This document shows positions 1 through 64,000 of a stretch of DNA of 64,000 nt, in pieces. Below the pieces are notes generated by a model. That model was given only the letters and a program-made list of their open reading frames with translations, had not been told where the DNA came from and made no database searches. Position 1 is the stretch's first letter; the number at the start of each line of letters is the position of its first letter. Source of the DNA: a virus; the IMG/VR virus record IMGVR_UViG_3300021425_002093, positions 1-64,000 of that record; one strand, given 5' to 3'. Both the position numbers and the translations under genes were made by a program.

Positions 1-1159
1 GATACGCCGCTTTGCGCATTTCAAACTCTTTGACCATCATATTCACAAGAGGCTTAGACTCAGCCATGAAAGCGTCAAACGCCTCTTGAGAGCGACAGAA
101 AACATCATCACCAAGATATTCACGACGAGCCGCAAGAATGTCTTTGTAGGAAACTAGCACCCTAGAGACATCTTCAGGCATCATTGGTTGAATGTAGACT
201 TTTGAATCGTCAACCAGACCGAGTTCGTTTTCATGCTGAGCAATGTCAGTACCGACCTCAGCAAGCGCCGCCGGACCTTTGCTATTAGACGCATTGTCCT
301 TCTCTTTCTCTCCGAGACCCTCAGGCTCTTCAGATTTTTCAGAAGGATCATCAGAAGGAGAACCAGACTCTTCAGTCTCTTCTCCAGCCTTGCTAGTGTC
401 ACTCTCACCGGACTCTTCAGACTCTTCAGAGCTTACGCCGTCTTCGGCGGACTCAGACGATTCTTCAGATTCATCAGGCTCAGCTTCACTCTCAGACGGA
501 GCGCTGACAGTAGAAGAAGAATCGTCAGGGCTTTCGCCTTCATCGTATTCTTCTCCAGCAGACTCAGCACTCTCGTGCGTATCAGAAACAATTGTGATTG
601 GGGACTCATTGGCTTCCTCTTTTTGTTTTTCTCGCAACCAGTCAGCGAGTTCTTTCACGACGATACGAACGTCTTCGAAAGTCTCCACCGACATGGCACG
701 ATTGAAATAATGCATTTCTTCTTCAGAGAATTCAATATCGACATGCTCACGGCCTTTAGCCTTGATGTTGAGTCGATCCATGAAATGCATTGCATTGAGA
801 TCTTGACCCTCAGTGCCGAAGATGTTGCGCTCGACAAGATCAAGATATCCACGAGAAAAGTTCCGAATCAGACCGGGGTACTTTTCAAGGATTTTCTTTT
901 CGATTCGAATGTCTTCAACGACATTGACGAATGAGAATGGAACACCCTCAACGGCGAGATTTTCACGTGGAGTCCAAAGAGCATGAGCAACTTCATGACC
1001 CACGAGAAGATCATAGACATCAGTACTCATCTCTTTCCACATAGGGAGTTGGAGAACACGAGTCTCGACGTTAAAGGAGGCTGTTTTATAGTTGCCCTGA
1101 ATTACTTGGATATTCTCGTTAGCGAGCAAGCGGGCAAGAATGGATTTGTTTGTAAACAT
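1..1159 (-). CDS. T4-like phage HExxH metallopeptidase / CobT-like protein (runs off window start)
   Basis: Not in ORF track. ATG at 1159 gives MFTNKSILARLLANENIQVIQGNYKTASFNVETRVLQLPMWKEMSTDVYDLLVGHEVAHALWTP; the same frame at the window edge reads VNMMVKEFEMRKAAY, with an S/E-rich linker between. Confidence 0.8.
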   Translation of the reverse strand, partial: MFTNKSILARLLANENIQVIQGNYKTASFNVETRVLQLPMWKEMSTDVYDLLVGHEVAHALWTPRENLAVEGVPFSFVNVVEDIRIEKKILEKYPGLIRNFSRGYLDLVERNIFGTEGQDLNAMHFMDRLNIKAKGREHVDIEFSEEEMHYFNRAMSVETFEDVRIVVKELADWLREKQKEEANESPITIVSDTHESAESAGEEYDEGESPDDSSSTVSAPSESEAEPDESEESSESAEDGVSSEESEESGESDTSKAGEETEESGSPSDDPSEKSEEPEGLGEKEKDNASNSKGPAALAEVGTDIAQHENELGLVDDSKVYIQPMMPEDVSRVLVSYKDILAARREYLGDDVFCRSQEAFDAFMAESKPLVNMMVKEFEMRKAAY

Positions 1160-1258
1160 ACGGCCTCTCATCAAATTACAAGACAATTTTACGGGGTCTT
1201 GAGTCAAAATGGAAGGCTTTTTTTGTCCAAATCGGCGATTTTTTCACGAATTCTTAGA

Positions 1259-1654
1259 CTATTTCGCTATATGCTTATAACTTTTTGATATATAGTCCGA
1301 AATTGCCGCCCGAATAGCGTCTTCAGCGAGTACGCTACAATGGATCTTTACAGGCGGGAGGCATAGTTCTTCAGCAATTTGTGTATTGCGGATTTCTCCT
1401 GCTTCGTCAAGGGACTTTCCTCTAACCCATTCTGTGAGTAGTGACGAAGAAGCAATAGCACTGCCGCATCCGTAAGTTTTGAATTTAGCGTCTTCAATAA
1501 TTCCGTCATCCGATACTCTGATTTGCAGTCGCATAACGTCTCCACACGCAGGAGCGCCGACCATGCCTGTTCCGACATCTGGGTCATCCTCGGGGAGTTT
1601 ACCAACGTTTCTAGGATTCTCATAGTGATCTAGTACCTTTTCTGAATAGGCCAT
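1259..1654 (-). CDS. iscU: Fe-S cluster scaffold IscU
   Basis: MAYSEKVLDHYENPRNVG, APACGDVM, KTYGCGSAIASSS, PVKIHCSVLAEDAI. Confidence 0.97.
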   Translation of the reverse strand: MAYSEKVLDHYENPRNVGKLPEDDPDVGTGMVGAPACGDVMRLQIRVSDDGIIEDAKFKTYGCGSAIASSSLLTEWVRGKSLDEAGEIRNTQIAEELCLPPVKIHCSVLAEDAIRAAISDYISKSYKHIAK

Positions 1655-1791
1655 TTGCTGTTAATTATTTCCGTTGCTTTGTGTTTCCATATGTTCGGGA
1701 AGAGACCATGAACAAAGCAAACAAAAGCGAGTGTCCATGCTCTCCGTAAATGTTGGAAGTATGTAAATCCTTCTTCTTCCAAGTGATTCAT
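1630..1791 (-). CDS. 53-aa small membrane protein (DUF6356-like)
   Basis: MNHLEEEGFTYFQHLRRAWTLAFVCFVHGLFPNIW...; GAGGA RBS; below ORF-track cutoff. Confidence 0.6.
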   Translation of the reverse strand: MNHLEEEGFTYFQHLRRAWTLAFVCFVHGLFPNIWKHKATEIINSKWPIQKRY

Positions 1792-1800
1792 TGTTTCCTC

Positions 1801-4800
1801 TTATGTTGCTTCGATTTCGAAAGCAACTGTCTTTGTGGCGAGTATAGTATTCGGAGCATCTTTTAGTCTAACCTGCACAGTGAGATTTGCACCCCTAAAC
1901 CCTAAATTACCAACTTGCTTCTCTTTAGATATTCCAAATGTATAAGGAGTACTTCCTGTGAAGTTACCGAGATTAACCCAGTTCGGAACTAATGGATTGG
2001 TCGTAGTTGTTCCTACCATATCAGATTGAGTCAGACCCGCATCTAGACCAGTAGCGAATACATTAATTTGAAGATCTGAGTTGGCATATCCGCTTTTCCA
2101 TGTTCCGCCATTTCCAAAAACGCTAGAGCAACCCGCTGGAACAGAGAATTCTTCTAAGAACGTGCCACCATCATATAATCCAATGATCGCAAATACTTGA
2201 GTAGTTGCTGGACAACTAGAAGAAGAGGTTCCAAGGAGGGCTAAAGGTAATCCGCTAAAGTCTACCTCTATGGGATTCCCGACTTCATCAAGTGCTGTAT
2301 TTCGAGTCAAAGTAGTAGACAAGCTTACGCTTGTGCTATCGGTAGCAGTAGCATCCTGCGTAGATGTTATATCGACATTAAACGACCAGCTTTTATTAAT
2401 TAAAGTGTTTGCTGTGTTTGTTTGGGTAACCTCTGCTTCAATCACAACTCCCGCAGTATCACTTATTGTGGCAGTCGCTGTACTGCTAGTTACTGTAGTT
2501 CCATTTATTTTTAGTGTAGTTGGGTTCCCTGCTGTATTATTTGGATAGTTAATGCTACTTAGGTCTATTGTATAAGATTGTCCCGCAGGAACATTGGTTG
2601 GTAGCCAAGTTCCTACAGTAGTCCAATCTGGCGCTGGCGGATTCGCCGCTGTGCCAGTTGTTTGAACTTGTCCAGTTGGTAAGAATCTGATTTTGGCTCT
2701 CGCTTCTCTATCAGCAGGACTTTCAGTTGCTAAGGTTTGTTCAATACTTGTTCCGGACTCTGAATAAGGATCACTAGTAAATACAGGGGCTCCAGCCTTG
2801 ATGAATATCTGAGTACTTAAAATTCCGGAAGCATTTCCGTCATTATCATTGAATCGAACTTGACCCTGTAGTCCGTATAAGTAGTCACCAAGAGTAACGT
2901 TTCTAGGTTCGGTTAGCACGCCTTGTGCGTTTGGAGTAGCAGATACCCAAGGGGTGACAATATCATCGATTGTGGTTCCAAATTCCGGATCTCCAGAAAT
3001 CTGATGCCCCAAGTATCTGACTTCCCAAGTTGAATTGTTAATTCCGTTAGGATCAGTGATATCACCGATATAAACATATGCGTCCTCTGTATAGATACCA
3101 TTGAACGCATTACCTGCGATATCACTTAATATCGGATCACCCTCTGCAGCGCCATCCGTGATGTTATTCATCGTAACTGCAACCTCGCTAAGATTCGCTC
3201 CAAGAGTCGGACTTCTTACGATGAGTCTGAGTATGCCATCAGAGGTTAGCGACGAGTCTTCTATCGTGTTTACTGTAATCGTTGATTCATATCGCTGATT
3301 CGGCTCGCTGAATGTCCACACGATAGGATCTACAATTGTAGCAAGCGCCGTGTTATTATTGTCTGCTTCTGCCTGAGTATAGATTCCACCATCGCCGCCG
3401 TTGCCGACTTCAAGAGATCTAACTCGAAGTACTTCGTCGCCTTTGACGTTAGTACCAGTAATTGTTACATCGAAACTCGATCCTTCGTTCGCTGAAGTAG
3501 GACTGGTTAAGAAGAGCGCTGTAGGATCGGTGTTATTCAAATCAATTGTAAGTGATTGTGTCGCACCAGAATTAGAGCCAGTTACAGTAAACGTTAGATC
3601 GCCAATCTTATCAGCACCAGATGAGTATTCATTATCAATAGTTGTAGTAATATCTACATCAAATGCTGTTGCAATAACGCCAGCGGCATTTGCGGCTATC
3701 GACCCAGTTGCATTGGACACTTGTGAGAGAACTTGAGTAGATCCAGTGATCTCCCAATCATAAGTTTCAGCAACAGCATTTGCGACATCGAAGCTGAATC
3801 TAGTAATTTGACCTTCTTCGACTGAAGTATTATTATTCGTTACAGTGAAGTTTGTAGCGTTAGTGACTGTAACTGTATTTGAAACGATAGCGGACTCAAC
3901 ATTGTTAAACTGAGAATCACCAACAGCAGTTCCGATAGAATCCGTAACGACAACACTTACAGAGAAGTCTTTATCGACATCATTCGTAAGATTTGTTGTA
4001 TATGTATCAGTTGTCGCAATATTTCCACCAGTGGTTTGTACTACAACAGGATTTCCCCCACCGATGTCGCTTCGAGTCCATGTGTATGTGTAATCTGAGA
4101 TTCCGTCTCTGTCCGATATATTGCTAGCGTCAGCCAAGAGAGTTACACCAGGCGATAGTGGATCAGTTTCCGGCTCGGCTCTCAATTCTACAATTCCAGT
4201 TGCGGGGAAGTTTTGCGCTGGACCGAGTACATTACTAAATCCGTCATATTCAATGATACCTAGCCCGATTGCCGAAAGATCAAGCGTTTCAGTTGCTTTA
4301 AGTCTAATTTGGTCTCCACCGAATGCGTTAAACGCTGTTACTGTATATGTTGCATTATCTTCGCCTGGAATGTCTTGCCAAAAAGAACCCACTAGCCTCT
4401 GCCAGTTTACTGACGGATTTCCGGGTGGATTGAAAAAATATGTTACACTAGATGTTAGAGTAGATCCTTGATAAACATTTGGAGCATCATTGGGGTCTAA
4501 GAATATATCAACATATGGCTCGATTGAGAACGCCTCTACAGTTACAGAAGCTGATGTGAGTATTACTTCGTCGCCAGGTAGCGCACCATCTAGAAATTTA
4601 ACTTCAGCTTGCCATTCTTCTCCTACCGCACTAGCTGTGGCAGTGATACTAAGAACACCATTAACATTGGGATCACTTGAAGCTACAAACGCTTCACTTC
4701 CAGTTGGATTTGTCAAATTCGTCCACTTGACTTCCCAGCTTCCAGCGGCTATTCCGTCTGTGTCACTTATACCCGATACGTTGACATATAATTCACGTCC

Positions 4801-5067
4801 AGTATATACGTTAGGAATCACGACACCAACATCATCAGTAATGATAGGAAGTCCGGTTGCGGGAGTGTTCGCTTGTGTACCGTAGAACATGCTGAAGCTA
4901 ATTGCATCAGATGTGCTGATAGTTGTGTTTAGCGGGATGTCCGGAACAAAAGATCCACCACGATAATACTCAGAGAGAGACACTGGATTTGTTCCAGTGA
5001 ATTCACCCTGAATATCTTCTGCTAATCCCAATGAAGGATCTGGATCGTTTGATTGCTTAATAGTCAT
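1801..5067 (-). CDS. 1088-aa virion fibre/adhesin-like protein with repeated Ig-like domains
   Basis: N-terminal DIQGEFTGTNPVSLSEYYRGG phage-fibre motif; T/S/G/N-rich; three ISD.DGI-type repeats; late promoter upstream. Confidence 0.7.
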   Translation of the reverse strand: MTIKQSNDPDPSLGLAEDIQGEFTGTNPVSLSEYYRGGSFVPDIPLNTTISTSDAISFSMFYGTQANTPATGLPIITDDVGVVIPNVYTGRELYVNVSGISDTDGIAAGSWEVKWTNLTNPTGSEAFVASSDPNVNGVLSITATASAVGEEWQAEVKFLDGALPGDEVILTSASVTVEAFSIEPYVDIFLDPNDAPNVYQGSTLTSSVTYFFNPPGNPSVNWQRLVGSFWQDIPGEDNATYTVTAFNAFGGDQIRLKATETLDLSAIGLGIIEYDGFSNVLGPAQNFPATGIVELRAEPETDPLSPGVTLLADASNISDRDGISDYTYTWTRSDIGGGNPVVVQTTGGNIATTDTYTTNLTNDVDKDFSVSVVVTDSIGTAVGDSQFNNVESAIVSNTVTVTNATNFTVTNNNTSVEEGQITRFSFDVANAVAETYDWEITGSTQVLSQVSNATGSIAANAAGVIATAFDVDITTTIDNEYSSGADKIGDLTFTVTGSNSGATQSLTIDLNNTDPTALFLTSPTSANEGSSFDVTITGTNVKGDEVLRVRSLEVGNGGDGGIYTQAEADNNNTALATIVDPIVWTFSEPNQRYESTITVNTIEDSSLTSDGILRLIVRSPTLGANLSEVAVTMNNITDGAAEGDPILSDIAGNAFNGIYTEDAYVYIGDITDPNGINNSTWEVRYLGHQISGDPEFGTTIDDIVTPWVSATPNAQGVLTEPRNVTLGDYLYGLQGQVRFNDNDGNASGILSTQIFIKAGAPVFTSDPYSESGTSIEQTLATESPADREARAKIRFLPTGQVQTTGTAANPPAPDWTTVGTWLPTNVPAGQSYTIDLSSINYPNNTAGNPTTLKINGTTVTSSTATATISDTAGVVIEAEVTQTNTANTLINKSWSFNVDITSTQDATATDSTSVSLSTTLTRNTALDEVGNPIEVDFSGLPLALLGTSSSSCPATTQVFAIIGLYDGGTFLEEFSVPAGCSSVFGNGGTWKSGYANSDLQINVFATGLDAGLTQSDMVGTTTTNPLVPNWVNLGNFTGSTPYTFGISKEKQVGNLGFRGANLTVQVRLKDAPNTILATKTVAFEIEAT

Positions 5068-5096
5068 ATTAGCCTACGAGTGTAGAATCTTTTAAG

Positions 5097-5104
5097 TATT
5101 TATA
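5097..5104 (-). promoter_or_regulatory. T4-type late promoter
   Basis: TATAAATA about 30 nt upstream of the 1088-aa ORF. Confidence 0.8.
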
Positions 5105-5122
5105 AATGAGTACAATGACCAT

Positions 5123-6286
5123 TTAGATTTCCCGAGTCATGATGTCAATCGTATTAGAAATATCAGTTGCAATATTTCGAAACTCTTGTTCCGTTCGGCC
5201 TCTTGTTGTTTCTGCGGCTGTCCCAATTCGAATACCACTTGTGTATTTAGGAGGATTCGGATCGTTGGGTATGCCGTTTTTGTTGACTACAATTTTTAGA
5301 TTCATTTCAAGTCGATCAGCAAGATCTGAGCCGTAGATGTCTCGTGAAGAAAGATCGACTAAAATCATGTGACTATCCGTTCCGTTTGTGATAAGAGGAA
5401 TACCTCGCTCTCGAAACACATCACACATTGCTCTTGCGTTTTCTACGACAGCTTTAGAGTAAAGATGAAACGGCTCTTTTGATGCTTCATAGAAACATTG
5501 GGCCTTTGCGGCTACGTGATTCATCAACGGCCCACCTTGAGTGCCGGGGAATACAGCAGAGTTAATTTTTTTCGTGAACGTATTATCGTTCCAAAGAATC
5601 ATTCCACCTCGAGGCCCACGTAACGTTTTATGTGTTGTTGACGTTACGACATCTGCGTGAGGAATCGGACTAGGATATGCACCCCCTGCGATCAGACCCG
5701 AATAATGCGCCATATCGACTAAAAGGAGCGCTCCCACTTTATCAGCAATCTCTCTAAATTTTTCCCAGTCGATTCTGCGTGGATATGCGCTTGCACCAGC
5801 AATGATCATCTTAGGCTTGACTTGAGTTGCTTGAGATTCGATTTGATCGTAATCAAGAAATCCAGAATCATTGACACCATAGTGATAGAATTCATAAAGA
5901 CTACCCGAAATATTAACGGGAGCACCATGTGACAAGTGACCTCCGTGATCGAGTCTCATAGCAAGCACTTTATCACCATGATTTAGCAGGGCTGTCATTG
6001 CGGCTAGATTTGCATTTGCGCCTGAATGTGGCTGAACGTTTGAATACTCACATCGATAAACTTCTTTGAGCATCACCTTTGCATAACTTTCTACATCATC
6101 GTAGATTTCACATCCATTGTAATATCTTTGACCGGGATAGCCTTCAGCATACTTGTTTGTAAAAACAGATCCTGTAAGCTCTCGTACAGCGTCACTCGCA
6201 AAGTTCTCACTGGCTATCATCTGAAGGAAAGTTTCCTGTCTTTGCTCTTCAGCATTCATATACATCTTTAGCACATCATTAATCAT
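5123..6286 (-). CDS. glyA: serine hydroxymethyltransferase
   Basis: IASENF, NKYAEGYPG, GGHLSHG, DMAHYSG, STTHKTLRGPRGG (PLP lysine), SGIRIGT. Confidence 0.97.
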   Translation of the reverse strand: MINDVLKMYMNAEEQRQETFLQMIASENFASDAVRELTGSVFTNKYAEGYPGQRYYNGCEIYDDVESYAKVMLKEVYRCEYSNVQPHSGANANLAAMTALLNHGDKVLAMRLDHGGHLSHGAPVNISGSLYEFYHYGVNDSGFLDYDQIESQATQVKPKMIIAGASAYPRRIDWEKFREIADKVGALLLVDMAHYSGLIAGGAYPSPIPHADVVTSTTHKTLRGPRGGMILWNDNTFTKKINSAVFPGTQGGPLMNHVAAKAQCFYEASKEPFHLYSKAVVENARAMCDVFRERGIPLITNGTDSHMILVDLSSRDIYGSDLADRLEMNLKIVVNKNGIPNDPNPPKYTSGIRIGTAAETTRGRTEQEFRNIATDISNTIDIMTREI

Positions 6287-6331
6287 TCACCCGTCCTTGT
6301 ATTAGTTTTATCAGTTGTATAATATTTAGTT

Positions 6332-6493
6332 TCACCAGTTGTGTATTACGTTAGCCATGATGAAAAAACATGTAATAAAGTTGATCAAAACCACAAGGGT
6401 TCGAATCACTGCAACAATGTCATCGTAGTCAGCAGTCTTTTCATCTGAAAAACTACCAATGGCATATTTCCAAATTGTCCAAAGCTTTTTCAT
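6332..6493 (-). CDS. 53-aa small membrane protein typical of marine T4-like phages
   Basis: MKKLWTIWKYAIGSFSDEKTADYDDIVAVIRTLVVLINFITCFFIMANVIHNW. Confidence 0.7.
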   Translation of the reverse strand: MKKLWTIWKYAIGSFSDEKTADYDDIVAVIRTLVVLINFITCFFIMANVIHNW

Positions 6494-6502
6494 AACTAAA
6501 TC

Positions 6503-7711
6503 TCAGAATATACAAATAGCGTCTTCCGACACCTCACTCAGTTGAAAGAATGTCTCGGATGTATTTAGATCAAGATTGCTCATGTATGTTCTGACTCGAT
6601 TAAGCGAATACACAGCGTTTGTCTCCGGCGGTGGAAACAAAGAGAATGAATTTCCGTTATCGCCGTTAGCTACAATTCTACCGTCTGGAAGGGTAAATGT
6701 CAAGTCCGGATTGCTAAACATTTTCGTAGCTTCATCAGAATAACTCATGATTGTTCCATAGCCATTAAACACCGATCCATCACTATATGTTTCCGTTGTG
6801 TTCGGAATCACGTATCCTAAACTGAAGGGGAAGATTCCGTTTAAGTTAGACGTATTGTTTATATCATGCTCAAGACCTAGATTGTGACCAACCTCATGCA
6901 CGAACGTCTCATGCGCTCGATTATAGTATCTTAGATAATCAGGTTGAAAAACAGTGTTCTGATAGCATTGAACAATGCCGACCCGCTTTGATATGTCAGT
7001 CGAAGCATCAATGTATGCGGCTCCACAAAATTCTGGATTTTGTCTAGGATTTAGAAACACGTATGTAAGATCAGCGTTAGCCTCGATCATCCACGCATTA
7101 ACGTCTCTATATTCGTATCGTCGATCACCAAGATATCGAATGTTTGATCGAAGGCTTCTTGTCTGACTTAACTCTATTGTACGAATATCAGCAATAGAAA
7201 GTTTAATGAAAACACCCGAGTTTTCGAAAACAGAGTTTGCAAACTCAATCTCTCGCTCGACGAATGCTTCTTGCGTCAATCCTTCAGTGTCAAGGCGTGA
7301 GTCGATCAAAAACAAAATTTCAATCGTGTTCACATAGGTACTATCTTCACTGTAAGGAAAATTAACATCTGTTCGCTGAAGAATACCGTCGCAGTTCACG
7401 TAATCAAAGTTAGGATCATCAGTGAAAGAAAAGTCGCTTGGGCAACTTTCAGCGTATCCACATTCAACAGAGTTTTCTTCGATGACTTCTGTTTTGATAT
7501 CACCTTTGCCATTACGAACATCTTGAACGAGAGTAAGTAGAGAAGAAAAACGATCTTGTTCAGGGCTTGTAGAATCTACGCAATAGGGTTCACCAACTGG
7601 AGCGTATTCTACGCCAGTTAATGTCTCTTCAGTCTTTTCTTCTATCGGAGCAGATGAATCACAAGCAATCAACAATAGAAGAAAAGCCGTCACGACACAT
7701 CTAAAGATCAC
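6503..7711 (-). CDS. lipoprotein, reprolysin-like (metzincin) zinc metallopeptidase
   Basis: Lipobox LLIAC; HEVGHNLGLEHD; Met-turn TIMSY. Confidence 0.85.
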   Translation of the reverse strand: MIFRCVVTAFLLLLIACDSSAPIEEKTEETLTGVEYAPVGEPYCVDSTSPEQDRFSSLLTLVQDVRNGKGDIKTEVIEENSVECGYAESCPSDFSFTDDPNFDYVNCDGILQRTDVNFPYSEDSTYVNTIEILFLIDSRLDTEGLTQEAFVEREIEFANSVFENSGVFIKLSIADIRTIELSQTRSLRSNIRYLGDRRYEYRDVNAWMIEANADLTYVFLNPRQNPEFCGAAYIDASTDISKRVGIVQCYQNTVFQPDYLRYYNRAHETFVHEVGHNLGLEHDINNTSNLNGIFPFSLGYVIPNTTETYSDGSVFNGYGTIMSYSDEATKMFSNPDLTFTLPDGRIVANGDNGNSFSLFPPPETNAVYSLNRVRTYMSNLDLNTSETFFQLSEVSEDAICIF

Positions 7712-8052
7712 TCATTATTTATGATTTTAATGGCCGTGTGCCAAGGATCTTGACTTCGCCTTTTAAATCGTGAATCTAAGGAAGGAAATTTTTCCATATG
7801 ATGCTGTATCAGCCAATTAATTTCTTTGACCGCCTCAAACGGAAATCCCTGTCTTGATGACCGCCCCTCAGTTGGAGTGTAGCCAATCAAGTCTTCCATA
7901 TAATTCATGCACTCAGAAGATCCCCACATCGCAACAATCGTTTTTGCTACGTGAGGATATTCCCTGTCTAGAATACTTTTTTCATACGAAAAATGCTCCC
8001 CAAGTTCGGGGAGCATCCCTGATAAAGTGCCGTCTGGTTCAATATATAACAC
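7708..8052 (-). CDS. hypothetical protein
   Basis: 114-aa ORF coupled to its neighbour; YPHVAKTIVAMWG...RQGFP. Confidence 0.7.
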   Translation of the reverse strand: MLYIEPDGTLSGMLPELGEHFSYEKSILDREYPHVAKTIVAMWGSSECMNYMEDLIGYTPTEGRSSRQGFPFEAVKEINWLIQHHMEKFPSLDSRFKRRSQDPWHTAIKIINNE

Positions 8053-8075
8053 ATGACGATCCTTGTTGCTATGAC

Positions 8076-8600
8076 TTATGTATTTAGTAAATGTCGAAGT
8101 ATGTTTTCCGGAGAGCTTTCACCATAAGGATCATCTTCAGCGTTATCGCAGAAACCGGGTTCCGGAAAGAATGCTTCGATTACGCCGTCATTGACAATGG
8201 CCGCATATCGCCATGACCGCATACCAAAACCAAGATTGTCTTTGTCTACCAACATACCCATCTTACGAGCAAACTCTCCGCTTCCATCTGGAATGACTTG
8301 TACATGCTCAAGCCCTTGATCTTTTGCCCATGCATTCATTACAAACGAATCGTTAACAGACATGCAATAAATGGCGTCAATACCTTGCTCAACAAAATCT
8401 CCATATAGCTTCTCAAAGTTAGGAAGCTGATACGTCGAACATGTTGGAGTAAACGCACCCGGTAAACTGAACAGAATTGCTCGCTTACCAGCAAAATAAT
8501 CCGAAGTTTTGACATCTTGCCAACGATACGGATTATCTCCAAAAAGAGTTTCGTCTCTCACTCTTGTTCTAAAAGTTACATCAGGTAATACTTGTTTCAT
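8076..8600 (-). CDS. peroxiredoxin (Prx5/redoxin type)
   Basis: FSLPGAFTPTCSTYQLP, SVNDSFVMNAW, GFGMRSWRYA. Confidence 0.95.
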   Translation of the reverse strand: MKQVLPDVTFRTRVRDETLFGDNPYRWQDVKTSDYFAGKRAILFSLPGAFTPTCSTYQLPNFEKLYGDFVEQGIDAIYCMSVNDSFVMNAWAKDQGLEHVQVIPDGSGEFARKMGMLVDKDNLGFGMRSWRYAAIVNDGVIEAFFPEPGFCDNAEDDPYGESSPENILRHLLNT

Positions 8601-8804
8601 CTAGACTCCTTCTCTACGTACACAAATTAATTTTGTAATAGTTTCTTCCACGCATATTTGTGGTGCAACGCCTCTACCACCAGCGCATTTTACTCTTTTA
8701 TCTGGTATAGGCATATGCTTTACGCACATTCCCATTTCCTCTTCTTTCTCTGCTGTAACGCATCCCCCAAGTAGCAGTGAAAAAAGTATGCTTGACTTTT
8801 TCAT
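8601..8804 (-). CDS. small lipoprotein
   Basis: LLLGGC lipobox; AAGGAG RBS. Confidence 0.6.
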   Translation of the reverse strand: MKKSSILFSLLLGGCVTAEKEEEMGMCVKHMPIPDKRVKCAGGRGVAPQICVEETITKLICVRREGV

Positions 8805-8830
8805 AATTGCTCCTTGATTTTGCTTTGGAT

Positions 8831-9436
8831 TTACCAGCTTATCTCGATTCTTGAGTCACCGCTTTCATTCCAGTGATACTTACAACCACATTCTTCGATG
8901 ATTGGAAGAATCGATTTTAGGTTTTCAACACCTGTCTTGTCTCCACTGAAACAAAACAGTGATGAAGTTTGGGATTCTGGTGTGAGACAAAGAAAGCCAT
9001 CGACTGATCGATCAAATTCATCATCATCATACATGGTCTCCAATAAAGCAGGATTGTAACCATGACCACCACAATCTGGACACTCGTCATCATCGTCTTC
9101 GCCGACGTTTTCATTTAGATCTTCGTCGTAGACATATCCTTCACCGTCACACGTCTCACACTCCATCTCATCTTCGTACATATCAACTTCACAGTCTTGC
9201 GAGTGATTGAAGAGAACCTTATCAAGATCAACCTCGTCGGGGTATACCTCTTCGTACTCAGAGTATGACAATTTCTTGCCCGTTTCGGGATGTGCAAGAT
9301 AACCATCGTCATCGTAAACTGCGCCAAGATAACTAGGTAGACCACCCCATGCACAACTTTGACAGCAGGGTTCGTTCCAGCCTACATACCAACCTTCTTC
9401 TCTAAGGCGCTCTTGTAACTTTCGAAATCCGTTCAT
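8831..9436 (-). CDS. acidic hypothetical protein with CxxCxGxG zinc-finger motifs
   Basis: CCQSC, CETCDGEG, CPDCGGHG. Confidence 0.75.
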   Translation of the reverse strand: MNGFRKLQERLREEGWYVGWNEPCCQSCAWGGLPSYLGAVYDDDGYLAHPETGKKLSYSEYEEVYPDEVDLDKVLFNHSQDCEVDMYEDEMECETCDGEGYVYDEDLNENVGEDDDDECPDCGGHGYNPALLETMYDDDEFDRSVDGFLCLTPESQTSSLFCFSGDKTGVENLKSILPIIEECGCKYHWNESGDSRIEISW

Positions 9437-9648
9437 GACTCTTCCTCAACGATGTGTGCTATCGTATCCTTTGCGACTATGTATGTCTTACTATTGGATC
9501 TACCATTTAACGAAGATACATAGTTTCTAGATATGGGGAGAAAGACTCTACCGTCATTCATCATATCACTGAGACGTTGATCTGGATCCAAGTGAACTTC
9601 GCAGCAAGTCCACTTGGTCTCATTTTTCAAGATAACAGACACCTGCAT
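9433..9648 (-). CDS. small hypothetical protein, paralog of 24560-24763
   Basis: RLSDMMNDGRVFLPI versus RISDILNDERKFLPL. Confidence 0.7.
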   Translation of the reverse strand: MQVSVILKNETKWTCCEVHLDPDQRLSDMMNDGRVFLPISRNYVSSLNGRSNSKTYIVAKDTIAHIVEEES

Positions 9649-9854
9649 TACCTAGACTTCCTTGTCCGGATACCCAGAGCGACTTCGAGATTTTCAATCT
9701 CCCGATCTTTGCGTGTCTGCCACGCCTCCTGAGTACGAGGTTTACCCGTACTACGATAATTCTTTTCGAAGAACACAGAGTTCTTCAATCGATCAAGTGC
9801 GCCTTCACGACGACTTTTAATTACAGCACTACCTCTCATACTCGCTCTCCTCAT
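9648..9854 (-). CDS. hypothetical basic protein
   Basis: Tightly coupled minus-strand ORF. Confidence 0.6.
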   Translation of the reverse strand: MRRASMRGSAVIKSRREGALDRLKNSVFFEKNYRSTGKPRTQEAWQTRKDREIENLEVALGIRTRKSR

Positions 9855-10039
9855 TATTCGATGCCCAACTCTTGTGCTTGATCAGCCAATTCTTGCAGTG
9901 CGAATTCTTGCTGTGCTTTTTCAAAAAGCAATTTAGCGAATCGTTGAATCGCCTCTTTAGCATAGTCGTCCAGTTCATTCCAACATCCATCTGCGGTCAA
10001 ACCAGATTCGTACATGCAGTGTTCAATTAGTTCGTTCAT
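9854..10039 (-). CDS. hypothetical protein
   Basis: Tightly coupled minus-strand ORF. Confidence 0.6.
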   Translation of the reverse strand: MNELIEHCMYESGLTADGCWNELDDYAKEAIQRFAKLLFEKAQQEFALQELADQAQELGIE

Positions 10040-10046
10040 TACTCAC

Positions 10047-10379
10047 TCACCACTCAATCTCCCGCCAGTCTGTGTCTTCTGGCATTAGTGTAATTTGACC
10101 TTCAAATGCTTCGTTCTCTTTGAGTTGATTATACACTCCACTGTTAGCCATTGTCAAGCGATAACCTTTGCGATAGCACTTGTATACTGATCCACTTGCG
10201 CCATAGAACTCCCAGTGATGAGGTTTCTCTTCAACACGGGTGATGCCGCTGTTCATCCGCCAACTGTCGCCGTCAAGATAACCGCCTGACCATCCAGCAA
10301 GAACTTTGTAGAATCCACGGTCGTACTTACCTTCTTTGATTTTCAGTATGACCCAGCTATCGGGATAATAGTCACTCAT
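10047..10379 (-). CDS. conserved phage hypothetical protein
   Basis: YKVLAGWSGGYLDGDSWRMNSGI motif common in large phages. Confidence 0.75.
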   Translation of the reverse strand: MSDYYPDSWVILKIKEGKYDRGFYKVLAGWSGGYLDGDSWRMNSGITRVEEKPHHWEFYGASGSVYKCYRKGYRLTMANSGVYNQLKENEAFEGQITLMPEDTDWREIEW

Positions 10380-10539
10380 CTTTCTTTCTCAATACTATTT
10401 GACCATTTTTGTCTAGCCATTCCAGCGTGTCGCCTTCTTGCCACCTAAGTTCTTTCAGCATATCATCAGGAAAGGGCAATATCAAATCTCCCGTTTCTGG
10501 ATCTTCCTCTAGTCTAACAACCCGCTGATTCTTGTTCAT
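10372..10539 (-). CDS. AbrB/MazE-like small DNA-binding protein
   Basis: MNKNQRVVRLEEDPETGDLILPFPDDMLKELRWQEGDTLEW...; below ORF cutoff. Confidence 0.65.
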   Translation of the reverse strand: MNKNQRVVRLEEDPETGDLILPFPDDMLKELRWQEGDTLEWLDKNGQIVLRKKDE

Positions 10540-10832
10540 CATTTCATCTTAGCAATAAAACTGTCATCAGCAGAACGAAGGTGTGTCACTGTCAAAAACC
10601 GCTTGTCATCCAAACCACCAAGAATCTCATCAAAGTAAATTTTAGAATCGACTGCCACATACGGACCACCGCTTGGATCGAACATGCCAAGATCATTCGG
10701 ATCAAGTTTTTCTTGACCTTCTTTACCACCAATACGACAATACTTCATTGAGTCACCTTCCATCACGAACTTGTACTCATCGTCATTGAGTTTTTCCCAA
10801 TGATATTCATCACCATAACGATTTTTCATCAC
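10539..10832 (-). CDS. conserved phage hypothetical protein
   Basis: KNRYGD...FDPSGGPYV. Confidence 0.7.
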   Translation of the reverse strand: MMKNRYGDEYHWEKLNDDEYKFVMEGDSMKYCRIGGKEGQEKLDPNDLGMFDPSGGPYVAVDSKIYFDEILGGLDDKRFLTVTHLRSADDSFIAKMK

Positions 10833-11111
10833 TCACTCTCCATTCCACTCATAACCCAAGTTCTTAGCTCTAGTCTTGGCATATTCGCACAAATCATTGA
10901 GTGAAGTTAGTAACTCCTCAACATCGTCAAAGTGGCACTCTTGAATCTCGTTTTTAACACATAGCGATTCTAGAGTATTGTCCACCATCTCTTTTAACAA
11001 GAAACTTTCTTCCAAAGAAGGTTCGCAATGATTACCAAACCAGATCCCAACGCTGACAGTTCCGTCCTCGTTCAACCAAGGTGAACAATCAATTTCTAAA
11101 TTAACTTTCAT
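10833..11111 (-). CDS. hypothetical protein
   Basis: Likely start MKVNLEID overlapping the end of the upstream ORF. Confidence 0.6.
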   Translation of the reverse strand: MKVNLEIDCSPWLNEDGTVSVGIWFGNHCEPSLEESFLLKEMVDNTLESLCVKNEIQECHFDDVEELLTSLNDLCEYAKTRAKNLGYEWNGE

Positions 11112-11364
11112 GGGAGCTTTTACCTCGCTGATGATACTCTTTACACACATCTTCGAATGTATCCCACAATTGTTGAAACTTGAGTTCATACAATTCTTTG
11201 ATTGCAAAGTATTTGTTCATCATAGCATCACATGCTTGAGGACTAAAATGACTACCATCCCAATCAGGCGAATCGACAAAATGTTGAGTGACTAGATTAA
11301 TCTCATCAGTCACTTTCCAACATTCTAAAAGCTGTTGCTCTAAGTCAAAAATTGGATTGCTCAT
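11101..11364 (-). CDS. hypothetical protein
   Basis: FDLEQQLLECW...YELKFQQLWDTFE. Confidence 0.7.
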   Translation of the reverse strand: MSNPIFDLEQQLLECWKVTDEINLVTQHFVDSPDWDGSHFSPQACDAMMNKYFAIKELYELKFQQLWDTFEDVCKEYHQRGKSSHES

Positions 11365-11614
11365 ATTCTATCCACTCATCCATTTGTTCTAAGGATACAC
11401 CCCAGTGCAATTTAAATGCTTTACTGTCTGATCGCTGACCATATAAGCCTGCGCTGTGCTCCGGATCGTAGAGACTTTTTGATTCTTCTTCGGACCTACG
11501 ATCAGGGAGACTAGATAGTTCTATACACCTTGTTGCCCATCTTAATTGAGCCAAGGTCGCTTCCATTTTGTTTTTAAGATGCTCTATATCTTTGGCACGT
11601 TGTTCTTTGTTCAT
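11345..11614 (-). CDS. hypothetical protein
   Basis: 89-aa ORF with AAGGTG RBS. Confidence 0.6.
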   Translation of the reverse strand: MNKEQRAKDIEHLKNKMEATLAQLRWATRCIELSSLPDRRSEEESKSLYDPEHSAGLYGQRSDSKAFKLHWGVSLEQMDEWIEYEQSNF

Positions 11615-11624
11615 ATCAACACCT

Positions 11625-12023
11625 TTATTGAATTAATAACGTTTGAGCTAAATTTAGACAAACACTTGTCCCCGTTACTGCACTACCTATCATGATAGCT
11701 TTGTCATTCCAGCTAGCGCCTACGTAGATCCAACATATAGCCGCTATAGCGTATTGGATTTGACCGAGTTGAGTCAATCCAGCGCTCATTAGAAACACCC
11801 CAACTATACTTAGGACAGTCGCAACCCATTTCACATAAGAATCAATTGTACCCGTTGGAGTCGCAGGAGAAAGATCCTCAACCTGCATTTGCAACTCTTC
11901 CATCTCTTGACGGAGACGACTTCGCTCAGCATTGAGTTCCATCGCAAGACGGCCAGCTTTACTCATCTGGCTATCACGATATTGCTCTTTGACCTCTTCT
12001 TTGATTTCGACTTGGGTGCTCAT
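11625..12023 (-). CDS. membrane protein, paralog of 17659-17925
   Basis: DSYVKWVAT...WNDKAIM; about 3 TM segments. Confidence 0.7.
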   Translation of the reverse strand: MSTQVEIKEEVKEQYRDSQMSKAGRLAMELNAERSRLRQEMEELQMQVEDLSPATPTGTIDSYVKWVATVLSIVGVFLMSAGLTQLGQIQYAIAAICWIYVGASWNDKAIMIGSAVTGTSVCLNLAQTLLIQ

Positions 12024-12026
12024 GTC

Positions 12027-12263
12027 TTAAAAAGATTCGTTTTCCATTTCCCAGCAATTAATTACATGAGAGTACCCCATGTTCATCGGACTGTACTCAT
12101 TCATATTGTCCCAGAAATCCCGAACGCTGTCAATCTGTTCTCGGGTTAATTCTGAAACTTCTTCAACTTCGAAAAACTCGCAGACATGCCAAGTGACATG
12201 ATCAATAACCGTTTGCTCGACTTGCTCTTCTGCTTTGTACATCTTTGGCCAATCATATGACAT
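12027..12263 (-). CDS. hypothetical protein
   Basis: Start MSYDWP with GAGGA RBS; the ORF-track GTG start lies inside a predicted RNA stem. Confidence 0.65.
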   Translation of the reverse strand: MSYDWPKMYKAEEQVEQTVIDHVTWHVCEFFEVEEVSELTREQIDSVRDFWDNMNEYSPMNMGYSHVINCWEMENESF

Positions 12264-12281
12264 TATATATTCCTCATTAGG

Positions 12282-12384
12282 TTGTCTCACCCTGTCTCCG
12301 GCTGGAATGAAGCGTAAGCAGCAATCAACAACAGGTTCAGTTTATCTCGCAATGTCAAAACGTCAGGCATACGCCGTGAGACAA
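12282..12384 (-). ncRNA. candidate structured RNA immediately 3' of tRNA-Arg
   Basis: Perfect 9-bp closing stem TTGTCTCAC/GTGAGACAA with internal helices. Confidence 0.45.
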
Positions 12385-12387
12385 ATT

Positions 12388-12465
12388 TGGCCTCCCGAGT
12401 AGGACTCGAACCTACAACCTACAGCTTAGAAGGCTGTTGCACTATCCGAATTGTGCTATCGGGAG
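12388..12465 (-). tRNA. tRNA-Arg(UCU)
   Basis: CTCCCGA/TCGGGAG acceptor stem; ACAGC-CTTCTAA-GCTGT anticodon arm; GGTTCGAGTCC; encoded CCA. Confidence 0.95.
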
Positions 12466-12473
12466 ATAATACT

Positions 12474-13160
12474 TCACTCTGCCTCTTGCTCAAAGTGTTC
12501 ACGAACGGATTCCTCAAGCCACTTCTGAGTTTGCTCATTGTAGTGACTTTCAATGTACTGATCAGCGTATCCGACTTCACTATAAAAAGCCTTACCAGTA
12601 GTGTCCGCCCAATCCCAGTTGACCTCAATCTCTTCGCCATCGTAATAATAATTATTTACAAGGCTACAAAGATTTGATTCTACAATTGAGACTGCGAATT
12701 TTTCGGGATCAAACTCACCTTCGAGTTCAAGTTCGATTGAACCGAACCCACCCTTTTCTGAGCTATGACAAGATAGCGTTGGAGTCCACTCTAAGGGGGT
12801 GCCATCGTATGCTTCTTTTCGATCATTGTCTTCTGAGACATAGCACTCTTGACCATACAGAATATCATACTCGTATCGACCAACCTCCTCGACTTCGTTA
12901 CCTTCTTCGTCGAGACGCCAGACAGAGTAATCGTTGTCAGCGTAGGGGCCGGACAGATGCATGATATCACTAAACTCAAACCAAGAGTTATGGTACTCTC
13001 CATTTGCAAATGGAGTGCTTTCGTCTTCGGGATCATCCAGATAAGCAATGAGTTCATCTGGGTCATCATGATTTTGGTAAAACTCTAAAAACTCTTGAGT
13101 GATTTTACCTATTGTCAACTCACCACCGTAACGTCCGGTGTCAATTCTATATCGATTCAT
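12474..13160 (-). CDS. acidic conserved phage hypothetical protein
   Basis: MNRYRIDTGRYGGELTIG...SSEKGGF...DTTGKA; AAGGA RBS. Confidence 0.75.
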   Translation of the reverse strand: MNRYRIDTGRYGGELTIGKITQEFLEFYQNHDDPDELIAYLDDPEDESTPFANGEYHNSWFEFSDIMHLSGPYADNDYSVWRLDEEGNEVEEVGRYEYDILYGQECYVSEDNDRKEAYDGTPLEWTPTLSCHSSEKGGFGSIELELEGEFDPEKFAVSIVESNLCSLVNNYYYDGEEIEVNWDWADTTGKAFYSEVGYADQYIESHYNEQTQKWLEESVREHFEQEAE

Positions 13161-13170
13161 AACGATTTCC

Positions 13171-13404
13171 TTATTGGTTAGCAAAACCTCCAAATTCCAT
13201 TTCAAAGTTTTGAGCAGCCTCTATAAACTCGAAATGAAAAGTGTCCTCGTATGGAGCAGTGTTCTTACGATAACTCCAACTCTCTCTGGGAAGGCAACTC
13301 TTGCACCAGTGCTTTCCTTCTGAACTCACATCACTATGTAGTCTTACAGCATAGCCGGGCATCCAGTTAGACTTGTGTGATTGTACTTGTTGCGGTGTAT
13401 TCAT
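13171..13404 (-). CDS. hypothetical protein
   Basis: VRLHSD...YEDTFHFE. Confidence 0.7.
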   Translation of the reverse strand: MNTPQQVQSHKSNWMPGYAVRLHSDVSSEGKHWCKSCLPRESWSYRKNTAPYEDTFHFEFIEAAQNFEMEFGGFANQ

Positions 13405-13913
13405 CTTGCGCTCTTTCCATAAAAAAGATGATTGCCTATATCAGCAACTACATTATAGTGCATATTCCACCATGGGTCAACATGTTTTGCGTGATAATGT
13501 GTGGCACCCATCGTGTTATCTATAAACTGTCCATCCATGATTCCTTGCGCTAACATGAGCGCTTTTTCGTAGGCGGGATAATCTTCGATTTCATCTGCTA
13601 CACCGTCACAATACCAACTAAACTGGCAAGCGTGACGTACAGGAACTCTTTTCTGATGGACTTCTTCCCACCACTTACTATACTTCGCTTGATAAACGAC
13701 ATCACATACGTTATCAGGAAATCTTTTACTCTTAACTCGATTGAGCGTCACGTATCCAACTGCGATTCTTCCTTCAACAGCCTCACCACGTGCTTCAAAA
13801 TAAATGTTCTGTGCTAAGCACTCAATTTCAGATACAGCTTCAGATTCACTATTTGCATAACCAAAAAGAGGTAATAACAACATGCATAACATTAAACATT
13901 TCAGATTATTCAT
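13401..13913 (-). CDS. cell wall hydrolase, SleB/Hydrolase_2 family
   Basis: CLAQNIYFEARGE, VTLNRV, CQFSWYCDG, GATHYHA, IGNHLFY; signal peptide. Confidence 0.93.
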   Translation of the reverse strand: MNNLKCLMLCMLLLPLFGYANSESEAVSEIECLAQNIYFEARGEAVEGRIAVGYVTLNRVKSKRFPDNVCDVVYQAKYSKWWEEVHQKRVPVRHACQFSWYCDGVADEIEDYPAYEKALMLAQGIMDGQFIDNTMGATHYHAKHVDPWWNMHYNVVADIGNHLFYGKSAR

Positions 13914-13930
13914 CTTAGTGTCCTCTGTTA

Positions 13931-13949
13931 GCGGGGGATATACCCCCGC
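13931..13949. terminator. GC-rich hairpin (terminator or processing stem)
   Basis: GCGGGGG-ATATA-CCCCCGC between two ORFs; no clear U tract. Confidence 0.5.
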
Positions 13950-13954
13950 ACTAT

Positions 13955-14239
13955 TTACTTAGACTCTACAAATTCGTAAAGTTCTTTTGCTCTGCGATTG
14001 ATTTGATCGCTCGTAGGCATGGTTGGAATTGCAGCTAATAGATCATTTGCAACGATCTTTAATGCATCAGCGGCTTCTTTTGCTTCTTTTGGATAGACAC
14101 CAATCTGACCAATCTTCTCTTCAAACTGATTGAATAGTGCCCAGAATGAATTCATAAGAACCTCATACTGTTGCATCTCAAGATCACGAGCCATTTGTAG
14201 TACATCGAACCGAAGTTCGTAAGGGGTTTTGTTTGGCAT
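13955..14239 (-). CDS. conserved T4-like hypothetical protein
   Basis: KTPYELRFDVLQMARD...AKELYEFV; GGAGG RBS. Confidence 0.8.
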   Translation of the reverse strand: MPNKTPYELRFDVLQMARDLEMQQYEVLMNSFWALFNQFEEKIGQIGVYPKEAKEAADALKIVANDLLAAIPTMPTSDQINRRAKELYEFVESK

Positions 14240-14264
14240 AATAGCCTCCTGTGTGTTGTGTGTG

Positions 14265-14596
14265 TAGTGGTCCGTTGGGTAACAAGGTGGACCAAACCCC
14301 GCAGAGCTTAAGCCGCTAGTGCGACATCTCCGTAGTAATCGTCATTTGCTGCGATTATTTTTTTGAACCCTGTTTTTACAGACGGCGTTCATCGTCTGAT
14401 CCTCAGTATTGCTTTTGGTCGTCCGTCGAATCTATAACGCCCCCATCAGATAAACACTGTGTCGGATTTCCACCCACATACCCGGCGGCCGGGATCTTGA
14501 TCGTAGACTAAAATGACTACTCTTTAGATCAACAGTGTTCATCTGGTGGAGGCGAGGGGATTTGCACCCCTGTCCGCACTTCCTAATGACAACACG
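14265..14596 (-). ncRNA. ssrA: two-piece (circularly permuted) tmRNA
   Basis: Acceptor piece GGACAGGGGTGCAAATCCCCTCGCCTCCACCA ends at 14544; coding piece starts GGGGGCG...GATTCGAC at 14444 (G3-U70, A73); tag frame (A)ANDDYYGDVALAA* at 14352-14308 after AAAAAAATAATC. Outer ends approximate. Confidence 0.93.
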
Positions 14597-14671
14597 TCAT
14601 CGAATACTAAAGTACATGGTGACTTCAAAGCCAGCACGTACATCAATTGCTTTAGGTTTTGTCCACTTCAT
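14597..14671 (-). CDS. pqqA: pyrroloquinoline quinone precursor peptide PqqA
   Basis: MKWTKPKAIDVRAGFEVTMYFSIR*, 24 aa; WTKP...GFEVTMY with the E-x3-Y core; TAAGGAGGT RBS. Confidence 0.92.
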   Translation of the reverse strand: MKWTKPKAIDVRAGFEVTMYFSIR

Positions 14672-14690
14672 AATAGTGACCTCCTTAGAG

Positions 14691-14698
14691 TATTTATA
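14691..14698 (-). promoter_or_regulatory. T4 late promoter for pqqA-ssrA
   Basis: TATAAATA about 20 nt upstream of the pqqA ATG. Confidence 0.8.
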
Positions 14699-14731
14699 TC
14701 AAACAAGAAGATCACTAACAAAACATATGCA

Positions 14732-14760
14732 ATATTACACTAAAATTACGTCTATGTCAA
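14732..14760 (-). promoter_or_regulatory. sigma70-like promoter for pqqA-ssrA
   Basis: TTGACA-17 nt-TAATAT. Confidence 0.65.
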
Positions 14761-14996
14761 GAGATTAGATCTTCTGTTATCAAGATATCTTGTACGCCAT
14801 TAAAGTACTTAGTCAGCGTTGACAACTTTTCATCAGCTTCAGCCAGTTTGACTAACTCGGATTCTACTGCTTCCATGATATCAGGATGCTCTCCGATTCC
14901 AACCGGATGGGTTAGATACACTTCAATGTTTACTTTATGATACTCAATTTCGCCTTCAAGCTTGCGTATCATTGCTGAGATAATCTGTGATCTCAT
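14757..14996 (-). CDS. conserved phage hypothetical protein
   Basis: VNIEVYLTHPVGIGEHPDIMEAVESE. Confidence 0.8.
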   Translation of the reverse strand: MRSQIISAMIRKLEGEIEYHKVNIEVYLTHPVGIGEHPDIMEAVESELVKLAEADEKLSTLTKYFNGVQDILITEDLIS

Positions 14997-15140
14997 AGGT
15001 CAAAACTCCTTAGACGGTTATTAAAATATATGGCAGACTTCGTTTGACGGGAGCTACCCGAACGCATTGTTTATATTGGTCGGGGCCTGCCAGCCCTTCC
15101 TCACCGCACTCTCAGAGTTAGCGCAGATAACTCCTGCAGA

Positions 15141-15217
15141 TGGCTCCCGAGGTAGGATTCGAACCTACGACATGCAAATTAACAGTTTGCCGCTACTACC
15201 AACTGAGCTACTCGGGA
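15141..15217 (-). tRNA. tRNA-Asn(GUU)
   Basis: TCCCGAG/CTCGGGA stem; GCAAA-CTGTTAA-TTTGC; GGTTCGAATCC; CCA. Confidence 0.95.
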
Positions 15218-15546
15218 ATATTAACTAAACCTGCGTGTACTTCTGAATGACAATTGCCACATAACATCACGCATTTATCTAACTCTTCTTTTATCGACTC
15301 CCATTTTCTGGTGTGTCCATGAGAAGAGATGCCGAAATCTTTTTCGTCTGGATCACGATGATGGAATTGTAACGCTCCAACATACTTATCGTATCCACAT
15401 ATCGAACAAGCGCCGCCCATATACTCAACTGCTTTAAGTTTCAGATTCTTTCTGAATCTATCTACAGCCGCTTTGTTCTTACATTTAACAGAGCAGTACT
15501 TTCTTACTGCTTCATTTTCACACAAGTGCCAAGAACATTTTTCCAT
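15208..15546 (-). CDS. HNH (homing) endonuclease
   Basis: CSICGY, LQFHHRDP, LCGNCHSEVH; late promoter at 15585-15592. Confidence 0.88.
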   Translation of the reverse strand: MEKCSWHLCENEAVRKYCSVKCKNKAAVDRFRKNLKLKAVEYMGGACSICGYDKYVGALQFHHRDPDEKDFGISSHGHTRKWESIKEELDKCVMLCGNCHSEVHAGLVNIPE

Positions 15547-15615
15547 CTCTAATCTCCTTAATGATTAACATCGAATGCTAATCGTATTTATAAAATTAGA
15601 GAATTCAAGGCGGAA

Positions 15616-15753
15616 TTAATCTTTCTTCCATCCTTGACGCTTCCATCGATCTAGCGTCTCTTGATGAATTGCTTTATGAGAATAGTAAAAAGCAAGTCCA
15701 CCAAATACCATCGGGCATAAGAAGATCGCAAGTAATCCAACTTCACCTGGCAT
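15616..15753 (-). CDS. 45-aa membrane peptide
   Basis: MPGEVGLLAIFLCPMVFGGLAFYYSHK...; TAATG coupling to the upstream ORF. Confidence 0.55.
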   Translation of the reverse strand: MPGEVGLLAIFLCPMVFGGLAFYYSHKAIHQETLDRWKRQGWKKD

Positions 15754-16085
15754 TATCCTTCTTTCTCCAAATCCCAAACACATCGATTCTTCTTTCGATT
15801 AAACTGATGACGTTGAACCCAAAGATGACCGTTCTTCTCTGCATCTTCAAAAAGAAGACCTGTCATGAAGAATCCTCCCACAACTAGGAGATGTCCACCG
15901 ACACTGTAGATGCCCCAGTAGATAGTGTATCCAGCCCATAGTGTAAAGATGACTGTCCACATTACTGAAAGATAGAACATCAAAATGAACTGCGTGTATG
16001 GACTCGGAATATGACGTAAAGGATTCACCTTCAAATCAAAAAAGAACCGATACAAATCATAAATCCAAAACCCAATTGTTTTCAT
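15753..16085 (-). CDS. membrane hypothetical protein
   Basis: Start MKTIGFW with AAGGAG RBS; NPLRHIPS...LSVMW. Confidence 0.75.
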   Translation of the reverse strand: MKTIGFWIYDLYRFFFDLKVNPLRHIPSPYTQFILMFYLSVMWTVIFTLWAGYTIYWGIYSVGGHLLVVGGFFMTGLLFEDAEKNGHLWVQRHQFNRKKNRCVWDLEKEG

Positions 16086-16100
16086 TACTTTCTCCTTAAA

Positions 16101-16175
16101 TGGTGCCGCCACCAAGAATCGAACTTGGTTCTGAGGTTTACAAGACCCCTGCATCACCATTTATGCTTTGGCGGC
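16101..16175 (-). tRNA. tRNA-Thr(UGU)
   Basis: GCCGCCA/TGGCGGC stem; GGGGT-CTTGTAA-ACCTC; GTTCGATTC; ACCA. Confidence 0.93.
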
Positions 16176-16213
16176 TAATAACTTTTACCTTTAGATAGCG
16201 ACAAAAATGTACA

Positions 16214-16792
16214 CTATTCTGTTAGAAGAAACTCTAACATGCTGTTTTCAGTTTCGCTCTGCCAATCACTCACAAATTCCCAGACAAGGTCATGGTAAAG
16301 TTCACCATCATCTGAAAACTCTTCTTCTTCTGAATCCCAAAGCTCTTTTAGAGACTTGTCTTTTTCGATTAAGATATCTCGAATTTCATAATCATCTAAT
16401 TCTTCTTTATCTTCAAGACCGTCAGCAGTGTAAACTTCGACACCAATAAAGTTAGGCATTTCGTCCGCATAGTAATATGTTGCGATAACCTTCTCATCTA
16501 CTTCCGCAATTTTATTTACTAAATCTTCAACAAAAGTACTTACAGGGCTCCAAGCAGAGTACATAGAAATTCCGCTTGTATCATAGTCTTGAACATATGC
16601 CCACTTGGCCCCAAGTTCTTCAGTTGCAGTTCCACGATCTACACTATCTAAAGAATCGTGATATGCGTATGCTAAATGAATTTCACCCTTTTCGGAATAC
16701 TTATCAAAACGATTAAGAGTTTCTTCAAGCTTTTTTACACCAGCATCGCTAATTCTAACAAACCTTAAATAAGAGTCTACATGATTAGCCAT
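16214..16792 (-). CDS. acidic hypothetical protein (YubB/DUF1281-like)
   Basis: MANHV...GAKW...SAWSP. Confidence 0.7.
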   Translation of the reverse strand: MANHVDSYLRFVRISDAGVKKLEETLNRFDKYSEKGEIHLAYAYHDSLDSVDRGTATEELGAKWAYVQDYDTSGISMYSAWSPVSTFVEDLVNKIAEVDEKVIATYYYADEMPNFIGVEVYTADGLEDKEELDDYEIRDILIEKDKSLKELWDSEEEEFSDDGELYHDLVWEFVSDWQSETENSMLEFLLTE

Positions 16793-16793
16793 T

Positions 16794-17465
16794 TTATCCT
16801 CCTAGTGGAAAAATTTCAGAAATCACTTTAGCACATTCTATTGCTATATCCATATGCTCTTTCTGAGTACCATTTTCTTTTCGTAGGTCTACATAATGTA
16901 TCCAACTACGTAACGTTCCGTTCATGTACATACGAGACTTTGTATTACCTTCCGGTAGTACGGCACGAGCCTGCTCTTTGGCAATACCATTTTTGATAGC
17001 CCAATCATATGCTCTTCTTGCGGCTTCTATGACACGTTCTTGTTGCCATACCCATTCTTCTTGCAATTCTGTGTCGTCAGTTACAATTGAATTTTGTCGA
17101 TTCTTTTTGTCTTGCAAACGTGCTTCTCGAATCTCAAACATCTCACCCATCTCAGCGGGATTAGCATATCGCTGACTAAACTCTTGAAACGAAAATGAGC
17201 GATGACGCAAAATCTGTCGTGCAATGTCACGAGTCGTTTCAATCTCCATGCAGATACTGACCATTTCAAATGGTGACCAATGAGCATGTTTCTTGAGATA
17301 GTTTAGCAGTTTCTCGTTTGTTTCAACGTTCATCTGATTCGAAGGATTACTAACTCTTGCACAGTAAGCGACCAAGTCTTGTATGCCATGCGGCATCTTT
17401 TCATAGTCATCATCGAAAGGATTGCCTTCATGGCCGACACTGTAACTGACGAGTTTAACTTTCAC
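16794..17465 (-). CDS. thyX: flavin-dependent thymidylate synthase
   Basis: HWSPFE, RQILRHRSFSFQEFSQRY, EQARAVLP, TQKEH. Confidence 0.97.
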   Translation of the reverse strand: MKVKLVSYSVGHEGNPFDDDYEKMPHGIQDLVAYCARVSNPSNQMNVETNEKLLNYLKKHAHWSPFEMVSICMEIETTRDIARQILRHRSFSFQEFSQRYANPAEMGEMFEIREARLQDKKNRQNSIVTDDTELQEEWVWQQERVIEAARRAYDWAIKNGIAKEQARAVLPEGNTKSRMYMNGTLRSWIHYVDLRKENGTQKEHMDIAIECAKVISEIFPLGG

Positions 17466-17656
17466 TACTCATATACTCCTTCTTTCCACTCACCTGGTAT
17501 CGAGTAATACGCAATGACTCGATTGAGCGCTTCAATTAGTTTTTTTTCTTCACTACTAGGTTCTTGACTACTCACGCATTCGAGATCGTCAATCAATATT
17601 TTTTTAACTAAATCACATGCTTGATCATGTGAAATATCCATCGAAACTTCGTACAT
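17465..17656 (-). CDS. hypothetical protein
   Basis: Coupled ORF. Confidence 0.6.
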   Translation of the reverse strand: MYEVSMDISHDQACDLVKKILIDDLECVSSQEPSSEEKKLIEALNRVIAYYSIPGEWKEGVYE

Positions 17657-17658
17657 TA

Positions 17659-17925
17659 CTACACCTCACGTAAAAGGGTTGATGCAAGTAGCATGAGTGA
17701 AACTGCATTAAGAATGATCAAAGATCGATCTTGCCACATCACTGACACCCATAGCCATAAAGTGATCCCAACCGTTCCGATTGAAAGATCAAAAAATCTA
17801 TATTCTGGACCTGCGGATCGTGCGATCAAAGAAGCGAGAATAGCCACTGTGGCTGCCCACTTAACATACCAATCGAAGTTTTCTGGATACCAATTTTCGT
17901 CAAGTTTTGTTTTTGGTTTTGCCAT
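17659..17925 (-). CDS. small membrane protein
   Basis: DWYVKWAAT...WQDRSLIILN. Confidence 0.75.
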   Translation of the reverse strand: MAKPKTKLDENWYPENFDWYVKWAATVAILASLIARSAGPEYRFFDLSIGTVGITLWLWVSVMWQDRSLIILNAVSLMLLASTLLREV

Positions 17926-17934
17926 AATATATCA

Positions 17935-18070
17935 TTCCAAATTAGGGGGGATGGACTGTGATGACTCAGCACGTCAGCGTGGTGGTTGTGACGCAGTGTG
18001 TACTAGACCTGCACAGTTCAGGTGGGCTTGGTGTATACCTCTTTTCCCTTTCCCATCCTCATTCTTTGGA
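17935..18070 (+). ncRNA. candidate structured ncRNA, antisense to flanking genes
   Basis: GC-rich gap between minus-strand genes; closing helix GGGGATGG/CCATCCTC and internal helices whose G-U pairs favour the plus strand. Confidence 0.5.
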
Positions 18071-18071
18071 G

Positions 18072-18422
18072 CTAGTTATCGACTTTAGCTCCGCCTCTCC
18101 ATTGATAACATGACCAGTAACGGGCTTTCCATTTTGGACCCGGGTCATCACAATTATGTCTGGCTCGAAAGTTTTTTCGTCGATCTGGATCATCACGCTT
18201 GATTTCCATATTCGGATCTCCAAACGTGACCTTCACAACGTTACCCTTTTCGTTTTTAACATACACGCCAAACTTCTTTTTAGAGCCAGAGGGTAGTCTG
18301 AACGGATCATTTAGATCGACCTTTCTACCTTGATACTCTGATGCTTCTACTACTAAATCTTCGTATAAAGATTCGCATTGACAATCTATAGAGTCTTCTC
18401 TGTACTCTTTAAAAGATTTCAT
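18072..18422 (-). CDS. conserved marine T4-like protein with a putative capsid-targeting leader
   Basis: MKSFKEYRE leader; RRKNFRARHNCD...ARYWSC. Confidence 0.8.
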   Translation of the reverse strand: MKSFKEYREDSIDCQCESLYEDLVVEASEYQGRKVDLNDPFRLPSGSKKKFGVYVKNEKGNVVKVTFGDPNMEIKRDDPDRRKNFRARHNCDDPGPKWKARYWSCYQWRGGAKVDN

Positions 18423-18424
18423 TT

Positions 18425-18787
18425 TTAGCAAGTTCCTTCCAGTGCGCAACGATACGCTTCAGCCTTTTCTTCTTGCAGTTCACGCATTCGTCGCTCTTCA
18501 GTTCCACGTCGATACGCTTCTTCAATCTGCGCACGTCGAAACTCTTCGAACGAAGGATAGTCATAGTATCCAGTAGTGGGAGGATACGAAGACGCACCTT
18601 GAGTCTGCATTTGAGTGTGTTGTTGACGATGCTTTGAGCCACGGATAATTTCTTGAACCGTGAGTAACCCAGCGATACCAATCAACGCTCCCTTTTCTCT
18701 ATCGCCAAGAGCAGAGGCCTGAGGCGCACTAAAAAAGATACCCAAAGCCACTAGTCCTGCTACCACTTTTGTTGCTCTATTTTTCAT
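18425..18787 (-). CDS. secreted hypothetical protein
   Basis: Signal peptide ending ASA; late promoter at 18810-18817. Confidence 0.7.
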   Translation of the reverse strand: MKNRATKVVAGLVALGIFFSAPQASALGDREKGALIGIAGLLTVQEIIRGSKHRQQHTQMQTQGASSYPPTTGYYDYPSFEEFRRAQIEEAYRRGTEERRMRELQEEKAEAYRCALEGTC

Positions 18788-18818
18788 ACCAATTCTCCTT
18801 TACAAAAACTATTTATAG

Positions 18819-19232
18819 TCACGGATTCTCGTAAGCACGAACTAGCTTGTTTTGGAGAGAGAACGCCTCTTTCTCCCAAGGCTGATTCAAATACTCAGTT
18901 TCATCAGAGTACCGCTTATGCATCCAAGTGAAGCCATCTAACTTCAATTGCTTTCTCGCAAACTGTCGAACATGAACGAGTTCGTGAGCAAGAATGCGTA
19001 ACCAGTTCGAGTAGAGACAAACATCAATAACAAATTTTCTATTTGTCTCAGCGTCACAGTAGCCCTCGGCTTCTGAATCAACCAGGCTACTATGATGCAT
19101 TCGAATTGTCAGATCCAACTTGAGACGATCAATCCCAAGCTGTTTCAAAAAATTTTGAGTAGCATCGATGACCATAGCGGTCAGGTCATTCGACACTTTT
19201 CCGCCTCTGGGTCCTGTCACTCTAATTATCAC
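18819..19232 (-). CDS. small HExxH metallopeptidase-like protein
   Basis: LAHELVHVRQF...YLNQPWEKEA. Confidence 0.8.
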   Translation of the reverse strand: MIIRVTGPRGGKVSNDLTAMVIDATQNFLKQLGIDRLKLDLTIRMHHSSLVDSEAEGYCDAETNRKFVIDVCLYSNWLRILAHELVHVRQFARKQLKLDGFTWMHKRYSDETEYLNQPWEKEAFSLQNKLVRAYENP

Positions 19233-19387
19233 TATCGCACCTCAATGACATAAAGACGATCTGGAAATTCAGCTTCCAGCTTTTCAATTTCTTCCATAGC
19301 GTGACTCCAGCTACCACAACAGATAGTCGTTCCCTTTTTCTCGTCTGTCGTTTTTTCTCTCACAACGATTGTAATTTTTTCGCTCAT
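19232..19387 (-). CDS. small hypothetical protein
   Basis: Start MSEKIT overlapping the upstream TGA. Confidence 0.5.
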   Translation of the reverse strand: MSEKITIVVREKTTDEKKGTTICCGSWSHAMEEIEKLEAEFPDRLYVIEVR

Positions 19388-19557
19388 CGATTGACCTCTA
19401 GTTCTTTTATATAGAATGTCATGTACCAACCGGTATCTTCCGATTCAATACTTCGGCGAAGTTTGTCGCTTTCAGCACCCATCCTAGTAGACCAAAGAGA
19501 TTCCAAATAATGAGAATTGTCTAGATCAATCATAAAAACCGCCCAGACTGTTTTCAT
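19384..19557 (-). CDS. 57-aa putative early protein
   Basis: MKTVWAVFMIDLDNSHYLESLW...; AGGAG RBS right after a consensus promoter. Confidence 0.6.
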   Translation of the reverse strand: MKTVWAVFMIDLDNSHYLESLWSTRMGAESDKLRRSIESEDTGWYMTFYIKELEVNR

Positions 19558-19581
19558 ATGTATCTCCTAATTGAGTCGGAA

Positions 19582-19610
19582 ATTATACACGATTGCGAAA
19601 TGCGTGTCAA
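19582..19610 (-). promoter_or_regulatory. consensus sigma70 (early) promoter
   Basis: TTGACA-17-TATAAT. Confidence 0.85.
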
Positions 19611-19613
19611 GGG

Positions 19614-19823
19614 CTATCGAATCTTGAGATTGTCTAGCATACCCATAACGTCCATAGATTCCATTTGAGCGTCCTGCGCATCAATGAGATCCATTTTTAA
19701 CTCGTTAAGAGTTACAAACGTTTGCATGTCAATCGCATTTGCATTCACAGAAAGCACAGAATGCATTGCGTTTTCAGCAGTCCGAATTGCTGCCAACTTT
19801 TCTTCAATTTTGACGATTGTCAT
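19614..19823 (-). CDS. hypothetical protein
   Basis: GAGGA RBS; 69 aa. Confidence 0.6.
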   Translation of the reverse strand: MTIVKIEEKLAAIRTAENAMHSVLSVNANAIDMQTFVTLNELKMDLIDAQDAQMESMDVMGMLDNLKIR

Positions 19824-19942
19824 CTTCTATTTCCTCTTTAAACATTTCGAGAGCCTTCTCATATCCGTTTAAACGACCGGAGATATATCCGTAAAAATAA
19901 ACGCATATGAAAAGCGCAAATACAAAAAACGAAGCGAGTAGT

Positions 19943-20182
19943 TCAATCAACATAAACTACCACTTCAAATAAATTTGGTGTCAGGGTCTTAGTCACCTTT
20001 CCGCCAAAGTGACAGGGATGTTGCTCACCGGATGCTATTTTATTCCAAGTTTCCTCTGACAAAGATCCTCGACGATCCACAGAAGTGATAATCCTATGAT
20101 CACACCACTCTTGCTCTACGGAAGAGAGTTCGACAATATACGTATGTCGACCAGCGGATCGACTAGATCTTACGATGTTCAT
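19943..20182 (-). CDS. hypothetical protein
   Basis: HFGGKV...VVVYVD. Confidence 0.65.
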   Translation of the reverse strand: MNIVRSSRSAGRHTYIVELSSVEQEWCDHRIITSVDRRGSLSEETWNKIASGEQHPCHFGGKVTKTLTPNLFEVVVYVD

Positions 20183-20691
20183 TACGCTGCCTCCAAGCTA
20201 GCGATATAATCACACGCATCCTTGTAGGGAAGAATTAACCCGTTAGCAAACTCAAGTGCGGATTCGTACTCCGCACGATCACCCTCGACCTGATCCCAAG
20301 TCTCATGCTTACGCTTGATTTCAGAACGGAACATCATGTCGTTCTCTTGGACACGACGAGCCCGAAACACACCAGACTTGGTGATGTCAAGATAAATGGG
20401 AGCATCCCAAGACTCGACATAGTTGGACTCGTTAAAGTCCACGTCATCAACAAGATCCATGCTGATAATGTACTCTTCGAAGTACTCGGACTTAGAAGCG
20501 ATTGCTGCAGACAGATCTTCCCAGATCTGCCCACCGAGCGCTTGCTCGACAGAGACACCTTGAAGAATGTAGGTGTTGCCACCCTTGAACTTCCAGTACT
20601 GCGGGCATTCGCCTTTACCGTCCCAATCATGAGCACCATAATTTTCACAGTGCTGAGTTTGAACAACAATACGCATGGAAGACATAAACAA
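20182..20691 (-). CDS. conserved T4-like hypothetical protein
   Basis: TQHCENYGAHDWDGKGECPQYWKFKGG. Confidence 0.8.
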   Translation of the reverse strand: MFMSSMRIVVQTQHCENYGAHDWDGKGECPQYWKFKGGNTYILQGVSVEQALGGQIWEDLSAAIASKSEYFEEYIISMDLVDDVDFNESNYVESWDAPIYLDITKSGVFRARRVQENDMMFRSEIKRKHETWDQVEGDRAEYESALEFANGLILPYKDACDYIASLEAA

Positions 20692-20927
20692 TAACCTCTA
20701 TAGGAAACAAATTACAGACGAATTATGACAGGTCTAATGGGAAAATACAAGGCCCTTGCTTAGAATATTTTGGAATAACTAGCCAAATAATAGAGCAAAA
20801 AGGAATAAGAAGAACATCCCAATAATTCCGTATCCGATCAAGATCATCAGAGGCTTGAATAGTACTTTGACCATCCAAACACAGAACCCCACAAAAACGA
20901 GAGTGAACAGTGCTGAAAATATCACCA

Positions 20928-21122
20928 TCAGTAGGGATTCGAGTAAAGCGCTTCGGACTCGATTACATCAAGTACTTGTCGGATATAGTCTTCCGACACG
21001 GCGTAGTCGAATGATATCTGTTCGATAATTTCTTGAGTTGGATATCCGTTATCGTACAATTCCTGTATAGCAAAATACAACTTTCCAGATGCGCTCATAC
21101 AAGCTCCAGTGTTCGCTTCCAA
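20928..21122 (-). CDS. hypothetical protein
   Basis: Coupled ORF; real start probably MSASGK. Confidence 0.55.
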   Translation of the reverse strand: MEANTGACMSASGKLYFAIQELYDNGYPTQEIIEQISFDYAVSEDYIRQVLDVIESEALYSNPY

Positions 21123-21301
21123 AGAATTTCATGGGTTGGTGGGACTTCTCCATAGATGACTGGCCCAGGACCGCCGTGAGACTCTATAGAGTACGCTAGA
21201 AAGGCCGGATTGGATCCTACGGACACTCTTTTCCCTTCTTCGAAAAGATGGATGTAAGGAGTCCCAGTTTCGCCCTCAAGACACTCAATCTCTGTAATCA
21301 T
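21095..21301 (-). CDS. hypothetical protein
   Basis: 68-aa ORF in a minus-strand run. Confidence 0.55.
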   Translation of the reverse strand: MITEIECLEGETGTPYIHLFEEGKRVSVGSNPAFLAYSIESHGGPGPVIYGEVPPTHEILWKRTLELV

Positions 21302-21524
21302 ATCAAACTCTCATTATAAACTTTAGGAATATGTGCTATAACCTCTAGTTAATTATCGCACCAATCAATCGCTTTTTGATAACCCTTTTCGGCCCAGGTT
21401 CCGAGAATCCTGTAAAGACTAGCAACTCCGTTAGCTAGAAAAGATACGAGATCGGCCGCAATAGCGATCACTAAAAGCGGCCCGTATTTGACGAAAAGTT
21501 TTAAGTACTTCATTTCTTGCCCCC

Positions 21525-21878
21525 CTAGAGGTACTCAGGACCAGTCCATCGTACCCAGCTAAAATCTCCGTCAAGGACATTTCCACGAGCCGCATTTCGA
21601 GCCGGAGCGGCCCAGCCAGCGGCTTTCAGAATGTCACCCTTGCGGAACTTCTTATCGTTCTCGCCCTTGACAACGAAGCCCCAGACGACTTGCTGAGCGC
21701 CTAGCGCTTTGATCACTTTGATGTATTTACGACCTTCTTCGAAGTGAAGCCCTTCGATGAACTCTTGAAGACGCCGGGCTTGATGCTCACCACGACCTTC
21801 CCAGTTTCTACCGTTGTTTTGAAATCTTTCAAAATCGTCAATGATTTTGTCTTTAAGGTTCTGTAGCGCTTCATTCAT
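21525..21878 (-). CDS. conserved T4-like hypothetical protein
   Basis: EGRKYIKV...VWGFV...KGDILKAAGWAAPARNAARGN; TTGACT-17-CATAAT promoter upstream. Confidence 0.85.
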   Translation of the reverse strand: MNEALQNLKDKIIDDFERFQNNGRNWEGRGEHQARRLQEFIEGLHFEEGRKYIKVIKALGAQQVVWGFVVKGENDKKFRKGDILKAAGWAAPARNAARGNVLDGDFSWVRWTGPEYL

Positions 21879-21984
21879 AATTTAGTCTCTTCTCTAGTCA
21901 AACAATAGCAATTATGGATGGCTGAAAGGCAAAAGTCAAGGCTTTTTTTGGAAATATGTCGATTTTTTTGGTAATTTTGACATA

Positions 21985-22527
21985 TTAGCTCCCATATGGG
22001 TTGCTGAGATAGTCCATTCCGTTCCAGATATCTTCAATTTCACGATCAATCTTATCCAATTTTTTCTGGATTGCATCGGCGTCAGTCATCATATTTTCGG
22101 CTTTCTGGACGAGAGTTGCGGTCTCAGTAATCTGTTTTTCAACCTCGACAATACGCTCTTGGATTTCAAGAAGCTGTCTTTGCTGTTCCATGATTGTAGC
22201 TAGATTTGTCCCAAGTGTGGCCAGCTTACCTTGTAACTCATCAATGTTTGCGTCTTCAATCTTTGTTTGCGCAACACTCAGATCGCTAGTCAAAGATTTT
22301 TTGTCTTCAGTCCACACTTCACGAAAGTCATCGAATCTCTGAGAGACAGTATTAGATTGAGTCAATGATTGATCAACAGTTTCTTCGAGTGATTCAAGAC
22401 GTGAAAAAAACTCAGATGCGGCCCAGATGCCACCACCTATGGTAGATGCAAAAGAGAAGACGATGGCGATCCAAACACCTCTAATCTTCGTACCGCCAAC
22501 GTCTAATTCCATTTCTTCAATTGACAT
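21985..22527 (-). CDS. membrane-anchored coiled-coil protein
   Basis: GGAGG RBS before MSIEEME; TM segment, then heptads; ends YLSNP. Confidence 0.75.
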   Translation of the reverse strand: MSIEEMELDVGGTKIRGVWIAIVFSFASTIGGGIWAASEFFSRLESLEETVDQSLTQSNTVSQRFDDFREVWTEDKKSLTSDLSVAQTKIEDANIDELQGKLATLGTNLATIMEQQRQLLEIQERIVEVEKQITETATLVQKAENMMTDADAIQKKLDKIDREIEDIWNGMDYLSNPYGS

Positions 22528-22553
22528 AATTCCTCCCGCTTTGGGAGTATTTA

Positions 22554-22841
22554 TCAAAAAATGGAAGTTACCGCAAGTTGTTTAACCCTACAACGGTTCT
22601 CTTTGTTGCCTTGTTTTATTTTGATAGTGTTTCCGATTTGAATACGCCTTTTGGAAACTTGAACATTTGCTTGTTCGTCAGTCTTGAGCTTAGAATTACA
22701 ATCAACATCAATCGCCCAGTTGTATTGATCATCTTGTATCTTAATGATCTGTTGATCTTCTTTGACTTTTATTTGAAAGTCATCTGCCGTTGCGGCATGA
22801 GTGAATAAAATCGTCATCACGACGATGGCTAGTTTAGTCAT
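22554..22841 (-). CDS. secreted hypothetical protein
   Basis: Signal peptide MTKLAIVVMTILFTHAATA; AAGGAG RBS; late promoter at 22876-22883. Confidence 0.7.
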   Translation of the reverse strand: MTKLAIVVMTILFTHAATADDFQIKVKEDQQIIKIQDDQYNWAIDVDCNSKLKTDEQANVQVSKRRIQIGNTIKIKQGNKENRCRVKQLAVTSIF

Positions 22842-22888
22842 GTGTATTTTCTCCTTACGTTTCACAACGTAAGAATATTTATATAAAT

Positions 22889-22932
22889 CTTAACCTAGTC
22901 TTAACATAAAATTCATAAAATCTTAACATAAA
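22889..22932. repeat. 11-bp-period direct repeats, candidate response-regulator boxes
   Basis: CTTAAC(C/A)T at 22889, 22900 and 22922, with a degenerate unit at 22911. Confidence 0.6.
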
Positions 22933-22937
22933 ACTAG

Positions 22938-23666
22938 TTAAGACCAATACTTCTCCTCATCCATTTTTGACCAATACTCATCATTGTTTCGATTGAAAAA
23001 ATTGCGAATAAGATATGTGGCCATTCCGAAGTATCCCATCTTCTTAAATCTACGACTATCTTGTCCACAGTAATGATTCAATAGCATAAACTTTTTTGGA
23101 TCTATTTGTCTAGATAGGAAGAAGTCTTCGCTCGTAGGATATTTGCATGGGAATCCACCCAACTCACGAAACTTATCTGTACGCATCATCATGAATGCAC
23201 CAACAGCGAATGGCTGCCATTTAGACAGAACACGGTTCACTAGATTGAAGATAGTGAATGCATATTGCGCTCGAATGTCATCATCATAGCACTTCATGCG
23301 CAGACCAATAAGATCGAGATCGTGATCTATAATTTTTTTAAGTGAATCGCACACTACATGATCAGACCAAAATCTTACATCAGCATCTATAAAGCAAACA
23401 TATGGAGTGGTAACTTTTTCCGCACCGTTGTTCTTTGCAATAGATACAGGCCCACCATCTACAACATCAATGTCCAGCTTAGTCCTCTTCTTACTTGAAG
23501 CAATGACTTTTCGTGTATTATCCGTAGATGCGTCCGCTATAATAATCTTGACGTGTTTCATCCCAAACTGCCAACTCAGTGCGTCTATGAGATGGTGTAT
23601 ATAATCTTCCTCGTTTTTGCATGGGATTACGATTGTCAGGTTTTTCATTAAGCTGGTATCTGTCAT
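22938..23666 (-). CDS. glycosyltransferase family 2
   Basis: IVIPCKNEE, DASTDNT, NNGA, FIDAD, GGF...SEDF. Confidence 0.92.
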   Translation of the reverse strand: MTDTSLMKNLTIVIPCKNEEDYIHHLIDALSWQFGMKHVKIIIADASTDNTRKVIASSKKRTKLDIDVVDGGPVSIAKNNGAEKVTTPYVCFIDADVRFWSDHVVCDSLKKIIDHDLDLIGLRMKCYDDDIRAQYAFTIFNLVNRVLSKWQPFAVGAFMMMRTDKFRELGGFPCKYPTSEDFFLSRQIDPKKFMLLNHYCGQDSRRFKKMGYFGMATYLIRNFFNRNNDEYWSKMDEEKYWS

Positions 23667-23789
23667 TGAGTGCTACCCTGTAACATTTAAGTTGTTTGGT
23701 TTGATATTGTCTACACTGCTCTTTTGTGTCAAACACGCTGACTACTTGGATATTAGGAAACTGTAACATCACTAAACACCAAATTATTT

Positions 23790-24533
23790 TCATTGTATGA
23801 TCTTCCATTCGCCATCTAGGGTTTCCACAAGGGCTGAGCAGTTTTCCACCCAGTCCCCATCATTCATGTAGAGTACGCCATAAACAGTGCTAATCCGAGG
23901 GGTATGAATATGCCCGCAAATAATGCCGTCATAGCGCTTACTTTTACAATAGTTGGCCATCTCTTCTTCAAAGGTTCCAACAAAGTTTGCTGCAGCTTTT
24001 GCTTTTGCCTTGAGATACTTAGCGACAGAAAATAAAGGGAGTCCACGCCATTTCCTCCATTGATTATATTTGATGTTAATCCAAGCAACCACGTCATACG
24101 CCCAATCACCTAAAGCCATGACTCTCCGACCAAATTTTGTCTTCATAAGATAGTCAAAAAGATCTCCATGCACGATCAGAATTCTTTCACCCTTGAGCGA
24201 TTCGTAGACAGCCTTCTGCTGGATTTTGATATTACCGAATTGTGTTCCTTTGCCGATGACAGTTCTTAAAAACTCATCATGGTTACCTGGTATGTAAACA
24301 ACATTTACGCCTTTGTTTGACATCCTCATGATTTGACGAAGAACATCCGTATGCTCTTTTGGCCAGTACCACTTTTTTTGTAGACGCCAGCCATCAATGA
24401 TATCTCCGACGAGATATAGATTTTCGCAACGAATGTTTTTTAGGAAATAGAGGAGGTCATCAACCCTGCAGTGTTTACTGCCCAAATGAAGATCTGAAAT
24501 AAAAACCGATCTATACATATACATCACTCTCAC
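23790..24533 (-). CDS. PlcP/LpxH2-type metallophosphoesterase (putative phospholipase C)
   Basis: FISDLHLG, LVGDIIDGWRLQKKWYWP, IPGNHDEFLR, HGDLFD, ICGHIH, NDGDWVENCSAL. Confidence 0.85.
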   Translation of the reverse strand: MRVMYMYRSVFISDLHLGSKHCRVDDLLYFLKNIRCENLYLVGDIIDGWRLQKKWYWPKEHTDVLRQIMRMSNKGVNVVYIPGNHDEFLRTVIGKGTQFGNIKIQQKAVYESLKGERILIVHGDLFDYLMKTKFGRRVMALGDWAYDVVAWINIKYNQWRKWRGLPLFSVAKYLKAKAKAAANFVGTFEEEMANYCKSKRYDGIICGHIHTPRISTVYGVLYMNDGDWVENCSALVETLDGEWKIIQ

Positions 24534-24559
24534 TAGATATACACATCTATATATGAATT

Positions 24560-24763
24560 TTAAACTTCGACTATAAATGCTATTTGATCTTTGTGCACCA
24601 TAACAAATTTTCCATCTCGATCTAAGGGTAGGAATTTTCGTTCGTCATTCAATATATCAGATATGCGAAATCCCGCTGGTAAATGCACAGAGCAATTTAG
24701 CCAGCGAGATCCATCTGTCAATGTCATGTTCACTTCTTGCTTTGATGTTCCATCGTCTTTCAT
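24560..24763 (-). CDS. small hypothetical protein, paralog of 9433-9648
   Basis: RISDILNDERKFLPL. Confidence 0.7.
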   Translation of the reverse strand: MKDDGTSKQEVNMTLTDGSRWLNCSVHLPAGFRISDILNDERKFLPLDRDGKFVMVHKDQIAFIVEV

Positions 24764-24770
24764 TTTTTTA

Positions 24771-25676
24771 TTACGGTGCAGGAGGTGCTACGTAACAAGG
24801 CATCGTCGAATCATTAGACTGCCAACCATTTGTAAATTCACAAAGTACATTTTCATCCTGCGTAGGACCAGTAGTATAGAAATCACTAACTGCGCCTACA
24901 TCAATGATCTCAGCCGTAGTCATAAGATTTGATGCAACGTCAACGAACATTATTGTACCTGCATTAACACCACTTGTAAAGACAATCGCAGCCGATTCAT
25001 TAAATTCACTAAATCGATCAAGGAACAAATCATCAGCATTCAAGAAGTCCAAATTACTTGCATCAGCACCTGCTTGCAATGCTGCCACACGATTTGGATC
25101 TTGATATACTGCTTCGACTGTACCCCAAACTTCTGCGGCAAGTTCCACAGTATCAAGGGAGCTATTGTAGTCAGTAACGTGTTGTGATGTTATAAGAACG
25201 TTGTTATTCTGCAAATATGACTGCAACTGCTGACCCTGTATCGCATCACCACTTGTTTGCACTTGTGCTGCCAATGCATTCACGTATGTTGCTTGAATGA
25301 ATGGGCTTGCGGCAAGAATAAATGCATCAACTGCCGCACTAAAATTTTCTTGTGCGAGTACTGACTGCTCAGCCAAATATTCAGTCGCTGTCTTGTTAAA
25401 GATATCAGTTGTTACGTCTCCGACAGCCACATTGTATGCATTCTTTTGTGCTTCAGACATATAAACAGGCTGTAAAAACCCATCGTCTTGAGCAATTCCG
25501 CCGACGGCCGCTACATCACCAGCGCCGCCAATTCGTCTAATTCCAACATTTAAGGTTGTTTTAATTGATTCACTAGCATTGACTAGACTATCAACGCTAT
25601 TCCACTGAACTGGTCCTGCTAGTACGGAACTGCTCACTAATGCTAAGCTCATTGCCATTAGTTTCTTCAGTTTCAT
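24771..25676 (-). CDS. secreted Ala-rich helical protein
   Basis: Signal peptide ending VLA; TAGGAG RBS. Confidence 0.75.
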   Translation of the reverse strand: MKLKKLMAMSLALVSSSVLAGPVQWNSVDSLVNASESIKTTLNVGIRRIGGAGDVAAVGGIAQDDGFLQPVYMSEAQKNAYNVAVGDVTTDIFNKTATEYLAEQSVLAQENFSAAVDAFILAASPFIQATYVNALAAQVQTSGDAIQGQQLQSYLQNNNVLITSQHVTDYNSSLDTVELAAEVWGTVEAVYQDPNRVAALQAGADASNLDFLNADDLFLDRFSEFNESAAIVFTSGVNAGTIMFVDVASNLMTTAEIIDVGAVSDFYTTGPTQDENVLCEFTNGWQSNDSTMPCYVAPPAP

Positions 25677-26283
25677 TTATTTCTCCTATTCCTAAAACTG
25701 TATTATAAAAATCCATTTTTTTATTATAGTCAGGAATATAAACGCTCGGTTGCTTTCTCATAGCAAGCACTGCGTTCTTGCCGAATACCATCTTACCCCC
25801 GACAAGAATGGGGCAGGGAGTGCCAGCAGTAAACATGGCTTCCCAATTTTGCTTGTTTTGACACATACGAGATACTGCGGGTAGTATCATACCAAGATCC
25901 TTAAATACTTTTGCATCCCGCCTTCGATTGCACTCTTCATCTTGCTTGTATGCGCCACGAGATACACCAATGTCTAAAAGCTGAACTCCAGTGCCTCGAC
26001 TCTGTAAACACGTGTCACTACCAGAAGACATGAGTGATGGAGCGATGGCCGTCATAACCGGTTGAGGTGCGCCTGCTCCTGCGCCTATGTTTGTGGTAGA
26101 CCTATTATTATTATTCGAATTTTGTTGATTCGAATTCAAGTCACCATTCTGTTGATTATTAGGATCTACATCTTCTGGTAGTACGGGAAAAATATCCTCG
26201 AACTCAGGTTCAGTATCCCTAATATCTTGGGCAATAGCAGAACTACATAAAATAAACATAACGAGGATAAGTAAAGTTCTCAT
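25597..26283 (-). CDS. secreted Cys-containing protein
   Basis: Signal peptide; N/Q-rich tract; TAIAPSLMSSGSDTCL...DEECNRRRDAK...MCQ...GTPCP; late promoter at 26320-26327. Confidence 0.8.
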   Translation of the reverse strand: MRTLLILVMFILCSSAIAQDIRDTEPEFEDIFPVLPEDVDPNNQQNGDLNSNQQNSNNNNRSTTNIGAGAGAPQPVMTAIAPSLMSSGSDTCLQSRGTGVQLLDIGVSRGAYKQDEECNRRRDAKVFKDLGMILPAVSRMCQNKQNWEAMFTAGTPCPILVGGKMVFGKNAVLAMRKQPSVYIPDYNKKMDFYNTVLGIGEINETEETNGNELSISEQFRTSRTSSVE

Positions 26284-26341
26284 TTACAATCCCTACATTG
26301 CTATGTCATAGTGTACTCTTATTTATAGTAAACAAGTTCTT

Positions 26342-26560
26342 TTAATCACACATTTCATCAAAAATTTGTTTCAAAATTTGAGGTATTCCACACTCGTCAT
26401 TTAAATCGTGCAAAATTACTTTTTGCTCGACATACCCGCCATGAATGAGTTTTGAGATACGACAAACATAGTGATACTTGTCATTAGAAAAGCCGACTTT
26501 TATCTTTTTATCTTCAGAATAAAAGTCGGCTATAAAGTTTTCTTTTGTGTGTTTGCTCAT
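26342..26560 (-). CDS. hypothetical protein
   Basis: Coupled ORF. Confidence 0.55.
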   Translation of the reverse strand: MSKHTKENFIADFYSEDKKIKVGFSNDKYHYVCRISKLIHGGYVEQKVILHDLNDECGIPQILKQIFDEMCD

Positions 26561-27906
26561 TAGGCAGTAAGTACCTTTGCTCCAGTTTTGCGATTGTCTT
26601 CACGAGTCTGCATTACAGTGTTATCCACTGTAGTTACTCCCCCGGCTTCTTCCCCTAGAGAATGAGGAATAATATGGCCAGGCTCAAATGCAGACGTTAA
26701 AAGAGTGCCACGCTCAATCTCTACACCCTCAAACGTCTTGTAGCCATCTCGCTCAGCAACGATCATTCGAGTTGCTTTATCCGCACTACGATTCTTATCT
26801 AGCTTGATTGCGAACTGAGTCGGATCAAATCCGTACTCCTCAAGGATTGACATACGATACTGAATGTACTTCTTGTTTCGTAGCAATTCTCTGAAGATCG
26901 CTTTCCGGCCGGACTCGTACTCAACATCAGTTTCGTCCGCTAATCCAGTAGTAAGTACTGTCTTGTAAGAGTCGATGAAGTTGTTGTAGTTCTCTTTTTG
27001 AAGCGTATAGCCTTCTGATCGCATCTCGTTGTAGAACAAGAAAAGGTCAAGCAAAGCGTTCTTGTATCCAAGATCAGGAGCATTCTTTCCAACGACCTTC
27101 ATGAAGTCTTTGAATCGCTTTGAGAATGAAGAGATGCTTTGTTGATATTCGCTTGTATCATCATACATATTGCTAAATGTGATCGCAGTAGTCTTTGCTG
27201 TACGACCGTGGAAGAAGTGCATAGCACACGTGGCGATAAACTCATCAAACTTTCTTCGTGTTACATCGCCTTCACTGAAGAGTTTAGACTTGATGATATA
27301 ACTTTCAAAGTCTGAAGCGAGATCTCGAATCGTATTTGCTACATCAGAGATGATTGCGTTACGCTTCTCAGGCTCGTTCAAAGGCTTTCCGTCATTCATA
27401 CGAATGAAGATGTCTGATAATTGCTCACGAGTTGCTTCGATGGCTCGCTCAACTGTGATTGAAGCAGTTTCAAATGCAATCTTGAGTGCGGTGGGTAACG
27501 TAGAGTATCTATCATTTACGTCTTTCTTGATCTCATAAATCGTTCCGTTGATCTCATACTTAGCTGGCTTCAAAGGAAACTCATCACGCACAAACATCTT
27601 AATTGAAGTTACACGATTGTTCGAATCAACGTTAAGAAAGATTATGCCTCGATTTTGAGCAGATTCGAAGTAAATCTTATCACCCTTCGTACTTGCCGTA
27701 GCGGCACAGGCTTTTGTGTCAGCAAAAACAAACTTAGATGGAGCCATGTTTAGTATTAAGGATTCGATGAATTTTTGTCTGTTGTTAGTGTCCCATCGAG
27801 ATTTTGATTGGAAGCTGTAGTCGGCGACTATGTGATCCGCAATCTCCAGCATTTCCTTTACGAAGATTTGCTCAGTTTTAGATACAATCGGTCGATAGAC
27901 TTTCAT
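26560..27906 (-). CDS. DUF262 (ParB-like) plus C-terminal HNH-like protein, GmrSD-like
   Basis: FQSKSRW...FIESL, DSNNR (DGQQR equivalent), FIRMNDGKPLNEPE; C-terminal GHIIPHS...GG.T..DN.......N. Confidence 0.7.
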   Translation of the reverse strand: MKVYRPIVSKTEQIFVKEMLEIADHIVADYSFQSKSRWDTNNRQKFIESLILNMAPSKFVFADTKACAATASTKGDKIYFESAQNRGIIFLNVDSNNRVTSIKMFVRDEFPLKPAKYEINGTIYEIKKDVNDRYSTLPTALKIAFETASITVERAIEATREQLSDIFIRMNDGKPLNEPEKRNAIISDVANTIRDLASDFESYIIKSKLFSEGDVTRRKFDEFIATCAMHFFHGRTAKTTAITFSNMYDDTSEYQQSISSFSKRFKDFMKVVGKNAPDLGYKNALLDLFLFYNEMRSEGYTLQKENYNNFIDSYKTVLTTGLADETDVEYESGRKAIFRELLRNKKYIQYRMSILEEYGFDPTQFAIKLDKNRSADKATRMIVAERDGYKTFEGVEIERGTLLTSAFEPGHIIPHSLGEEAGGVTTVDNTVMQTREDNRKTGAKVLTA

Positions 27907-27937
27907 AATATAAACTCCTAGTCAATTTACTTAAATT

Positions 27938-28090
27938 TTACTGGGTTTTCAACATCTTGTCAAGATATTCTTGCTTTTCACTTTCGGATAAAATATTCAT
28001 GATGAGTCTTTTATTGTTGTGATACCAAACTCCATCTTTGTCTGCCTTAGGATAGGTCCAAACTTGTCGATTTCTAAAATCCGTACTCAT
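27938..28090 (-). CDS. 50-aa hypothetical protein containing a sigma70 promoter (TTGACA-17-TAAAAT) for the next gene
   Basis: MSTDFRNRQVWTYPKADKDGVWYHNNKRL... Confidence 0.45.
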   Translation of the reverse strand: MSTDFRNRQVWTYPKADKDGVWYHNNKRLIMNILSESEKQEYLDKMLKTQ

Positions 28091-28742
28091 TTCGATATTG
28101 CTCTCTCACCTCCATAAATTTGGCCAAATGCTTGTATGGAGTGTCTACAAACACTTGAGGATCGTCATTGTCTACAGCGATGACAGTAACAATCTTTTTG
28201 ATGGGGACTCCAGTTAACTCATAGAAGCAGGCAGCATAAACGGATTCTTGTATCAGATAGTTCTCAATCCACTCAAACTTTTTTTGCTTCTTTGATGTCT
28301 TGTAGTCGATGATTGCAAGCTCACCGTCCCACTCTGCAATGCAATCAACACGACCAGCGATCTCTAATCGATCTGAGTAAAGCGGTGCTTCTTGAATCCA
28401 AACATTATTCAAATGTTTTTCGAGTAAGGGCTTGATCGAGTTGAACGTAAAAATATTTGCAGGCATTGCGCCTTTTGACCAATCGGGATCATTGTTAACG
28501 TACTTCTCCGCCAGATCATGTACAGCGGTTCCACGAGTTGATGCTTGCGTAGAAATTTTAGTCGCTGTCTCTTCACCGACTCTCTTTCGCCACTTTTGTA
28601 TTGAATCCCTACTGAGCAAGCTGAGTACTGTAGTGATGGACGGGTAACGCTTGCCAGTTGGTGTAACGTATACCCGTCCAGTTTTTGTCATTTCGGCGTT
28701 GAGTTCAGTCAGCGCCTTTTCCATATTCACATGATTAAACAT
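28074..28742 (-). CDS. PD-(D/E)xK exonuclease (T4-like phage exonuclease)
   Basis: YPSITTVL, RGTAVH, AGRVDCI, IIDYKTS, Y.IQ...YA. Confidence 0.9.
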   Translation of the reverse strand: MFNHVNMEKALTELNAEMTKTGRVYVTPTGKRYPSITTVLSLLSRDSIQKWRKRVGEETATKISTQASTRGTAVHDLAEKYVNNDPDWSKGAMPANIFTFNSIKPLLEKHLNNVWIQEAPLYSDRLEIAGRVDCIAEWDGELAIIDYKTSKKQKKFEWIENYLIQESVYAACFYELTGVPIKKIVTVIAVDNDDPQVFVDTPYKHLAKFMEVREQYRNEYGF

Positions 28743-28745
28743 AAT

Positions 28746-29048
28746 TTAGTTAGAAATTACTTTCTTTGCTCCTTTGATCACAATGCCCTTATCTGCGGGA
28801 TCGATCATTTTGGTGATTGGACGACCTTGAACGAATACATTGCTAGTTGTTGTTTTTGTAGTCTGCTTGACGTGCGGTTTACACTTACTACCCCGCTTGA
28901 TTGTGTGAGGAACAATTCGACTTCCGAGAGCTGCAGTTGGTAGTCCTTCAGTCAATGTTCTATTTGCACATCTCCCAGTAATGGGTGCAGTAACCGTACA
29001 TAAGTGTCCAGTTAAAACTTTGTCTAATATTCTGGATGCTGGTCTCAT
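28746..29048 (-). CDS. PAAR spike-tip protein (gp5.4-like)
   Basis: RPASRILD..TGHLC...GLPTAALG...PH...NVFVQGRP. Confidence 0.8.
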   Translation of the reverse strand: MRPASRILDKVLTGHLCTVTAPITGRCANRTLTEGLPTAALGSRIVPHTIKRGSKCKPHVKQTTKTTTSNVFVQGRPITKMIDPADKGIVIKGAKKVISN

Positions 29049-29050
29049 TG

Positions 29051-29803
29051 CTAGAGTCCTAAACTGTCTCGATGTATTATATAGGACTTTACTAGATCAC
29101 TACGTACAATGTCCTTAGCTGTGAACTCGATGAACTGAAACTCCTTCATCTTAGCAATGATCTTCATAAAATTTCTCAGACCGGAGACTTCTTTCTTACG
29201 CTCGCTGGTCAGATCATCTTGCTTTACATCGCCACAGAAAATGATCCTGCAGTTTTCACCCACTCGGGTCATGACAGTGTGAAGCTCTTGGTCACTCATA
29301 TTTTGAACTTCATCGACAACCAGAATACAATCATCAAATGTAGATCCACGAAGATAAGAGGTTGAAACGAATTCGATGTTGGCCCTCTGTTTTAGGATCT
29401 CGTATGCATCGCCTCGTTTGAACAGTTTTGTACAGATGTCGTAGTAGGGACTCTCGTACACTTTCATTTTGTCTCTTTGATTGCCTGGTAGAAATCCCAT
29501 GTCTCTTGATGGGACAACAGATCGAATCACATACACTTTCTTATAGTAAGAGTTTTTGGCTAATACTTCTGAAATTGAGAAGTAAAGAGCAAGAAACGTT
29601 TTTCCTGTTCCCGCTATACCATGAAGCATGAGATTGTATCCATCATCCCACGCATCGAATGCAAATTCTTGTGTTTTTGTCTTTGGGAAAACCTCGTCTT
29701 TAATACCGAATCTTTGTCCCAATTGATTATTAGAATCTAAAACTCCTTGTTGTCTAAGTACTCGTTTTTGTCTTTTCGTTAGTCGTTCGGTTCTTTCAGG
29801 CAT
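29051..29803 (-). CDS. phoH: PhoH-family ATPase
   Basis: GIAGTGKT, GFLPG, YLRGSTF, VDEVQN, TRVGENC, GDVKQ, DIVRS. Confidence 0.95.
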   Translation of the reverse strand: MPERTERLTKRQKRVLRQQGVLDSNNQLGQRFGIKDEVFPKTKTQEFAFDAWDDGYNLMLHGIAGTGKTFLALYFSISEVLAKNSYYKKVYVIRSVVPSRDMGFLPGNQRDKMKVYESPYYDICTKLFKRGDAYEILKQRANIEFVSTSYLRGSTFDDCILVVDEVQNMSDQELHTVMTRVGENCRIIFCGDVKQDDLTSERKKEVSGLRNFMKIIAKMKEFQFIEFTAKDIVRSDLVKSYIIHRDSLGL

Positions 29804-29831
29804 ACTTACAGTATCCTTATTGTTATTATTG

Positions 29832-30080
29832 TTATCTGGTATTAATGGTGGATTTAGTGATCCCCTTAGAGTTGCCCTTCTTGATATGTTTTAGAAGTGA
29901 GTTAAAATTATCATCCGTTTTTCGGACGCCCAAGCGCATAGGATCACCAAGGGAAGGAGCCTTGGTGATTATTTTTTCAAGATGAGGATTATCTGCCTTG
30001 AATTGGTCGATTTCAGAAATTTTCATCAGGTGATCTGTTTCTTCACCTGTCTCTTTATCTCGGAATGTGTATATTGGCAT
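29832..30080 (-). CDS. FmdB-like small protein
   Basis: MPIYTFRDKETGE...NPHLE; late promoter at 30108-30115. Confidence 0.75.
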   Translation of the reverse strand: MPIYTFRDKETGEETDHLMKISEIDQFKADNPHLEKIITKAPSLGDPMRLGVRKTDDNFNSLLKHIKKGNSKGITKSTINTR

Positions 30081-30317
30081 AAGTGAGTAAATCCATATTG
30101 AACGTAATATTTATATTTTAGTACTCGCATGTTTTTCTAGCAAGAACTCAATATATGCATCTAATTGCTCGAACTTAATGAGATCCATATCTAAAGCTTC
30201 TAGCGCTTTTGCTTCCGCCTCTTCTCTGGTCATCACAAACTCCTTTTATATAAATAAAGTTGTAGTCCACGGAACGGCCATTCCCGACTACTCTAATACT
30301 GTAAAGGAGTATCAGCT

Positions 30318-30833
30318 ATGTCTATTTATGACCCCATCTCAGAAGCGCTAGGACTTGATCCTATCGACTTCGATTACGAACCCATGCCTAAAGCTATCAG
30401 TCTGTCTGAAGCGTATATTGGGGAACTCAATTCATTCTACGGTAAGACACACACAGAAGAACTAAAGTATCACTGGTCGCAAACTCGTCAAGGCAAAAAC
30501 AATGGTATGTATGGACGAAGTGTTGTTGCCGAAAAAAACTTGCGATGGTATAACAACGGTAAAGAAAACATCTATGTTACTGAAGGCACTCAGCCAAAAA
30601 GATATGTACCGGGTAGATGTAATCTAAAGCGTAAGCCACATTCAAAAGAGACTAAGCAAAGAATATCAAACTCTATGAAAGGAAACACTAGCAATAAAAC
30701 TCGTCAGCGTTCCGTTCTGTCTCCTCGTGGTAAATTGTATCCATCTATAAAAGAAGCGGCAAAGTCATGTGGACTAACCATTTCTCAGTTTAGATATAGA
30801 AAGATTAAAAACGGTAACTGGGTTATCCAGTAA
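30318..30833 (+). CDS. NUMOD3/NUMOD1 homing-endonuclease-like DNA-binding protein, no nuclease domain seen
   Basis: NSFYGKTHTEE, NGMYG, WYNNG, HSKETKQRIS, YPSIKEAAK; plus-strand TATAAATA at 30249-30256; AAGGAG RBS. Confidence 0.8.
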   Translation: MSIYDPISEALGLDPIDFDYEPMPKAISLSEAYIGELNSFYGKTHTEELKYHWSQTRQGKNNGMYGRSVVAEKNLRWYNNGKENIYVTEGTQPKRYVPGRCNLKRKPHSKETKQRISNSMKGNTSNKTRQRSVLSPRGKLYPSIKEAAKSCGLTISQFRYRKIKNGNWVIQ

Positions 30834-31419
30834 CTATCTCGTAGATCTCCTTCCAGTTTTGAACACGGACGGCAACGCCTTCATAGTCACTGTTATATTC
30901 CCAGGCCATCAGGATGCCGTTCAGACCAAGATCAATACCGACATCGCAGTTTTCTTTTTTATCTTCGATCCAGTAGCACTCGGTGTCACGATACTCTTCT
31001 AGCGCTTCGTCTTTGTCCGCACCCGTGTCTAAGTAAACATACTGCTCAAACACAGTTGGGCCAAAGAGTTCGCAGAGATTCTTAGTTCGAAGATGCTGAG
31101 CGTATTCATCGTTGCTCAAGCTAGTTACTGCGTGGAAGACGTAACCATGCTCTTCATGCAACTTTTTGACATACTTGATTGCATCACGAAGGGGAGGAAG
31201 CTTTCGAATAGTAGCGCTCTCATTGAACATTCGGCACAACTTCTTAGCTTCAGCACGAGGAATGTTGAAGATCTTATTGACTTCGTAAAGGTTGGGATTG
31301 ACTTCTTCATAGCCGTGACGCTTCATCCACTGGCGAAATGCGTACATCCAGTCAAGAAGAACGCCGTCACAATCAACTAAAATCACTTTTTCTTTCATTT
31401 TCACACTCAAAACAGACAA
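30823..31419 (-). CDS. HAD-family 5'-nucleotidase-like protein (T4 gp30.2-like)
   Basis: LVDCDGVLLDW, WIEDK, VQNWKEI; TTGACA-17-TATAAT at 31440-31468. Confidence 0.85.
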   Translation of the reverse strand: MSVLSVKMKEKVILVDCDGVLLDWMYAFRQWMKRHGYEEVNPNLYEVNKIFNIPRAEAKKLCRMFNESATIRKLPPLRDAIKYVKKLHEEHGYVFHAVTSLSNDEYAQHLRTKNLCELFGPTVFEQYVYLDTGADKDEALEEYRDTECYWIEDKKENCDVGIDLGLNGILMAWEYNSDYEGVAVRVQNWKEIYEIVTG

Positions 31420-31477
31420 TTTCCCACAAAACAGATATGATTATACTGTAAAAATGGCCCCGTGTCAAGGCTTTTTG

Positions 31478-31633
31478 TCAAAAAAAGCTGTTTCTTTGCT
31501 TAGTTTTCTGTCTACGTGCCCGTTGAATGGCGGATCTTTTCTTGTCGTAGCGCTTTGTGTCCTTTTTTCGCTCCTTAAACACTTGCTCTCCGTCCTCTTC
31601 CATCCACTCACGGAACTTCTTGTTTTTAGCCAT
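31478..31633 (-). CDS. 51-aa basic protein
   Basis: MAKNKKFREWMEEDGE... Confidence 0.55.
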   Translation of the reverse strand: MAKNKKFREWMEEDGEQVFKERKKDTKRYDKKRSAIQRARRQKTKQRNSFF

Positions 31634-31636
31634 TAC

Positions 31637-32122
31637 TTAACTATCCTTTTTTACCTTTGGAGGTCTACCTCGGCCTCTTTTAACGGGGGTGGGATCTACC
31701 GGATCCTCAATTGAGAATCCAAATGCTTCGACTAGTAAATCTGCTGGTAATTCTAGAATGGGCTTCTTTTCTATCATTCTGACAAGAAGTTTAGCGTCCT
31801 CTCTATCAACAGCTTCAAGCATCTGAATAAAAAGACTTTCTTTTCTGGCTCGTGAAAGTCCTGCACCTTCTTTCATGTTCTTTACAAAATAGGATAGTTT
31901 TCTACACTCCCTATACAATAACCCGTGAGAGTCAGGAAAGTCTGACGGGGTGTATGGGGGAGCAACGTTTGGAAGATCTAGCTCAAACTTGTTATCGTAT
32001 GTCAACAGCAAAACGTTACGAAGCTCTTTGGAGTTGTTTTGTCTAAGGTAAGCAATCTTGTCACCTCTGGTCGTCAAGGCCGCCGCTGTTTTTAAAATTT
32101 CGGACATAGATAAAGTTGTCAT
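31637..32122 (-). CDS. conserved T4-like protein downstream of rnh
   Basis: LP...PPY, RKESLFIQMLE...EDAKL; C-terminal AT-hook KRGRGRPPK. Confidence 0.8.
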   Translation of the reverse strand: MTTLSMSEILKTAAALTTRGDKIAYLRQNNSKELRNVLLLTYDNKFELDLPNVAPPYTPSDFPDSHGLLYRECRKLSYFVKNMKEGAGLSRARKESLFIQMLEAVDREDAKLLVRMIEKKPILELPADLLVEAFGFSIEDPVDPTPVKRGRGRPPKVKKDS

Positions 32123-32123
32123 C

Positions 32124-32975
32124 TCAAAACTCCTGCAAGTTTGTCATTAAGTGTTTTAGTTTGTTCTGAACGAAGTAGTTAAATAGCTTACTTCGATCCT
32201 TCGTATTTTCTTTTTCGTACTCCTCAAGAATACGACTCTTCACCTCTTCAGGTATCTCAGATAAGTCAATTAACATTTTGTTTCGCATGTAATTTCTTTT
32301 GACATCATCATCCATGTTATTTATATCACTAAATTGACACAATCTTTTTTTAGTAATTGGGCTTTGACGTATGCCAACAACAAGGCAGTTGTCTGCTGAA
32401 AGAATGTTAGGTACGCCATCTCCACTATCACCTTTAATAACGTGTTCGATTAGATATTGCTCGGGATCATCATTGCTAATCCATCGCTTACGTGTTGGAT
32501 CGTACTGCCTCACATTAGCATATTTGTGTAGCTGAATATAATCTTTGTCGCCCGACAAAATTAGGATCGGCTTACCCGTGTTTAAGATCGTACCTTCTTT
32601 GTGTACGATAGTACCTATAATATCATCCGCTTCACAGCCGTCGATCTGAAACACTCGATACGGAAAGTACTCCTTGAGTTCGTCACGAATGGTATTCAGC
32701 GATTCGAAAATCGCATTCCAATCCATCTCAGATTTCTCTCGCATTTTCTTGCGGCTTGCTTTGTAGTATGGATACATTTTTCTGCGCCAATAGTTTTTGT
32801 CGTCGCAACAGATAACAAGCTCTCCGTACTCATTGTAAAACTTAGTACGAACAGCCCGTAGCGAATTCAAGACCATATGGCGAATCATGCGCTCGTCTAT
32901 TTTTGCATTTTTATGACTACCCAACTGAGCCATCATATTCGAAATCATTACTTGATTCATATCAACTAGTATCAT
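32124..32975 (-). CDS. rnh: T4-type RNase H (5'-3' exonuclease)
   Basis: MILVDMNQ, YWRR..YP.YKA.R, EADDIIG, SGDKDYIQL, GDSGDGVPN. Confidence 0.95.
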   Translation of the reverse strand: MILVDMNQVMISNMMAQLGSHKNAKIDERMIRHMVLNSLRAVRTKFYNEYGELVICCDDKNYWRRKMYPYYKASRKKMREKSEMDWNAIFESLNTIRDELKEYFPYRVFQIDGCEADDIIGTIVHKEGTILNTGKPILILSGDKDYIQLHKYANVRQYDPTRKRWISNDDPEQYLIEHVIKGDSGDGVPNILSADNCLVVGIRQSPITKKRLCQFSDINNMDDDVKRNYMRNKMLIDLSEIPEEVKSRILEEYEKENTKDRSKLFNYFVQNKLKHLMTNLQEF

Positions 32976-33331
32976 ACGTTATCTTCCAACTCACTCAAAA
33001 ACTCTTTCATGATAGTTTCGTAATCGAGTTCGTTTCCGTCCTCGTTTCTAAAAATACCTTCACTAATTTTTTGCATGGGGTATTCTTTCTTGGCACATCT
33101 CATCACTAATGCTCGAACAGCTTCTTCAATAGCGAGAATATCGACGATGCACTTTACATCTTCTCCTATGTTATACCCCATTTCGTGTAGTGCTATAGTA
33201 ATGTCAAATGCAACATCGAAACCGAACTTATAAGCAAAGAACATATCTGGATCTTTAGCTAGCTCTTCGTCCATCTGCTTAAGTTCTTTTCGTCGTTCGT
33301 GCGCTTTAACAAAATCTATAACCTTACCCAT
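32972..33331 (-). CDS. hypothetical protein
   Basis: Coupled ORF. Confidence 0.7.
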   Translation of the reverse strand: MGKVIDFVKAHERRKELKQMDEELAKDPDMFFAYKFGFDVAFDITIALHEMGYNIGEDVKCIVDILAIEEAVRALVMRCAKKEYPMQKISEGIFRNEDGNELDYETIMKEFLSELEDNV

Positions 33332-34464
33332 TAGAACGCCTTAAGTATAATAGTATCACGATTAATTCGACCGTCAGCCTCTGTCTCGTTCGTACTAAGC
33401 GCTTTGACATACTTTTGTGCTTTTGTCTTGGTGGACTTAACAAGAGTCCCAAGCATTTCTTCGGGCTTGCGTATCTTCTTCTTGAAAGACTCAGCTTCGT
33501 TGAATCCTTGCACAGTAGTTCCTTTGATCCAGAAGCCGTCCACACGATCCGATCTAAGATATTTTAGAACTCGTGTCTTTGTATTGAACAAATACAACTC
33601 GTGCTTACCTATGATCTGTACAGGACTAATACTGGCCACTTTGTACTCTGAACTTTCTTTCTGATACTGAACCTTCTCGACCTGCTTGATCAAAGGCTTC
33701 TCTTTCTTCGCACGAGGCTTACGAGCGGCCTTTTTAGTTTCAAGATACTTTTGTAAATCAACTATCATCTCGTTGAGGAATTTAAGATACTTTGTCTTCT
33801 CTCGCTTTGTTAAGTGACTATAAGCCTCTACTAAATCGGGAGAAGTTCCCGATATTACTTCCTCCATTTCAGCTTTGTGAGTCTCTATAACTCGCATGGC
33901 TTCACGTGCAGATTGAGCGGCGGAGTTTTCTTTCTTCAGATGATTGTAGAGAGAATATGATTTTGAAATAGTATTTTCAAAATACTCGTCAATTGCATAT
34001 TCAATTTCCCCCACAAGTGTTGCTGTTTTTTCTGCTAGATGTTCCGCAGGAGTCTTGCGAGCGACCACAGTTTTCTCTACTTGCTGAACGTTATCCGACT
34101 CAGCGTAAGATAAAATAGAAGTCAACTGATTGTCTTGAAAGAGTTTGCATGACTCTGGTAGTGGGGCACCGTTCAACTCCATTCGACAGAGACCAGCGAA
34201 AGTACCACAAGTCCTCCAACCCTTAGCTCTCTTGTATTGCTTGAGTAAATTATTGGAATTCTTGAACTCTCGAATCCAATCTTCAACCCACTTGACGTAA
34301 GTCTTTTGTTCATAGAAGTAGCCATAATGACGCAAATTGGTCATTATAGTATCCATAAGATCATCTTCTTTTACAGAAGACCAGTCTAGAGTTTCTTCAC
34401 CGATATGCTTTGCTTCAATCTGCTTTGCATCTCGACGTGATGTAGTCGCTTTCTTAGCAGGCAT
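33331..34464 (-). CDS. conserved T4-like hypothetical protein
   Basis: LVEAYSHL, FNTKTR, KGTT..GF, GRINRDTIILK. Confidence 0.85.
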   Translation of the reverse strand: MPAKKATTSRRDAKQIEAKHIGEETLDWSSVKEDDLMDTIMTNLRHYGYFYEQKTYVKWVEDWIREFKNSNNLLKQYKRAKGWRTCGTFAGLCRMELNGAPLPESCKLFQDNQLTSILSYAESDNVQQVEKTVVARKTPAEHLAEKTATLVGEIEYAIDEYFENTISKSYSLYNHLKKENSAAQSAREAMRVIETHKAEMEEVISGTSPDLVEAYSHLTKREKTKYLKFLNEMIVDLQKYLETKKAARKPRAKKEKPLIKQVEKVQYQKESSEYKVASISPVQIIGKHELYLFNTKTRVLKYLRSDRVDGFWIKGTTVQGFNEAESFKKKIRKPEEMLGTLVKSTKTKAQKYVKALSTNETEADGRINRDTIILKAF

Positions 34465-34481
34465 AATATATCCTATAGACT

Positions 34482-34757
34482 TTAGTCGTGAACTCCTTGA
34501 GGAAACTTCATGTCGTTTACTTCTCGCAAACGATCCCAGCGAAAGGCTCGCCAGGCGTCTTTCTCCGTATCCCAGACTGAAATCGAAGCGTCTGAAGGGG
34601 GCTTTTTCATTCCATTATCTTTTACACTAGGCTCCCATCGAATCCAATCAGAATGTAACGTGGCGTGCATTTCACGAGGTGATCCATCCGCTTTTTCAAA
34701 AAGAAGCCTTACAACTCCTTCGTTTAAAAGATCACGGACTTTTTGTTTGTGAGCCAT
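34482..34757 (-). CDS. SH3/WYL_2-like beta-barrel protein
   Basis: FEKADGSPREMHATL...VWDTEKDAWRAFRWD. Confidence 0.8.
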   Translation of the reverse strand: MAHKQKVRDLLNEGVVRLLFEKADGSPREMHATLHSDWIRWEPSVKDNGMKKPPSDASISVWDTEKDAWRAFRWDRLREVNDMKFPQGVHD

Positions 34758-35004
34758 TATCAGTCTCCTTTTGTAAGAACTCATTTACACGTTTTTCAAA
34801 GTCAGCAAGACCAACGATGATATCGTCTCCCCATACTATTTGGGGGACCATACCAAAGTGAGTATCGATTTGATAAAACTTTTTCTTAGTTTCGATGTCA
34901 GCCCGAGCGAGACTAATGTACTCATGCTCAAGTTCAAAAATCTCAGCACACTGCTTAGCTTTCAAGCAGGCGAGGCATCCATCTGTTCCATATATTGTAA
35001 TCAT
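34732..35004 (-). CDS. glutaredoxin
   Basis: IYGTDGCLAC, VPQI. Confidence 0.8.
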   Translation of the reverse strand: MITIYGTDGCLACLKAKQCAEIFELEHEYISLARADIETKKKFYQIDTHFGMVPQIVWGDDIIVGLADFEKRVNEFLQKETDNGSQTKSP

Positions 35005-35036
35005 GAGTCATACTCTATCACATTAAAGCGAATGTG

Positions 35037-35501
35037 TCAAGTTTTTACGTTTGATTGTCTACTCATTGCTCTAGAACCAAACCAAAATGAGATAATCGCA
35101 GCAAAAATTGCTTGTGTTTCCTCATCCCAAACAATTGTGATCGCCGCATAAAAGTCTTGACCACTATCCATACCATGCATGAGAGTAGCGATTTTGACTG
35201 ATGCAAACAACCCAAAAAAGAGATATGTGATTACAGGACGGACTGACTTCCTAAGCCAAGCGAGCGGACCATTGTCTTCTTGCATTGCAATATCATGCTG
35301 TATGAGTCTTGCGTGTTCATCGTCCACTGATCGAAGTTGAAATTTAGTCATGTCGATATCAGCATTTTGTCTCATCAACTCCGACTGCATTTTCATCATT
35401 TCGAGTTCTTTCTTGTTATTCTCTTTGTCAGCAAAATGTCCAAGAACAGCAGGAACGGCTGAGCCAGCAAATCCAACTAATGTACCTAATAATGATAGCA
35501 T
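35037..35501 (-). CDS. holin-like membrane protein (3TM/GTA-holin type)
   Basis: LRKSVRPVITY...IISFWFGSR. Confidence 0.75.
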   Translation of the reverse strand: MLSLLGTLVGFAGSAVPAVLGHFADKENNKKELEMMKMQSELMRQNADIDMTKFQLRSVDDEHARLIQHDIAMQEDNGPLAWLRKSVRPVITYLFFGLFASVKIATLMHGMDSGQDFYAAITIVWDEETQAIFAAIISFWFGSRAMSRQSNVKT

Positions 35502-35581
35502 AATTTTAACCTTATTTTTGTATATGCAATATTATTTAGTCTTTGTCTTCTAAGAGAAGCCAGCATGAAACGAATACTGGA

Positions 35582-35962
35582 TCAATCATAAGTTCCGTCT
35601 TCTTGCATTCCACACCAGTTACAAGCATGACCGGACTCAACAGCAATGTATCCATTTAAATTGCAATTATGATTCCAGAAGGGGCTTACTGTCCCTTCTA
35701 GTGGATTCTCCATTTCATATGGGTCAAGATCTTCCCCGTTTCTCCCACGAGTCCGATTTCCATCTGAATTGAGTTCAGTCATATCCTGTTGGACTGTTCG
35801 ATAGTCTTTAGGACTGACATTACAATTCACTGTATGAAAACCATCAACTTCGCCGCACTCTTGACAGCGATCTTTTCCTTTGTATCCAAAGATTTTATGA
35901 TAGTTCTCTTCCCATTTTGCTCGATCTTGAATCGGGCGTTGCTTGCTACCTTTCCCCGCCAT
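35582..35962 (-). CDS. hypothetical protein with Zn-binding motifs
   Basis: MAGKGSKQRP...CQECG...H..NC...CNWCG. Confidence 0.65.
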   Translation of the reverse strand: MAGKGSKQRPIQDRAKWEENYHKIFGYKGKDRCQECGEVDGFHTVNCNVSPKDYRTVQQDMTELNSDGNRTRGRNGEDLDPYEMENPLEGTVSPFWNHNCNLNGYIAVESGHACNWCGMQEDGTYD

Positions 35963-36236
35963 CTTTACGTTGACCCTCAAATATTTGTCGTCTAAAAACT
36001 TCAGCCAAGTACGCACGTCTGCAATGTTGCTTTTGTCTTATGATCAAATAAAACAAAGCGTCGATTACGGGACGTGCGATTTTAGCAACCCAGTGTCCCT
36101 CTTTTTCGTATCTGTATGTCGCAGACGAAATAGTTTCATCTGGATATACAGCACCGAATGTAATCAACACCCAAACGAATTGATCAAATCCAATCAAAAT
36201 ATTTTTGATTCGTCTTGATATCGTTAAGCTACGCAC
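35946..36236 (-). CDS. hypothetical protein
   Basis: DQ...PDETISS...IDALF...HC. Confidence 0.7.
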   Translation of the reverse strand: MRSLTISRRIKNILIGFDQFVWVLITFGAVYPDETISSATYRYEKEGHWVAKIARPVIDALFYLIIRQKQHCRRAYLAEVFRRQIFEGQRKDGGER

Positions 36237-36525
36237 TGACTCCTTCCCCTACGATCAACCCAGAACTTGCTTGATAATAAGCAGATTCTACAGGCTGACT
36301 AGTCTTTGTTACAAAGACAATACCACCAGTATAGAAAGTCATTGACTTGGGATTTTCCTCTCCCGTAACACAAATTCCGTTTGCAAAGCCAACGCCATTT
36401 TCGCCCTGAACGAGCATCTTGGGATCGGAAAGGATAAATGTAGCATCATCCTTTTTAAGAAATTTACCCACATACTCTCCAGCAACTGAGATCACTGTTA
36501 CAACTTCATTCTTTTTATAGCTCAT
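36229..36525 (-). CDS. Sm-like beta protein
   Basis: VVTVISVAGEYVGK...AYYQASSGLI. Confidence 0.7.
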   Translation of the reverse strand: MSYKKNEVVTVISVAGEYVGKFLKKDDATFILSDPKMLVQGENGVGFANGICVTGEENPKSMTFYTGGIVFVTKTSQPVESAYYQASSGLIVGEGVSA

Positions 36526-36526
36526 T

Positions 36527-36868
36527 TTACTCCTCCATAATATCGCCTTCTTTTACGAAGACTCCATTGATCATACGGCCTGTACGATGTTTGATATCAT
36601 TGTATGCTTGCTCTAAACAGTCTGATAACGATAGACCATTTCGCTCTGCAATATTTATCAGCACAACGATGCAATCTCCAATGTCGTCTGAGACATCACG
36701 ACCTTTGCATACATTGTCGCTAAGCTCGCCTACTTCTTGGATCAATTTACATACTTGATCCTTGTCAGTAGAACCTAGGATTAAATTTCTATCGTAGTGC
36801 CATTGTTTGATTTGTTCGGTTAGGCTGATCATTCGATCATCTTCAATTTCGTAATCAATGTATTTCAC
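36527..36868 (-). CDS. MazG-like nucleotide pyrophosphohydrolase
   Basis: KLIQEVGEL...DDIGD...AYNDIKHRTG..INGVFVKE. Confidence 0.9.
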   Translation of the reverse strand: MKYIDYEIEDDRMISLTEQIKQWHYDRNLILGSTDKDQVCKLIQEVGELSDNVCKGRDVSDDIGDCIVVLINIAERNGLSLSDCLEQAYNDIKHRTGRMINGVFVKEGDIMEE

Positions 36869-36983
36869 TTATCACCCTCTCGCTCAAGTTTCTCTTTAAT
36901 TAACTCTAACACCCCTACAATTTTTTCTAAAACTTCTTCGTCTTTTTCATTTTCTGTGTCAAACTTCACATTTACATCTATAA

Positions 36984-37409
36984 TCATCTCTTTCCTCTCC
37001 CAACTAAAGACTGAACGTGAGATCGGTGAATTTTGCAGTTTATGATGCCGTTGAAATACTCATCTGACAATAACACTTCTCGCTCAATCTGTTCTTTTAA
37101 CTCTAAGTAAGACATCTCCCCCTTGGAATTACATAAATGAAGGATTTCTCGATTAAAGACTTCACCGCCATGTTCTTCAACTAGAGACTTGACTTCTTCA
37201 GATGATCCATAGTACATCATCCAATCAGATTCTTTTACGACTTTACGTCTTCTAGTCTTTCCCTTTAGCGGCGGTAAAGTTCTCCTCGACTTAAATGTCT
37301 TCTTACCAATATATTTTTTCCCATTTCTAGAGTCTGTAATGCAGTAGACAAATCCAACAAACTCTCCTATCATGTCGCTTGTAAATTCACGACCTTCATA
37401 ATTCCACAT
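36984..37409 (-). CDS. GIY-YIG family nuclease
   Basis: GFVYCIT...KKYIGKK, ESDW..YYGS, FNREIL. Confidence 0.85.
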   Translation of the reverse strand: MWNYEGREFTSDMIGEFVGFVYCITDSRNGKKYIGKKTFKSRRTLPPLKGKTRRRKVVKESDWMMYYGSSEEVKSLVEEHGGEVFNREILHLCNSKGEMSYLELKEQIEREVLLSDEYFNGIINCKIHRSHVQSLVGRGKR

Positions 37410-37456
37410 TATAATCGCCTATCTAGTATACTGTCTAGTATATAGATGCGAAAAAT

Positions 37457-37603
37457 TTACTCCCAATCGGGATCAAAATCGCCCGGCTCTTCTTCTCGAT
37501 TCTCGCCGCATATTGGGCAATACTGCACTTCGTCATCAACTCCAAATGTTTCGATGGTGCATTCGTTACCACAGAAACTACAAAGAAAATCTATTTTTTT
37601 CAT
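37457..37603 (-). CDS. 48-aa zinc-ribbon protein
   Basis: CSFCG...YCPICGE; AGGAG RBS. Confidence 0.65.
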   Translation of the reverse strand: MKKIDFLCSFCGNECTIETFGVDDEVQYCPICGENREEEPGDFDPDWE

Positions 37604-38058
37604 ATACGGTATACTCCTACTCCGCACTGTACAAGGAACTCAATTCCCCTTAGTGATTGATATTCATCTCTGTAGTACACATCAGTTACGCCAGCACCAT
37701 ATATTTGCTTAGCACACCCCAGACACGGAGCGTGTGTAATATACATAGTCGCACCTTCTCCGCTTTCTGTACTTCTAGCTAACTTTGCAATGCAATTAGC
37801 TTCAGCGTGAATTACCTCTTCTTTTGTTATCATTCTACCATAGATGGCTCGATCATCAGGATTAACTTCAAAAGTCACTCCCTCATTTGGAACCCAGTCT
37901 TCGCATTCATTATCCCAGCCGCTAGGCGTTCCATTATATCCAATTGAAATGATGCGGTCGTCCTTGACCGCAATCGCTCCAACCTTAAGTCGGGTAGCAG
38001 TGGATAGTTGAGCAAATCGATGAGCAACATCCATATACGCCGCTTGCCACTTATCCAT
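37600..38058 (-). CDS. cd: dCMP deaminase
   Basis: GYNGTP, HAEAN, THAPCLGC. Confidence 0.93.
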   Translation of the reverse strand: MDKWQAAYMDVAHRFAQLSTATRLKVGAIAVKDDRIISIGYNGTPSGWDNECEDWVPNEGVTFEVNPDDRAIYGRMITKEEVIHAEANCIAKLARSTESGEGATMYITHAPCLGCAKQIYGAGVTDVYYRDEYQSLRGIEFLVQCGVGVYRI

Positions 38059-38133
38059 ATATTGAAAATCCGCATACTAGTAACAAGTCTACTAGAAACA
38101 TAAGCGTCCCAAATTCTACCCAATACTTATCTA

Positions 38134-39141
38134 CTATGCGGCGCATGACTTGCTATCTAATCCACAAACTTGAGCGGCGGATGGATCAACGTCATTCCAA
38201 CCCCAATCTCCTTCCATGCCGTTAACAGAGTACTCTGTAACTCGCTTCTCAAAGAAGTTATCATGTGATGCGCCATTGAGTACCCAATCAAGCCAATCAA
38301 GTGGATTATCCTTTTGATTGAATTTAGGCTTCATACCCAACTGAAGTAATCGACGATCAGCGATATGGCGAATGTAGTCACGAACTTCCTTCTTTGTCAT
38401 TCCCTGTACGTCATTACCCTTGAATGCTAGATCAATAAACTTATCTTCTAATTGTACGGCATTCTTGGCCATCTGATAAATCTTGGACTTAAGTTCATCG
38501 TTAACAATACGAGGATGCTCTTCGCAAAAAGTACGAAATAGCTTTGCATTGCCTTGTACGTGTATCGACTCATCACGAATAGACCACTCAACGATTGTTC
38601 CCATTCCCTTCATCTTTCCGAAGCGCTGGAAGTTGAGTAACATCACAAATGATGCAAATACAGACATTCCTTCGTTGAAGACTGATTGAGCGAGCGCAAG
38701 CGCAAGTCCAGTGTGAGTATTGACATCGCCCTCTTTCATGAAGTCGATTTTGTCAGCCATTTCCTTATACTCTAGGAACTTATGAAATTCTTCGTCTGGT
38801 AATCCAAGCGTATCATTAAGAAGCGCATACGCTCGCTGGTGGACCGCCTCTCGTGCCGCAAAGGACGAGAGCATGTTCCGCACTTCATTGTTTTTGAATT
38901 TAGGGATGAGTAGCTCGTGATAGTTCTCACCAACTTGCACATCAGACTGAGTGAATAGTCTCAAAACGTGAGTGATAAACTCCTTTTCAGCTTCTGAGAG
39001 TTTTGTTTTCCAATCTTGGACATCTTCTGAAAGCTCTGCTTCCGACTCCACCCAATGTATTTCTTCGTGCTTTACCGATAAGTCCACTGCCCAGTCATAC
39101 TTGAACGGACGGTAGGCTTCTGAAAATTTAAGTAATGACAT
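38134..39141 (-). CDS. nrdB: ribonucleotide reductase class Ia beta subunit
   Basis: FTQSDV, EAVHQRAY, EG...FASF, IRDESIH, NFFEKRVTEY. Confidence 0.96.
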   Translation of the reverse strand: MSLLKFSEAYRPFKYDWAVDLSVKHEEIHWVESEAELSEDVQDWKTKLSEAEKEFITHVLRLFTQSDVQVGENYHELLIPKFKNNEVRNMLSSFAAREAVHQRAYALLNDTLGLPDEEFHKFLEYKEMADKIDFMKEGDVNTHTGLALALAQSVFNEGMSVFASFVMLLNFQRFGKMKGMGTIVEWSIRDESIHVQGNAKLFRTFCEEHPRIVNDELKSKIYQMAKNAVQLEDKFIDLAFKGNDVQGMTKKEVRDYIRHIADRRLLQLGMKPKFNQKDNPLDWLDWVLNGASHDNFFEKRVTEYSVNGMEGDWGWNDVDPSAAQVCGLDSKSCAA

Positions 39142-39159
39142 TATTGTTCCTTTTAAAAT

Positions 39160-41148
39160 TTAGCCTTCACAAGCTCGGCATTCTTCGCCTTGTTGAGCTG
39201 CTACTGTGTTAGAATTTAAGTAAGCAATTAACTGATCATAACCGCCAACGTATTTTCCATTAATGTAAATTTGAGGTACACTATTCACCTTCCTTCCAGT
39301 GACCTCTGCTGCAGTTTTTCCAATCTCTTTCAAATCAATGTAATCGAATGGGATTCCCTGCAGTGTCAACTCTTGCTTTGCAAGTTCACAGAATGGACAA
39401 TTACTCTTACCGTAGATAATAGTTCTATTATCGTCCTGTAAAGCAACTCGCTCCACTTTGTCAGCGACAGTCTCAGCACGAGATTTAGCTTCCGTTCTCA
39501 AATAGTATAAGCCCTTCAGTCCTTCTTGCCAAGCTTTTAAATGAACTTTGTTCACATAGCCTCTGGCCACTCCGGACGGGAAGAATAAATTGACAGACTG
39601 ACCTTGACAGATATACTTTTGTCTGTCTGCGGCGTGCTGTACAACCCAAGTCTGATCAAGTTCTTGTGCCGTCTTAAAGACAGCCTTCTCTCCTTCAGTT
39701 AAGAATGGAAGATGCTGAACAGATCCTTTATTAGTGATGATTGATGACCAGGTGGACTCGTTGTTCATTTCCCGTTCAGCAAGCAATTGTTCCAAGTAGC
39801 GATTTTTAACTAGAAAACTCCCTGCTCGGGTTCTATGAGTGTAAGCATTTGCCTTCATTGGCTCGATGCTAGGACTCGTTGATAAAATCACTCCAGATGA
39901 CGCATTAGGAGCGATTGCGATTAAATGTGCGTTTCGCTTTCCGCTTCCTTCGCCATCAAGATACTCACCTCTTTCAACAGCAAGCCACTCAGTTTCCGCA
40001 TTTGCTTCTCGCTGAATATGCGAGAAGACTACATCATTTATCTCACGAGCCTTATCTGACTCCCAAGCGACTCCATGCTTTTGTAGCAACGAGTGAAAGC
40101 CCATTGCCCCCAATCCAATGCTACGTTCACGCATGGCACTATACTTAGCACGAGATATAGTATCAGGTGCATTATCAATGAAATACTCAAGCACGTTATC
40201 CAACATGCGAACAAGATCCCGTACAATACTTGTGTCTTTCCACTCATCATAGTACTCCAAGTTTAAAGATGATAAGCAACAAACAGCAGTACGTTCATCT
40301 GATGTTGGGAGATGAATCTCATTGCAAAGATTAGAGCCATGAATCTTTAATCCTTTCTCTTTCAGAGGCTCTGGTAAATGCTTGTTTGCTGTATCGATAA
40401 AGTTTAAGTAAGGTTCACCAGTTCTGAATCTTACCTCCAAAATTCTTTCCCATAGTTTACGTGCATCAACTGAGTCTTTGACTGTTCCATCTTTAGGATC
40501 TCTTAAGTCAAAGAAATCGCCATGCTTTACGCAATTCATAAACTCATCAGTGATGTTGATTGCATTATGTAAATTCAATGCCTTGCGTTGTACATCACCC
40601 GTAGGAATTCGAATGTTTAGAAACTCTACGATATCCGGATGTGAGACATCCATATAAGCGGCATAAGAGCCTTTTCTAGTCTTACCTTGACGGTAAGCAA
40701 TCATATCTGCGTCTACAGTGTGGAGAAATGGGATAGGGCCTGGAGCAATGTCAGAGACTGTCCGTACATCAGACCAGTGACCACCGACGCCACCGCCATA
40801 AACACTAAGCCAGCGCAGTTCAGAAGTATGATCAATAAGACCTTCAAGAGTGTCCGGAACGTATGTGAGGAAGCATGAGATAGGCATTCCCTTTCCTTTA
40901 CCGTGTCCATTAGGCGCATTGCTAAGAACTGGAGATGCAAACATAAACCATTTTTTTGAAACATAGTCGTATAACCTTTGGGCTAGATCTTCATCAATTG
41001 TTTCTCTGTATACTGACCATGCTTTAGCGGCTCTAGCGTATCCTTCTTGTGGGGATGATTCGTAACTATTAAGATAAAAATCCTTAAGCATGTTAATAGC
41101 ATAATCTGCTAATAGATCATCTTTGGACTTATCGATCTTAATTTTCAT
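39160..41148 (-). CDS. nrdA: ribonucleotide reductase class Ia alpha subunit with fused glutaredoxin
   Basis: ISCF, SNLCNEI, AIAPNASS, QGQSVN, GLYYLR; then IYGKSNCPFC...VPQIYING.YVGG; terminal CRACEG. Confidence 0.96.
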   Translation of the reverse strand: MKIKIDKSKDDLLADYAINMLKDFYLNSYESSPQEGYARAAKAWSVYRETIDEDLAQRLYDYVSKKWFMFASPVLSNAPNGHGKGKGMPISCFLTYVPDTLEGLIDHTSELRWLSVYGGGVGGHWSDVRTVSDIAPGPIPFLHTVDADMIAYRQGKTRKGSYAAYMDVSHPDIVEFLNIRIPTGDVQRKALNLHNAINITDEFMNCVKHGDFFDLRDPKDGTVKDSVDARKLWERILEVRFRTGEPYLNFIDTANKHLPEPLKEKGLKIHGSNLCNEIHLPTSDERTAVCCLSSLNLEYYDEWKDTSIVRDLVRMLDNVLEYFIDNAPDTISRAKYSAMRERSIGLGAMGFHSLLQKHGVAWESDKAREINDVVFSHIQREANAETEWLAVERGEYLDGEGSGKRNAHLIAIAPNASSGVILSTSPSIEPMKANAYTHRTRAGSFLVKNRYLEQLLAEREMNNESTWSSIITNKGSVQHLPFLTEGEKAVFKTAQELDQTWVVQHAADRQKYICQGQSVNLFFPSGVARGYVNKVHLKAWQEGLKGLYYLRTEAKSRAETVADKVERVALQDDNRTIIYGKSNCPFCELAKQELTLQGIPFDYIDLKEIGKTAAEVTGRKVNSVPQIYINGKYVGGYDQLIAYLNSNTVAAQQGEECRACEG

Positions 41149-41241
41149 ATGGGTTCCTTATTGTTAAATTCAACGGCTACTAACCCTATGCAGGGAAGCA
41201 CCTTAATTAAATTGTAAAAAAATTGAGTTCATTCTAAGATA

Positions 41242-41688
41242 CTAGTACGAATACATGTCTTTGAAAAGCCGGATCAAGAACCCGATTCCCATTCGAATTG
41301 CTACAGTAGTAGCTGAGAATTGATTAGTCTCAAATCGATATCCAGCGTCTATCATATCTTTCTTAGTAACGAACTTTTTTTGGATGTTGTCTACGTATTT
41401 TGATTTGTAAACAAGAACTCCGTGACCTACGTCACGCTTTGTCTTGCAGTACTGTAACTTCGCTCTCCGAGTGAACAAGTAAAACCAGAATCTAAAGAGA
41501 GATCGATTGCACAGTAGATACAGCAGAGTTAAAGCATAATCCTCACAGTCTCCATAAAACTTGCCGTCTTTTGATTCCATGATATACCAAGCATCACGTT
41601 GGTCATAATGATTCCGGTCGCTAATGTATTCGAATTTTTGCGAAAACTCAGCGACAATTTGATCTTCGGGGCCTAATTTCATTAACAC
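41242..41688 (-). CDS. transglutaminase-like cysteine peptidase (BTLCP-like)
   Basis: YISD...W...GDCEDYAL...GHGVL...VDN. Confidence 0.75.
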   Translation of the reverse strand: MLMKLGPEDQIVAEFSQKFEYISDRNHYDQRDAWYIMESKDGKFYGDCEDYALTLLYLLCNRSLFRFWFYLFTRRAKLQYCKTKRDVGHGVLVYKSKYVDNIQKKFVTKKDMIDAGYRFETNQFSATTVAIRMGIGFLIRLFKDMYSY

Positions 41689-42719
41689 TTTCTCCAGAAA
41701 CTTATCTTCAGCTTGCCTTCAAGACCATGATATGTATTAGAATTTATAATATCTTGAACTTCACGAATTGTTAGTCCTGATAATATCATATCATTAATGT
41801 CTTTGTCAACGACTCTATCTGGCCAGATGCACAATTTATATCCGGATGCAATACACTTCTCCATTCTAGAAACGATCTCTTTATTCCTTGGTTCATTGTC
41901 AAAGATAAAGACAGCGTTTTCTGGATTTGGTAGTCCCGAAGCATTTCCATCTGCTCCTGCCATAGCCATACAATTACTTATAAACATGCTGTCTAGCGGA
42001 CCCTCCGCTACGTAATATTTTTTGGTGGTATCGACTACATCAAGGCCAAAAATCTTAGACGAATCTTCGTCTAGCATGATAGTTATATAGCGTAGTTCAT
42101 ATGGATTAAATGCTCTTGCGTTAAATCCAAAAACTTCTCCTCTTCTATTGATGAAGGGCATCACGAGTCTAGGACTATCGTTTTCTAACTCTGGAAGTTT
42201 GTTGGGAATCAGAGTGTTGACCCACGAATTAAAATTAGGAGCATAGTACATTCGCCATTGTTGATTCGTAGGAATCTTTCTCTCTTCAATATACTTACGA
42301 CACATATGATTATGCGGAAGAGAAGAGACTTTTTTGATTCCCCTAAGCGGAGAGTCTTTCTTCGTAAATGCTGGACGCTTGTGTTTTAGTTTATCTAGAG
42401 GCTTTGCGTTCGGCTTGTAGAGTCGCTTTGGAGACTCATACTTTTCTGCTACAGTATCGATAACATAATCATTGAAAAGATTATGATCAACCGCTCTTAG
42501 GAAGTTACGCAAATTATGAGATGCGCCACAGTTGTGACAATAGAAGATAGCTGAATTGTCTTTTTCTAAGATCCAGCCACGAGCCTTGTGCTTTGACTTT
42601 TGAGAATCCCCACAGATAGGACAGCGAAAGTTCGCTCGATAGGGACTATTCTGTTTGATCTTGAAAAGTTCAAGACGAGATGATAAAATGTTGGCGTACT
42701 TTAAATCGACATGATTCAT
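41682..42719 (-). CDS. gp61: DNA primase (T4 gp61)
   Basis: FRCPICGDS, YCHNCG, EGPLDSMF, FDNEPRN, KDINDM; TTGACA-17-TATAAT at 42758-42786. Confidence 0.95.
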   Translation of the reverse strand: MNHVDLKYANILSSRLELFKIKQNSPYRANFRCPICGDSQKSKHKARGWILEKDNSAIFYCHNCGASHNLRNFLRAVDHNLFNDYVIDTVAEKYESPKRLYKPNAKPLDKLKHKRPAFTKKDSPLRGIKKVSSLPHNHMCRKYIEERKIPTNQQWRMYYAPNFNSWVNTLIPNKLPELENDSPRLVMPFINRRGEVFGFNARAFNPYELRYITIMLDEDSSKIFGLDVVDTTKKYYVAEGPLDSMFISNCMAMAGADGNASGLPNPENAVFIFDNEPRNKEIVSRMEKCIASGYKLCIWPDRVVDKDINDMILSGLTIREVQDIINSNTYHGLEGKLKISFWRKC

Positions 42720-42789
42720 AGAATACTCTAGGTGATATTATGATTTGCGATAAAAAAATTATACCATCTAGATGTGTTCTTGTCAATAG

Positions 42790-43245
42790 TTAGACTGCAA
42801 TTATATCCTTGAGTTGTACAGCGGCGAATGCAAGAGCAGTAGCAATTCCAATAGCATAGAACTTCCAGCTTTCTAGCTTAGTAACTCGATCTTCGACCTT
42901 GTTCCAGGCATCTGTGCTTTTTTCATCATGAACACGAAGAAACTCCATAAGCTCTCTATGATTACGCTCCATATCGATTCGAACTTCATGTTCTTTCTGA
43001 GAGATACGCCCATGTATTAGATCGGTCTCTTTTTCGGTCAGTCGCTTTGACTCTCTACTTTCATACTCTACTTGCTCAAGTCGAGTTTCTTGGCCCGCCA
43101 ATATTTTTCCAACGTCTGACGATACTGTAGCGATTTTGTCGATTGCAGTGTCGAGTTTTGCTAATAATCCTTGCATGTTACTAACGTCTCTCTTTAAAAT
43201 CTCCACATCAGACTTTACTTCATGAATACTATTCTGAGTGTCCAT
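42790..43245 (-). CDS. coiled-coil protein with C-terminal TM
   Basis: KLDTAIDKI...RVTKLESWKFYAIG. Confidence 0.75.
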   Translation of the reverse strand: MDTQNSIHEVKSDVEILKRDVSNMQGLLAKLDTAIDKIATVSSDVGKILAGQETRLEQVEYESRESKRLTEKETDLIHGRISQKEHEVRIDMERNHRELMEFLRVHDEKSTDAWNKVEDRVTKLESWKFYAIGIATALAFAAVQLKDIIAV

Positions 43246-43807
43246 CTTTGTTTACTCCTGTGTGCAGGACCCTTTTAATTATAGAGTTCTTTTTCTTTTT
43301 TTGTAGACGTTTCTGAGCCCGCTTGGAGACACCTGGTTCTCCTTGAGGTCCCACGCCTATACCTGCCACGTTACCCGAACCAGCCGAATTTGCTGGAACT
43401 TCTTCGTCGATAGTATTTTCAAATAAATGATTAATACTATCATCGGAATACATGTTAACTACCATGCTCATGTATTCGTCCAACTTACACTCAACGTATT
43501 CTTCTGTAAGTAAGTCTTCTTCGTATTTCTGGATTTCTTCGCTCTCTTTGATTAGATAGAGGGCTGCAGCATAAGAAGCTAATCGACTCTTGCCACCAGG
43601 CACTTTTTCTAAAAGTCGCTTTAACTTCATGATCATGATGTCGAATATACCGAATGCGTCTTTTTCTTCTCGACGAGTGAATTCTTTACGCTTTTTCAGT
43701 TGATTTCCATTCTCGTCGATAATACCAAGCTCATAAGCCTTCCACTCCTTGAAGGGAGTCGCAAGTCTCTTAATGAACTGATATACTAAAAAAAGATCGA
43801 CGATCAT
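43229..43807 (-). CDS. conserved T4-like hypothetical protein
   Basis: YQFIKRLATPFKEWKAYELGIIDENG...SYAAALYLIKE. Confidence 0.85.
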   Translation of the reverse strand: MIVDLFLVYQFIKRLATPFKEWKAYELGIIDENGNQLKKRKEFTRREEKDAFGIFDIMIMKLKRLLEKVPGGKSRLASYAAALYLIKESEEIQKYEEDLLTEEYVECKLDEYMSMVVNMYSDDSINHLFENTIDEEVPANSAGSGNVAGIGVGPQGEPGVSKRAQKRLQKKKKNSIIKRVLHTGVNKDGHSE

Positions 43808-44178
43808 ATTTTCCGTAACTCTTGGACTATGTTTATGTCTAGCGGAATATCCGTAGACTTTATTTGTACGTCTTCATACTCAATAAATTCCGGCATATAG
43901 CTCAAGTAAATAACAAAGGGCTTTAGATGATGATGATACATCTTAAGCTTTAGAAACAACATGTTTGTTGCTGCCGGACCAAAGCAATTGTAAATAATTA
44001 TGAGATGATTCAATATTAGTCGTACTCTTAGATCCCCATCTTCCTTATATCGCTTAAATAATCGTTTTACATGCTGAAACCTTTTAGCGTCTTCATAAAA
44101 GTCTTCAGCACTTGCGGCAGATTTCATATCATAATGCTTAGCCGCATATAGCAAAAAAGTAGAATCATCTAATCTCAT
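43804..44178 (-). CDS. conserved T4-like hypothetical protein
   Basis: FLLYAAKHY...RLILNHLIIIYN.FG. Confidence 0.85.
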   Translation of the reverse strand: MRLDDSTFLLYAAKHYDMKSAASAEDFYEDAKRFQHVKRLFKRYKEDGDLRVRLILNHLIIIYNCFGPAATNMLFLKLKMYHHHLKPFVIYLSYMPEFIEYEDVQIKSTDIPLDINIVQELRKI

Positions 44179-44198
44179 TATTATTCATTACTCACATC

Positions 44199-44224
44199 AA
44201 AAAGCGCTCCCCCGAAGGGGAGCA
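44199..44224 (-). terminator. intrinsic terminator after the 284-aa structural gene
   Basis: Minus strand: GCTCCCC-TTCG-GGGGAGC followed by GCTTTTT. Confidence 0.8.
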
Positions 44225-44241
44225 TTAAAGCTAATGTAATA

Positions 44242-45096
44242 TTAAGCTGTTACTGTTAGCGTAGACGTTGTTGACGGAGCAGTTGTGACGCCATCTCCGC
44301 CAGGGAAGCTCGCTGAAGCAGTCACTCGGAACGTAGCACCGTTCAATGCAAGTGGTGCTGGGAACGAGATTGTGCTTTCCAATACTCCCAATCCGCCTGC
44401 TGTCTCTTCGATATCAGTGATCGAATCAACATCTTCCCAAGCTGTACCGCCCAGTGGGTCGTACTCCCAAGTGTAGCTAACAGTTGCACTATCAGAGTTA
44501 GTCTGAGTCGTTACTGTAAATGTAGCAGTTTCGCCGTCAGCAACTGTAAGTGTTGTAGCTGGCTGAGCAAGGAACGCAAATGTAGCTTCAGGTGTTACTA
44601 CGTCTTCAGCATCACCAGAAACGCTTGCAGGTACACCCATTGCAACAATAGGCTCAGCGGCGTAACGAGTTACTGCTCCACCGTTTGTGGTCCAAGTGCG
44701 AAGCGTGTTCCAGCCTCCTGTCTTCAAACCTTGATCAGCGTTAGTGCTAACACCAGCTTCTTCAACATCGATGAAGTATGCAGGTGGTTCAGCAACTTTC
44801 TGAAGCGAATCGTCAGTTGCGCCAGCGCCAGTAGTCAAGCCAATAGCCGCACCACCTTCTGTAGCCGCAAGCTGAATTGTGTCAGCAGTTCGACCAACAA
44901 CAAAATATTGTGTTCCTGTCACTAAACCCGTGATAGCGGAAGTTGAAGTATACAACACTTCGTCTCCATTCTCGAAAGAATGTGCTGTCAGCGTGATATC
45001 ATTGCCAGTAGCAACAGCAGTTCCATCAAAAGTTACTGCAGGTTGTAGATACTTAGGCACATCAGCAAAAGTATCTGTATTTCCCCATAGTGCCAT
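44242..45096 (-). CDS. virion structural/decoration protein with Ig-like C-terminus
   Basis: MALWGNTD; HSFENGDEVLY..GL..G..YFV motif; QP...V.DGETATFTV...YTW. Confidence 0.7.
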   Translation of the reverse strand: MALWGNTDTFADVPKYLQPAVTFDGTAVATGNDITLTAHSFENGDEVLYTSTSAITGLVTGTQYFVVGRTADTIQLAATEGGAAIGLTTGAGATDDSLQKVAEPPAYFIDVEEAGVSTNADQGLKTGGWNTLRTWTTNGGAVTRYAAEPIVAMGVPASVSGDAEDVVTPEATFAFLAQPATTLTVADGETATFTVTTQTNSDSATVSYTWEYDPLGGTAWEDVDSITDIEETAGGLGVLESTISFPAPLALNGATFRVTASASFPGGDGVTTAPSTTSTLTVTA

Positions 45097-45141
45097 TGTG
45101 TTTCTCCTTTATGAGTAAATTATTCTTACTATTTATCTTAT

Positions 45142-47163
45142 TTAGTCTTCGACTTTGGTGGGTAGTCCCTTGTGCTTAGTCTTTGCAAAGTCTTCAAGAT
45201 CCTTTTCAGACATAGAACTAGCGATCTTCTTTACTTCGTCTGAAGCATCATCCATCTCACCACGCTTGTATGCGAGAGCCATGCCCATGAGCTTCTGTTG
45301 TGATTTAGAAACTGCTTTCTCATCAAGTTCAACTGATTCTTTCATTGACTTAATATGAGCAATCGCCGCTACTTTTGCTTTAGGTAATGAACTAAACTCT
45401 TTCCAAGGCTTGTCATTAATATGAACGACAACGGGGTCGGTCATCTTGTTGCCTTTTCTATAATATGTGTGGCTGGTGCCTTTGTAGACATGACCGATCA
45501 TAAATTTCATACCAGCAGGCACTTTTGGTGCTTCATCAAGTTTTTGTTTGATCTGATGCTCTTCGAGACTCTGATTCTCTTCCGCAAGAGTTCGTAAAAA
45601 TGCTTCTTCTATAGACTCGACATACATGTTGAGTTCATAGCTCTTGCCTGTGTTATATACTTGGACGTGAAGATTCTTCTTAGTGTTAGTAGGAAGAATA
45701 AATGAGTTAGTCTTACCCGAAGAAGGCTTCTTTGGACCCATTGCAACTTTGTCATGCACAGCGTCCATATCAACTTTTACTTTGTGCTTCTTCTCAGCAT
45801 GAGCGTATGCGTGTTGTAGTGCATCGGAGTATGTCTTGTGATAAATGTCATATCCTGTAGCAGATTGACCAGCGTTTCTTTTTACTTCGTCAACCTGCAC
45901 GACTGATTCGAAAAGTTCTGGAAATTCATCTTCAATTTCATCTTTATCCCATTCTAAAGCATCTTTGTCCATCAAGAACTTAACAATGTTCTTTTTATCA
46001 CCAGTGATTTGATAATCTCTACCTTTATCAACTACCTTGACACGGTATTTTCTTTGAACCTTTTTGGCTCGTGCTGGTTCATCATCAAAGTAAGGAATAT
46101 CTACTCTGATAGAGGTAGCTTCAGTAACCTGCTCGACTTCTTCTCCGAATGCGCCATATGGATCATCGTATGAAGTCATACGCTTGTCGCCTTCAGCGTA
46201 TGAGTGAAGTGTTTGCATCATGCTGTGTGCGTTTGCAAGTTTATTCTGATACCACTCTTCCATATCTCCAGACATTTCGAGATAATCAGAAATTTCTTCA
46301 GCGGCATACTGAATAAAGTGTAACTGACGAATCGCCATGCTCACTTCATCGTAACCTTCGTCGAGATCGACTGACTCATTAACTGCAGGCTTGATTGCCA
46401 AAAGACCCATTTTAGACTTGGGTACTTTCAACATTTGAGCCGCTTTCATCTTAGCACCATACAAGTCTTTTGCTTCGCCTTTTTTAATTTCAACCTTCTT
46501 GCCACCATACATAGCAATCCAGCCAGCAAATTCAGACTCTTCGAGATCGACTGACTCACGCATGACTCGACCACCCTTCCACATACCATGCTTCTGGAAT
46601 ATCTGGTGTACGCCATCACGAGGATCAGTGTCCATTCCACGAATGAACTTCTGCATTGCCATGAACGTTTTGTCCTGTTTGTTTACGTCTGACTCTTTAC
46701 CAAGTTGACGAACGAACTGACCAACACGTTCGAAATCTTTCTTATCTATACCACCATGCTTCTTTGCATAGTCATCAAATGCCTTTGCGACCTTGAAGTA
46801 GTCTACTGCTTCATCGAGATCGACTGACTCGCTCAGAATCTTGTATGACTTGATGGTTGCCCCCATGTCACCTAGTGCAAGGGTTGCGTCTTTGCCATCT
46901 CGACTATAGAGATGAAACTTCATACCGCCTGGTTTGTTGGGATCAACCATGTTGACTTTATCGACATTGTGCTTAGCACTTCGAGTCTTGCTCTTGACTT
47001 GAAATGTGCGTGTCTGACTAGAACTAATTGAAGAACCGTATGTAATCTCAATCTTAGAACCCTTCTTCAACTTGTCAAAATCAGATCGTGACACAGTTGC
47101 TTCATCAAGTTTAACTGACTCTTTTGTATCAGTAGTCTTCAAAAAAGTTTTTAACGTTTTCAT
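45142..47163 (-). CDS. modular capsid-internal polyprotein-like protein
   Basis: MKTLKTFL leader; ESV(D/K/E)L(D/E)E linkers; C-terminal AVSKSQQKLMGMAL...FAKTKHKGLP (DUF3008-like). Confidence 0.75.
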   Translation of the reverse strand: MKTLKTFLKTTDTKESVKLDEATVSRSDFDKLKKGSKIEITYGSSISSSQTRTFQVKSKTRSAKHNVDKVNMVDPNKPGGMKFHLYSRDGKDATLALGDMGATIKSYKILSESVDLDEAVDYFKVAKAFDDYAKKHGGIDKKDFERVGQFVRQLGKESDVNKQDKTFMAMQKFIRGMDTDPRDGVHQIFQKHGMWKGGRVMRESVDLEESEFAGWIAMYGGKKVEIKKGEAKDLYGAKMKAAQMLKVPKSKMGLLAIKPAVNESVDLDEGYDEVSMAIRQLHFIQYAAEEISDYLEMSGDMEEWYQNKLANAHSMMQTLHSYAEGDKRMTSYDDPYGAFGEEVEQVTEATSIRVDIPYFDDEPARAKKVQRKYRVKVVDKGRDYQITGDKKNIVKFLMDKDALEWDKDEIEDEFPELFESVVQVDEVKRNAGQSATGYDIYHKTYSDALQHAYAHAEKKHKVKVDMDAVHDKVAMGPKKPSSGKTNSFILPTNTKKNLHVQVYNTGKSYELNMYVESIEEAFLRTLAEENQSLEEHQIKQKLDEAPKVPAGMKFMIGHVYKGTSHTYYRKGNKMTDPVVVHINDKPWKEFSSLPKAKVAAIAHIKSMKESVELDEKAVSKSQQKLMGMALAYKRGEMDDASDEVKKIASSMSEKDLEDFAKTKHKGLPTKVED

Positions 47164-47176
47164 CAGTAATTTCCTA

Positions 47177-48055
47177 TTAGTACTTGGAATACTCTTTCAT
47201 GCCTCGAAGTGCGCCAGCGAGAGCAATAGCTTGAGGACCTTTACACTTGGCGACCTTCATGGCTTGTTGAACTTGAGCCATAGTATATGGGCCCATATTA
47301 CCAATCTTTGCTTCATCAACCTGCTCGACTTCTTCGTTTGCTAGTTGCAATGCGCCTTTGACTTTAGGATGACTAGATAATCCTTTCTTTAACTTCTCGA
47401 TTGCTTTGGTAGCACCAGTCATGTTTCCTGCCATGTCTTTAGCGATTCGCATTGCCCTAACCACTTGACGATCACGCATAGTTGACTCATTCATATCTTC
47501 TTCGTCATCATCGTCATCATCGTCATCATGATAGCCTTCACCATCGCAATGATCGCACTCTTCGCCGTCTACTTCACCAGTGCCTTCGCACTTCTCGCAG
47601 TCTTCCTTTTCTTCGCTAATAGCGTCTTGTCCGTTTTCAGTGACTGGATTCTCGTCAGCCAACAGCGGATCTTGCTCTTCTTTTGTTACTGCCTTAGAAA
47701 TAGCCTTTCTGCGCTTGTGTAGATACTCATCTGAGGAATCAACGTCACCGTCGTTATCGATATCTTGATCTTGTCGATCATCAAAGTCTTTTTTGACAGC
47801 CTTTTTGTTTACGGGATCAAGCTTATCTTCTTTCATCTTTTTCTTTCCGTAAGAAGCTTGAATGTTTCCTCCGCAAGATGACTCTTCGACAGATTGCTCT
47901 ACAGTTTCTTGTGCAGGCTCGTGCTGACTCATAACATTGGCAGCATCTTCTACCGCAGATGGAGCTTGTTCTTCGGCGCTATATGTAGGATCTAATGCCT
48001 TAGAGAAAGCACTCATAAATGTATCTGGGAGCGGATGTACTGGTTGCTTTTTCAT
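47177..48055 (-). CDS. acidic prohead-core/internal-like protein
   Basis: DIDNDGDVDSSDEYLHKRRKAI; two CxxCxGxG; EEVEQVDE linker; CATAAATA late-like promoter upstream. Confidence 0.7.
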   Translation of the reverse strand: MKKQPVHPLPDTFMSAFSKALDPTYSAEEQAPSAVEDAANVMSQHEPAQETVEQSVEESSCGGNIQASYGKKKMKEDKLDPVNKKAVKKDFDDRQDQDIDNDGDVDSSDEYLHKRRKAISKAVTKEEQDPLLADENPVTENGQDAISEEKEDCEKCEGTGEVDGEECDHCDGEGYHDDDDDDDDEEDMNESTMRDRQVVRAMRIAKDMAGNMTGATKAIEKLKKGLSSHPKVKGALQLANEEVEQVDEAKIGNMGPYTMAQVQQAMKVAKCKGPQAIALAGALRGMKEYSKY

Positions 48056-48093
48056 TTTTATAATTCCCTAATAAAGTTTAGTATTCTTAGTAT

Positions 48094-48930
48094 TTATGCT
48101 AATCGAGACTTCATTCTACCCCATGTAATCGGGCCTACAATGCCGTCTGGACACAGATCGTTTTCCATCTGGAATCTCATTACTGCGTCTTGTGTGTCTT
48201 CTCCAAAAAAACCATCAGCAGGGATATCTAAAAGATTTTGTAGTTCTACAACTTGATTTCCTTTAGATCCCATGTGCATATCAATGTGCATGGAAGTATC
48301 CGTGTCATGATGAATGTCAATTCCCATTAAATTTAGGACTTCTTCATAGTGTTCTGTTCTCTCAGTCAAACCGATGTATCCTCCATTAATTTTCCTTGTG
48401 ATCGCCTTAATATCTCGCTGATCAGCATATGCATTTAAATTACGAGTATCCCAATACCAGAGAGCAGAATGTAACGCACCTCGCTTTGTCTCTAAATATT
48501 GGATTGTTTCGTCCAGAGTTTTACCAACATGCTTTGCAAACTTAGTATAGTTTTCTTTGCCCGTTAGCTGTATCACTCCCCTTCCTCTGAATTTATATCC
48601 TTCTCCAGACTCTGTATCTCCGTTACCCATTCGGTTCGCATATATTACATTTGCGATCTTCACGGGCTGTCTATGATACGCTTCAACATTCTTATTCTTA
48701 AAATACTTTCCAAATAGCTTGGAAAGTGCATCAGAAGAATAATTTAAGTTTTCAGACAACACTTTAAACTGTGAACTCTCATGAGAACACTGTGCTAGAA
48801 AAGCGGCTAGTCTTTCCGGTGTCGTGATACCATAGTCTTCTAGCATATCGTTGAGTAGATCATACCACTCATCAATTTCTTTATTGCGAGGCAAGATCTG
48901 CTCAAGTAGATCTTTTCTAATCACCCTCAT
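48094..48930 (-). CDS. endolysin, GH19 domain plus C-terminal PG-binding domain
   Basis: FLAQCSHES, ENLNYS, YANRMGNG, RGRG.IQLTG..NY, INGG..G; DG.FG..T..AV..FQ...DGIVGP.TW. Confidence 0.93.
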   Translation of the reverse strand: MRVIRKDLLEQILPRNKEIDEWYDLLNDMLEDYGITTPERLAAFLAQCSHESSQFKVLSENLNYSSDALSKLFGKYFKNKNVEAYHRQPVKIANVIYANRMGNGDTESGEGYKFRGRGVIQLTGKENYTKFAKHVGKTLDETIQYLETKRGALHSALWYWDTRNLNAYADQRDIKAITRKINGGYIGLTERTEHYEEVLNLMGIDIHHDTDTSMHIDMHMGSKGNQVVELQNLLDIPADGFFGEDTQDAVMRFQMENDLCPDGIVGPITWGRMKSRLA

Positions 48931-48936
48931 AATTTA

Positions 48937-51900
48937 TCACTCGTACTTAATAACTGGATTAGGCGTCTTAAATGCTTTCTTACGCATGATTGTTTTGTTT
49001 ACAACTTCGAACTCACCGTTCTTCCAGTTTACAACAACGGGAAGATTCAGATCCGATTGCATATCTTTGAGGACAGCTTCAGCGTTACCGTGCTTCTTGA
49101 TTCGCTTACCCTTGTTGTCTGCCATCTTCTTAAAGAGTCGTTGTAACTCAGCAACTGTAATAGCAGGCTTGTTGCGAGGATCATTGAGTCGATCAGCGAA
49201 GTGTCTCGTAAATTCGATGTCTACGTCAAACTTGTTGAGCAAGCGATCTGCAAACTTTTCGAGATCGTTGATCTGCTGTTGAGTAACTTCTTCAACAAGA
49301 TCTCCCACTTGCTTTGTTGATACCCAAACACGTCCACCTTCTTCTCTGTGAAGTGACAACATATCCTCTTTATTGCCGATTGCAACTACTTCTCTTTCCT
49401 TTACGAGAGCATAGTGAGTTTCATCAGCGCCGATAGCGTCTTCACCGACTTTGATTGTCTTGCTTCGAACAGTTTCTTTCACGCAGTTTGGAACAGGCTT
49501 ACCTTTCTTCCCTTTCTTCATTCCAACTTGCTTATATCCATCCCAACAAGGATCTTGTTCGTCTAGAGCCTCTCGCTCCTTTTTCATTTTTTGGATCATT
49601 TGCTCAAGTTCTTTTACACGTTCGTCTGCGCTTTTACCAGTTGTTCTTTTGGTATAAGCGTTATAGCTTTTCCACAAGCGATCTTGAGCAGACATTTTTC
49701 GACTCTTGCGAGCTTCTTTAAAAGTCTTCTTAGGCTTTTCGCCTCGCTCTTTCTTAGAGATAGCAATAGCCGCTTGCTGTGCGGGAGAAACTGCTTCATT
49801 TACCGACTCGTAAATCAAATCCATCATTGGACTGTATGTGCTACCTGTCTTAGTTACAAGCCCGTGTTTAGTAAGAAGGCTTTTTATCTCTTTACCTTCT
49901 TCTGTACCGTATGCTTTACTAGAGATATTATTGATTCTTGAGATTTCTTTATCAATGATTCCTTCGTGCTTATAATCAGTCCGCCCAGAAGTGCTTTTCC
50001 CTAAAACCCGCATCGACTGCACAATCGTTAATAGTGCATCTTCGATTGACTGAAAGTTTCTGCTCTTGTTTTTGCTAAAGTCTCTGGCGGCAGTCTTGAG
50101 TTTATCAACATTTTTCATGTTGACTTCTTCGTTGACCGATTCCTTCTTGACCTTAGATGCTAGATCTTTATCTGCTCCGCCCCAAGTTCCTTTACCCTTA
50201 GTGATAAACGAATTGACACGAGCATACGCCCACTGCTGTTGAGTAGCACCTGGGCGATGCCCTGTCTTCCACGCTGCCATTCCCCGATCATAAACTTTTT
50301 TGAGAATACTATATGGAATTCCGGACTTATCAGCCTTTTTCATCAATGCTTCTTTTGACTCTTCAGTCAACTCATATGTTTCAGTTGCCAACCGAGGACG
50401 AGTACTACGATTCTTACGCTGAACATCAGCAGCTCTCGCACGATCTTGAATCTGATCAACCTCTTTTCTGACTCGATTGCGAATTCTCTTAATCTGATCC
50501 TTTGCTCGTTCCATGTTAGGACCTTCTTCCAAAGACTCCCCATACATTTGACGATACTTTTTAGTGTGCTTAGACTCTTTTGTCTTCGCATCATCGTCGC
50601 CCGGTGCAGACTTGTAAGAGCTAGGACTATCATCGTCCGCTTTTACGCCTTTACGGAATTGCTTTGCTCTTGCTTCTTTTTCAGAATCAGAAAGTCCCTT
50701 GTAATACTTTTTGGGCTGAGTCCCAGGCTGATCTTTTACGTCTGGATCTTGTGCAACCTTTTGCTCGCTGACAGTCTCACCGGGCGTGTCTCTCTTGTAT
50801 CGCTTAGTTACTTTTTCAGTACCACGATCACCTGCGCCACCTTCTTCTTGAACCATTTTTGCAAGAGTCTTAGCGTCTACATTATCGAATTGCTTTGCAA
50901 TAACTTGAGCGTAATAAACTGGAGAATGACGACCGGGTTTTTCTTTTTTCTTACGTGCAAGTAGTTTCTTTAAAAGCTGAGCGGCTACAGCGTATTGCTT
51001 TCGATTGACTGTTACAGACTTAAGCTTTTTGATGCCCCACGGATCATTGTCGCTGAGCGACTTTTCATCGATGGTGTTAGTAATCTCTTCGATAAGCTGT
51101 AGCAACTCTACGTCATTGACTTCTTCAAACTGACTTTGCTTTTTCTTAAATGCTTTGAATCGACCATCTAGCTTGATTGATCCTTCCTTATTAAACATCT
51201 GATGGTAACGCTTCTGTCTTGGTGTCTCGTTATCGGGAGTCAGTACAGGATTCATTTCTTCGCTTTTCGTCATAAACTTTTGACGATCAGCTTTCTTGAC
51301 CTGAGGTAAAAGTCTCTTAGCAATTCTGTCGATGATTGCTTTACGCTTTGCGACTTTCTTATCAATGAGCATTTTTTGTGCGGGACTGAGATCTTTATAG
51401 TTAGCGCCTTGCTTACCCGCAACCTTTTTACGAATCAGTTGAATTGCTTTCTTGCGAGAGCGAGTTTTAAGCTTGCTTGCGTCTGCAAATCGTCTACGCA
51501 TTCTCTTACGAGCCATGGCGATCTTAGTCTTATATCGACGCATAGTAAGGGCACGCTTTCTTCGTTGTTGAATAGTCATCACTTCATCGAGTGATTCCAT
51601 TTCTTCTTCGAGTTTAGCGAGTTTCATTCCACCACGAACCATGTCGTAGATGTTCTTAGCGTTTCGCTGGAGTTTCTTTGGGAGGCCCTTCTTAAAGCCC
51701 TCAAGATCGCCCTGAGACGCTAGCTTACGCATAACAGAAGCAGACATAGTATCAGCAGTCATATTCTTAGCTTCATCTGAGTCGGGATCTGTGCGCTCTC
51801 CGGCAGAAACTACTTCGATGTCGTCAAAGGTAAAGTCTTTACCGTTGTACTTGTTAAGCAGAGTATCAAATTCCGAGATTCTATCAGCACCAACAACGAG

Positions 51901-52281
51901 AATTACGTTGTCAAACTTAGCCTCGAGTTCTTTCATGACTTGAAAAATGGTCTTTGCTTTTGACTTGACTACAAGATTACGACCAAATGCCATTTGCGCT
52001 AGCTTTATTTTATCATCGTAACTAAGCGGATTCTTTTTAGGATCTTGTGATTGGCCAAGATAGATAAGGGGTGTAGCCGAGCGCTTCTTAGCAACTTCTT
52101 TGATTTTGTTTGCTAACTTCTCGTGACCAGACGTGATTGGATTCATGCGACCCCAACCAAGGACGACAGTTTTACCTTTTGCCTCATTAAGTGTTGGATT
52201 GAGTTCGATGGTGTTCTTGACTAAGGTTTCGTCTTTCTTTTTAGTCTTAGACGGATTTTCTTTTTTTTCTTCTTTTTCCAC
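48937..52281 (-). CDS. cytidylyltransferase-like N-terminal domain fused to multiple small domains
   Basis: GWGRMNP.TSGH, KNPL, VVGADR, VSAGER, MSAS.MR; later AYARVNSF, PCWDGY...VPNCV, FTRHFADR; late promoter at 52323-52330. Confidence 0.8.
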   Translation of the reverse strand: MEKEEKKENPSKTKKKDETLVKNTIELNPTLNEAKGKTVVLGWGRMNPITSGHEKLANKIKEVAKKRSATPLIYLGQSQDPKKNPLSYDDKIKLAQMAFGRNLVVKSKAKTIFQVMKELEAKFDNVILVVGADRISEFDTLLNKYNGKDFTFDDIEVVSAGERTDPDSDEAKNMTADTMSASVMRKLASQGDLEGFKKGLPKKLQRNAKNIYDMVRGGMKLAKLEEEMESLDEVMTIQQRRKRALTMRRYKTKIAMARKRMRRRFADASKLKTRSRKKAIQLIRKKVAGKQGANYKDLSPAQKMLIDKKVAKRKAIIDRIAKRLLPQVKKADRQKFMTKSEEMNPVLTPDNETPRQKRYHQMFNKEGSIKLDGRFKAFKKKQSQFEEVNDVELLQLIEEITNTIDEKSLSDNDPWGIKKLKSVTVNRKQYAVAAQLLKKLLARKKKEKPGRHSPVYYAQVIAKQFDNVDAKTLAKMVQEEGGAGDRGTEKVTKRYKRDTPGETVSEQKVAQDPDVKDQPGTQPKKYYKGLSDSEKEARAKQFRKGVKADDDSPSSYKSAPGDDDAKTKESKHTKKYRQMYGESLEEGPNMERAKDQIKRIRNRVRKEVDQIQDRARAADVQRKNRSTRPRLATETYELTEESKEALMKKADKSGIPYSILKKVYDRGMAAWKTGHRPGATQQQWAYARVNSFITKGKGTWGGADKDLASKVKKESVNEEVNMKNVDKLKTAARDFSKNKSRNFQSIEDALLTIVQSMRVLGKSTSGRTDYKHEGIIDKEISRINNISSKAYGTEEGKEIKSLLTKHGLVTKTGSTYSPMMDLIYESVNEAVSPAQQAAIAISKKERGEKPKKTFKEARKSRKMSAQDRLWKSYNAYTKRTTGKSADERVKELEQMIQKMKKEREALDEQDPCWDGYKQVGMKKGKKGKPVPNCVKETVRSKTIKVGEDAIGADETHYALVKEREVVAIGNKEDMLSLHREEGGRVWVSTKQVGDLVEEVTQQQINDLEKFADRLLNKFDVDIEFTRHFADRLNDPRNKPAITVAELQRLFKKMADNKGKRIKKHGNAEAVLKDMQSDLNLPVVVNWKNGEFEVVNKTIMRKKAFKTPNPVIKYE

Positions 52282-52331
52282 GTTGTCCTCTCAGGGTTTT
52301 GCGTACACTTACCTGTTGTTGTTATTTATAC

Positions 52332-53123
52332 TTAAGCTGGATTGTCTACCAGTATTAGATCGAACGTTGCTGATACTTGTGTTGCCTGTCCGGCCACAAC
52401 ATCAATCTTGATATCTGTCTTTTCTTCAAACTTGAGGGGAACAGGATAATTGATGTCGAGACTCTGACCACCTGCGGCATTGAAGTTACCTTTAATGTTA
52501 AATGCTCCGCCAAATGGTCGTGCAAACAAACGATAAGTCACCCCAGCGTTAGTAGATGCTTTATCGGATCCCAAATGCAGATCGAGAAGATAGGCAGTCT
52601 TTCCTGCTGGCACAGTGTAAACTGCCATGAGAGTTTGACCCAGACCAGCAAGAATCTTGGCTGCAACTGTACCGCTTTGTGAAATGTTGATATCTTGACT
52701 ATTCTCTGACGCTACCATTCTTGCTCGAAACACACGAGAGAAGACTGTCAATCCCGCCGAGCCGATATTAATAATTTCAATAACAGGATTATAATCTGCG
52801 TCAAGACCTTGAACTTCTACAGCCTCTCCATCATCCGCAGTGTTAGTCGCTCCAGCTAAAGTCAGTACGCTATTTGCTGGATAAGGATAAGCAACTGTTC
52901 CGCTATTACCGTCCCAAACTGTTCCAGCAGTGACATCTCCGTTTGTAGCACCAAACTTGTTGATATGTGAGTAGCCAGTAACATCTCCTGCCGCAATTGG
53001 AATGTTGGAAGCCGCACCGGAAGAATTAATAATATTTCCGTCTTTGTCTGCCATTTGAAATGCCTCAAACAGCGTCTTATTATTATCTAAAAATGATTGA
53101 GTGTCTTTATTCCAAATAGCCAT
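52332..53123 (-). CDS. putative structural protein
   Basis: INKFG, VQGLD, GQTLMAVYTVPAGKT, EKTDI. Confidence 0.7.
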   Translation of the reverse strand: MAIWNKDTQSFLDNNKTLFEAFQMADKDGNIINSSGAASNIPIAAGDVTGYSHINKFGATNGDVTAGTVWDGNSGTVAYPYPANSVLTLAGATNTADDGEAVEVQGLDADYNPVIEIINIGSAGLTVFSRVFRARMVASENSQDINISQSGTVAAKILAGLGQTLMAVYTVPAGKTAYLLDLHLGSDKASTNAGVTYRLFARPFGGAFNIKGNFNAAGGQSLDINYPVPLKFEEKTDIKIDVVAGQATQVSATFDLILVDNPA

Positions 53124-54350
53124 TTACTTGTCCCATCCCTTGATATATTCGGGAGAAAAGTTTGCTTTACTAAACTGTAATCTGTCTACTAGCTTGACTA
53201 CATTTTTACCTGTGTGATCAATCGCAACAAAGCCTTCTTGACCTGTTGCTTCAAGCCCGTCTTTAGTCTTCAAGAATGTTCCCAACCCTTGCGCCTTCTC
53301 TAGCTTGCGAATGATCATGAGTTTTGCTTTTGCTACGAGATTATATAGTGTAAACAGATCTTCGATTTCTTTGACTGGGCTACTCTTAAAGAAGTTTAAG
53401 ATTTCGTCTCGCTTGGCTCTTTGTGTCGCTTTGCCTTTCTCGCTCTTGCGCTTGTCTTCTTCTTTCTGATAGATGCCTTCGATATACGATACAAACTCGG
53501 TAGCAACTTTCTTTGGATTAGGCAACTGATCGTTACGAATCTTAGCGTTAATGAAGGTGTTCATTCTCATATTAATATCAGCATTCTTACTGATCATATC
53601 AAACGTACTACGCTTGACTTTGTTGAACGTCTTGCCTGCTTGTGATAGAATCGCAGTAATCTCTGCTGTTTCTTTCTTGTTAAAATTAGCTGAGCCAGAG
53701 ACATCTTTGTACATTGCGTCTACTGAGAAGACCTTTGCTGAAGTTTTAAGATCACTTGCAATCTCCTTTCCAAAACTTGCTGACATTGACTCAAAAGACT
53801 CTCCTCTGTATGTTGTATGCCATACCACACCGAAGTCTGCCCTGCTAATTTTTCTACCGAGGTCGCTTTTTGACGGTACAGCGTAAACAATCGTATTAGG
53901 ATGGAAAGTAATATGCGATTCACCATCAATATCCATCGTCTGTAAATCACTTTTCGAAAATAAAAAATCACCTTGAACAACTCCTTTAATACCTAAACTT
54001 GGAAGATGTTTCAATGCAACTTTCATCTTCTCATTCAAATCACCTGTTGTATCAGCATCAATATCTGCATTTGTCTTGTATATCTTAGGATTCTTATTGA
54101 AGATACCTTTCTTCGCCACGAAGAACTTGCCATCGCTCGGATCGATACCAGCGAACACTGCAGGCGCTCCGTCCCACTTCACTGTAACGTTGACAGAACT
54201 CTTTGACTTGCCTGCGAGCATATCACGCAACGAGCGAAGATAGTTAATTGTGTCACGAGCACCATCGACCCCGTTATCAATGATAGAGTCTTCAAGGTGA
54301 GTCATGTGTGTGTTCTTTGACTCATTCAAAAACGTTTTAAACGATTTCAT
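53124..54350 (-). CDS. conserved marine T4-like protein with a putative capsid-targeting leader
   Basis: MKSFKTFLNE; KNTHMTHLED, TVKWDGAPA, QGDF, EGFV, KLVDR (ligase/nucleotidyltransferase-like KxDG). Confidence 0.8.
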   Translation of the reverse strand: MKSFKTFLNESKNTHMTHLEDSIIDNGVDGARDTINYLRSLRDMLAGKSKSSVNVTVKWDGAPAVFAGIDPSDGKFFVAKKGIFNKNPKIYKTNADIDADTTGDLNEKMKVALKHLPSLGIKGVVQGDFLFSKSDLQTMDIDGESHITFHPNTIVYAVPSKSDLGRKISRADFGVVWHTTYRGESFESMSASFGKEIASDLKTSAKVFSVDAMYKDVSGSANFNKKETAEITAILSQAGKTFNKVKRSTFDMISKNADINMRMNTFINAKIRNDQLPNPKKVATEFVSYIEGIYQKEEDKRKSEKGKATQRAKRDEILNFFKSSPVKEIEDLFTLYNLVAKAKLMIIRKLEKAQGLGTFLKTKDGLEATGQEGFVAIDHTGKNVVKLVDRLQFSKANFSPEYIKGWDK

Positions 54351-54872
54351 TTATCTTTTACTCAATAGATTTTTGTTGACCCAATTGAAGATTATTGTTG
54401 CTTGAATAGGATTAACTCCCAATTTTTCGAATGTGTTATCTGCCTCCATTATTAAAAACAAATCAAACATTTCGTCAAAATTCTTTTCTTCAATAAATCT
54501 TGCAATCTTTATTCTATGTTTTGTTTTTGTAGAAATCTGCTTCCATATCTTTTTAATTTCACCTGGTTTCATTTCATGTCCGACTCTCATATTCCCAGCT
54601 TTGGGATGATTGTTTCTAAACTTAAAAAGAAGATCTTCGAAATCTAAAGTCTTTAAAATTTTCCCACTGGTATCTTTATAGTTTTTAACATCTCCGTGGA
54701 CAATACCATTAGGCTTATATTTGAGTTCGATTCCTAGTTCTTTCATTTTAGATTTGCTTACTGCATCTTTGGCATCTTTAGCTGAAACTAGCTTATTGTC
54801 GAGAACACCATCAAAGCTTACAATGAAAAAAGAGTCTTTTCTTTCTGATATAAATTGACTAAACGATTTCAT
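54351..54872 (-). CDS. internal-protein-like hypothetical
   Basis: MKSFSQFISE leader. Confidence 0.7.
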   Translation of the reverse strand: MKSFSQFISERKDSFFIVSFDGVLDNKLVSAKDAKDAVSKSKMKELGIELKYKPNGIVHGDVKNYKDTSGKILKTLDFEDLLFKFRNNHPKAGNMRVGHEMKPGEIKKIWKQISTKTKHRIKIARFIEEKNFDEMFDLFLIMEADNTFEKLGVNPIQATIIFNWVNKNLLSKR

Positions 54873-55135
54873 TTTTTCTTCCAGATCGATTTCTTTCTTT
54901 TGTTAAAAAGTGCTACGGCTGCTTCTGCATCAAGCGGTTTATCGTGTATAGCTCGCATCGTGCGATTCTGCTTTCCACGCTCATAATTACTCCTAGATAT
55001 TCGAACAACATACTTGCCTTCATCAGGACCGTTCTTGTAACGAGAGATCATCAAAGAAGTCCCACTAGGGTGCTTTATTTTCTTTATAAGAGTTTCATCG
55101 TTATACTCTGTAATGTATTGACTGAATGATTTCAT
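54869..55135 (-). CDS. internal-protein-like hypothetical
   Basis: MKSFSQYITE leader. Confidence 0.7.
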   Translation of the reverse strand: MKSFSQYITEYNDETLIKKIKHPSGTSLMISRYKNGPDEGKYVVRISRSNYERGKQNRTMRAIHDKPLDAEAAVALFNKRKKSIWKKK

Positions 55136-55150
55136 TGTTTTAACTTAGTC

Positions 55151-55867
55151 TTAAAAAGGATTCTTTTTCTTTGAGTCAGGCGCTAACGAGTATTTACTGC
55201 TAGGCATTGACGTAATTTTTAATTCCGCTTGAACTTCGTAAAACTGCGAACGAGTTGCAATTCTTACTTTAAAGTCACCGCTACCTTTTAGCAAGGGAAC
55301 AGCACTAGGCACTTTAAATGGATTTTTACTCGATATCCGATAAAAATCATCTGCGGCTTGCATATAATATGCAGGCTCAGCTTTACCTACAGTGTAATGC
55401 TTTGTAATTAAAGACGCCATATCATAGTTTTTCATCTCTGCTATATAGCGATTGATTCCAGGCTGTGCAAAGTATGCTTTCATTATATGAAGAGGAACAG
55501 CGCCTTCTTCTTTTAGTCCGCCTTTTGTAGTAGGTATCTTTATTTGTTTTAAGGGTATACCAGTAAACTTAGACAAATCTTTAAGAAACTTCTTTGTCTT
55601 AGGATCATCGTTAAGAATATCAACTGCTTCTTTCGCAGCGGGGGTAGTGTAAGTAGTATCCCACTTTCCATTTTTATAGAATACTCTAGGATTAGATAGA
55701 TTGTCGGTGTGATTCATCTTGACTTCAAGCCAAGTCTTTGTGACCCCCTTTTGTAGCAATACGTCTGAGTACTGAGTGCCCACAGTAGGCCGACTAGCTC
55801 TTATGCCAGAAATAGAGTTTGCAGATTCTGCTATCATTTTTTCGAATCTATCAGACGCAGCGCTCAT
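55151..55867 (-). CDS. hypothetical protein, possible PD-(D/E)xK nuclease
   Basis: FE...SDVLL...WLEVKM; late promoter at 55893-55900. Confidence 0.65.
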   Translation of the reverse strand: MSAASDRFEKMIAESANSISGIRASRPTVGTQYSDVLLQKGVTKTWLEVKMNHTDNLSNPRVFYKNGKWDTTYTTPAAKEAVDILNDDPKTKKFLKDLSKFTGIPLKQIKIPTTKGGLKEEGAVPLHIMKAYFAQPGINRYIAEMKNYDMASLITKHYTVGKAEPAYYMQAADDFYRISSKNPFKVPSAVPLLKGSGDFKVRIATRSQFYEVQAELKITSMPSSKYSLAPDSKKKNPF

Positions 55868-55945
55868 GACTATCCCTTAAATAGTATTATAATATTTATA
55901 AAATCCAGAATATAAGCCATTGAAAAATCAATTTGTATAAATAGT

Positions 55946-56106
55946 GTCAGGGTGCGTGTTCATACGGTATTCGTAAGAGGCAAGTGTGTAGAGTAATTAT
56001 TACCCAATCACATAGGAATAGCAGGTGTAGCATTTTAAATGCCAGTGGGGTTCTGGCCTGCCACGTAGTCTGATTTATAAGAGGGGGCATTGCGCCCCCT
56101 TTTTTT
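55946..56106 (+). ncRNA. candidate late-expressed ncRNA with its own promoter and terminator
   Basis: TATAAATA at 55936-55943; closing helix GTCAGGGTGCGTG/CACGTAGTCTGAT; terminator AGGGGGC...GCCCCCT followed by a T run. Confidence 0.7.
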
Positions 56107-57487
56107 ATGTGAAATTCGAAAAGTCTGGCTTCGAGTTTTTCGCTTTGAGTGTCGCTACATTGTTAGACTTAGGTGCTTGAGCAGAGTCATCCATCACAGC
56201 ACTTTGAGCATCCTCATCAGCATCAAAAAGTTTCATCTTAGATCGATCAATGCCGACAACGAATCTCTTCTTGTAGTTTGGATCTCCCCAGCGATTTTTC
56301 AATTGCTTGATCATCACCAGATTAGACTCTTCTAGTTGCTCTGTCGATACTACGCCAAACATGAAGTCAGCAGTCGCTGGAAGTCCAAAAGACTCAGAGG
56401 TATCTTCAAGCCCAATATCAGAGTTAGAGTATCCGCTCCTTGTAGTCTGTGTCGCAGACATAATTGGAACATTAAACTCGACAGCAAGCCCTCTCAATTC
56501 TTCAGCAATTGCCTTAACAATTGTATATGAGTTTGCGCTTGCATTCTTCACACGAGAACTTGTACATATATTCAGATAGTCAATGTAAATAACATCTGGA
56601 GTGAAGTTCTTTTTCAGTTTCAACTCGTTTAACAAATGTCGAAAGTGTCCAGATCCAGCGCTTGCTGTTGGATACTCTTTGACAATCAACTTACCTGTAG
56701 TCTTTTCTTTGACTCGTTGCACCTTCTTAAGATAGACATCTTTAGGCATTTCTCTCAGAGTGTCCATCGTAACGTCAAGTAGATTCGCATCGATCCGCTC
56801 AGCGATGCGTTCTTCAGCCATCTCCATCGTGATATACAGAACATTTAATCCAGAGAGAAGATTAGCAGATGCACAGTGAGTCATAAACAAAGTTTTACCC
56901 ACACCTGTTCCAGCAAGAATCACGCTGAGAGATTTACGAGAAAGTCCACCCTTCGTGATCTTGTTCATCAGATCTATGTCGAATGGGATCTTGTCTTCTT
57001 TCGTGTGATAAAAGCGATATCGATCTTCGTAAAGCTCCAGAAAGTCGTGTCCAACATTCTGATCAAACGAGACGCCAAGGGCGTCACTCAGCAATTGTGG
57101 AATCGCACCCTTGTCTAGAGTCTTGTGTTGATTGTCTAGTACAAGGATGGATTCACGGACTGCATTATAGATGGCCTTGTCTTGACAGAACTTTTCAGTT
57201 TTATCTACTAGCCAGTCGAGATCTGTCTGATCATCATAACTCAACTCATTGATCATATCAACAGCAGAAGAAAAGGAATCTTCCGTCAGAGTTGTTTTCT
57301 CTTCAAGATTGATTCGCAATGCTTCTTTTGTTGGTATGCCATTGTAGTCTTCGATGTAAGACATAATAGCGCTGTAAACAGTCTTCTCAGTAAGATCAAA
57401 AAAGTAAGATTCACTTAGAAAAGGTGCAACTCTTCGCATGTATTCTTCATTGTGAAGTAGTGACGCAAGAATTGTGTTTTCAATCAT
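56105..57487 (-). CDS. gp41: replicative helicase (T4 gp41)
   Basis: AGTGVGKT, TMEMAEERI, KEYPT, IDYLN, SATQT, SESFGLPATAD, QLKNR. Confidence 0.97.
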   Translation of the reverse strand: MIENTILASLLHNEEYMRRVAPFLSESYFFDLTEKTVYSAIMSYIEDYNGIPTKEALRINLEEKTTLTEDSFSSAVDMINELSYDDQTDLDWLVDKTEKFCQDKAIYNAVRESILVLDNQHKTLDKGAIPQLLSDALGVSFDQNVGHDFLELYEDRYRFYHTKEDKIPFDIDLMNKITKGGLSRKSLSVILAGTGVGKTLFMTHCASANLLSGLNVLYITMEMAEERIAERIDANLLDVTMDTLREMPKDVYLKKVQRVKEKTTGKLIVKEYPTASAGSGHFRHLLNELKLKKNFTPDVIYIDYLNICTSSRVKNASANSYTIVKAIAEELRGLAVEFNVPIMSATQTTRSGYSNSDIGLEDTSESFGLPATADFMFGVVSTEQLEESNLVMIKQLKNRWGDPNYKKRFVVGIDRSKMKLFDADEDAQSAVMDDSAQAPKSNNVATLKAKNSKPDFSNFT

Positions 57488-58547
57488 CTAGATTAGCCTC
57501 TTCATAATCTTCTGGTTCGTCTACCACAAGTGAACGTGTGGCGATTTGATATCTGTCACTAATATACTCTTGAAAGCGCTTGCTTGTCAAGATGGGAAGC
57601 CAAAAATCTTTTGTATCAGTATCTTTTGCTCGATACTTCTTATCTTCGACTTCACCTGTTTCTGGATCGACTTTTGAGTACCAACCCATGCTAGGTTTAA
57701 CGACAAAGCCACCTTCTGTTGCAAGATCGAGTAATCCAGACCACTTGTTGATTCCAGCATCAAATCGAGCATTGAATGGGAACTTGGATTTCTCACGAAC
57801 AAAGCGTGACTTCTCAATGTTGATAGTGAAGTTATAACCCATCAACTCTTTCCCGTCTTTGTCTTGGGCTTTTGTAATTACAAATACTTGATTTGCACTA
57901 TACATGCCTCCAGTACCACCGGACATGATTGCTTTAGAATAAAGCTCCATTGTCTGATAAGTGTGATTGACAGCAACACAAGGAATGTCTTTTGTAGTCA
58001 AGTGTGGCGTTACAATTCGCCAGAGTGATTTCATCACTTTTGCACGAGACATATCAGCAACAGACTTTCCGTCCAAAGCATCTTCCACTTCTTTCTTAGA
58101 AGCAAGATTGCCTACAGAGTCAACAAAGATAATTACTTTGTCGCCACGCTCTATTTCTTCTAGTCTCTTTGAAATGTCAAACTTCAGTTGCTCAAGATGT
58201 TCAATTGGAATATGAAGCACTCTACTAGTGTCAATCCCGTTTGACTCGATATAGTCTGGTGTAATACCAAACTCTGAATCGTAAAACAAACACACAGCAT
58301 CTTCATGTTTCTTCATGTATGCCTTAACAAGCATTAGTCCGAGCAAAGATTTAAAGCTCTTTGATTCCCCAGCAAGAAACGTTAGTCCAGGCGTTAAGCC
58401 GCCGTCTAACCGTCCACTCAAAGCAACATTAATGATTGGAATTTCAGTTGGTATACTATCCTTCACATTAAAAAATGTAGACTTATTTAATATCGAAGTG
58501 TGTTTTATGGCTCCAGATTTCTGAAGCTTTTCTAGTAGTGATGACAT
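57480..58547 (-). CDS. uvsX: UvsX RecA-like recombinase
   Basis: NVALSG...GGL, AGESKSFKS, YDSEFG, DSVGNLASKKE, NHTY, EKSRFVREK. Confidence 0.96.
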   Translation of the reverse strand: MSSLLEKLQKSGAIKHTSILNKSTFFNVKDSIPTEIPIINVALSGRLDGGLTPGLTFLAGESKSFKSLLGLMLVKAYMKKHEDAVCLFYDSEFGITPDYIESNGIDTSRVLHIPIEHLEQLKFDISKRLEEIERGDKVIIFVDSVGNLASKKEVEDALDGKSVADMSRAKVMKSLWRIVTPHLTTKDIPCVAVNHTYQTMELYSKAIMSGGTGGMYSANQVFVITKAQDKDGKELMGYNFTINIEKSRFVREKSKFPFNARFDAGINKWSGLLDLATEGGFVVKPSMGWYSKVDPETGEVEDKKYRAKDTDTKDFWLPILTSKRFQEYISDRYQIATRSLVVDEPEDYEEANLDD

Positions 58548-58656
58548 ATTTTTTTCCTTAGTAGTTATTGATTGTTTTAACGTGGGGAATTATCCCACAG
58601 TGATAATGTGTCATATAATGACCATTATAGTGTCATATGTTCAATATATGCAACAT

Positions 58657-58920
58657 TTATGATGTCATAATAGACGCAAGCTTATCTTGGAATGCGTCAA
58701 TCTTTTCATATCGATTCGGCCAGTAGATATAATCCTTATTGGGATCTGCCTTTAGGTTTTCTAGTAATGGCATGATAGCATCATACAAGGCTTTTGCCTT
58801 GTTGTCAACTGATACCAATTCTTGTTGGATCGTTTCCGTCTGTGCTTGTAGCTGGCGTACCGCATCCAACTCATCTTCCGTTACAGCGGTGAATCCAAAA
58901 TCAAAAAATTCATCCGACAT
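58657..58920 (-). CDS. conserved T4-like hypothetical protein
   Basis: FDFGFTAV.EDEL...PLL.NLK..P.KDYIYWPNR. Confidence 0.85.
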   Translation of the reverse strand: MSDEFFDFGFTAVTEDELDAVRQLQAQTETIQQELVSVDNKAKALYDAIMPLLENLKADPNKDYIYWPNRYEKIDAFQDKLASIMTS

Positions 58921-59004
58921 TTTAGTTCTCCTTATGCGACTTGAAACCAGCTAGGGGTTTCTCTTGTTTTCCAATTCATTTTGAATCGATGTTGCTTTAC
59001 ACAT

Positions 59005-61515
59005 TCATGAGAAGAAAGACTCCAGTGTATTTCGTTTTTCAAGATCCCAATTGATTGCATCAGATACAAGTTTCAATGGCTCTTTAAACGTCTTGTCAAA
59101 CTGAGTTTGATAATCGATATACTGTTCTAGCTCAAACTCTCTGGGTAAGAACTGTGGAAAAGATATCACATTCTCCATTGAAGGATTTGGAAGTTTCAGA
59201 TAGCAAAATTTGACTTTACTTCCGTTCTTAATATCTTCAACATTAAGCTTATTTTTTGATGACAATCTATTGAATACAAGCGCACCTCTTACATGAATCG
59301 GACAACCCTTCTTGTAGACAGTGTGTTTGTCCTGCCACTTCTCAATATCACTCACGCCTCTAGGAAAAGAAACATCCTCGGCAGGGAGACTTTTAAACTC
59401 ATCATAGAAGTTTGCCACGAAGTCTTGAAGTTCGCTTTCTGTAGAGTTTAGAATGATTCCATATGCTTTTACAAACTTATCCCGCACCACTTGAGGCGTG
59501 CTGGACTTAACAGCCTCAATTCCCATGATCTTGAGTTTAGGCTCAGCGTAAGCAACTCCCTCATTGTTATGCACGTTAAGTATATATCTTTTCTTAGCAG
59601 TCCAGACTCCACGATCAGCAATTGCTTCACGCTCCATAACCATACGAGGTTCATACGCATTCATGTGACTAAACATATCCTTGTAAGACCTTTGTAGTTG
59701 AGGAACAAATTTACTCTTACAAGCCTCGTCAATAAAGTTAACGGGATCTTTAGGATTCACCTGCTTCACTAGTGGAGCAAGATCAACATACAACGAATCG
59801 GTATCAATTGCAATTACATAGTCTTCATCATAGGACTTGAGTATTCGATTGAGATAGTGATTGATTGCAGTCTCCGCCCATCGAATAGCCAACTGACCAG
59901 AGAGCGTAATCCCTTCAGCCATACGCATATCAAAGTATCGAAAATACTGATTCCCAAGCGCTCCATAGAGTGAGTTGAGAAGAATCTTTACTGCCATTTG
60001 TTGATTGTCGAGTTGCGTGATCTCCATATCAAGTTGCTTGGTTTTCTTACGCTCATATTCTTTCTTCTTACTAATCATTTGACCTTTGATTGCTTTTCGC
60101 TCATCATACAGTCCTACGATGATCTCAGGAAGAACTCCACGCTTATCTTTGCGATACATTGATCCGTTGGCAGCGACCGCATAATCCTTTTCTCGAATTT
60201 CATCAGGAATCGTAGTTTTCAGAAAATGATCTACTCCAAAGTCAGGAAGCATACCTTCAACTAGTGTCTCGGGAGACATGTTGTACTGAACAATTAAATT
60301 AGGATACAGACTGTTCAAGTCAAACGAAGTGATCCATTCGCTCATTCCAATACGAGGCTCTTTCACATAGCCACCTGGGTAAGATTGCTTCTCTTTTCGA
60401 GTAGAAGGAGGAACAGTAATCTTACGATGATGTAAGAATCGATAGATGATACTATCCCATATCCCAGTTGTTCCAAAAGTGTCACTATAGTTGACGCCAC
60501 CCTTGTATGCAATCGTGAGTGCAAGTTGCATCAATCCAGTTTGACGATCAATTTTGTCAACGAGAAGAATGTCTCGAATGTTATACGAGATAAACTTTTG
60601 ATAGTCTTGTTTGTATAGACTGTGAAGAGAGCCGTACTCTTCATACGATAGTTTTCGTTCACCGAGAACAACAGATGCAACGTGATCAAGCGAATACGAT
60701 GCAAGAGTTCCATAGCTATAGCCAAACTTTTGAAATAAATCGAAGTAGTCTACCTGTTGGACGCCATAAATTTCATATGCATCAAGACTCTTACCCTTGA
60801 CCGCAATCTGACGATATTTAATCACATCGAACGGAGAGATTTGCTTAGAGATATCTTCGCCGAGGATTCGATTCATTCGATTCACAATATACGGAATGTC
60901 AAAGAGTCGAATGTTCCATCCAGTGATAATATCTGGAGTGAATTGCTTCCAGTGATGCAAGAAGTTTAGTAAGAGATTCTTCTCATCCAGACACTTCCGA
61001 TAGACAACCTCATAGTCCTCATAGCCAGAGTCATCAAAGTCTCGAAGACTTGTATCATAGTCATCGAGGCCCCACACAAAGAACGCTTTGTGCTTACTAC
61101 TCATGTAAGCGATTGAGATGACGGGATACTTGGCCTCGTCGGGTTCGGGGAATCCTTCATCTGACGCAACCTCAATATCGATATTGCCGACATCGATGAA
61201 CTTGGGATCGAAGTCAATAATAGCAGGGAACTCTTCAGCAACAAACTGAGCTACAAAGTTTGTATTACCGAAGATCTTGAAGTTGTCAACATCTTCATAT
61301 TGCTTGATAAACTCACCTGCTTCAGACATCGAAGGAAATTGAACGGGATCGACAGTGTGACCATACAGACTCTTCCATCCAGATTCTTGCTTTTTGCTCT
61401 GAATGTAAAGTGTAGGTTGAAATTTTACTTTCTTAGTTTCTCTAGTGCCTTTACTAGAGTATCCACGATATAAGATCTTGTTTCCGTAACGGGTCACGTT
61501 TGTGTAAAACGACAA
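59005..61515 (-). CDS. gp43: family B DNA polymerase (T4 gp43)
   Basis: DIEV, SFDLNSLYP, KILLNSLYGALG, IDTDS, KKRY, KIMGIE; TTG start; TTGACA-18-TATAAT upstream. Confidence 0.98.
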   Translation of the reverse strand: MSFYTNVTRYGNKILYRGYSSKGTRETKKVKFQPTLYIQSKKQESGWKSLYGHTVDPVQFPSMSEAGEFIKQYEDVDNFKIFGNTNFVAQFVAEEFPAIIDFDPKFIDVGNIDIEVASDEGFPEPDEAKYPVISIAYMSSKHKAFFVWGLDDYDTSLRDFDDSGYEDYEVVYRKCLDEKNLLLNFLHHWKQFTPDIITGWNIRLFDIPYIVNRMNRILGEDISKQISPFDVIKYRQIAVKGKSLDAYEIYGVQQVDYFDLFQKFGYSYGTLASYSLDHVASVVLGERKLSYEEYGSLHSLYKQDYQKFISYNIRDILLVDKIDRQTGLMQLALTIAYKGGVNYSDTFGTTGIWDSIIYRFLHHRKITVPPSTRKEKQSYPGGYVKEPRIGMSEWITSFDLNSLYPNLIVQYNMSPETLVEGMLPDFGVDHFLKTTIPDEIREKDYAVAANGSMYRKDKRGVLPEIIVGLYDERKAIKGQMISKKKEYERKKTKQLDMEITQLDNQQMAVKILLNSLYGALGNQYFRYFDMRMAEGITLSGQLAIRWAETAINHYLNRILKSYDEDYVIAIDTDSLYVDLAPLVKQVNPKDPVNFIDEACKSKFVPQLQRSYKDMFSHMNAYEPRMVMEREAIADRGVWTAKKRYILNVHNNEGVAYAEPKLKIMGIEAVKSSTPQVVRDKFVKAYGIILNSTESELQDFVANFYDEFKSLPAEDVSFPRGVSDIEKWQDKHTVYKKGCPIHVRGALVFNRLSSKNKLNVEDIKNGSKVKFCYLKLPNPSMENVISFPQFLPREFELEQYIDYQTQFDKTFKEPLKLVSDAINWDLEKRNTLESFFS

Positions 61516-61917
61516 GATAGATTCCTCAAAATGTTTTCCACATTATATAGTAGACATGGGGGACATGTCAACCATTTATATAAGTTTCTCTACGGTTGTA
61601 GTAAAGAAGTAGATGAGTGCTAGTTCCCACGGAAGTATAACTATTCCTAAAATTGCTAATCTTTTAGCCGTGTCGCTTATGTTAAACATCGTCTACCTTA
61701 AGAGTTGCGTGACGTTTTTAGCGACCTTACCAACGGTCGAGGAACGTCACAAAAACCTCTATTCACATTTAAATTATGGGAGTATAGACATATGGCATTG
61801 GAGTAGCATTCATATACAACTCCGGATACATAATGTGTCCATAAAAGCCAGCCACCATACACCCAATTAGAAATGTGCATACAGCAATCGCTGATAGCTT
61901 TTCAGAAAGGGTTAGTT

Positions 61918-62253
61918 TCATGATCTACCTACCTGCAGGGATGCTTTGATTTGTGCCAAAAGACTTTTATCCAAATCTAAGAGAATACTATCACTCATAG
62001 ATGCCGCCACTTCTTCTGGAGACAAACCTTCTGGATACGAAACCTCATATCCCTTAGCTTCCCACTCTTCCAAAGAACGACACTTCATGCGACGAATAAA
62101 AAATCCACCCGGCTGGGCGACTTTTACTGTAGCACAAAATTTGCCTTCTTCGTTGAGTTTTGCTGTGTATGATTCTACAGCTAATACAGGTTGAGCTAAC
62201 ATTAAGCCAGCGAATACCACACCGCTACATGCGGCAAATAGTTCTTTTTTCAT
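61918..62253 (-). CDS. secreted hypothetical protein
   Basis: Signal peptide; YTAKLNEEGKFCA...KCRSLEEW. Confidence 0.7.
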   Translation of the reverse strand: MKKELFAACSGVVFAGLMLAQPVLAVESYTAKLNEEGKFCATVKVAQPGGFFIRRMKCRSLEEWEAKGYEVSYPEGLSPEEVAASMSDSILLDLDKSLLAQIKASLQVGRS

Positions 62254-62273
62254 TTATCAGTGTCCTTTTGAGA

Positions 62274-62699
62274 TTAGATTTTAATTTCGATCTTTCTCGG
62301 ACGCTGTTCTTCGGGCAGTTCAACTCTCAAACTAATGACTAGTAAACCGTTGACGAATTCAGCTCCATCAACGACAACATGGTCAGCGAGTCTAAATGTT
62401 TCTACGAACTTTTTCGTAGTAATACCTTTGTGAAGATATTGCTTAGTGTCTTCGTCTGGATTACCTCGAATAATGAGAACGCCAGGCTGGACTTCAATTT
62501 CCAGATCTTTTCTCTTGTAACCACCTAAAGCAAACTCCATCGAATAGTTTGTGTCATCATGCTTTACGATATTGTGCCTAGGGAATCCTTTCTCGTTAGC
62601 ACCGACGGCGGTAAGTTTCTCAATCTCATCCCATACGTGATCAAATCCTATGAAACGTGAATGGGGGAATGTAAACATTTTAGTTCGGGTATTAACCAT
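62274..62699 (-). CDS. hsp20: small heat-shock protein Hsp20 (IbpA-like)
   Basis: FIGFD, FPRHNI, ALGGY, YLHKGI, F.LAD, A.FVNGLL, PEEQRPRKIEI. Confidence 0.95.
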   Translation of the reverse strand: MVNTRTKMFTFPHSRFIGFDHVWDEIEKLTAVGANEKGFPRHNIVKHDDTNYSMEFALGGYKRKDLEIEVQPGVLIIRGNPDEDTKQYLHKGITTKKFVETFRLADHVVVDGAEFVNGLLVISLRVELPEEQRPRKIEIKI

Positions 62700-62790
62700 T
62701 TTTTGCCTCCTTATATTAAGCAAGGTTGTTGTCTCTCAGCCGGACCATTCCGCACTGATGTGGATGACAAGATCGCCCTGTCATCGCTTC
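62700..62790 (-). promoter_or_regulatory. ROSE-like RNA thermometer in the hsp20 5' UTR
   Basis: Three hairpins; the last is CCTTGCTT-AATAT-AAGGAGG, with UUGCU opposite the SD; late promoter at 62792-62799. Confidence 0.7.
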
Positions 62791-62811
62791 TTATTTATAC
62801 GATTTTACTGC

Positions 62812-63174
62812 TTATTTAGATTCATAAACCTCGACAAGACCTTCACGCAATAGAAGTTCTGTCAAGTTTCTTTGAGCATCCCAAACAGCATCGTATACTA
62901 CAAAGTCGCCAAGTATGCGACCGTACTTTCCAGTTTCATCTTTTCTGCTGATTAGTGTTTGAATAGATTCGACTGGTAAGAATTGAGAGACGAAATCTCG
63001 TGCTACATGGCCACGAGCCTTCTCTTCTAAATCACGAGTTCTAGTTTCGGGGGCATCGATTCCATAAAAACGAATTCGCTGTCCACGTAACCACACTCCA
63101 AATCCTAAATCGATATCGACATCAACTGTGTCGCCATCGAGTACTCTTTTAATGATGCACTTATATTCGTACAT
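62812..63174 (-). CDS. thermonuclease (SNase-like)
   Basis: RVLDGDTVDV, RFYGIDAPE, GKYGRILG. Confidence 0.92.
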   Translation of the reverse strand: MYEYKCIIKRVLDGDTVDVDIDLGFGVWLRGQRIRFYGIDAPETRTRDLEEKARGHVARDFVSQFLPVESIQTLISRKDETGKYGRILGDFVVYDAVWDAQRNLTELLLREGLVEVYESK

Positions 63175-63462
63175 TTATTTTTTTTCGTCTACAATCTTTT
63201 TAATCATATCATCTTTTTTCTTACGCTTGTCAACTTTGATACCAAGCGTATGCGCAAACTCTTCGAGTTCTGCTTTAGTCATCTTCTTGAGCTTATCACC
63301 AAGATCCTCAAGATCGTCAATCGCTTCTTCTACTTCTTCTGCGATTTCTTCGGCCTTGTCTACTACACCTTCGAGGCCCTTCATGTTCCAAACCCAAGCT
63401 ACATATCCGAGTCCAAAAACAAGACCCGATACGAACAAAATTACAATGATGTCCCACAACAT
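63175..63462 (-). CDS. membrane-anchored protein with Rho-N-like tail
   Basis: TM segment, then LKKMTKAELEEFAHTLGIKVDKRKKKDDMI; AAGGAG RBS. Confidence 0.7.
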   Translation of the reverse strand: MLWDIIVILFVSGLVFGLGYVAWVWNMKGLEGVVDKAEEIAEEVEEAIDDLEDLGDKLKKMTKAELEEFAHTLGIKVDKRKKKDDMIKKIVDEKK

Positions 63463-63472
63463 GGCTTTCTCC

Positions 63473-63871
63473 TTATCGTTTTTTACCAATGCTATATTTA
63501 GCAACAAGTTCCCACTCGCTCTTTTCTTTATGTGGGAGTATCTTGATTTGTGATAAAGGGGCAGAAGGTGAAGAAATCATTTCGGGTCGAACGACCTTAA
63601 TCAACCCCCATTCTTGAAGTAGAGTAACAATTGTGTTTCTTCTTGCGCAATCGTCTTCTGAAAAATCGTGCGCCTTGCCGTCCAACATAAAGAGTTCTTT
63701 AAAATGAACGATGTAATACTTTCCTTGCTTGTGCAGGATGTGACAAGATTGGTATAGCTTTCTATCCTTCTTAGAAGCAATACCAATTCTCGTTAAGGTT
63801 TCCTTAACTTTTAAAAAATTCTCTTCATGAGTTAAAGAGACTTCAACCATATCTTCAATCAATAACGTCAT
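63473..63871 (-). CDS. regA: translational repressor RegA
   Basis: FLKVKETLTRIGIAS, LYQSCHILHKQGKYYIVHFKELF. Confidence 0.97.
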   Translation of the reverse strand: MTLLIEDMVEVSLTHEENFLKVKETLTRIGIASKKDRKLYQSCHILHKQGKYYIVHFKELFMLDGKAHDFSEDDCARRNTIVTLLQEWGLIKVVRPEMISSPSAPLSQIKILPHKEKSEWELVAKYSIGKKR

Positions 63872-64000
63872 CTTTTTAAACCGCCTTGTTCTTGTTCTTT
63901 TTTAATAGCGTCTATTTGTTCAGACGATAACAAAGACAAGTACTCTCGGCCAACCGTTTCGTTGCATTGATAATGATCGCATATTGCTTTCAAGTCTTCG
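63868..64000 (-). CDS. gp62: clamp-loader small subunit (T4 gp62), C-terminal fragment
   Basis: EDLKAICDHYQCNETVGREYLSLLSSEQIDAIKKEQEQGGLKR*; position immediately upstream of regA as in T4. Confidence 0.8.
   Translation of the reverse strand, partial: EDLKAICDHYQCNETVGREYLSLLSSEQIDAIKKEQEQGGLKR

Follow-up and report, generated by a model that had tools for sequence, protein, structure and literature searches.

Two-piece tmRNAs are common in marine phages, one example being that of the OM43 phage Melnitz (PMC9004378), and viral PqqA has been reported from methylotroph phages of Lake Baikal (VP_266; PMC7678222). Viral pqqA and phage two-piece tmRNAs are thus both already published; what is new in the locus described here is their overlap, which was not found in the open-access literature: pqqA is not mentioned in PMC9004378, and neither that paper nor PMC7678222 links the two genes. 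The locus occupies the minus strand of a 143.9-kb contig (~80% complete) from an uncultured T4-like virus, within a stretch of 64,000 nucleotides that we analyzed as a whole and refer to as the window. Its tmRNA has the layout of the Melnitz-type two-piece tmRNAs of marine T4-like myophages (RF04321, RF01849), with an acceptor piece followed by a spacer and a coding piece, and shares with them G3.U70, A73, an encoded CCA, and a proteolysis-type tag, as well as the location among tRNA genes in a phage of ~140 kb. However, whereas the promoter of Melnitz is located directly at the acceptor piece, in the window the slot that separates promoter and first helix is taken up by a translated gene whose end falls within the tmRNA helix P2. 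Melnitz differs further in that its spacer contains an ORF and its tmRNA is followed by a glutamine riboswitch. In the Melnitz record MZ577097.1, the tmRNA spacer (~147 nt; L169 ~4132-4296) holds GGAGAAG and an ATG that opens an unannotated frame of ~54 codons, which continues into the coding piece and stops in the P2 region.

As in VP_266 and the Methylophilales phages, pqqA is a lone precursor gene in the window, in a phage without pqqB-E, and in both settings its likely role is to support the host's PQQ-dependent methanol dehydrogenase. In the small Methylophilales phages, however, the gene is followed by an ordinary GC hairpin, in place of which the window has a tRNA-like RNA. Melnitz (MZ577097.1 76134-76208; L170 701-775) has an intact pqqA (MKWTKPVAQEMRFGFEVTMYIMTR, with AAGGAGG), for which the record instead annotates a hypothetical protein (gene 152) on the opposite strand. 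Its leader is much like that of the window, and it is located 10 nt upstream of a tRNA-Leu, from which RNase P can separate it; in the window, in contrast, there is no RNase P site between pqqA and the tRNA-like RNA, and the frame overlaps the RNA. The placement of pqqA directly ahead of a tRNA-type structure is thus recurrent, and, judging from these gene arrangements, it is only in the clade of the window that RNase P would be unable to separate the two. Messenger RNAs with an aminoacylatable tRNA-like end are known from turnip yellow mosaic virus (TYMV) and its relatives, and SgrS/SgrT and RNAIII/hld are dual-function RNAs. Like these, the locus would combine a translated frame and a structured RNA on one molecule whose 3′ end could be charged. 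Unlike in the TYMV-type RNAs, the tRNA-like domain would need a second RNA, supplied in trans, in order to form, the carrier is a bacteriophage, and the arrangement is known here from the gene layout, which permits a translated pqqA frame and a CCA end on one RNA molecule.

ARAGORN predicted a permuted tmRNA at 14636-14217 (minus strand) with three tRNAs nearby, its permutation flag reflecting the gene order, in which the acceptor half, including the T arm and CCA, precedes the GGGG coding half. The Rfam model tmRNA_permuted (RF04321) matches at 14606-14308 (minus strand) over its full length (model positions 1-213 of 213) with 89.9 bits (gathering score 47), and the tmRNAs of relatives reach 90.6-118.7 bits. 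In the Rfam alignment, the core of the acceptor piece (14606-14544) comprises the P2 3′ strands, the T arm (14571-14555), the acceptor strand CGCCUCC, A73, and the CCA (14546-14544). The acceptor stem CGCCUCC-A-CCA pairs with GGGGGCG, and both G3.U70 and the discriminator A are present. In an alignment of 18 sequences, the T arm and the acceptor stem are 100% paired, and the U.G pair of the stem is invariant (18 of 18). An intervening segment of 99 nt between CCA and GGGGGCG (14543-14445) is predicted to be removed in maturation; it measures 12-99 nt among the closest relatives, with L030 at 12 nt, and a natural variant of the locus has a different segment of 98 nt. The spacer of the window also contains a 36-codon ORF (14542-14432), which has no Shine-Dalgarno sequence. 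The coding piece (14444-14250, minus strand; ARAGORN and Rfam) consists of the 5′ acceptor strand GGGGGCG, the P2 5′ strands, the pseudoknot region, and a tail hairpin, and its tag frame reads AANDDYYGDVALAA, with a hydrophobic ALAA-type tail and a UAA stop at 14310-14308. Downstream follow a 94-codon ORF with its own Shine-Dalgarno sequence (14239-13955, minus strand) and a cell-wall hydrolase gene (13913-13401; Pfam match), and a scan of the minus strand revealed no terminator between the tmRNA and the 94-codon ORF.

Immediately upstream, and extending into the acceptor piece, an ORF of 24 codons plus stop (14671-14597, minus strand; product MKWTKPKAIDVRAGFEVTMYFSIR) matches the Pfam PqqA family (PF08042) with 37.3 bits (cut-off 21.1; E 2.5e-9), the whole profile being aligned (positions 1-19 of 19). 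A Shine-Dalgarno sequence, AAGGAGG (14686-14680), precedes its ATG by 8 nt, and its stop codon UGA occupies 14599-14597. Just upstream of pqqA is a 79-codon ORF (14757-14996), part of which (14869-14939) is 80% DNA-identical to hypothetical genes of the cyanophages S-SSM4 and S-SSM6b. Using a search pattern in which Gly-x-Glu-Val-Thr-x-Tyr codons are tied to CCTCCACCA, we found the pqqA-tmRNA fusion in 13 further marine and estuarine contigs, namely, the viral contig L018 and 12 metagenome contigs. Together with the window, these hold seven distinct pqqA alleles, whose pairwise pN of 0.02-0.16 versus a pS of 0.22-0.81 indicates that they are under purifying selection and that the ORF evolves as coding sequence. 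PQQ is formed by cross-linking the Glu and Tyr of the Glu-X-X-X-Tyr pair of PqqA, and the corresponding E-V-T-M-Y is unchanged in all seven alleles; Trp, Pro, Glu, and Tyr are invariant, and the Shine-Dalgarno sequence is present in most of them. In codons 20-24 (TTT AGT ATT CGA TGA), synonymous change is nearly absent while the codons upstream are near saturation, and UUUAGUAUUC is without change at synonymous sites in the seven alleles. That codons 20-24 are nearly frozen at the DNA level suggests a double constraint, on the peptide and on the RNA.

The origin of such a constraint becomes apparent when both genes are placed on the same coordinates. The first-pass annotation had put the pqqA stop about 50 nt upstream of the tmRNA CCA. 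The measured distance from the stop to the last A of CCA is 53 nt (51-53 nt in every fusion contig), and the relation is closer than that claim implied: position 1 of the RF04321 model (14606) falls 10 nt inside the pqqA ORF, an overlap of equal length in L018, L151, and L163. Specifically, AUUC (14605-14602), the 5′ strand of the outermost P2 helix, which pairs with GGAU (14402-14399), doubles as the Ile23 codon and the first base of Arg24 of pqqA. The adjacent internal loop GAUGAC (14601-14596) contains the stop codon UGA and represents a family motif, G-N-U-G-A-N, present in 57 of the 70 distinct viral permuted tmRNAs, and beyond it the P2b strand GUGUUGU (14595-14589) pairs with GCAAUAC (14412-14406).

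Both helices that flank the stop codon display the signature of compensatory change. In the 18-sequence alignment, 93.4% of cells in the tmRNA structure are paired versus 81.0% after shuffling, with 14 pairs changed on both sides; none of 500 shuffles reaches any of five measures, and slid controls pair at 45-53%. The three P2 segments formed in trans between the two pieces are 82-94% paired, and 10 of their 17 pairs are changed on both sides. For the outer P2 helix, these values are 94% and two of four pairs, and five of seven pairs are changed on both sides in P2b. In duplex tests covering 52 distinct viral tmRNAs, whose outer strands comprise ~20 different sequences, cognate pieces paired more strongly than non-cognate ones both in the outer helix (mean −3.10 versus −1.67 kcal/mol) and in P2b (mean −4.78 versus −2.87 kcal/mol), with 0 of 10000 permutations in either case. 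A natural DNA variant of the locus carries changes at 14593 (G>A) and 14401 that turn two G.U pairs into A-U. RNAalifold on a plain MAFFT alignment of 71 distinct viral tmRNAs did not recover P2, which was tested instead with the narrower 18-sequence alignment and the anchored duplexes. Taken together, the alignment and duplex evidence indicates that the P2 helices on both sides of the pqqA stop covary, and that the last two codons and the stop of pqqA are built from tmRNA nucleotides. Since the stop codon is itself tmRNA sequence, the sole translatable pqqA mRNA must contain nucleotides of the tmRNA.

Two further pairings were considered. At first glance, the stop codon lies within a small hairpin (GAUGAC/GUCAUU), as the first-pass annotation had pointed out. 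The hairpin does fold in the window (−5.2 kcal/mol, z −1.8), and minimum-energy cofolding of the two pieces of the window favors it over P2b, so that folding in the window may be more complicated. As a conserved, functional element, however, it did not hold up: neither L018 nor L163 has it at the corresponding position, and the hairpin competes with the covarying P2b, of which its 3′ arm is a part. The second pairing connects the pqqA start region (14671-14654) with the tail that follows the tag stop (14299-14282; −20.3 kcal/mol, z −3.1) and is also favored by minimum-energy cofolding of the window sequences. In L018, L155, L151, and L163 the same pairing has z values of −0.9 to +0.7, and non-cognate combinations do equally well, so that we attribute it to chance.

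We then asked from where the two genes are transcribed. The nearest promoters were correctly placed upstream of pqqA by the first reading: a sigma-70-like promoter (TTGACA-17-TAATAT; 14760-14732, minus strand), which is a consensus match only (10 of 12 matches in the scan), and a T4-type late promoter box, TATAAATA (14698-14691, minus strand). This box occurs 13 times in the window versus 3.0 ± 1.4 expected, and 11 of the 13 copies are on the coding strand; in this enrichment and strand bias it behaves as a T4-type late promoter. The same TATAAATACTCT box stands ahead of a pqqA-less tmRNA in L002. Placing the start by analogy to T4 six bases downstream of the box, at ~14685, yields a predicted transcript of ~142 nt to the CCA (14685-14544), in line with the ~140 nt estimated beforehand, of which the acceptor core accounts for 62 nt. 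A consensus scan of the minus strand from 14671 to 14544 found neither promoter- nor terminator-like sites, which bears out the claim that nothing separates pqqA from the CCA. A separate promoter within pqqA had been named as the observation that would contradict a joint RNA, and the scan finds none. Two −10-like elements seen by eye (TAGTAT and TACTTT) lack a matching −35 element, and transcripts starting from them would begin downstream of the covarying helix, for which reason an internal promoter was rejected. With one promoter region apparently common to both genes and no internal promoter or terminator, co-transcription of pqqA and the acceptor piece as one primary transcript, as originally proposed, seems close to obligatory.

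The relatives without pqqA provide a reference for how such a transcript might mature. Among 70 permuted tmRNAs in viral contigs from IMG/VR scans, there are 14 pqqA-less cases in which 65-72 nt separate the end of TATAAATA from the CCA end, so that the predicted primary acceptor RNAs measure 60-67 nt and start at the first paired base. In the window this distance is 147 nt, the extra 80 nt being the Shine-Dalgarno sequence and pqqA. A late promoter directly at the first helix implies no dedicated 5′ processing step in these relatives, and, in the absence of such a step, pqqA would remain attached to the CCA-ending RNA after RNase P cleavage and 3′ trimming. Other members of the family point to some trimming: in L154 and L163, pqqA abuts the upstream gene and has no visible promoter of its own, so that longer precursors and some 5′ trimming are probable, and tmRNAs that abut long ORFs (L037 and L071) argue in the same direction.

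The fusion loci themselves are diverse. They occur in at least five upstream contexts, with TATAAATA, AATAAATA, or TATATAAT or in direct abutment to a gene (L154 and L163), and their tmRNAs are 69-93% identical, with varying spacer length and tag. The seven alleles, the varied contexts, and the tmRNA divergence suggest that the fusion is old and has been maintained in the clade; by the same comparison, it is conserved and under purifying selection in this phage clade. A bacterial source was ruled out by scanning the genomes of 185,579 bacterial species for the fusion pattern, which gave only two chance matches. The pqqA-tmRNA unit is always located in or beside a tRNA gene cluster (L151 109-264; L155 6454-6681; window 15141-15217 and 16101-16175). 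Two tRNAs of the window flank an HNH endonuclease gene (15208-15546), and the tRNA cluster with this gene is likely a hot spot for cassette exchange.

The slot occupied by pqqA is used differently elsewhere. L152, with pqqA, and L143, without it, share the same upstream gene end, the TATAAATA box, and a tmRNA that is 93% identical, and only the slot differs. In L143, the slot extension is 104 nt long, with a perfect terminator-like hairpin (AAACCUGUCAAUUAAUUGACAGGUUUUU) between TATAAATA and the first helix of the tmRNA (~40 nt). This hairpin might protect the 5′ end as a stem or be a genuine terminator; L142 has an extension of 81 nt. L030 is an L160-like locus in which the promoter, the Shine-Dalgarno sequence, and the N-terminal codons are deleted. 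The first-pass annotation had suggested checking whether related phages have other small ORFs at this position. Besides pqqA in the 13 further contigs, L037 and L071 each have an ORF of ~490-510 codons that uses the same UGA within the tmRNA as its stop, 51 nt ahead of the CCA end, and has a AATAAATA box within its last codons. A protein gene thus overlaps the start of the tmRNA in pqqA-less relatives too. These ORFs, unrelated to pqqA, could be taken to mean that pqqA is a functionless passenger, or is served by a separate promoter that escapes recognition, and that the overlap reflects compact packing only; phage genomes are compact, and the tmRNA is kept where pqqA is lost (L143) or truncated (L030). 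We nevertheless regard such a reading as highly improbable, given the strong purifying selection, the intact Glu and Tyr motif, the Shine-Dalgarno sequence in most alleles, and the persistence of the fusion across tmRNA divergence down to 69% identity. A separate promoter, for its part, is not seen inside pqqA, where a start downstream of 14605 would remove the covarying helix.

We therefore propose that pqqA is a host-derived auxiliary gene cassette that occupies the slot flanked by the promoter and the first tmRNA helix, giving a primary transcript in the order pqqA, acceptor piece, spacer, coding piece, and downstream genes. RNase P would cut this transcript at GGGGGCG (14444), and the spacer would be trimmed back to the CCA, yielding an RNA of ~142 nt that is pqqA mRNA and acceptor piece in one. 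This chimeric RNA, or its precursor if read co-transcriptionally, would be the only translatable pqqA message, and a first round of translation would be possible before the coding piece is transcribed. The role of the GC hairpin found after pqqA in bacteria and in the small Methylophilales phages would fall to the tRNA-like end and its pairing with the coding piece. Degradation or trimming of the mRNA part would then probably leave the 62-nt core known from relatives, so that a single transcription event would supply both a short-lived message for the peptide and a long-lived half of the tmRNA, and the PqqA peptide would feed the PqqB-E pathway of the host. We give about an even chance to this version, in which the chimera is a real but transient species whose mRNA part decays to the 62-nt core. 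For the mature end, the first-pass annotation had considered a 5′ end near 14590 as the result that would refute a joint RNA; such an end is unrealistic, as it would delete the covarying helices, and the realistic alternative is an end at ~14605, inside the penultimate codons of pqqA.

Two other fates of the transcript were weighed against this one. In the first, the ~142-nt RNA is itself the mature acceptor piece, paired to the coding piece, charged with alanine, and active in trans-translation while remaining a translatable pqqA message with the abundance and stability of a tmRNA. The pqqA-less relatives, with the promoter at the helix and no processing signal needed, speak for this idea, as do the extensions of the same slot in L143 and L142. 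PqqA is consumed at one peptide per PQQ made, so that a high level of pqqA mRNA would be useful. One-piece tmRNAs attach pseudoknots 2-4, ~200 nt in total, at P2, and by analogy the pqqA extension, which leaves P2 at that very attachment point, need not block function. However, for a ribosome to terminate at 14599-14597, the outer helix and P2b must be melted, so that a given molecule cannot be translated and function as tmRNA at the same time. In bacterial RNAs, 5′ regions that are translated and lack structure normally decay fast, and L154 and L163 imply trimming from longer transcripts. On balance, a stable chimera of this kind strikes us as possible but doubtful.

The second fate is a rapid, specific RNase E-type cut by the host at GU/AUUC (14606/14605), which would free the 62-nt core; pqqA would be translated mainly co-transcriptionally, and the stop-less pqqA mRNA left behind would become a substrate for trans-translation. 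The site GU/AUU fits the RN/WUU preference that RNase E reportedly shows in a cleavage map of Salmonella, the absence of synonymous change in UUUAGUAUUC would be compatible with a conserved cleavage site, and tmRNAs abutting upstream genes need some 5′ processing. Yet the motif carries little information, its AUUC is already constrained by pairing, and destroying a message that is clearly kept by selection looks wasteful, so that we consider this cut unlikely. A search of sequencing runs brought up 20 DNA runs that hold the locus and a single metatranscriptome with 4% of its words. From the latter, one 244-nt contig of the coding piece of a relative covers 14432-14190 only, contains no sequence of pqqA or the acceptor piece, and has no bearing on the acceptor RNA in either direction.

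No pqqC, pqqD, pqqE, radical-SAM gene, or PQQ-repeat dehydrogenase was found in the 144-kb record (~80% complete), which means that the PqqA peptide would have to feed a host pathway, with the partner enzymes PqqB-E presumably supplied by the host. When 50,697 phage records were searched by tblastn, PqqA-like ORFs turned up in 12, of which nine are Methylophilales/Methylophilaceae phages: Melnitz (four records), MEP401, MEP402, MEP301, Venkman, and P19250A. This nearly exclusive distribution makes such ORFs usable as a host marker for uncultured marine phages. Six of the 12 records were inspected, and all six hold intact pqqA ORFs, most of them unannotated. MEP402, Venkman, MEP301, P19250A, and a Manatee Spring podovirus (L172-L176, positions 598-669 in each) have an intact 23-codon pqqA that is not annotated as such, one of these records carrying a hypothetical protein on the opposite strand instead; in Venkman, P19250A, and the Manatee Spring phage, a hairpin after pqqA is visible by eye. 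Another contig, L171 (CAKLQF020000010.1, "Acinetobacter phage MD-2021a"), carries ppk, pqqA, pqqB, and pqqC one after another, as in bacterial operons, and looks like a bacterial chromosome rather than a phage. Among myophages, the ThyX of the window is closest to that of Melnitz (61% identical), and the host is probably a PQQ-dependent methylotroph of the OM43 type. In OM43 cells, the PQQ-dependent XoxF methanol dehydrogenase is the most abundant transcript (PMC5120137).

The locus would thus represent an auxiliary metabolic gene packaged in a new way, with the message for a peptide relying on a structural RNA for its promoter, its stop codon, and a stable tRNA-like end. In several deposited phage genomes, pqqA is not annotated. 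If the mature acceptor RNA is the pqqA messenger, it would be a natural bacterial-type mRNA with a working tRNA-like CCA end, and, should the joined RNA persist, it would constitute the first counterpart in the bacterial world of the chargeable tRNA-like ends of plant viral mRNAs and a new class of dual-function RNA. Termination on pqqA would then unzip P2, physically coupling the synthesis of a cofactor precursor and ribosome rescue on one molecule, and the layout offers a simple, testable system for the competition of translation with RNA folding. For the phages themselves, the finding points to PQQ supply as a bottleneck in the infection of abundant coastal methylotrophs.

Follow-up and report, generated by a model that had tools for sequence, protein, structure and literature searches.

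PqqA is the peptide precursor of PQQ. The Glu-x3-Tyr pair of the peptide is cross-linked by PqqE, and its W-x-x-P-x3-[DE]-x-R leader is recognised by the chaperone PqqD. In Methylophilaceae, 3-12 pqqA copies accompany one pqqBCDE set (PMC4109929), and the occurrence of such stand-alone copies apart from the single pqqBCDE cluster suggests that precursor dosage matters. Several of the bacterial MAGs that we sampled also carried multiple pqqA copies. In the gammaproteobacterial MAG JAWLAN01 (L255:88-229 (-), L277, L278, L283) at least five copies with the searched motif were found, including a tandem pair spaced by about 110 nt, which is a further case of pqqA dosage amplification outside Methylophilaceae.

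On the viral side, Coutinho et al. have reported a PqqA in the Lake Baikal methylotroph-phage population VP_266 (2020, Microbiome 8:163, PMC7678222). The initial annotation of the locus studied here had warned that its novelty needed checking, and this publication shows that the warning was justified: the basic phenomenon of phage pqqA is not new. Orphan phage pqqA as a kind is real and widespread, and with the publication of a viral PqqA in 2020 (PMC7678222) it was already known. What is new in the phage described here is a phage-only peptide lineage and a conserved, overlapping pqqA-tmRNA fusion, and the latter merits experiments.

We analysed a window of 64,000 nucleotides, with which an IMG/VR virus record of 143,934 bp begins (IMGVR_UViG_3300021425_002093; completeness about 80% by CheckV). 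The record carries genes of a T4-like myophage, namely those for a gp43-type DNA polymerase, a class I RNR, a DnaB-like helicase, ThyX, SHMT and a cell-wall hydrolase. The best match of the DNA polymerase was Phage C48C1 (Kyanoviridae, 53% identity), by this gene the closest cultured relative, for which no host is listed. Because the T4-type DNA polymerase, RNR and helicase are spread across the window, the setting of pqqA is that of a bona fide phage and not of host contamination. The gene lies in an island together with tRNA-Arg, tRNA-Asn, tRNA-Thr, an HNH endonuclease and a permuted tmRNA. The features of the locus are as follows.

14597..14671, minus strand: pqqA, 24 codons plus TGA (translation, PF08042, TIGR02107, purifying selection among phage homologues)
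14679..14687, minus strand: Shine-Dalgarno element TAAGGAGGT, with a 7-nt spacer to the ATG at 14671-14669 (direct reading)
14691..14698, minus strand: T4 late-promoter-like octamer TATAAATA, 19 nt 5' of the pqqA ATG (motif enrichment in the window)
14732..14760, minus strand: sigma70-type, early-type promoter-like site TTGACA-17-TAATAT (consensus scan only, 10/12 matches)
14308..14606, minus strand: circularly permuted two-piece tmRNA gene, ssrA (Rfam RF04321, 89.9 bits against a gathering score of 47, model positions 1-213)
14217-14636: tmRNA call of ARAGORN, with the tag AANDDYYGDVALAA

Translation of the reverse complement of 14597-14671 gave the peptide MKWTKPKAIDVRAGFEVTMYFSIR, followed by TGA. 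The plus strand of the same coordinates yielded nothing meaningful, and pqqA was therefore assigned to the minus strand. The product is a stand-alone peptide whose length lies in the expected range of about 20-30 aa, and the ORF has a start, a stop and a ribosome-binding site to itself. On this peptide, the Pfam PqqA family PF08042 scored 37.3 bits (cut-off 21.1, E = 2.5e-9) and the NCBIfam PqqA family TIGR02107 scored 38 bits (cut-off 20, E = 1e-9). A six-frame PqqA search of the whole 143,934-bp record returned this ORF as its sole match (35.6 bits, above the cut-off). The two E-values, together with the uniqueness of the match, rule out a chance match. The cross-link residues E16 and Y20 are present within a G-[FLM]-E-[VI]-T-x-Y core, and the leader residues W3, P6, D10 and R12 follow the W-x-x-P-x3-[DE]-x-R pattern.

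We then compared these results with the initial annotation, which had proposed a 24-codon PqqA ORF with a strong ribosome-binding site, a T4 late promoter and an upstream sigma70-like promoter. Its ORF was confirmed by translation, and the strand, which it had left unstated, is now fixed; its assignment to PqqA is upheld by both profiles, each of which scored above its curated cut-off. The three expression signals were all recovered, with TAAGGAGGT 7 nt 5' of the ATG, TATAAATA at 14698-14691, and TTGACA-17-TAATAT at 14760-14732 agreeing with the consensus at 10 of 12 positions. We counted 13 copies of the octamer TATAAATA in the window, where 3.0 would be expected (0 of 100 shuffles reached this count), and 11 of the 13 are on the coding strand. 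This enrichment and strand preference suggest that it acts like a late promoter of the phage. The same octamer was also found 5' of the pqqA homologue in contig L302.

To the statement that pqqB-E are missing from the window we can add that they are missing from the whole record. Family searches found no PqqB, PqqC, PqqD or PqqE in the entire 143,934 bp (a record about 80% complete), and neither a radical SAM domain nor a PQQ-dependent alcohol dehydrogenase was found in the whole phage record. As a positive control, the same family searches recovered PqqE and PqqC in pqqA-bearing bacterial genomes. The gene is thus not linked to pqqBCDE, yet membership in PqqA is not excluded by this, because orphan copies are normal in methylotrophs (PMC4109929). 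SHMT (Pfam SHMT, 468 bits) and ThyX are encoded on the minus strand of the window, at 5123-6286 and 16794-17465, respectively. Speculatively, SHMT, ThyX and pqqA could together connect host C1 metabolism with dTMP synthesis.

We consider it probable, at roughly 0.7, that this is a functional phage pqqA, an auxiliary metabolic gene that would supply the consumable PQQ precursor to host enzymes. We infer its expression, its processing by host enzymes and its benefit to the phage along the following lines. The 24-codon ORF would be transcribed from the early sigma70-type and the T4-late-type promoters and translated from the strong ribosome-binding site. Host PqqD/PqqE would then cross-link Glu16 with Tyr20, and a peptidase, PqqB and PqqC would convert the peptide to PQQ, one peptide being used per cofactor. 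The phage would carry just the part of the pathway that is consumed: the precursor may be exhausted after host transcription stops, and the catalytic enzymes may persist. The benefit would be that periplasmic PQQ-dependent dehydrogenases (methanol, alcohol, glucose) are kept loaded and continue to provide energy and C1 supply in infection. Against this stands that PQQ is a stable cofactor, so that the need of a lytic phage for extra PQQ is a matter of argument.

We explored the spread of viral pqqA in IMG/VR with a degenerate DNA pattern for the PqqA core, which returned at least 120 contigs, all of those listed carrying clean 23-27-codon ORFs. The 120 listed contigs, the window and Melnitz-1 made up a set of 122 pqqA genes. 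Among these listed matches, an SD-like element was found 6-10 nt upstream in 120 of the 122. No pqqB-E was detected by tblastn in the flanks of any of the 120 listed IMG/VR loci, nor among the loci from the metagenome and junction scans that were tested alike; by comparison, the same tblastn found at least two of pqqB-E flanking pqqA in 48 of 79 bacterial loci. In 25 of these 79 sampled bacterial loci, the flank covered contained no pqqB-E. Proteins shared with the T4-like phage of the window or with cultured methylotroph phages were encoded at 79 of the 120 listed loci. Viral pqqA was not confined to relatives of the window phage: other phage lineages carried it as well, among them each cultured Methylophilales phage that the search retrieved, and most viral PqqA copies were nearly identical to the Methylophilaceae-type PqqA.

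Every cultured Methylophilales phage obtained by tblastn, that is, Melnitz (four strains), Venkman, MEP301, MEP401/402 and P19250A, had an intact pqqA. The copy of Melnitz-1 is located as follows.

74882-74956 of Melnitz-1 (= L002:4001-4075), plus strand: pqqA, an intact, unannotated ORF

Other copies in cultured Methylophilales phages are those of L295, L296, L297 and L298, and the Venkman gene is followed by a clean GC-rich hairpin. In the GenBank records of these phages pqqA is unannotated, and Melnitz has an opposite-strand 'hypothetical protein' instead. Such a small gene falls below the size threshold of most gene callers, which explains why the records that we examined for cultured methylotroph phages lack it. 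Among the publications searched, those on these isolates made no mention of pqqA. No match to PqqE or PqqC was detected in five complete genomes (Melnitz-1, Venkman, P19250A, MEP402 and MEP301). The ORF of the window, its family, its signals, its orphan status, its conservation and the spread of its kind are established.

The top tblastn match was 'Acinetobacter phage MD-2021a' (L123, CAKLQF020000010.1 105204-111275), which we rejected as a phage example, since the DNA is bacterial and encodes polyphosphate kinase (ppk) and an entire pqqABCDE operon. At least for this 144-kb contig the phage label is probably an error, and the contig was used solely as a reference for PqqB-E.

The peptide of the window was at most about 67-70% identical to any sampled phage or bacterial PqqA. 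It has Ala13, where bacterial PqqA has Ile, Phe or Leu, and it ends in ...MYFSIR. A search of 185,579 species genomes of bacteria and archaea did not find its nine-residue core AGFEVTMYF, which was present in 8 IMG/VR contigs and 9 metagenome contigs. Those contigs that include neighbouring genes come from T4-like phages related to that of the window, the proteins in common being 35-66% identical, and none of the AGFEVTMYF contigs tested carried pqqB-E. An assignment of the host through the peptide was tried and rejected, because the best bacterial matches, of the Acinetobacter type, shared only 17 of the 24 residues and none of the species genomes contains the core motif.

The position of pqqA differs among the T4-like relatives: it is located after nrdA-nrdB, between tRNA-Thr and the clamp loader, or near thyX. 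At the subclade loci the coding sequences were 71-80% identical as against about 25% for the flanks, and homology ended at the ORF borders; in a BLASTN comparison of the window with L204, it spanned the pqqA ORF and nothing around it. Pairwise pS within the subclade was 0.5-0.75 and pN 0.09-0.20, which gave pN/pS values of 0.15-0.35. The core was invariant among the 10 distinct subclade sequences while its codons varied, an invariance that was partly imposed by the search patterns and is to that extent circular. For this reason, selection was recomputed on the nine leader codons that are fixed by no pattern, which gave pS 0.61, pN 0.20 and pN/pS 0.32. As a caution, the otherwise near-universal acidic leader residue at position 10 was replaced by Val or Gln in 3 of the 10 distinct sequences. 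The loci with Val or Gln at this position are L285, L287, L288, L290, L291, L294, L299, L300, L301, L304, L289 and L307.

Both E16 and Y20 are kept among homologues whose synonymous sites are near saturation, which upholds the initial annotation, since it had named a lack of purifying selection on these residues as grounds for refutation. Judged from the aligned sequences, the subclade represents a family of phage genes in which purifying selection acts on the peptide, and not a recent pick-up, because synonymous sites are near saturation, the peptide is conserved, homology is limited to the ORF and the genome positions vary. A phage-only PqqA lineage also argues for long phage residence over repeated recent capture. 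The same evidence bears on whether pqqA could be a neutral passenger gene that entered from a host not long ago and plays no role in infection. A tRNA/tmRNA island with a nearby HNH endonuclease is a typical hot spot of gene gain, and the gene can decay, as in contig L309 (see below). However, near-saturated synonymous sites under a conserved protein, homology confined to the ORF, varied positions in diverged relatives and a motif absent from bacterial species genomes make such an origin extremely improbable.

The divergence of the subclade could also mean that the peptide is a decoy or regulator, which would bind host PqqD/PqqE or another partner and block or redirect PQQ synthesis or signalling. 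The phage-specific subclade, the unusual Ala13 and the variable acidic leader residue are in accord with this, and the processing of the peptide to PQQ is itself inferred. For precursor supply, in turn, Ala13 and a core motif found in no bacterial species genome mean that compatibility of the peptide with host PqqD/PqqE is an assumption. Against a decoy, however, it is the cross-linked core G-F-E-V-T-M-Y that never varies, although a peptide acting solely by binding PqqD could do without it, and it is the leader that is more variable. Moreover, the near identity of most viral copies to the Methylophilaceae-type PqqA speaks against a decoy, and a lytic phage has no obvious gain in shutting off an energy-yielding cofactor. 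We regard this explanation as very unlikely and retain that of precursor supply.

We next considered the junction between pqqA and the tmRNA. Position 1 of the RF04321 model falls inside pqqA codons 22-24, which gives an overlap of about 10 nt between pqqA and the tmRNA gene: model positions 1-10 coincide with the final codons of pqqA and its stop. The permuted tmRNA has the RF04321 score, the G3-U70 pair, the CCA end and the tag reading frame expected of its kind. In consensus scans of the minus strand, no terminator-like or promoter-like site was found between pqqA and the tmRNA, and no promoter for the tmRNA alone was found inside pqqA. A search of 11-18 kb at Rfam gathering scores gave no glutamine riboswitch.

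The module from pqqA to the permuted tmRNA is kept in seven further contigs, including L300, L302, L305, L306 and L308. In these five the pqqA stop is followed by 10-14 nt, the T-arm region and then the acceptor strand ending in CCA, and nucleotide identity was 68-73% by blastn in the four metagenome contigs compared. The acceptor stem with G3-U70 (U-G at the third acceptor position) was kept in all seven aligned modules. In the seven-sequence alignment, 84% of the cells in the tmRNA helices were paired and five pairs varied on both sides, which supports the helices overall. The segment between the acceptor and coding pieces (window 14445-14545, minus strand; alignment A1, columns 134-225) varied greatly in length and sequence among the seven modules; it was almost absent in L309 and about 100 nt long in the window.

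An outermost helix between AUUC of the Ser-Ile-Arg codons and GAAU or GGAU in the coding piece is possible in 7/7 sequences. This candidate helix is invariant across the seven and shows no covariation, and because it never covaries it is unproven. In all seven linked genes the Phe, Ser and Ile codons at the pqqA 3' end showed no synonymous change, and residue 23 is Ile only in tmRNA-linked genes, the four distinct unlinked types having Val or Leu. Common descent alone could account for both the invariance of the 3' codons and Ile23. L309 (10780-11100, minus strand) is a natural deletion variant: its pqqA lacks the ribosome-binding site, the start and the W-x-K-P leader, and the remaining 3' half stands before an intact-looking tmRNA. 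This decay indicates that pqqA is dispensable at least sometimes.

Such data raise the question of whether this clade retains the ORF chiefly for its RNA, which would serve the tmRNA precursor as 5' leader and as one strand of the closing helix, the peptide being secondary or vestigial. The conserved junction in the window, L300, L302, L305, L306 and L308, the location of Rfam model position 1 within codons 22-24, the AUUC/GAAU pairing possible in 7/7, the lack of synonymous change in the F-S-I codons of all seven and the 3' half left before the tmRNA in L309 are all compatible with this. Nevertheless, the AUUC helix does not covary, and the 5' two-thirds of the ORF are rich in synonymous changes while the protein is conserved and the SD element is present. 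The same subclade also occurs without tmRNA in L204, the L285 type, L289 and L303. In Melnitz and the L039 record the tmRNA has no leader and starts about 7 nt after a sigma70-type -10 element, which indicates that the tmRNA needs none. Retention mainly as RNA is thus unlikely, and selection for the peptide remains our preferred reading.

The simplest reading of the junction is an insertion of pqqA downstream of a strong tmRNA promoter and ahead of the tmRNA itself, with one shared precursor transcript, from which both products of this clade would be made. A stronger form of the same idea is possible, and we put it forward tentatively. In this form, pqqA and the two-piece tmRNA might constitute one bifunctional transcript, with the pqqA mRNA as a 5' extension of the acceptor piece, its last codons (Ser-Ile-Arg-stop) as the 5' strand of the closing helix, and translation physically coupled to tmRNA folding or maturation. 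Either the acceptor RNA would retain a translatable ORF, or 5' cleavage would leave a stop-less pqqA message, itself a tmRNA substrate. If true, this would be an unreported link of a cofactor-precursor gene to ribosome rescue.

The initial annotation had also pointed to synteny with ssrA. This was borne out for the present phage clade by the conserved module, but not for viral pqqA in general: only 3 of the 122 listed pqqA loci had a tmRNA within about 600 nt, and in two of them the tmRNA was upstream. The pqqA-tmRNA fusion is therefore clade-specific. In the IMG/VR contigs L039 and L118, another viral pqqA type lies about 546 nt and 63 nt, respectively, downstream of a permuted tmRNA; given these opposite gene orders, pqqA and tmRNA became neighbours at least twice. 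We also used the upstream neighbour gene (79 aa, phrog_1811) as a synteny anchor and found neither pqqA nor tmRNA nearby in any of its 80 loci. As phrog_1811 loci occur without either gene, this neighbour is of no use as an anchor, and the pqqA-ssrA block is a lineage-specific insertion.

A phage pqqA would mean that a virus can supplement a host cofactor pathway through a 70-nt gene for the consumable substrate alone. The gene can flag phages of hosts that depend on PQQ enzymes, for example coastal or lake methanol oxidisers, and it bears on C1 turnover altered by infection. The conserved pqqA-tmRNA fusion, in turn, offers a compact system for studying an mRNA and a structured RNA that share one transcript.

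Cyanophage psbA (D1) is a functional analogy only: there, too, the phage carries only the rapidly consumed component of a host energy system and the host gives the rest. Protein, pathway and hosts are unrelated, and D1 is a subunit limited by turnover, in contrast to the stoichiometric substrate PqqA. The closest described system is the Lake Baikal population VP_266, which likewise has a stand-alone viral PqqA gene, proposed as an auxiliary metabolic gene for PQQ-dependent methanol oxidation (PMC7678222). It is, however, a single annotated metagenomic example beside a viral methanol dehydrogenase, while our record has no dehydrogenase; in addition, the window peptide belongs to a divergent phage-only subclade, and its gene is fused to a tmRNA gene.

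In the cultured Methylophilales phages, as in the window phage, pqqA is an intact ORF (23-24 codons) preceded by an SD element; their genomes are those of bona fide lytic phages, and the complete ones tested gave no PqqE or PqqC match. Their peptides, however, are of the Methylophilaceae type, with which the window peptide shares no more than 67% identity. Melnitz resembles the window phage further in being a T4-like myophage that has a two-piece tmRNA, and its published medium contains 1 nM PQQ (PMC9004378). Unlike in the window, pqqA of Melnitz adjoins tRNA-Leu and is separated from ssrA by about 30 kb, and the Melnitz tmRNA begins directly at a promoter. The orphan pqqA genes of bacterial methylotrophs are similarly stand-alone and away from the sole pqqBCDE cluster (PMC4109929); they are cellular genes, whereas the window gene is phage-borne and has a core motif found in 0 of the 185,579 species genomes. 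Finally, the tmRNA of the window agrees with other phage two-piece tmRNA genes (Melnitz ssrA; RF04321) in being circularly permuted, with an intact alanine identity pair and tag frame. It differs from them in that an ORF with translation signals fills the leader and overlaps the first model positions.

Follow-up and report, generated by a model that had tools for sequence, protein, structure and literature searches.

Orphan structured RNA motifs of phages and metagenomes have been described (Weinberg et al. 2010, PMC2864571), and a 2023 catalogue lists 8,495 unnamed candidate structured RNAs from IMG/VR (PMC10690425). The RNA gene reported here resembles the orphan motifs in that it comes from comparative genomics of uncultured viral sequence, has a covariation-supported fold and stands alone as a gene. 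Unlike them, it matches no family in Rfam 15, those of the 2010 set included, and here the promoter class, the terminator, the fixed genomic position and a six-helix architecture are defined in addition. The pRNA of the Bacillus phage phi29, a structural part of a machine, is likewise a phage-encoded, stand-alone, multi-helix RNA of ∼120-170 nt, but it oligomerizes through two mutually complementary loops, and we found no complementary loop pair of this type in our RNA, from which the complement of the conserved UGGGGUU loop is absent. We know of no T4-type packaging motor that uses RNA. Like T4 RNAs C and D and the phage tRNA and tmRNA genes, our RNA is a non-coding RNA of T4-like phages, but the covariance models that describe it (R1 and R2) match nothing in T4, and unlike the tRNA genes it lies outside the tRNA cluster and contains no tRNA-like feature detected by ARAGORN. 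ToxI-like type III antitoxins consist of tandem direct repeats beside an endoribonuclease toxin gene, whereas this RNA is present in a single copy per genome, no tandem repeats are seen in the unit on reading its sequence, and its neighbors are gp41 and small ORFs of unknown function. Nor does it have a long hairpin with a central bubble, as 6S RNA does. The first-pass annotation had suggested that the RNA might be a decoy or antitoxin mimic, bind RNA polymerase or be packaged; as judged from the sequence, its anatomy does not fit the ToxI, 6S or phi29 pRNA models.

The window analysed here covers the leading 64 kb of an IMG/VR virus record of 143.9 kb, from a T4-like myovirus with genes on the minus strand. 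The locus is anchored by gp41, the DnaB-like replicative helicase (56105-57487, minus strand), whose nearest cultured relatives are 57-61% identical and belong to Stenotrophomonas phage DLP_6 and cyanomyoviruses; the gene for UvsX (57480-58547) lies beside it. On the other side is p238 (55151-55867, minus strand), a 238-aa protein without a family, for which we found no match in Pfam or PHROG, and a DUF6267 protein is also encoded nearby. The RNA gene (55936-56107, plus strand) comprises a late promoter, a ∼125-nt core with six helices and an intrinsic terminator, and fills the 237-nt gap between p238 and gp41, both of which are on the minus strand. At least 54 relatives of p238 with 54-95% identity are present in IMG/VR (loci L001-L054), and the interval between gp41 and p238 is hyperplastic across relatives, ranging from ∼60 to >1,500 nt with differing small ORFs. 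Elsewhere, the window encodes a permuted (two-piece) tmRNA (14217-14636, minus strand; Rfam RF04321, 89.9 bits), whose tag peptide, AANDDYYGDVALAA, we take to be alphaproteobacterial in appearance, and minus-strand tRNAs for Arg(TCT), Asn(GTT) and Thr(TGT) at 12388-12465, 15141-15217 and 16101-16175, all with an encoded CCA. tRNAs are present in four of five carrier contigs, and one more carrier of the RNA family, the record behind L119, has a permuted tmRNA like that of the window.

The RNA gene is headed by the T4-type late promoter TATAAATA at 55936-55943 on the plus strand, with a predicted transcript start at ∼55949-55951. As the first-pass annotation had reported, a divergent copy of the same octamer is present on the minus strand at 55893-55900; it is the late promoter of p238 and lies outside the RNA gene. 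The window has 13 copies of the octamer where 3.0 are expected, two of them on the plus strand and 11 on the minus strand. The second plus-strand copy, at 30249, precedes a 171-aa plus-strand ORF (30249-30833) with a good ribosome-binding site, running against the gene flow; by eye its product resembles a homing endonuclease, so that it looks like an inserted mobile gene. Because that copy drives an ORF, the RNA gene is the window's only ORF-free unit behind a plus-strand TATAAATA. Among distinct relatives with enough upstream sequence, 60 of 61 have the octamer 5-8 nt before a conserved 5' GGGUGCG. This GGG belongs to the outermost helix, P1, and the spacing indicates that the transcript begins at the structured core. 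In sequence, the unit has the layout of T4-type late transcription, with the box ∼6 nt before the predicted start.

Additional promoter-like elements are found at some copies. Thirteen members, mostly of one subfamily, have a TTGACA -35 box (5-6/6 match) 15-19 nt upstream of TATAAATA, and in that subfamily (L082, L085, L086, L098, L103, L132 and others) the box is perfect and lies 15 nt upstream. No such box was found at 27 other TATAAATA sites in the genome, and the window's RNA copy is without one. The TTGACA-bearing copies may also be read by host sigma-70 polymerase, which would make the promoter a dual early and late one. Elsewhere in the family the RNA strand carries TGTCAA, which for the divergent neighbor gene reads as a TTGACA -35 box. 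The window itself contains a sigma-70-like promoter (ATGACT-16-TATAAT, 10/12 match; 55866-55893, plus strand) ∼45 nt upstream of the late promoter that could give an early, longer transcript; this match is not conserved among relatives.

At its other end, the gene has an intrinsic terminator (56079-56107, plus strand) made of a hairpin at 56079-56103 with 10 pairs, six of them G-C, and the loop AUUGC, followed by a T run reaching into the gp41 stop codon at 56105. The terminator scan thus recovered the hairpin and T run, convergent with gp41, that had been recognized by eye in the earlier annotation. A strict terminator search was passed by 56 of 63 relatives, with imperfect hairpins visible by eye in the remainder, and the terminators of the relatives occupy the same place with different stem sequences. 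The linker between P1 and the terminator is 10-17 nt long and offers no alternative pairing. Between the two ends there is no credible ORF, as first suggested for the window alone: of the 63 distinct relatives, at most 40% keep any given reading frame open.

The minimum free energy fold of the window RNA (-53.3 kcal/mol, z = -2.75) has closed ends with hairpins inside. In P1, the 5' strand GUCAGG-G-UGCGUG (55946-55958; family core GGGUGCGUG) pairs with the 3' strand CACGUA-G-UCUGAU (56062-56074), which bears out the proposed pairing of the ends as GUCAGG/UCUGAU and UGCGUG/CACGUA. All of the internal stems proposed earlier are likewise in this fold, as UACG/CGUA (P2), UGUG/CACA (P3), GCAGGU/GCCUGC (P4) and GCAU/AUGC (P5), together with a sixth helix, P6 (CAG/CUG), that had been overlooked. 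The P2 hairpin (55963-55975) has the loop GUAUU, is paired in 100% of the 63 distinct members and alternates between UACGU/ACGUA and UGUGU/ACACA across the family. It is followed by J2/3, an invariant purine-rich strand (AGAGGCAAG, 55976-55984) containing the pentad AGGCA, by the P3 hairpin (55985-56012), which varies in length and is missing in L006, and by the near-invariant J3/4 (UAGGAAUA(G), 56013-56020) with the pentad AGGAA. P4 (56021-56061) encloses and closes a three-way junction of the P5 (56030-56042) and P6 (56043-56055) hairpins, and all P4-P6 pairs show double compensatory changes. P6 has only 3 bp and displays the invariant loop UGGGGUU (56046-56052). The ∼125-nt core is thus a four-way junction of P1-P4 in which J2/3 and J3/4 (AGGAAUAG) border the variable P3, with the family consensus GGUGCGUG/CACGYAYC for P1, A-GAGGCAAGU for J2/3 and AnAGGAAUAG for J3/4. 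The helices covary, whereas the invariant nucleotides are the unpaired residues of the junctions and loop. The invariance of J2/3, J3/4 and the P6 loop is partly ascertained because the search patterns demanded those elements, but GGCA (J2/3), GGAA (J3/4) and the UGGGGUU loop are retained in all 14 members found via gp41 alone.

Relatives were collected from IMG/VR in several ways. A search for an exact 17-mer taken from the most conspicuous unpaired segment gave 24 contigs. In 23 of these the element is complete, with TATAAATA upstream and a terminator whose sequence differs between copies, and a looser three-block pattern gave at least 119 loci. We then used R1, a covariance model made from 16 sequences and a hand-drawn structure. 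With it, 100 loci yielded 96 matches (63 distinct), the other pattern loci added 18, and a contig of a bacterial metagenome-assembled genome (MAG) added one; in total R1 covers 129 loci, with 63 distinct sequences in one alignment. To avoid the bias of pattern-based collection, 80 loci were picked purely for a gp41 relative. The RNA was found within 2.5 kb downstream of gp41 in 14 of 79 new loci of this kind, and these carriers include about eight of the 10 closest relatives with enough downstream sequence.

Across the 63 distinct sequences, standard pairs fill 95.1% of cells, compared with 22-51% when the partners are slid by 1-3 columns. Changes on both sides are seen in 28 of 30 base pairs, and none of 500 shuffles equaled any of the observed measures. 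Because the R1 alignment had been fitted to the model, we also aligned 23 diverse members with MAFFT alone and ran RNAalifold on the result, which gave the same six helices with compensatory changes in 21 of 26 pairs. Structural conservation, whose absence the first-pass annotation had named as one outcome that would speak against the gene, is borne out by compensatory changes across the family and a fold far beyond chance. The ratio of G-U to A-C combinations across the family is 109:6, which identifies the TATAAATA strand as the RNA strand and shows that selection acts on one RNA strand and not on the DNA. With a family-wide promoter, terminator and covarying fold, the proposal of a dedicated RNA gene, free of ORFs and bounded by a late promoter and a terminator of its own, is strongly supported: it is an independent RNA gene of a previously undescribed family.

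The position of the gene is fixed. Wherever gp41 is within reach, which is the case in 125 carrier loci, the RNA follows it on the downstream side, at a median distance of ∼230-280 nt, and the neighbors on the promoter side vary freely. A 62-66-aa ORF with a weak match to phrog_29065 (function unknown) usually lies between gp41 and the RNA terminator (for example, L008 1561-1761, plus strand). We considered this ORF as an obligatory partner and rejected it because it is missing from the window, L067 and L076. The orientation relative to gp41 is convergent (antisense), as in the window, in 113 loci and the same as that of gp41 in 12. The original description of the gene as antisense to the genome flow thus applies to the window and to 113 of 125 relatives, but is not a defining feature of the family. 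Its occurrence in either orientation downstream of gp41 indicates that the gene is an independent transcription unit and not a cis element of gp41. In the sense-oriented variants P5 is replaced by an A-rich bulge, and in one of them P3 is also missing; they retain P1, P2, NGGCA, NGGAAUAG and CGG-UGGGGUU-CCG, and their P1 is fully compensated, for example as GCAGCAUU/AAUGCUGC. Because the sense copies keep the fold, the unit is autonomous, and the antisense orientation is common but non-essential.

The carriers are more than 100 uncultured aquatic phage contigs. A blastn search with representatives of three subfamilies found no real match among 50,697 cultured-phage records. R1 found no true match in T4, KVP40, S-PM2, P-SSM2, HTVC008M or Stenotrophomonas phage DLP_6, whereas the positive controls matched, and the broader model R2 found none in T4, S-PM2, P-SSM2, HTVC008M or DLP_6 (KVP40 was left out); marginal matches of 15-16 bits in S-PM2 and P-SSM2 were rejected as they lie inside unrelated coding sequences. 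When 185,579 genomes of bacteria and archaea (596 Gb) were scanned with a pattern, 27 matches appeared, only one of which, L204, passes the model, and no cellular homologue was found in this pattern-based scan. L204 is a 7.6-kb contig (CAYFFH010000143.1) binned in an 'uncultured Enterobacteriaceae' MAG; its ORFs match gp41 and UvsX in size and order, and it has a divergent copy of the RNA in the sense orientation. It is most likely a mis-binned phage contig.

Searches of Rfam agree with the earlier statement that the RNA belongs to no known family. A cmscan of the whole window at Rfam gathering thresholds reported only the tmRNA and three tRNAs, all elsewhere, and a check of three members, the window copy and two divergent relatives, against Rfam 15 at E <= 10 gave only sub-threshold matches driven by the terminator. 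None of these relaxed matches recurs in all three members; sraA and Bp1_162 appear in two each. We found no paper describing the RNA family, and the 2023 catalogue of unnamed IMG/VR candidates may hold the family or part of it among its DNAVirus_N entries. The family has no relative in any known class.

What might such an RNA do? In the mechanism that we infer, the late transcription machinery, with a gp55-type sigma factor reading TATAAATA, would start the RNA ∼6 nt downstream of the box. The start would fall at the 5' strand of P1, and the intrinsic terminator would stop the RNA ∼160 nt on. The rigid P4-P6 arm would then present the invariant UGGGGUU loop, and the folded shape would act in trans late in infection, as a dock or decoy for a partner that may be a protein or a tRNA-like RNA. 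The placement of the invariant nucleotides in the junctions and one loop, with helices that are free to covary, argues for a trans-acting, shape-specific RNA, and we consider that a docking or decoy RNA of this kind, made late, is probably what the gene encodes. Roles as a messenger, cis-regulator, long antisense RNA or DNA element seem unlikely to us.

The same exposed residues could instead be used for base pairing. As a small regulatory RNA (sRNA), the molecule would use the G-rich UGGGGUU loop and J2/3 as seeds for C/U-rich sites in host mRNAs or stable RNAs, with the remainder of the fold merely presenting these seeds; the invariant residues are indeed exposed in the loop and junctions, and sRNA genes usually have this layout of a stand-alone unit ending in a terminator hairpin. 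However, complements of the invariant elements in the phage's 144-kb genome are at or below expectation, and the duplex energies with E. coli 16S, 23S and 5S rRNA and three tRNAs do not surpass those of shuffled segments (|z| about 2 or less). The conserved parts share no k-mers with these RNAs (none of 9 or longer with the rRNAs); E. coli may not be the host. With E. coli rRNA as the reference, no antisense match to 23S or 16S rRNA was found, and rRNA antisense and rRNA or tRNA mimicry were rejected after nothing was found against the E. coli RNAs. Furthermore, six covarying helices and two invariant junction strands exceed what a seed presenter needs, and we regard a base-pairing role as unlikely.

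A multi-helix junction with invariant unpaired purines is also typical of riboswitch aptamers and small ribozymes, and the RNA might be an orphan aptamer sponge or a ribozyme, with the junction as its pocket or active site. This is less likely still. Nothing regulated lies downstream, the RNA running into the end of gp41 in 113 loci; the linker of 10-17 nt between P1 and the terminator offers no competing pairing; and no Rfam riboswitch or ribozyme matched at E = 10. A riboswitch or other cis-regulatory leader in particular was rejected because the RNA and gp41 converge in 113 of 125 copies and no expression platform overlaps the core.

The strictly conserved place directly after gp41, and the fact that the window hairpin also follows the gp41 stop codon, could be explained if the element were a cis module of the replication cluster, that is, a bidirectional terminator or insulator, a source of late antisense RNA into gp41, or a DNA element or origin. 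We consider this very improbable. The minus-strand side of the window hairpin is without a U run, the strong terminator prevents read-through into gp41, the fold survives inversion to the sense orientation, the excess of G-U over A-C reflects selection on one RNA strand and not on DNA, and 125 nt of covarying structure would be unnecessary for a terminator alone. Finally, a small protein is scarcely credible: a 29-aa plus-strand and a 47-aa minus-strand ORF do cross the region in the window, and AAGAGG followed by GUG resembles a ribosome-binding site and start codon, but the conserved blocks are separated by indels of lengths not divisible by three, neither strand has a frame open in more than 25 of the 63 members, and the substitutions are pairwise compensatory and not synonymous. 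AAGAGG was also rejected as a Shine-Dalgarno-like motif in its own right because the sense-class variants do not retain it.

For the trans-acting docking or decoy RNA, one candidate structure can be drawn from known tRNA-binding RNAs. Interdigitated double T-loops combine two T-loops of five nucleotides each, in which positions 1, 2 and 5 are conserved, one of the form AG..A and the other UG..A (PMC3664808). In our family the antisense class always has the pentads AGGCA and AGGAA, and UGGCA, CGGCA, UGGAA and CGGAA appear in the sense-class variants; position 1 is only A or U and rarely C, positions 2 and 5 are invariant, and AG follows each pentad. At the level of primary sequence only, the pentads are compatible with the double T-loop signature. 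As in class A RNase P, where AGAAA and UGAAA flank P12 (RF00010 consensus), they flank a variable hairpin, so that J2/3 and J3/4 around P3 would be the counterparts of J11/12 and J12/13 around P12. The likeness has clear limits. Covariance models show no similarity to RNase P or T-box RNAs at E <= 10 (RF00010 and RF00011 were the RNase P test families, and E. coli rnpB as the positive control scored 318 bits), the junctions are ∼10 and ∼10 nt long compared with 12 and 7 nt in RNase P, and most members have AG..A twice where double T-loops have AG..A plus UG..A. The relation to RNase P and T-box RNAs is thus a resemblance in sequence and topology, not membership.

Two more specific parallels with tRNA-binding RNAs were discarded, which leaves the weaker analogy of the NGGNA junction strands with T-loops. 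GUAAGAG, GCAAG and GGGGUUC were considered as copies of the RNase P S-domain, but in the RF00010 consensus GUAAGAG is a hairpin loop, and its U is not conserved in the RNA family. Pairing of the UGGGGUU loop with the 3' NCCA ends of tRNAs was rejected as well: position 73 of the phage tRNAs and tmRNA is G or A, which leaves just 3 bp (UGG:CCA) for pairing with the loop.

If J2/3 and J3/4 did interlock around P3, AGGCA and AGGAA would intercalate into each other and form a flat platform able to stack on the elbow of tRNAs, at their G19:C56 platform, or of tmRNA. A late, free-standing tRNA-docking RNA might hold tRNAs back, shield them or act as their chaperone, for instance in the face of host defences that target tRNAs or of signalling by uncharged tRNAs. 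We offer this double T-loop device as a doubtful, analogy-based version of the docking RNA. Were it true, the RNA would be the fourth natural double T-loop device, after RNase P, the T-box and the L1 stalk, and the first viral one, as well as the first stand-alone viral RNA that recognizes the tRNA elbow.

That phages encode small structured RNAs is not new; the new part is the family itself. T4-like phages rank with the best-studied of all viruses and with those most abundant in water, and this six-helix RNA is still without a database family. The gene is short and its ends are defined, so that in vitro transcription and the probing of structure and of tRNA or protein binding can be done without a cultured host. 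RNAs with such conserved, tertiary-type architecture usually prove to be ribozymes, riboswitches or ribonucleoprotein cores, which makes the family a concrete target for a new phage RNA function.
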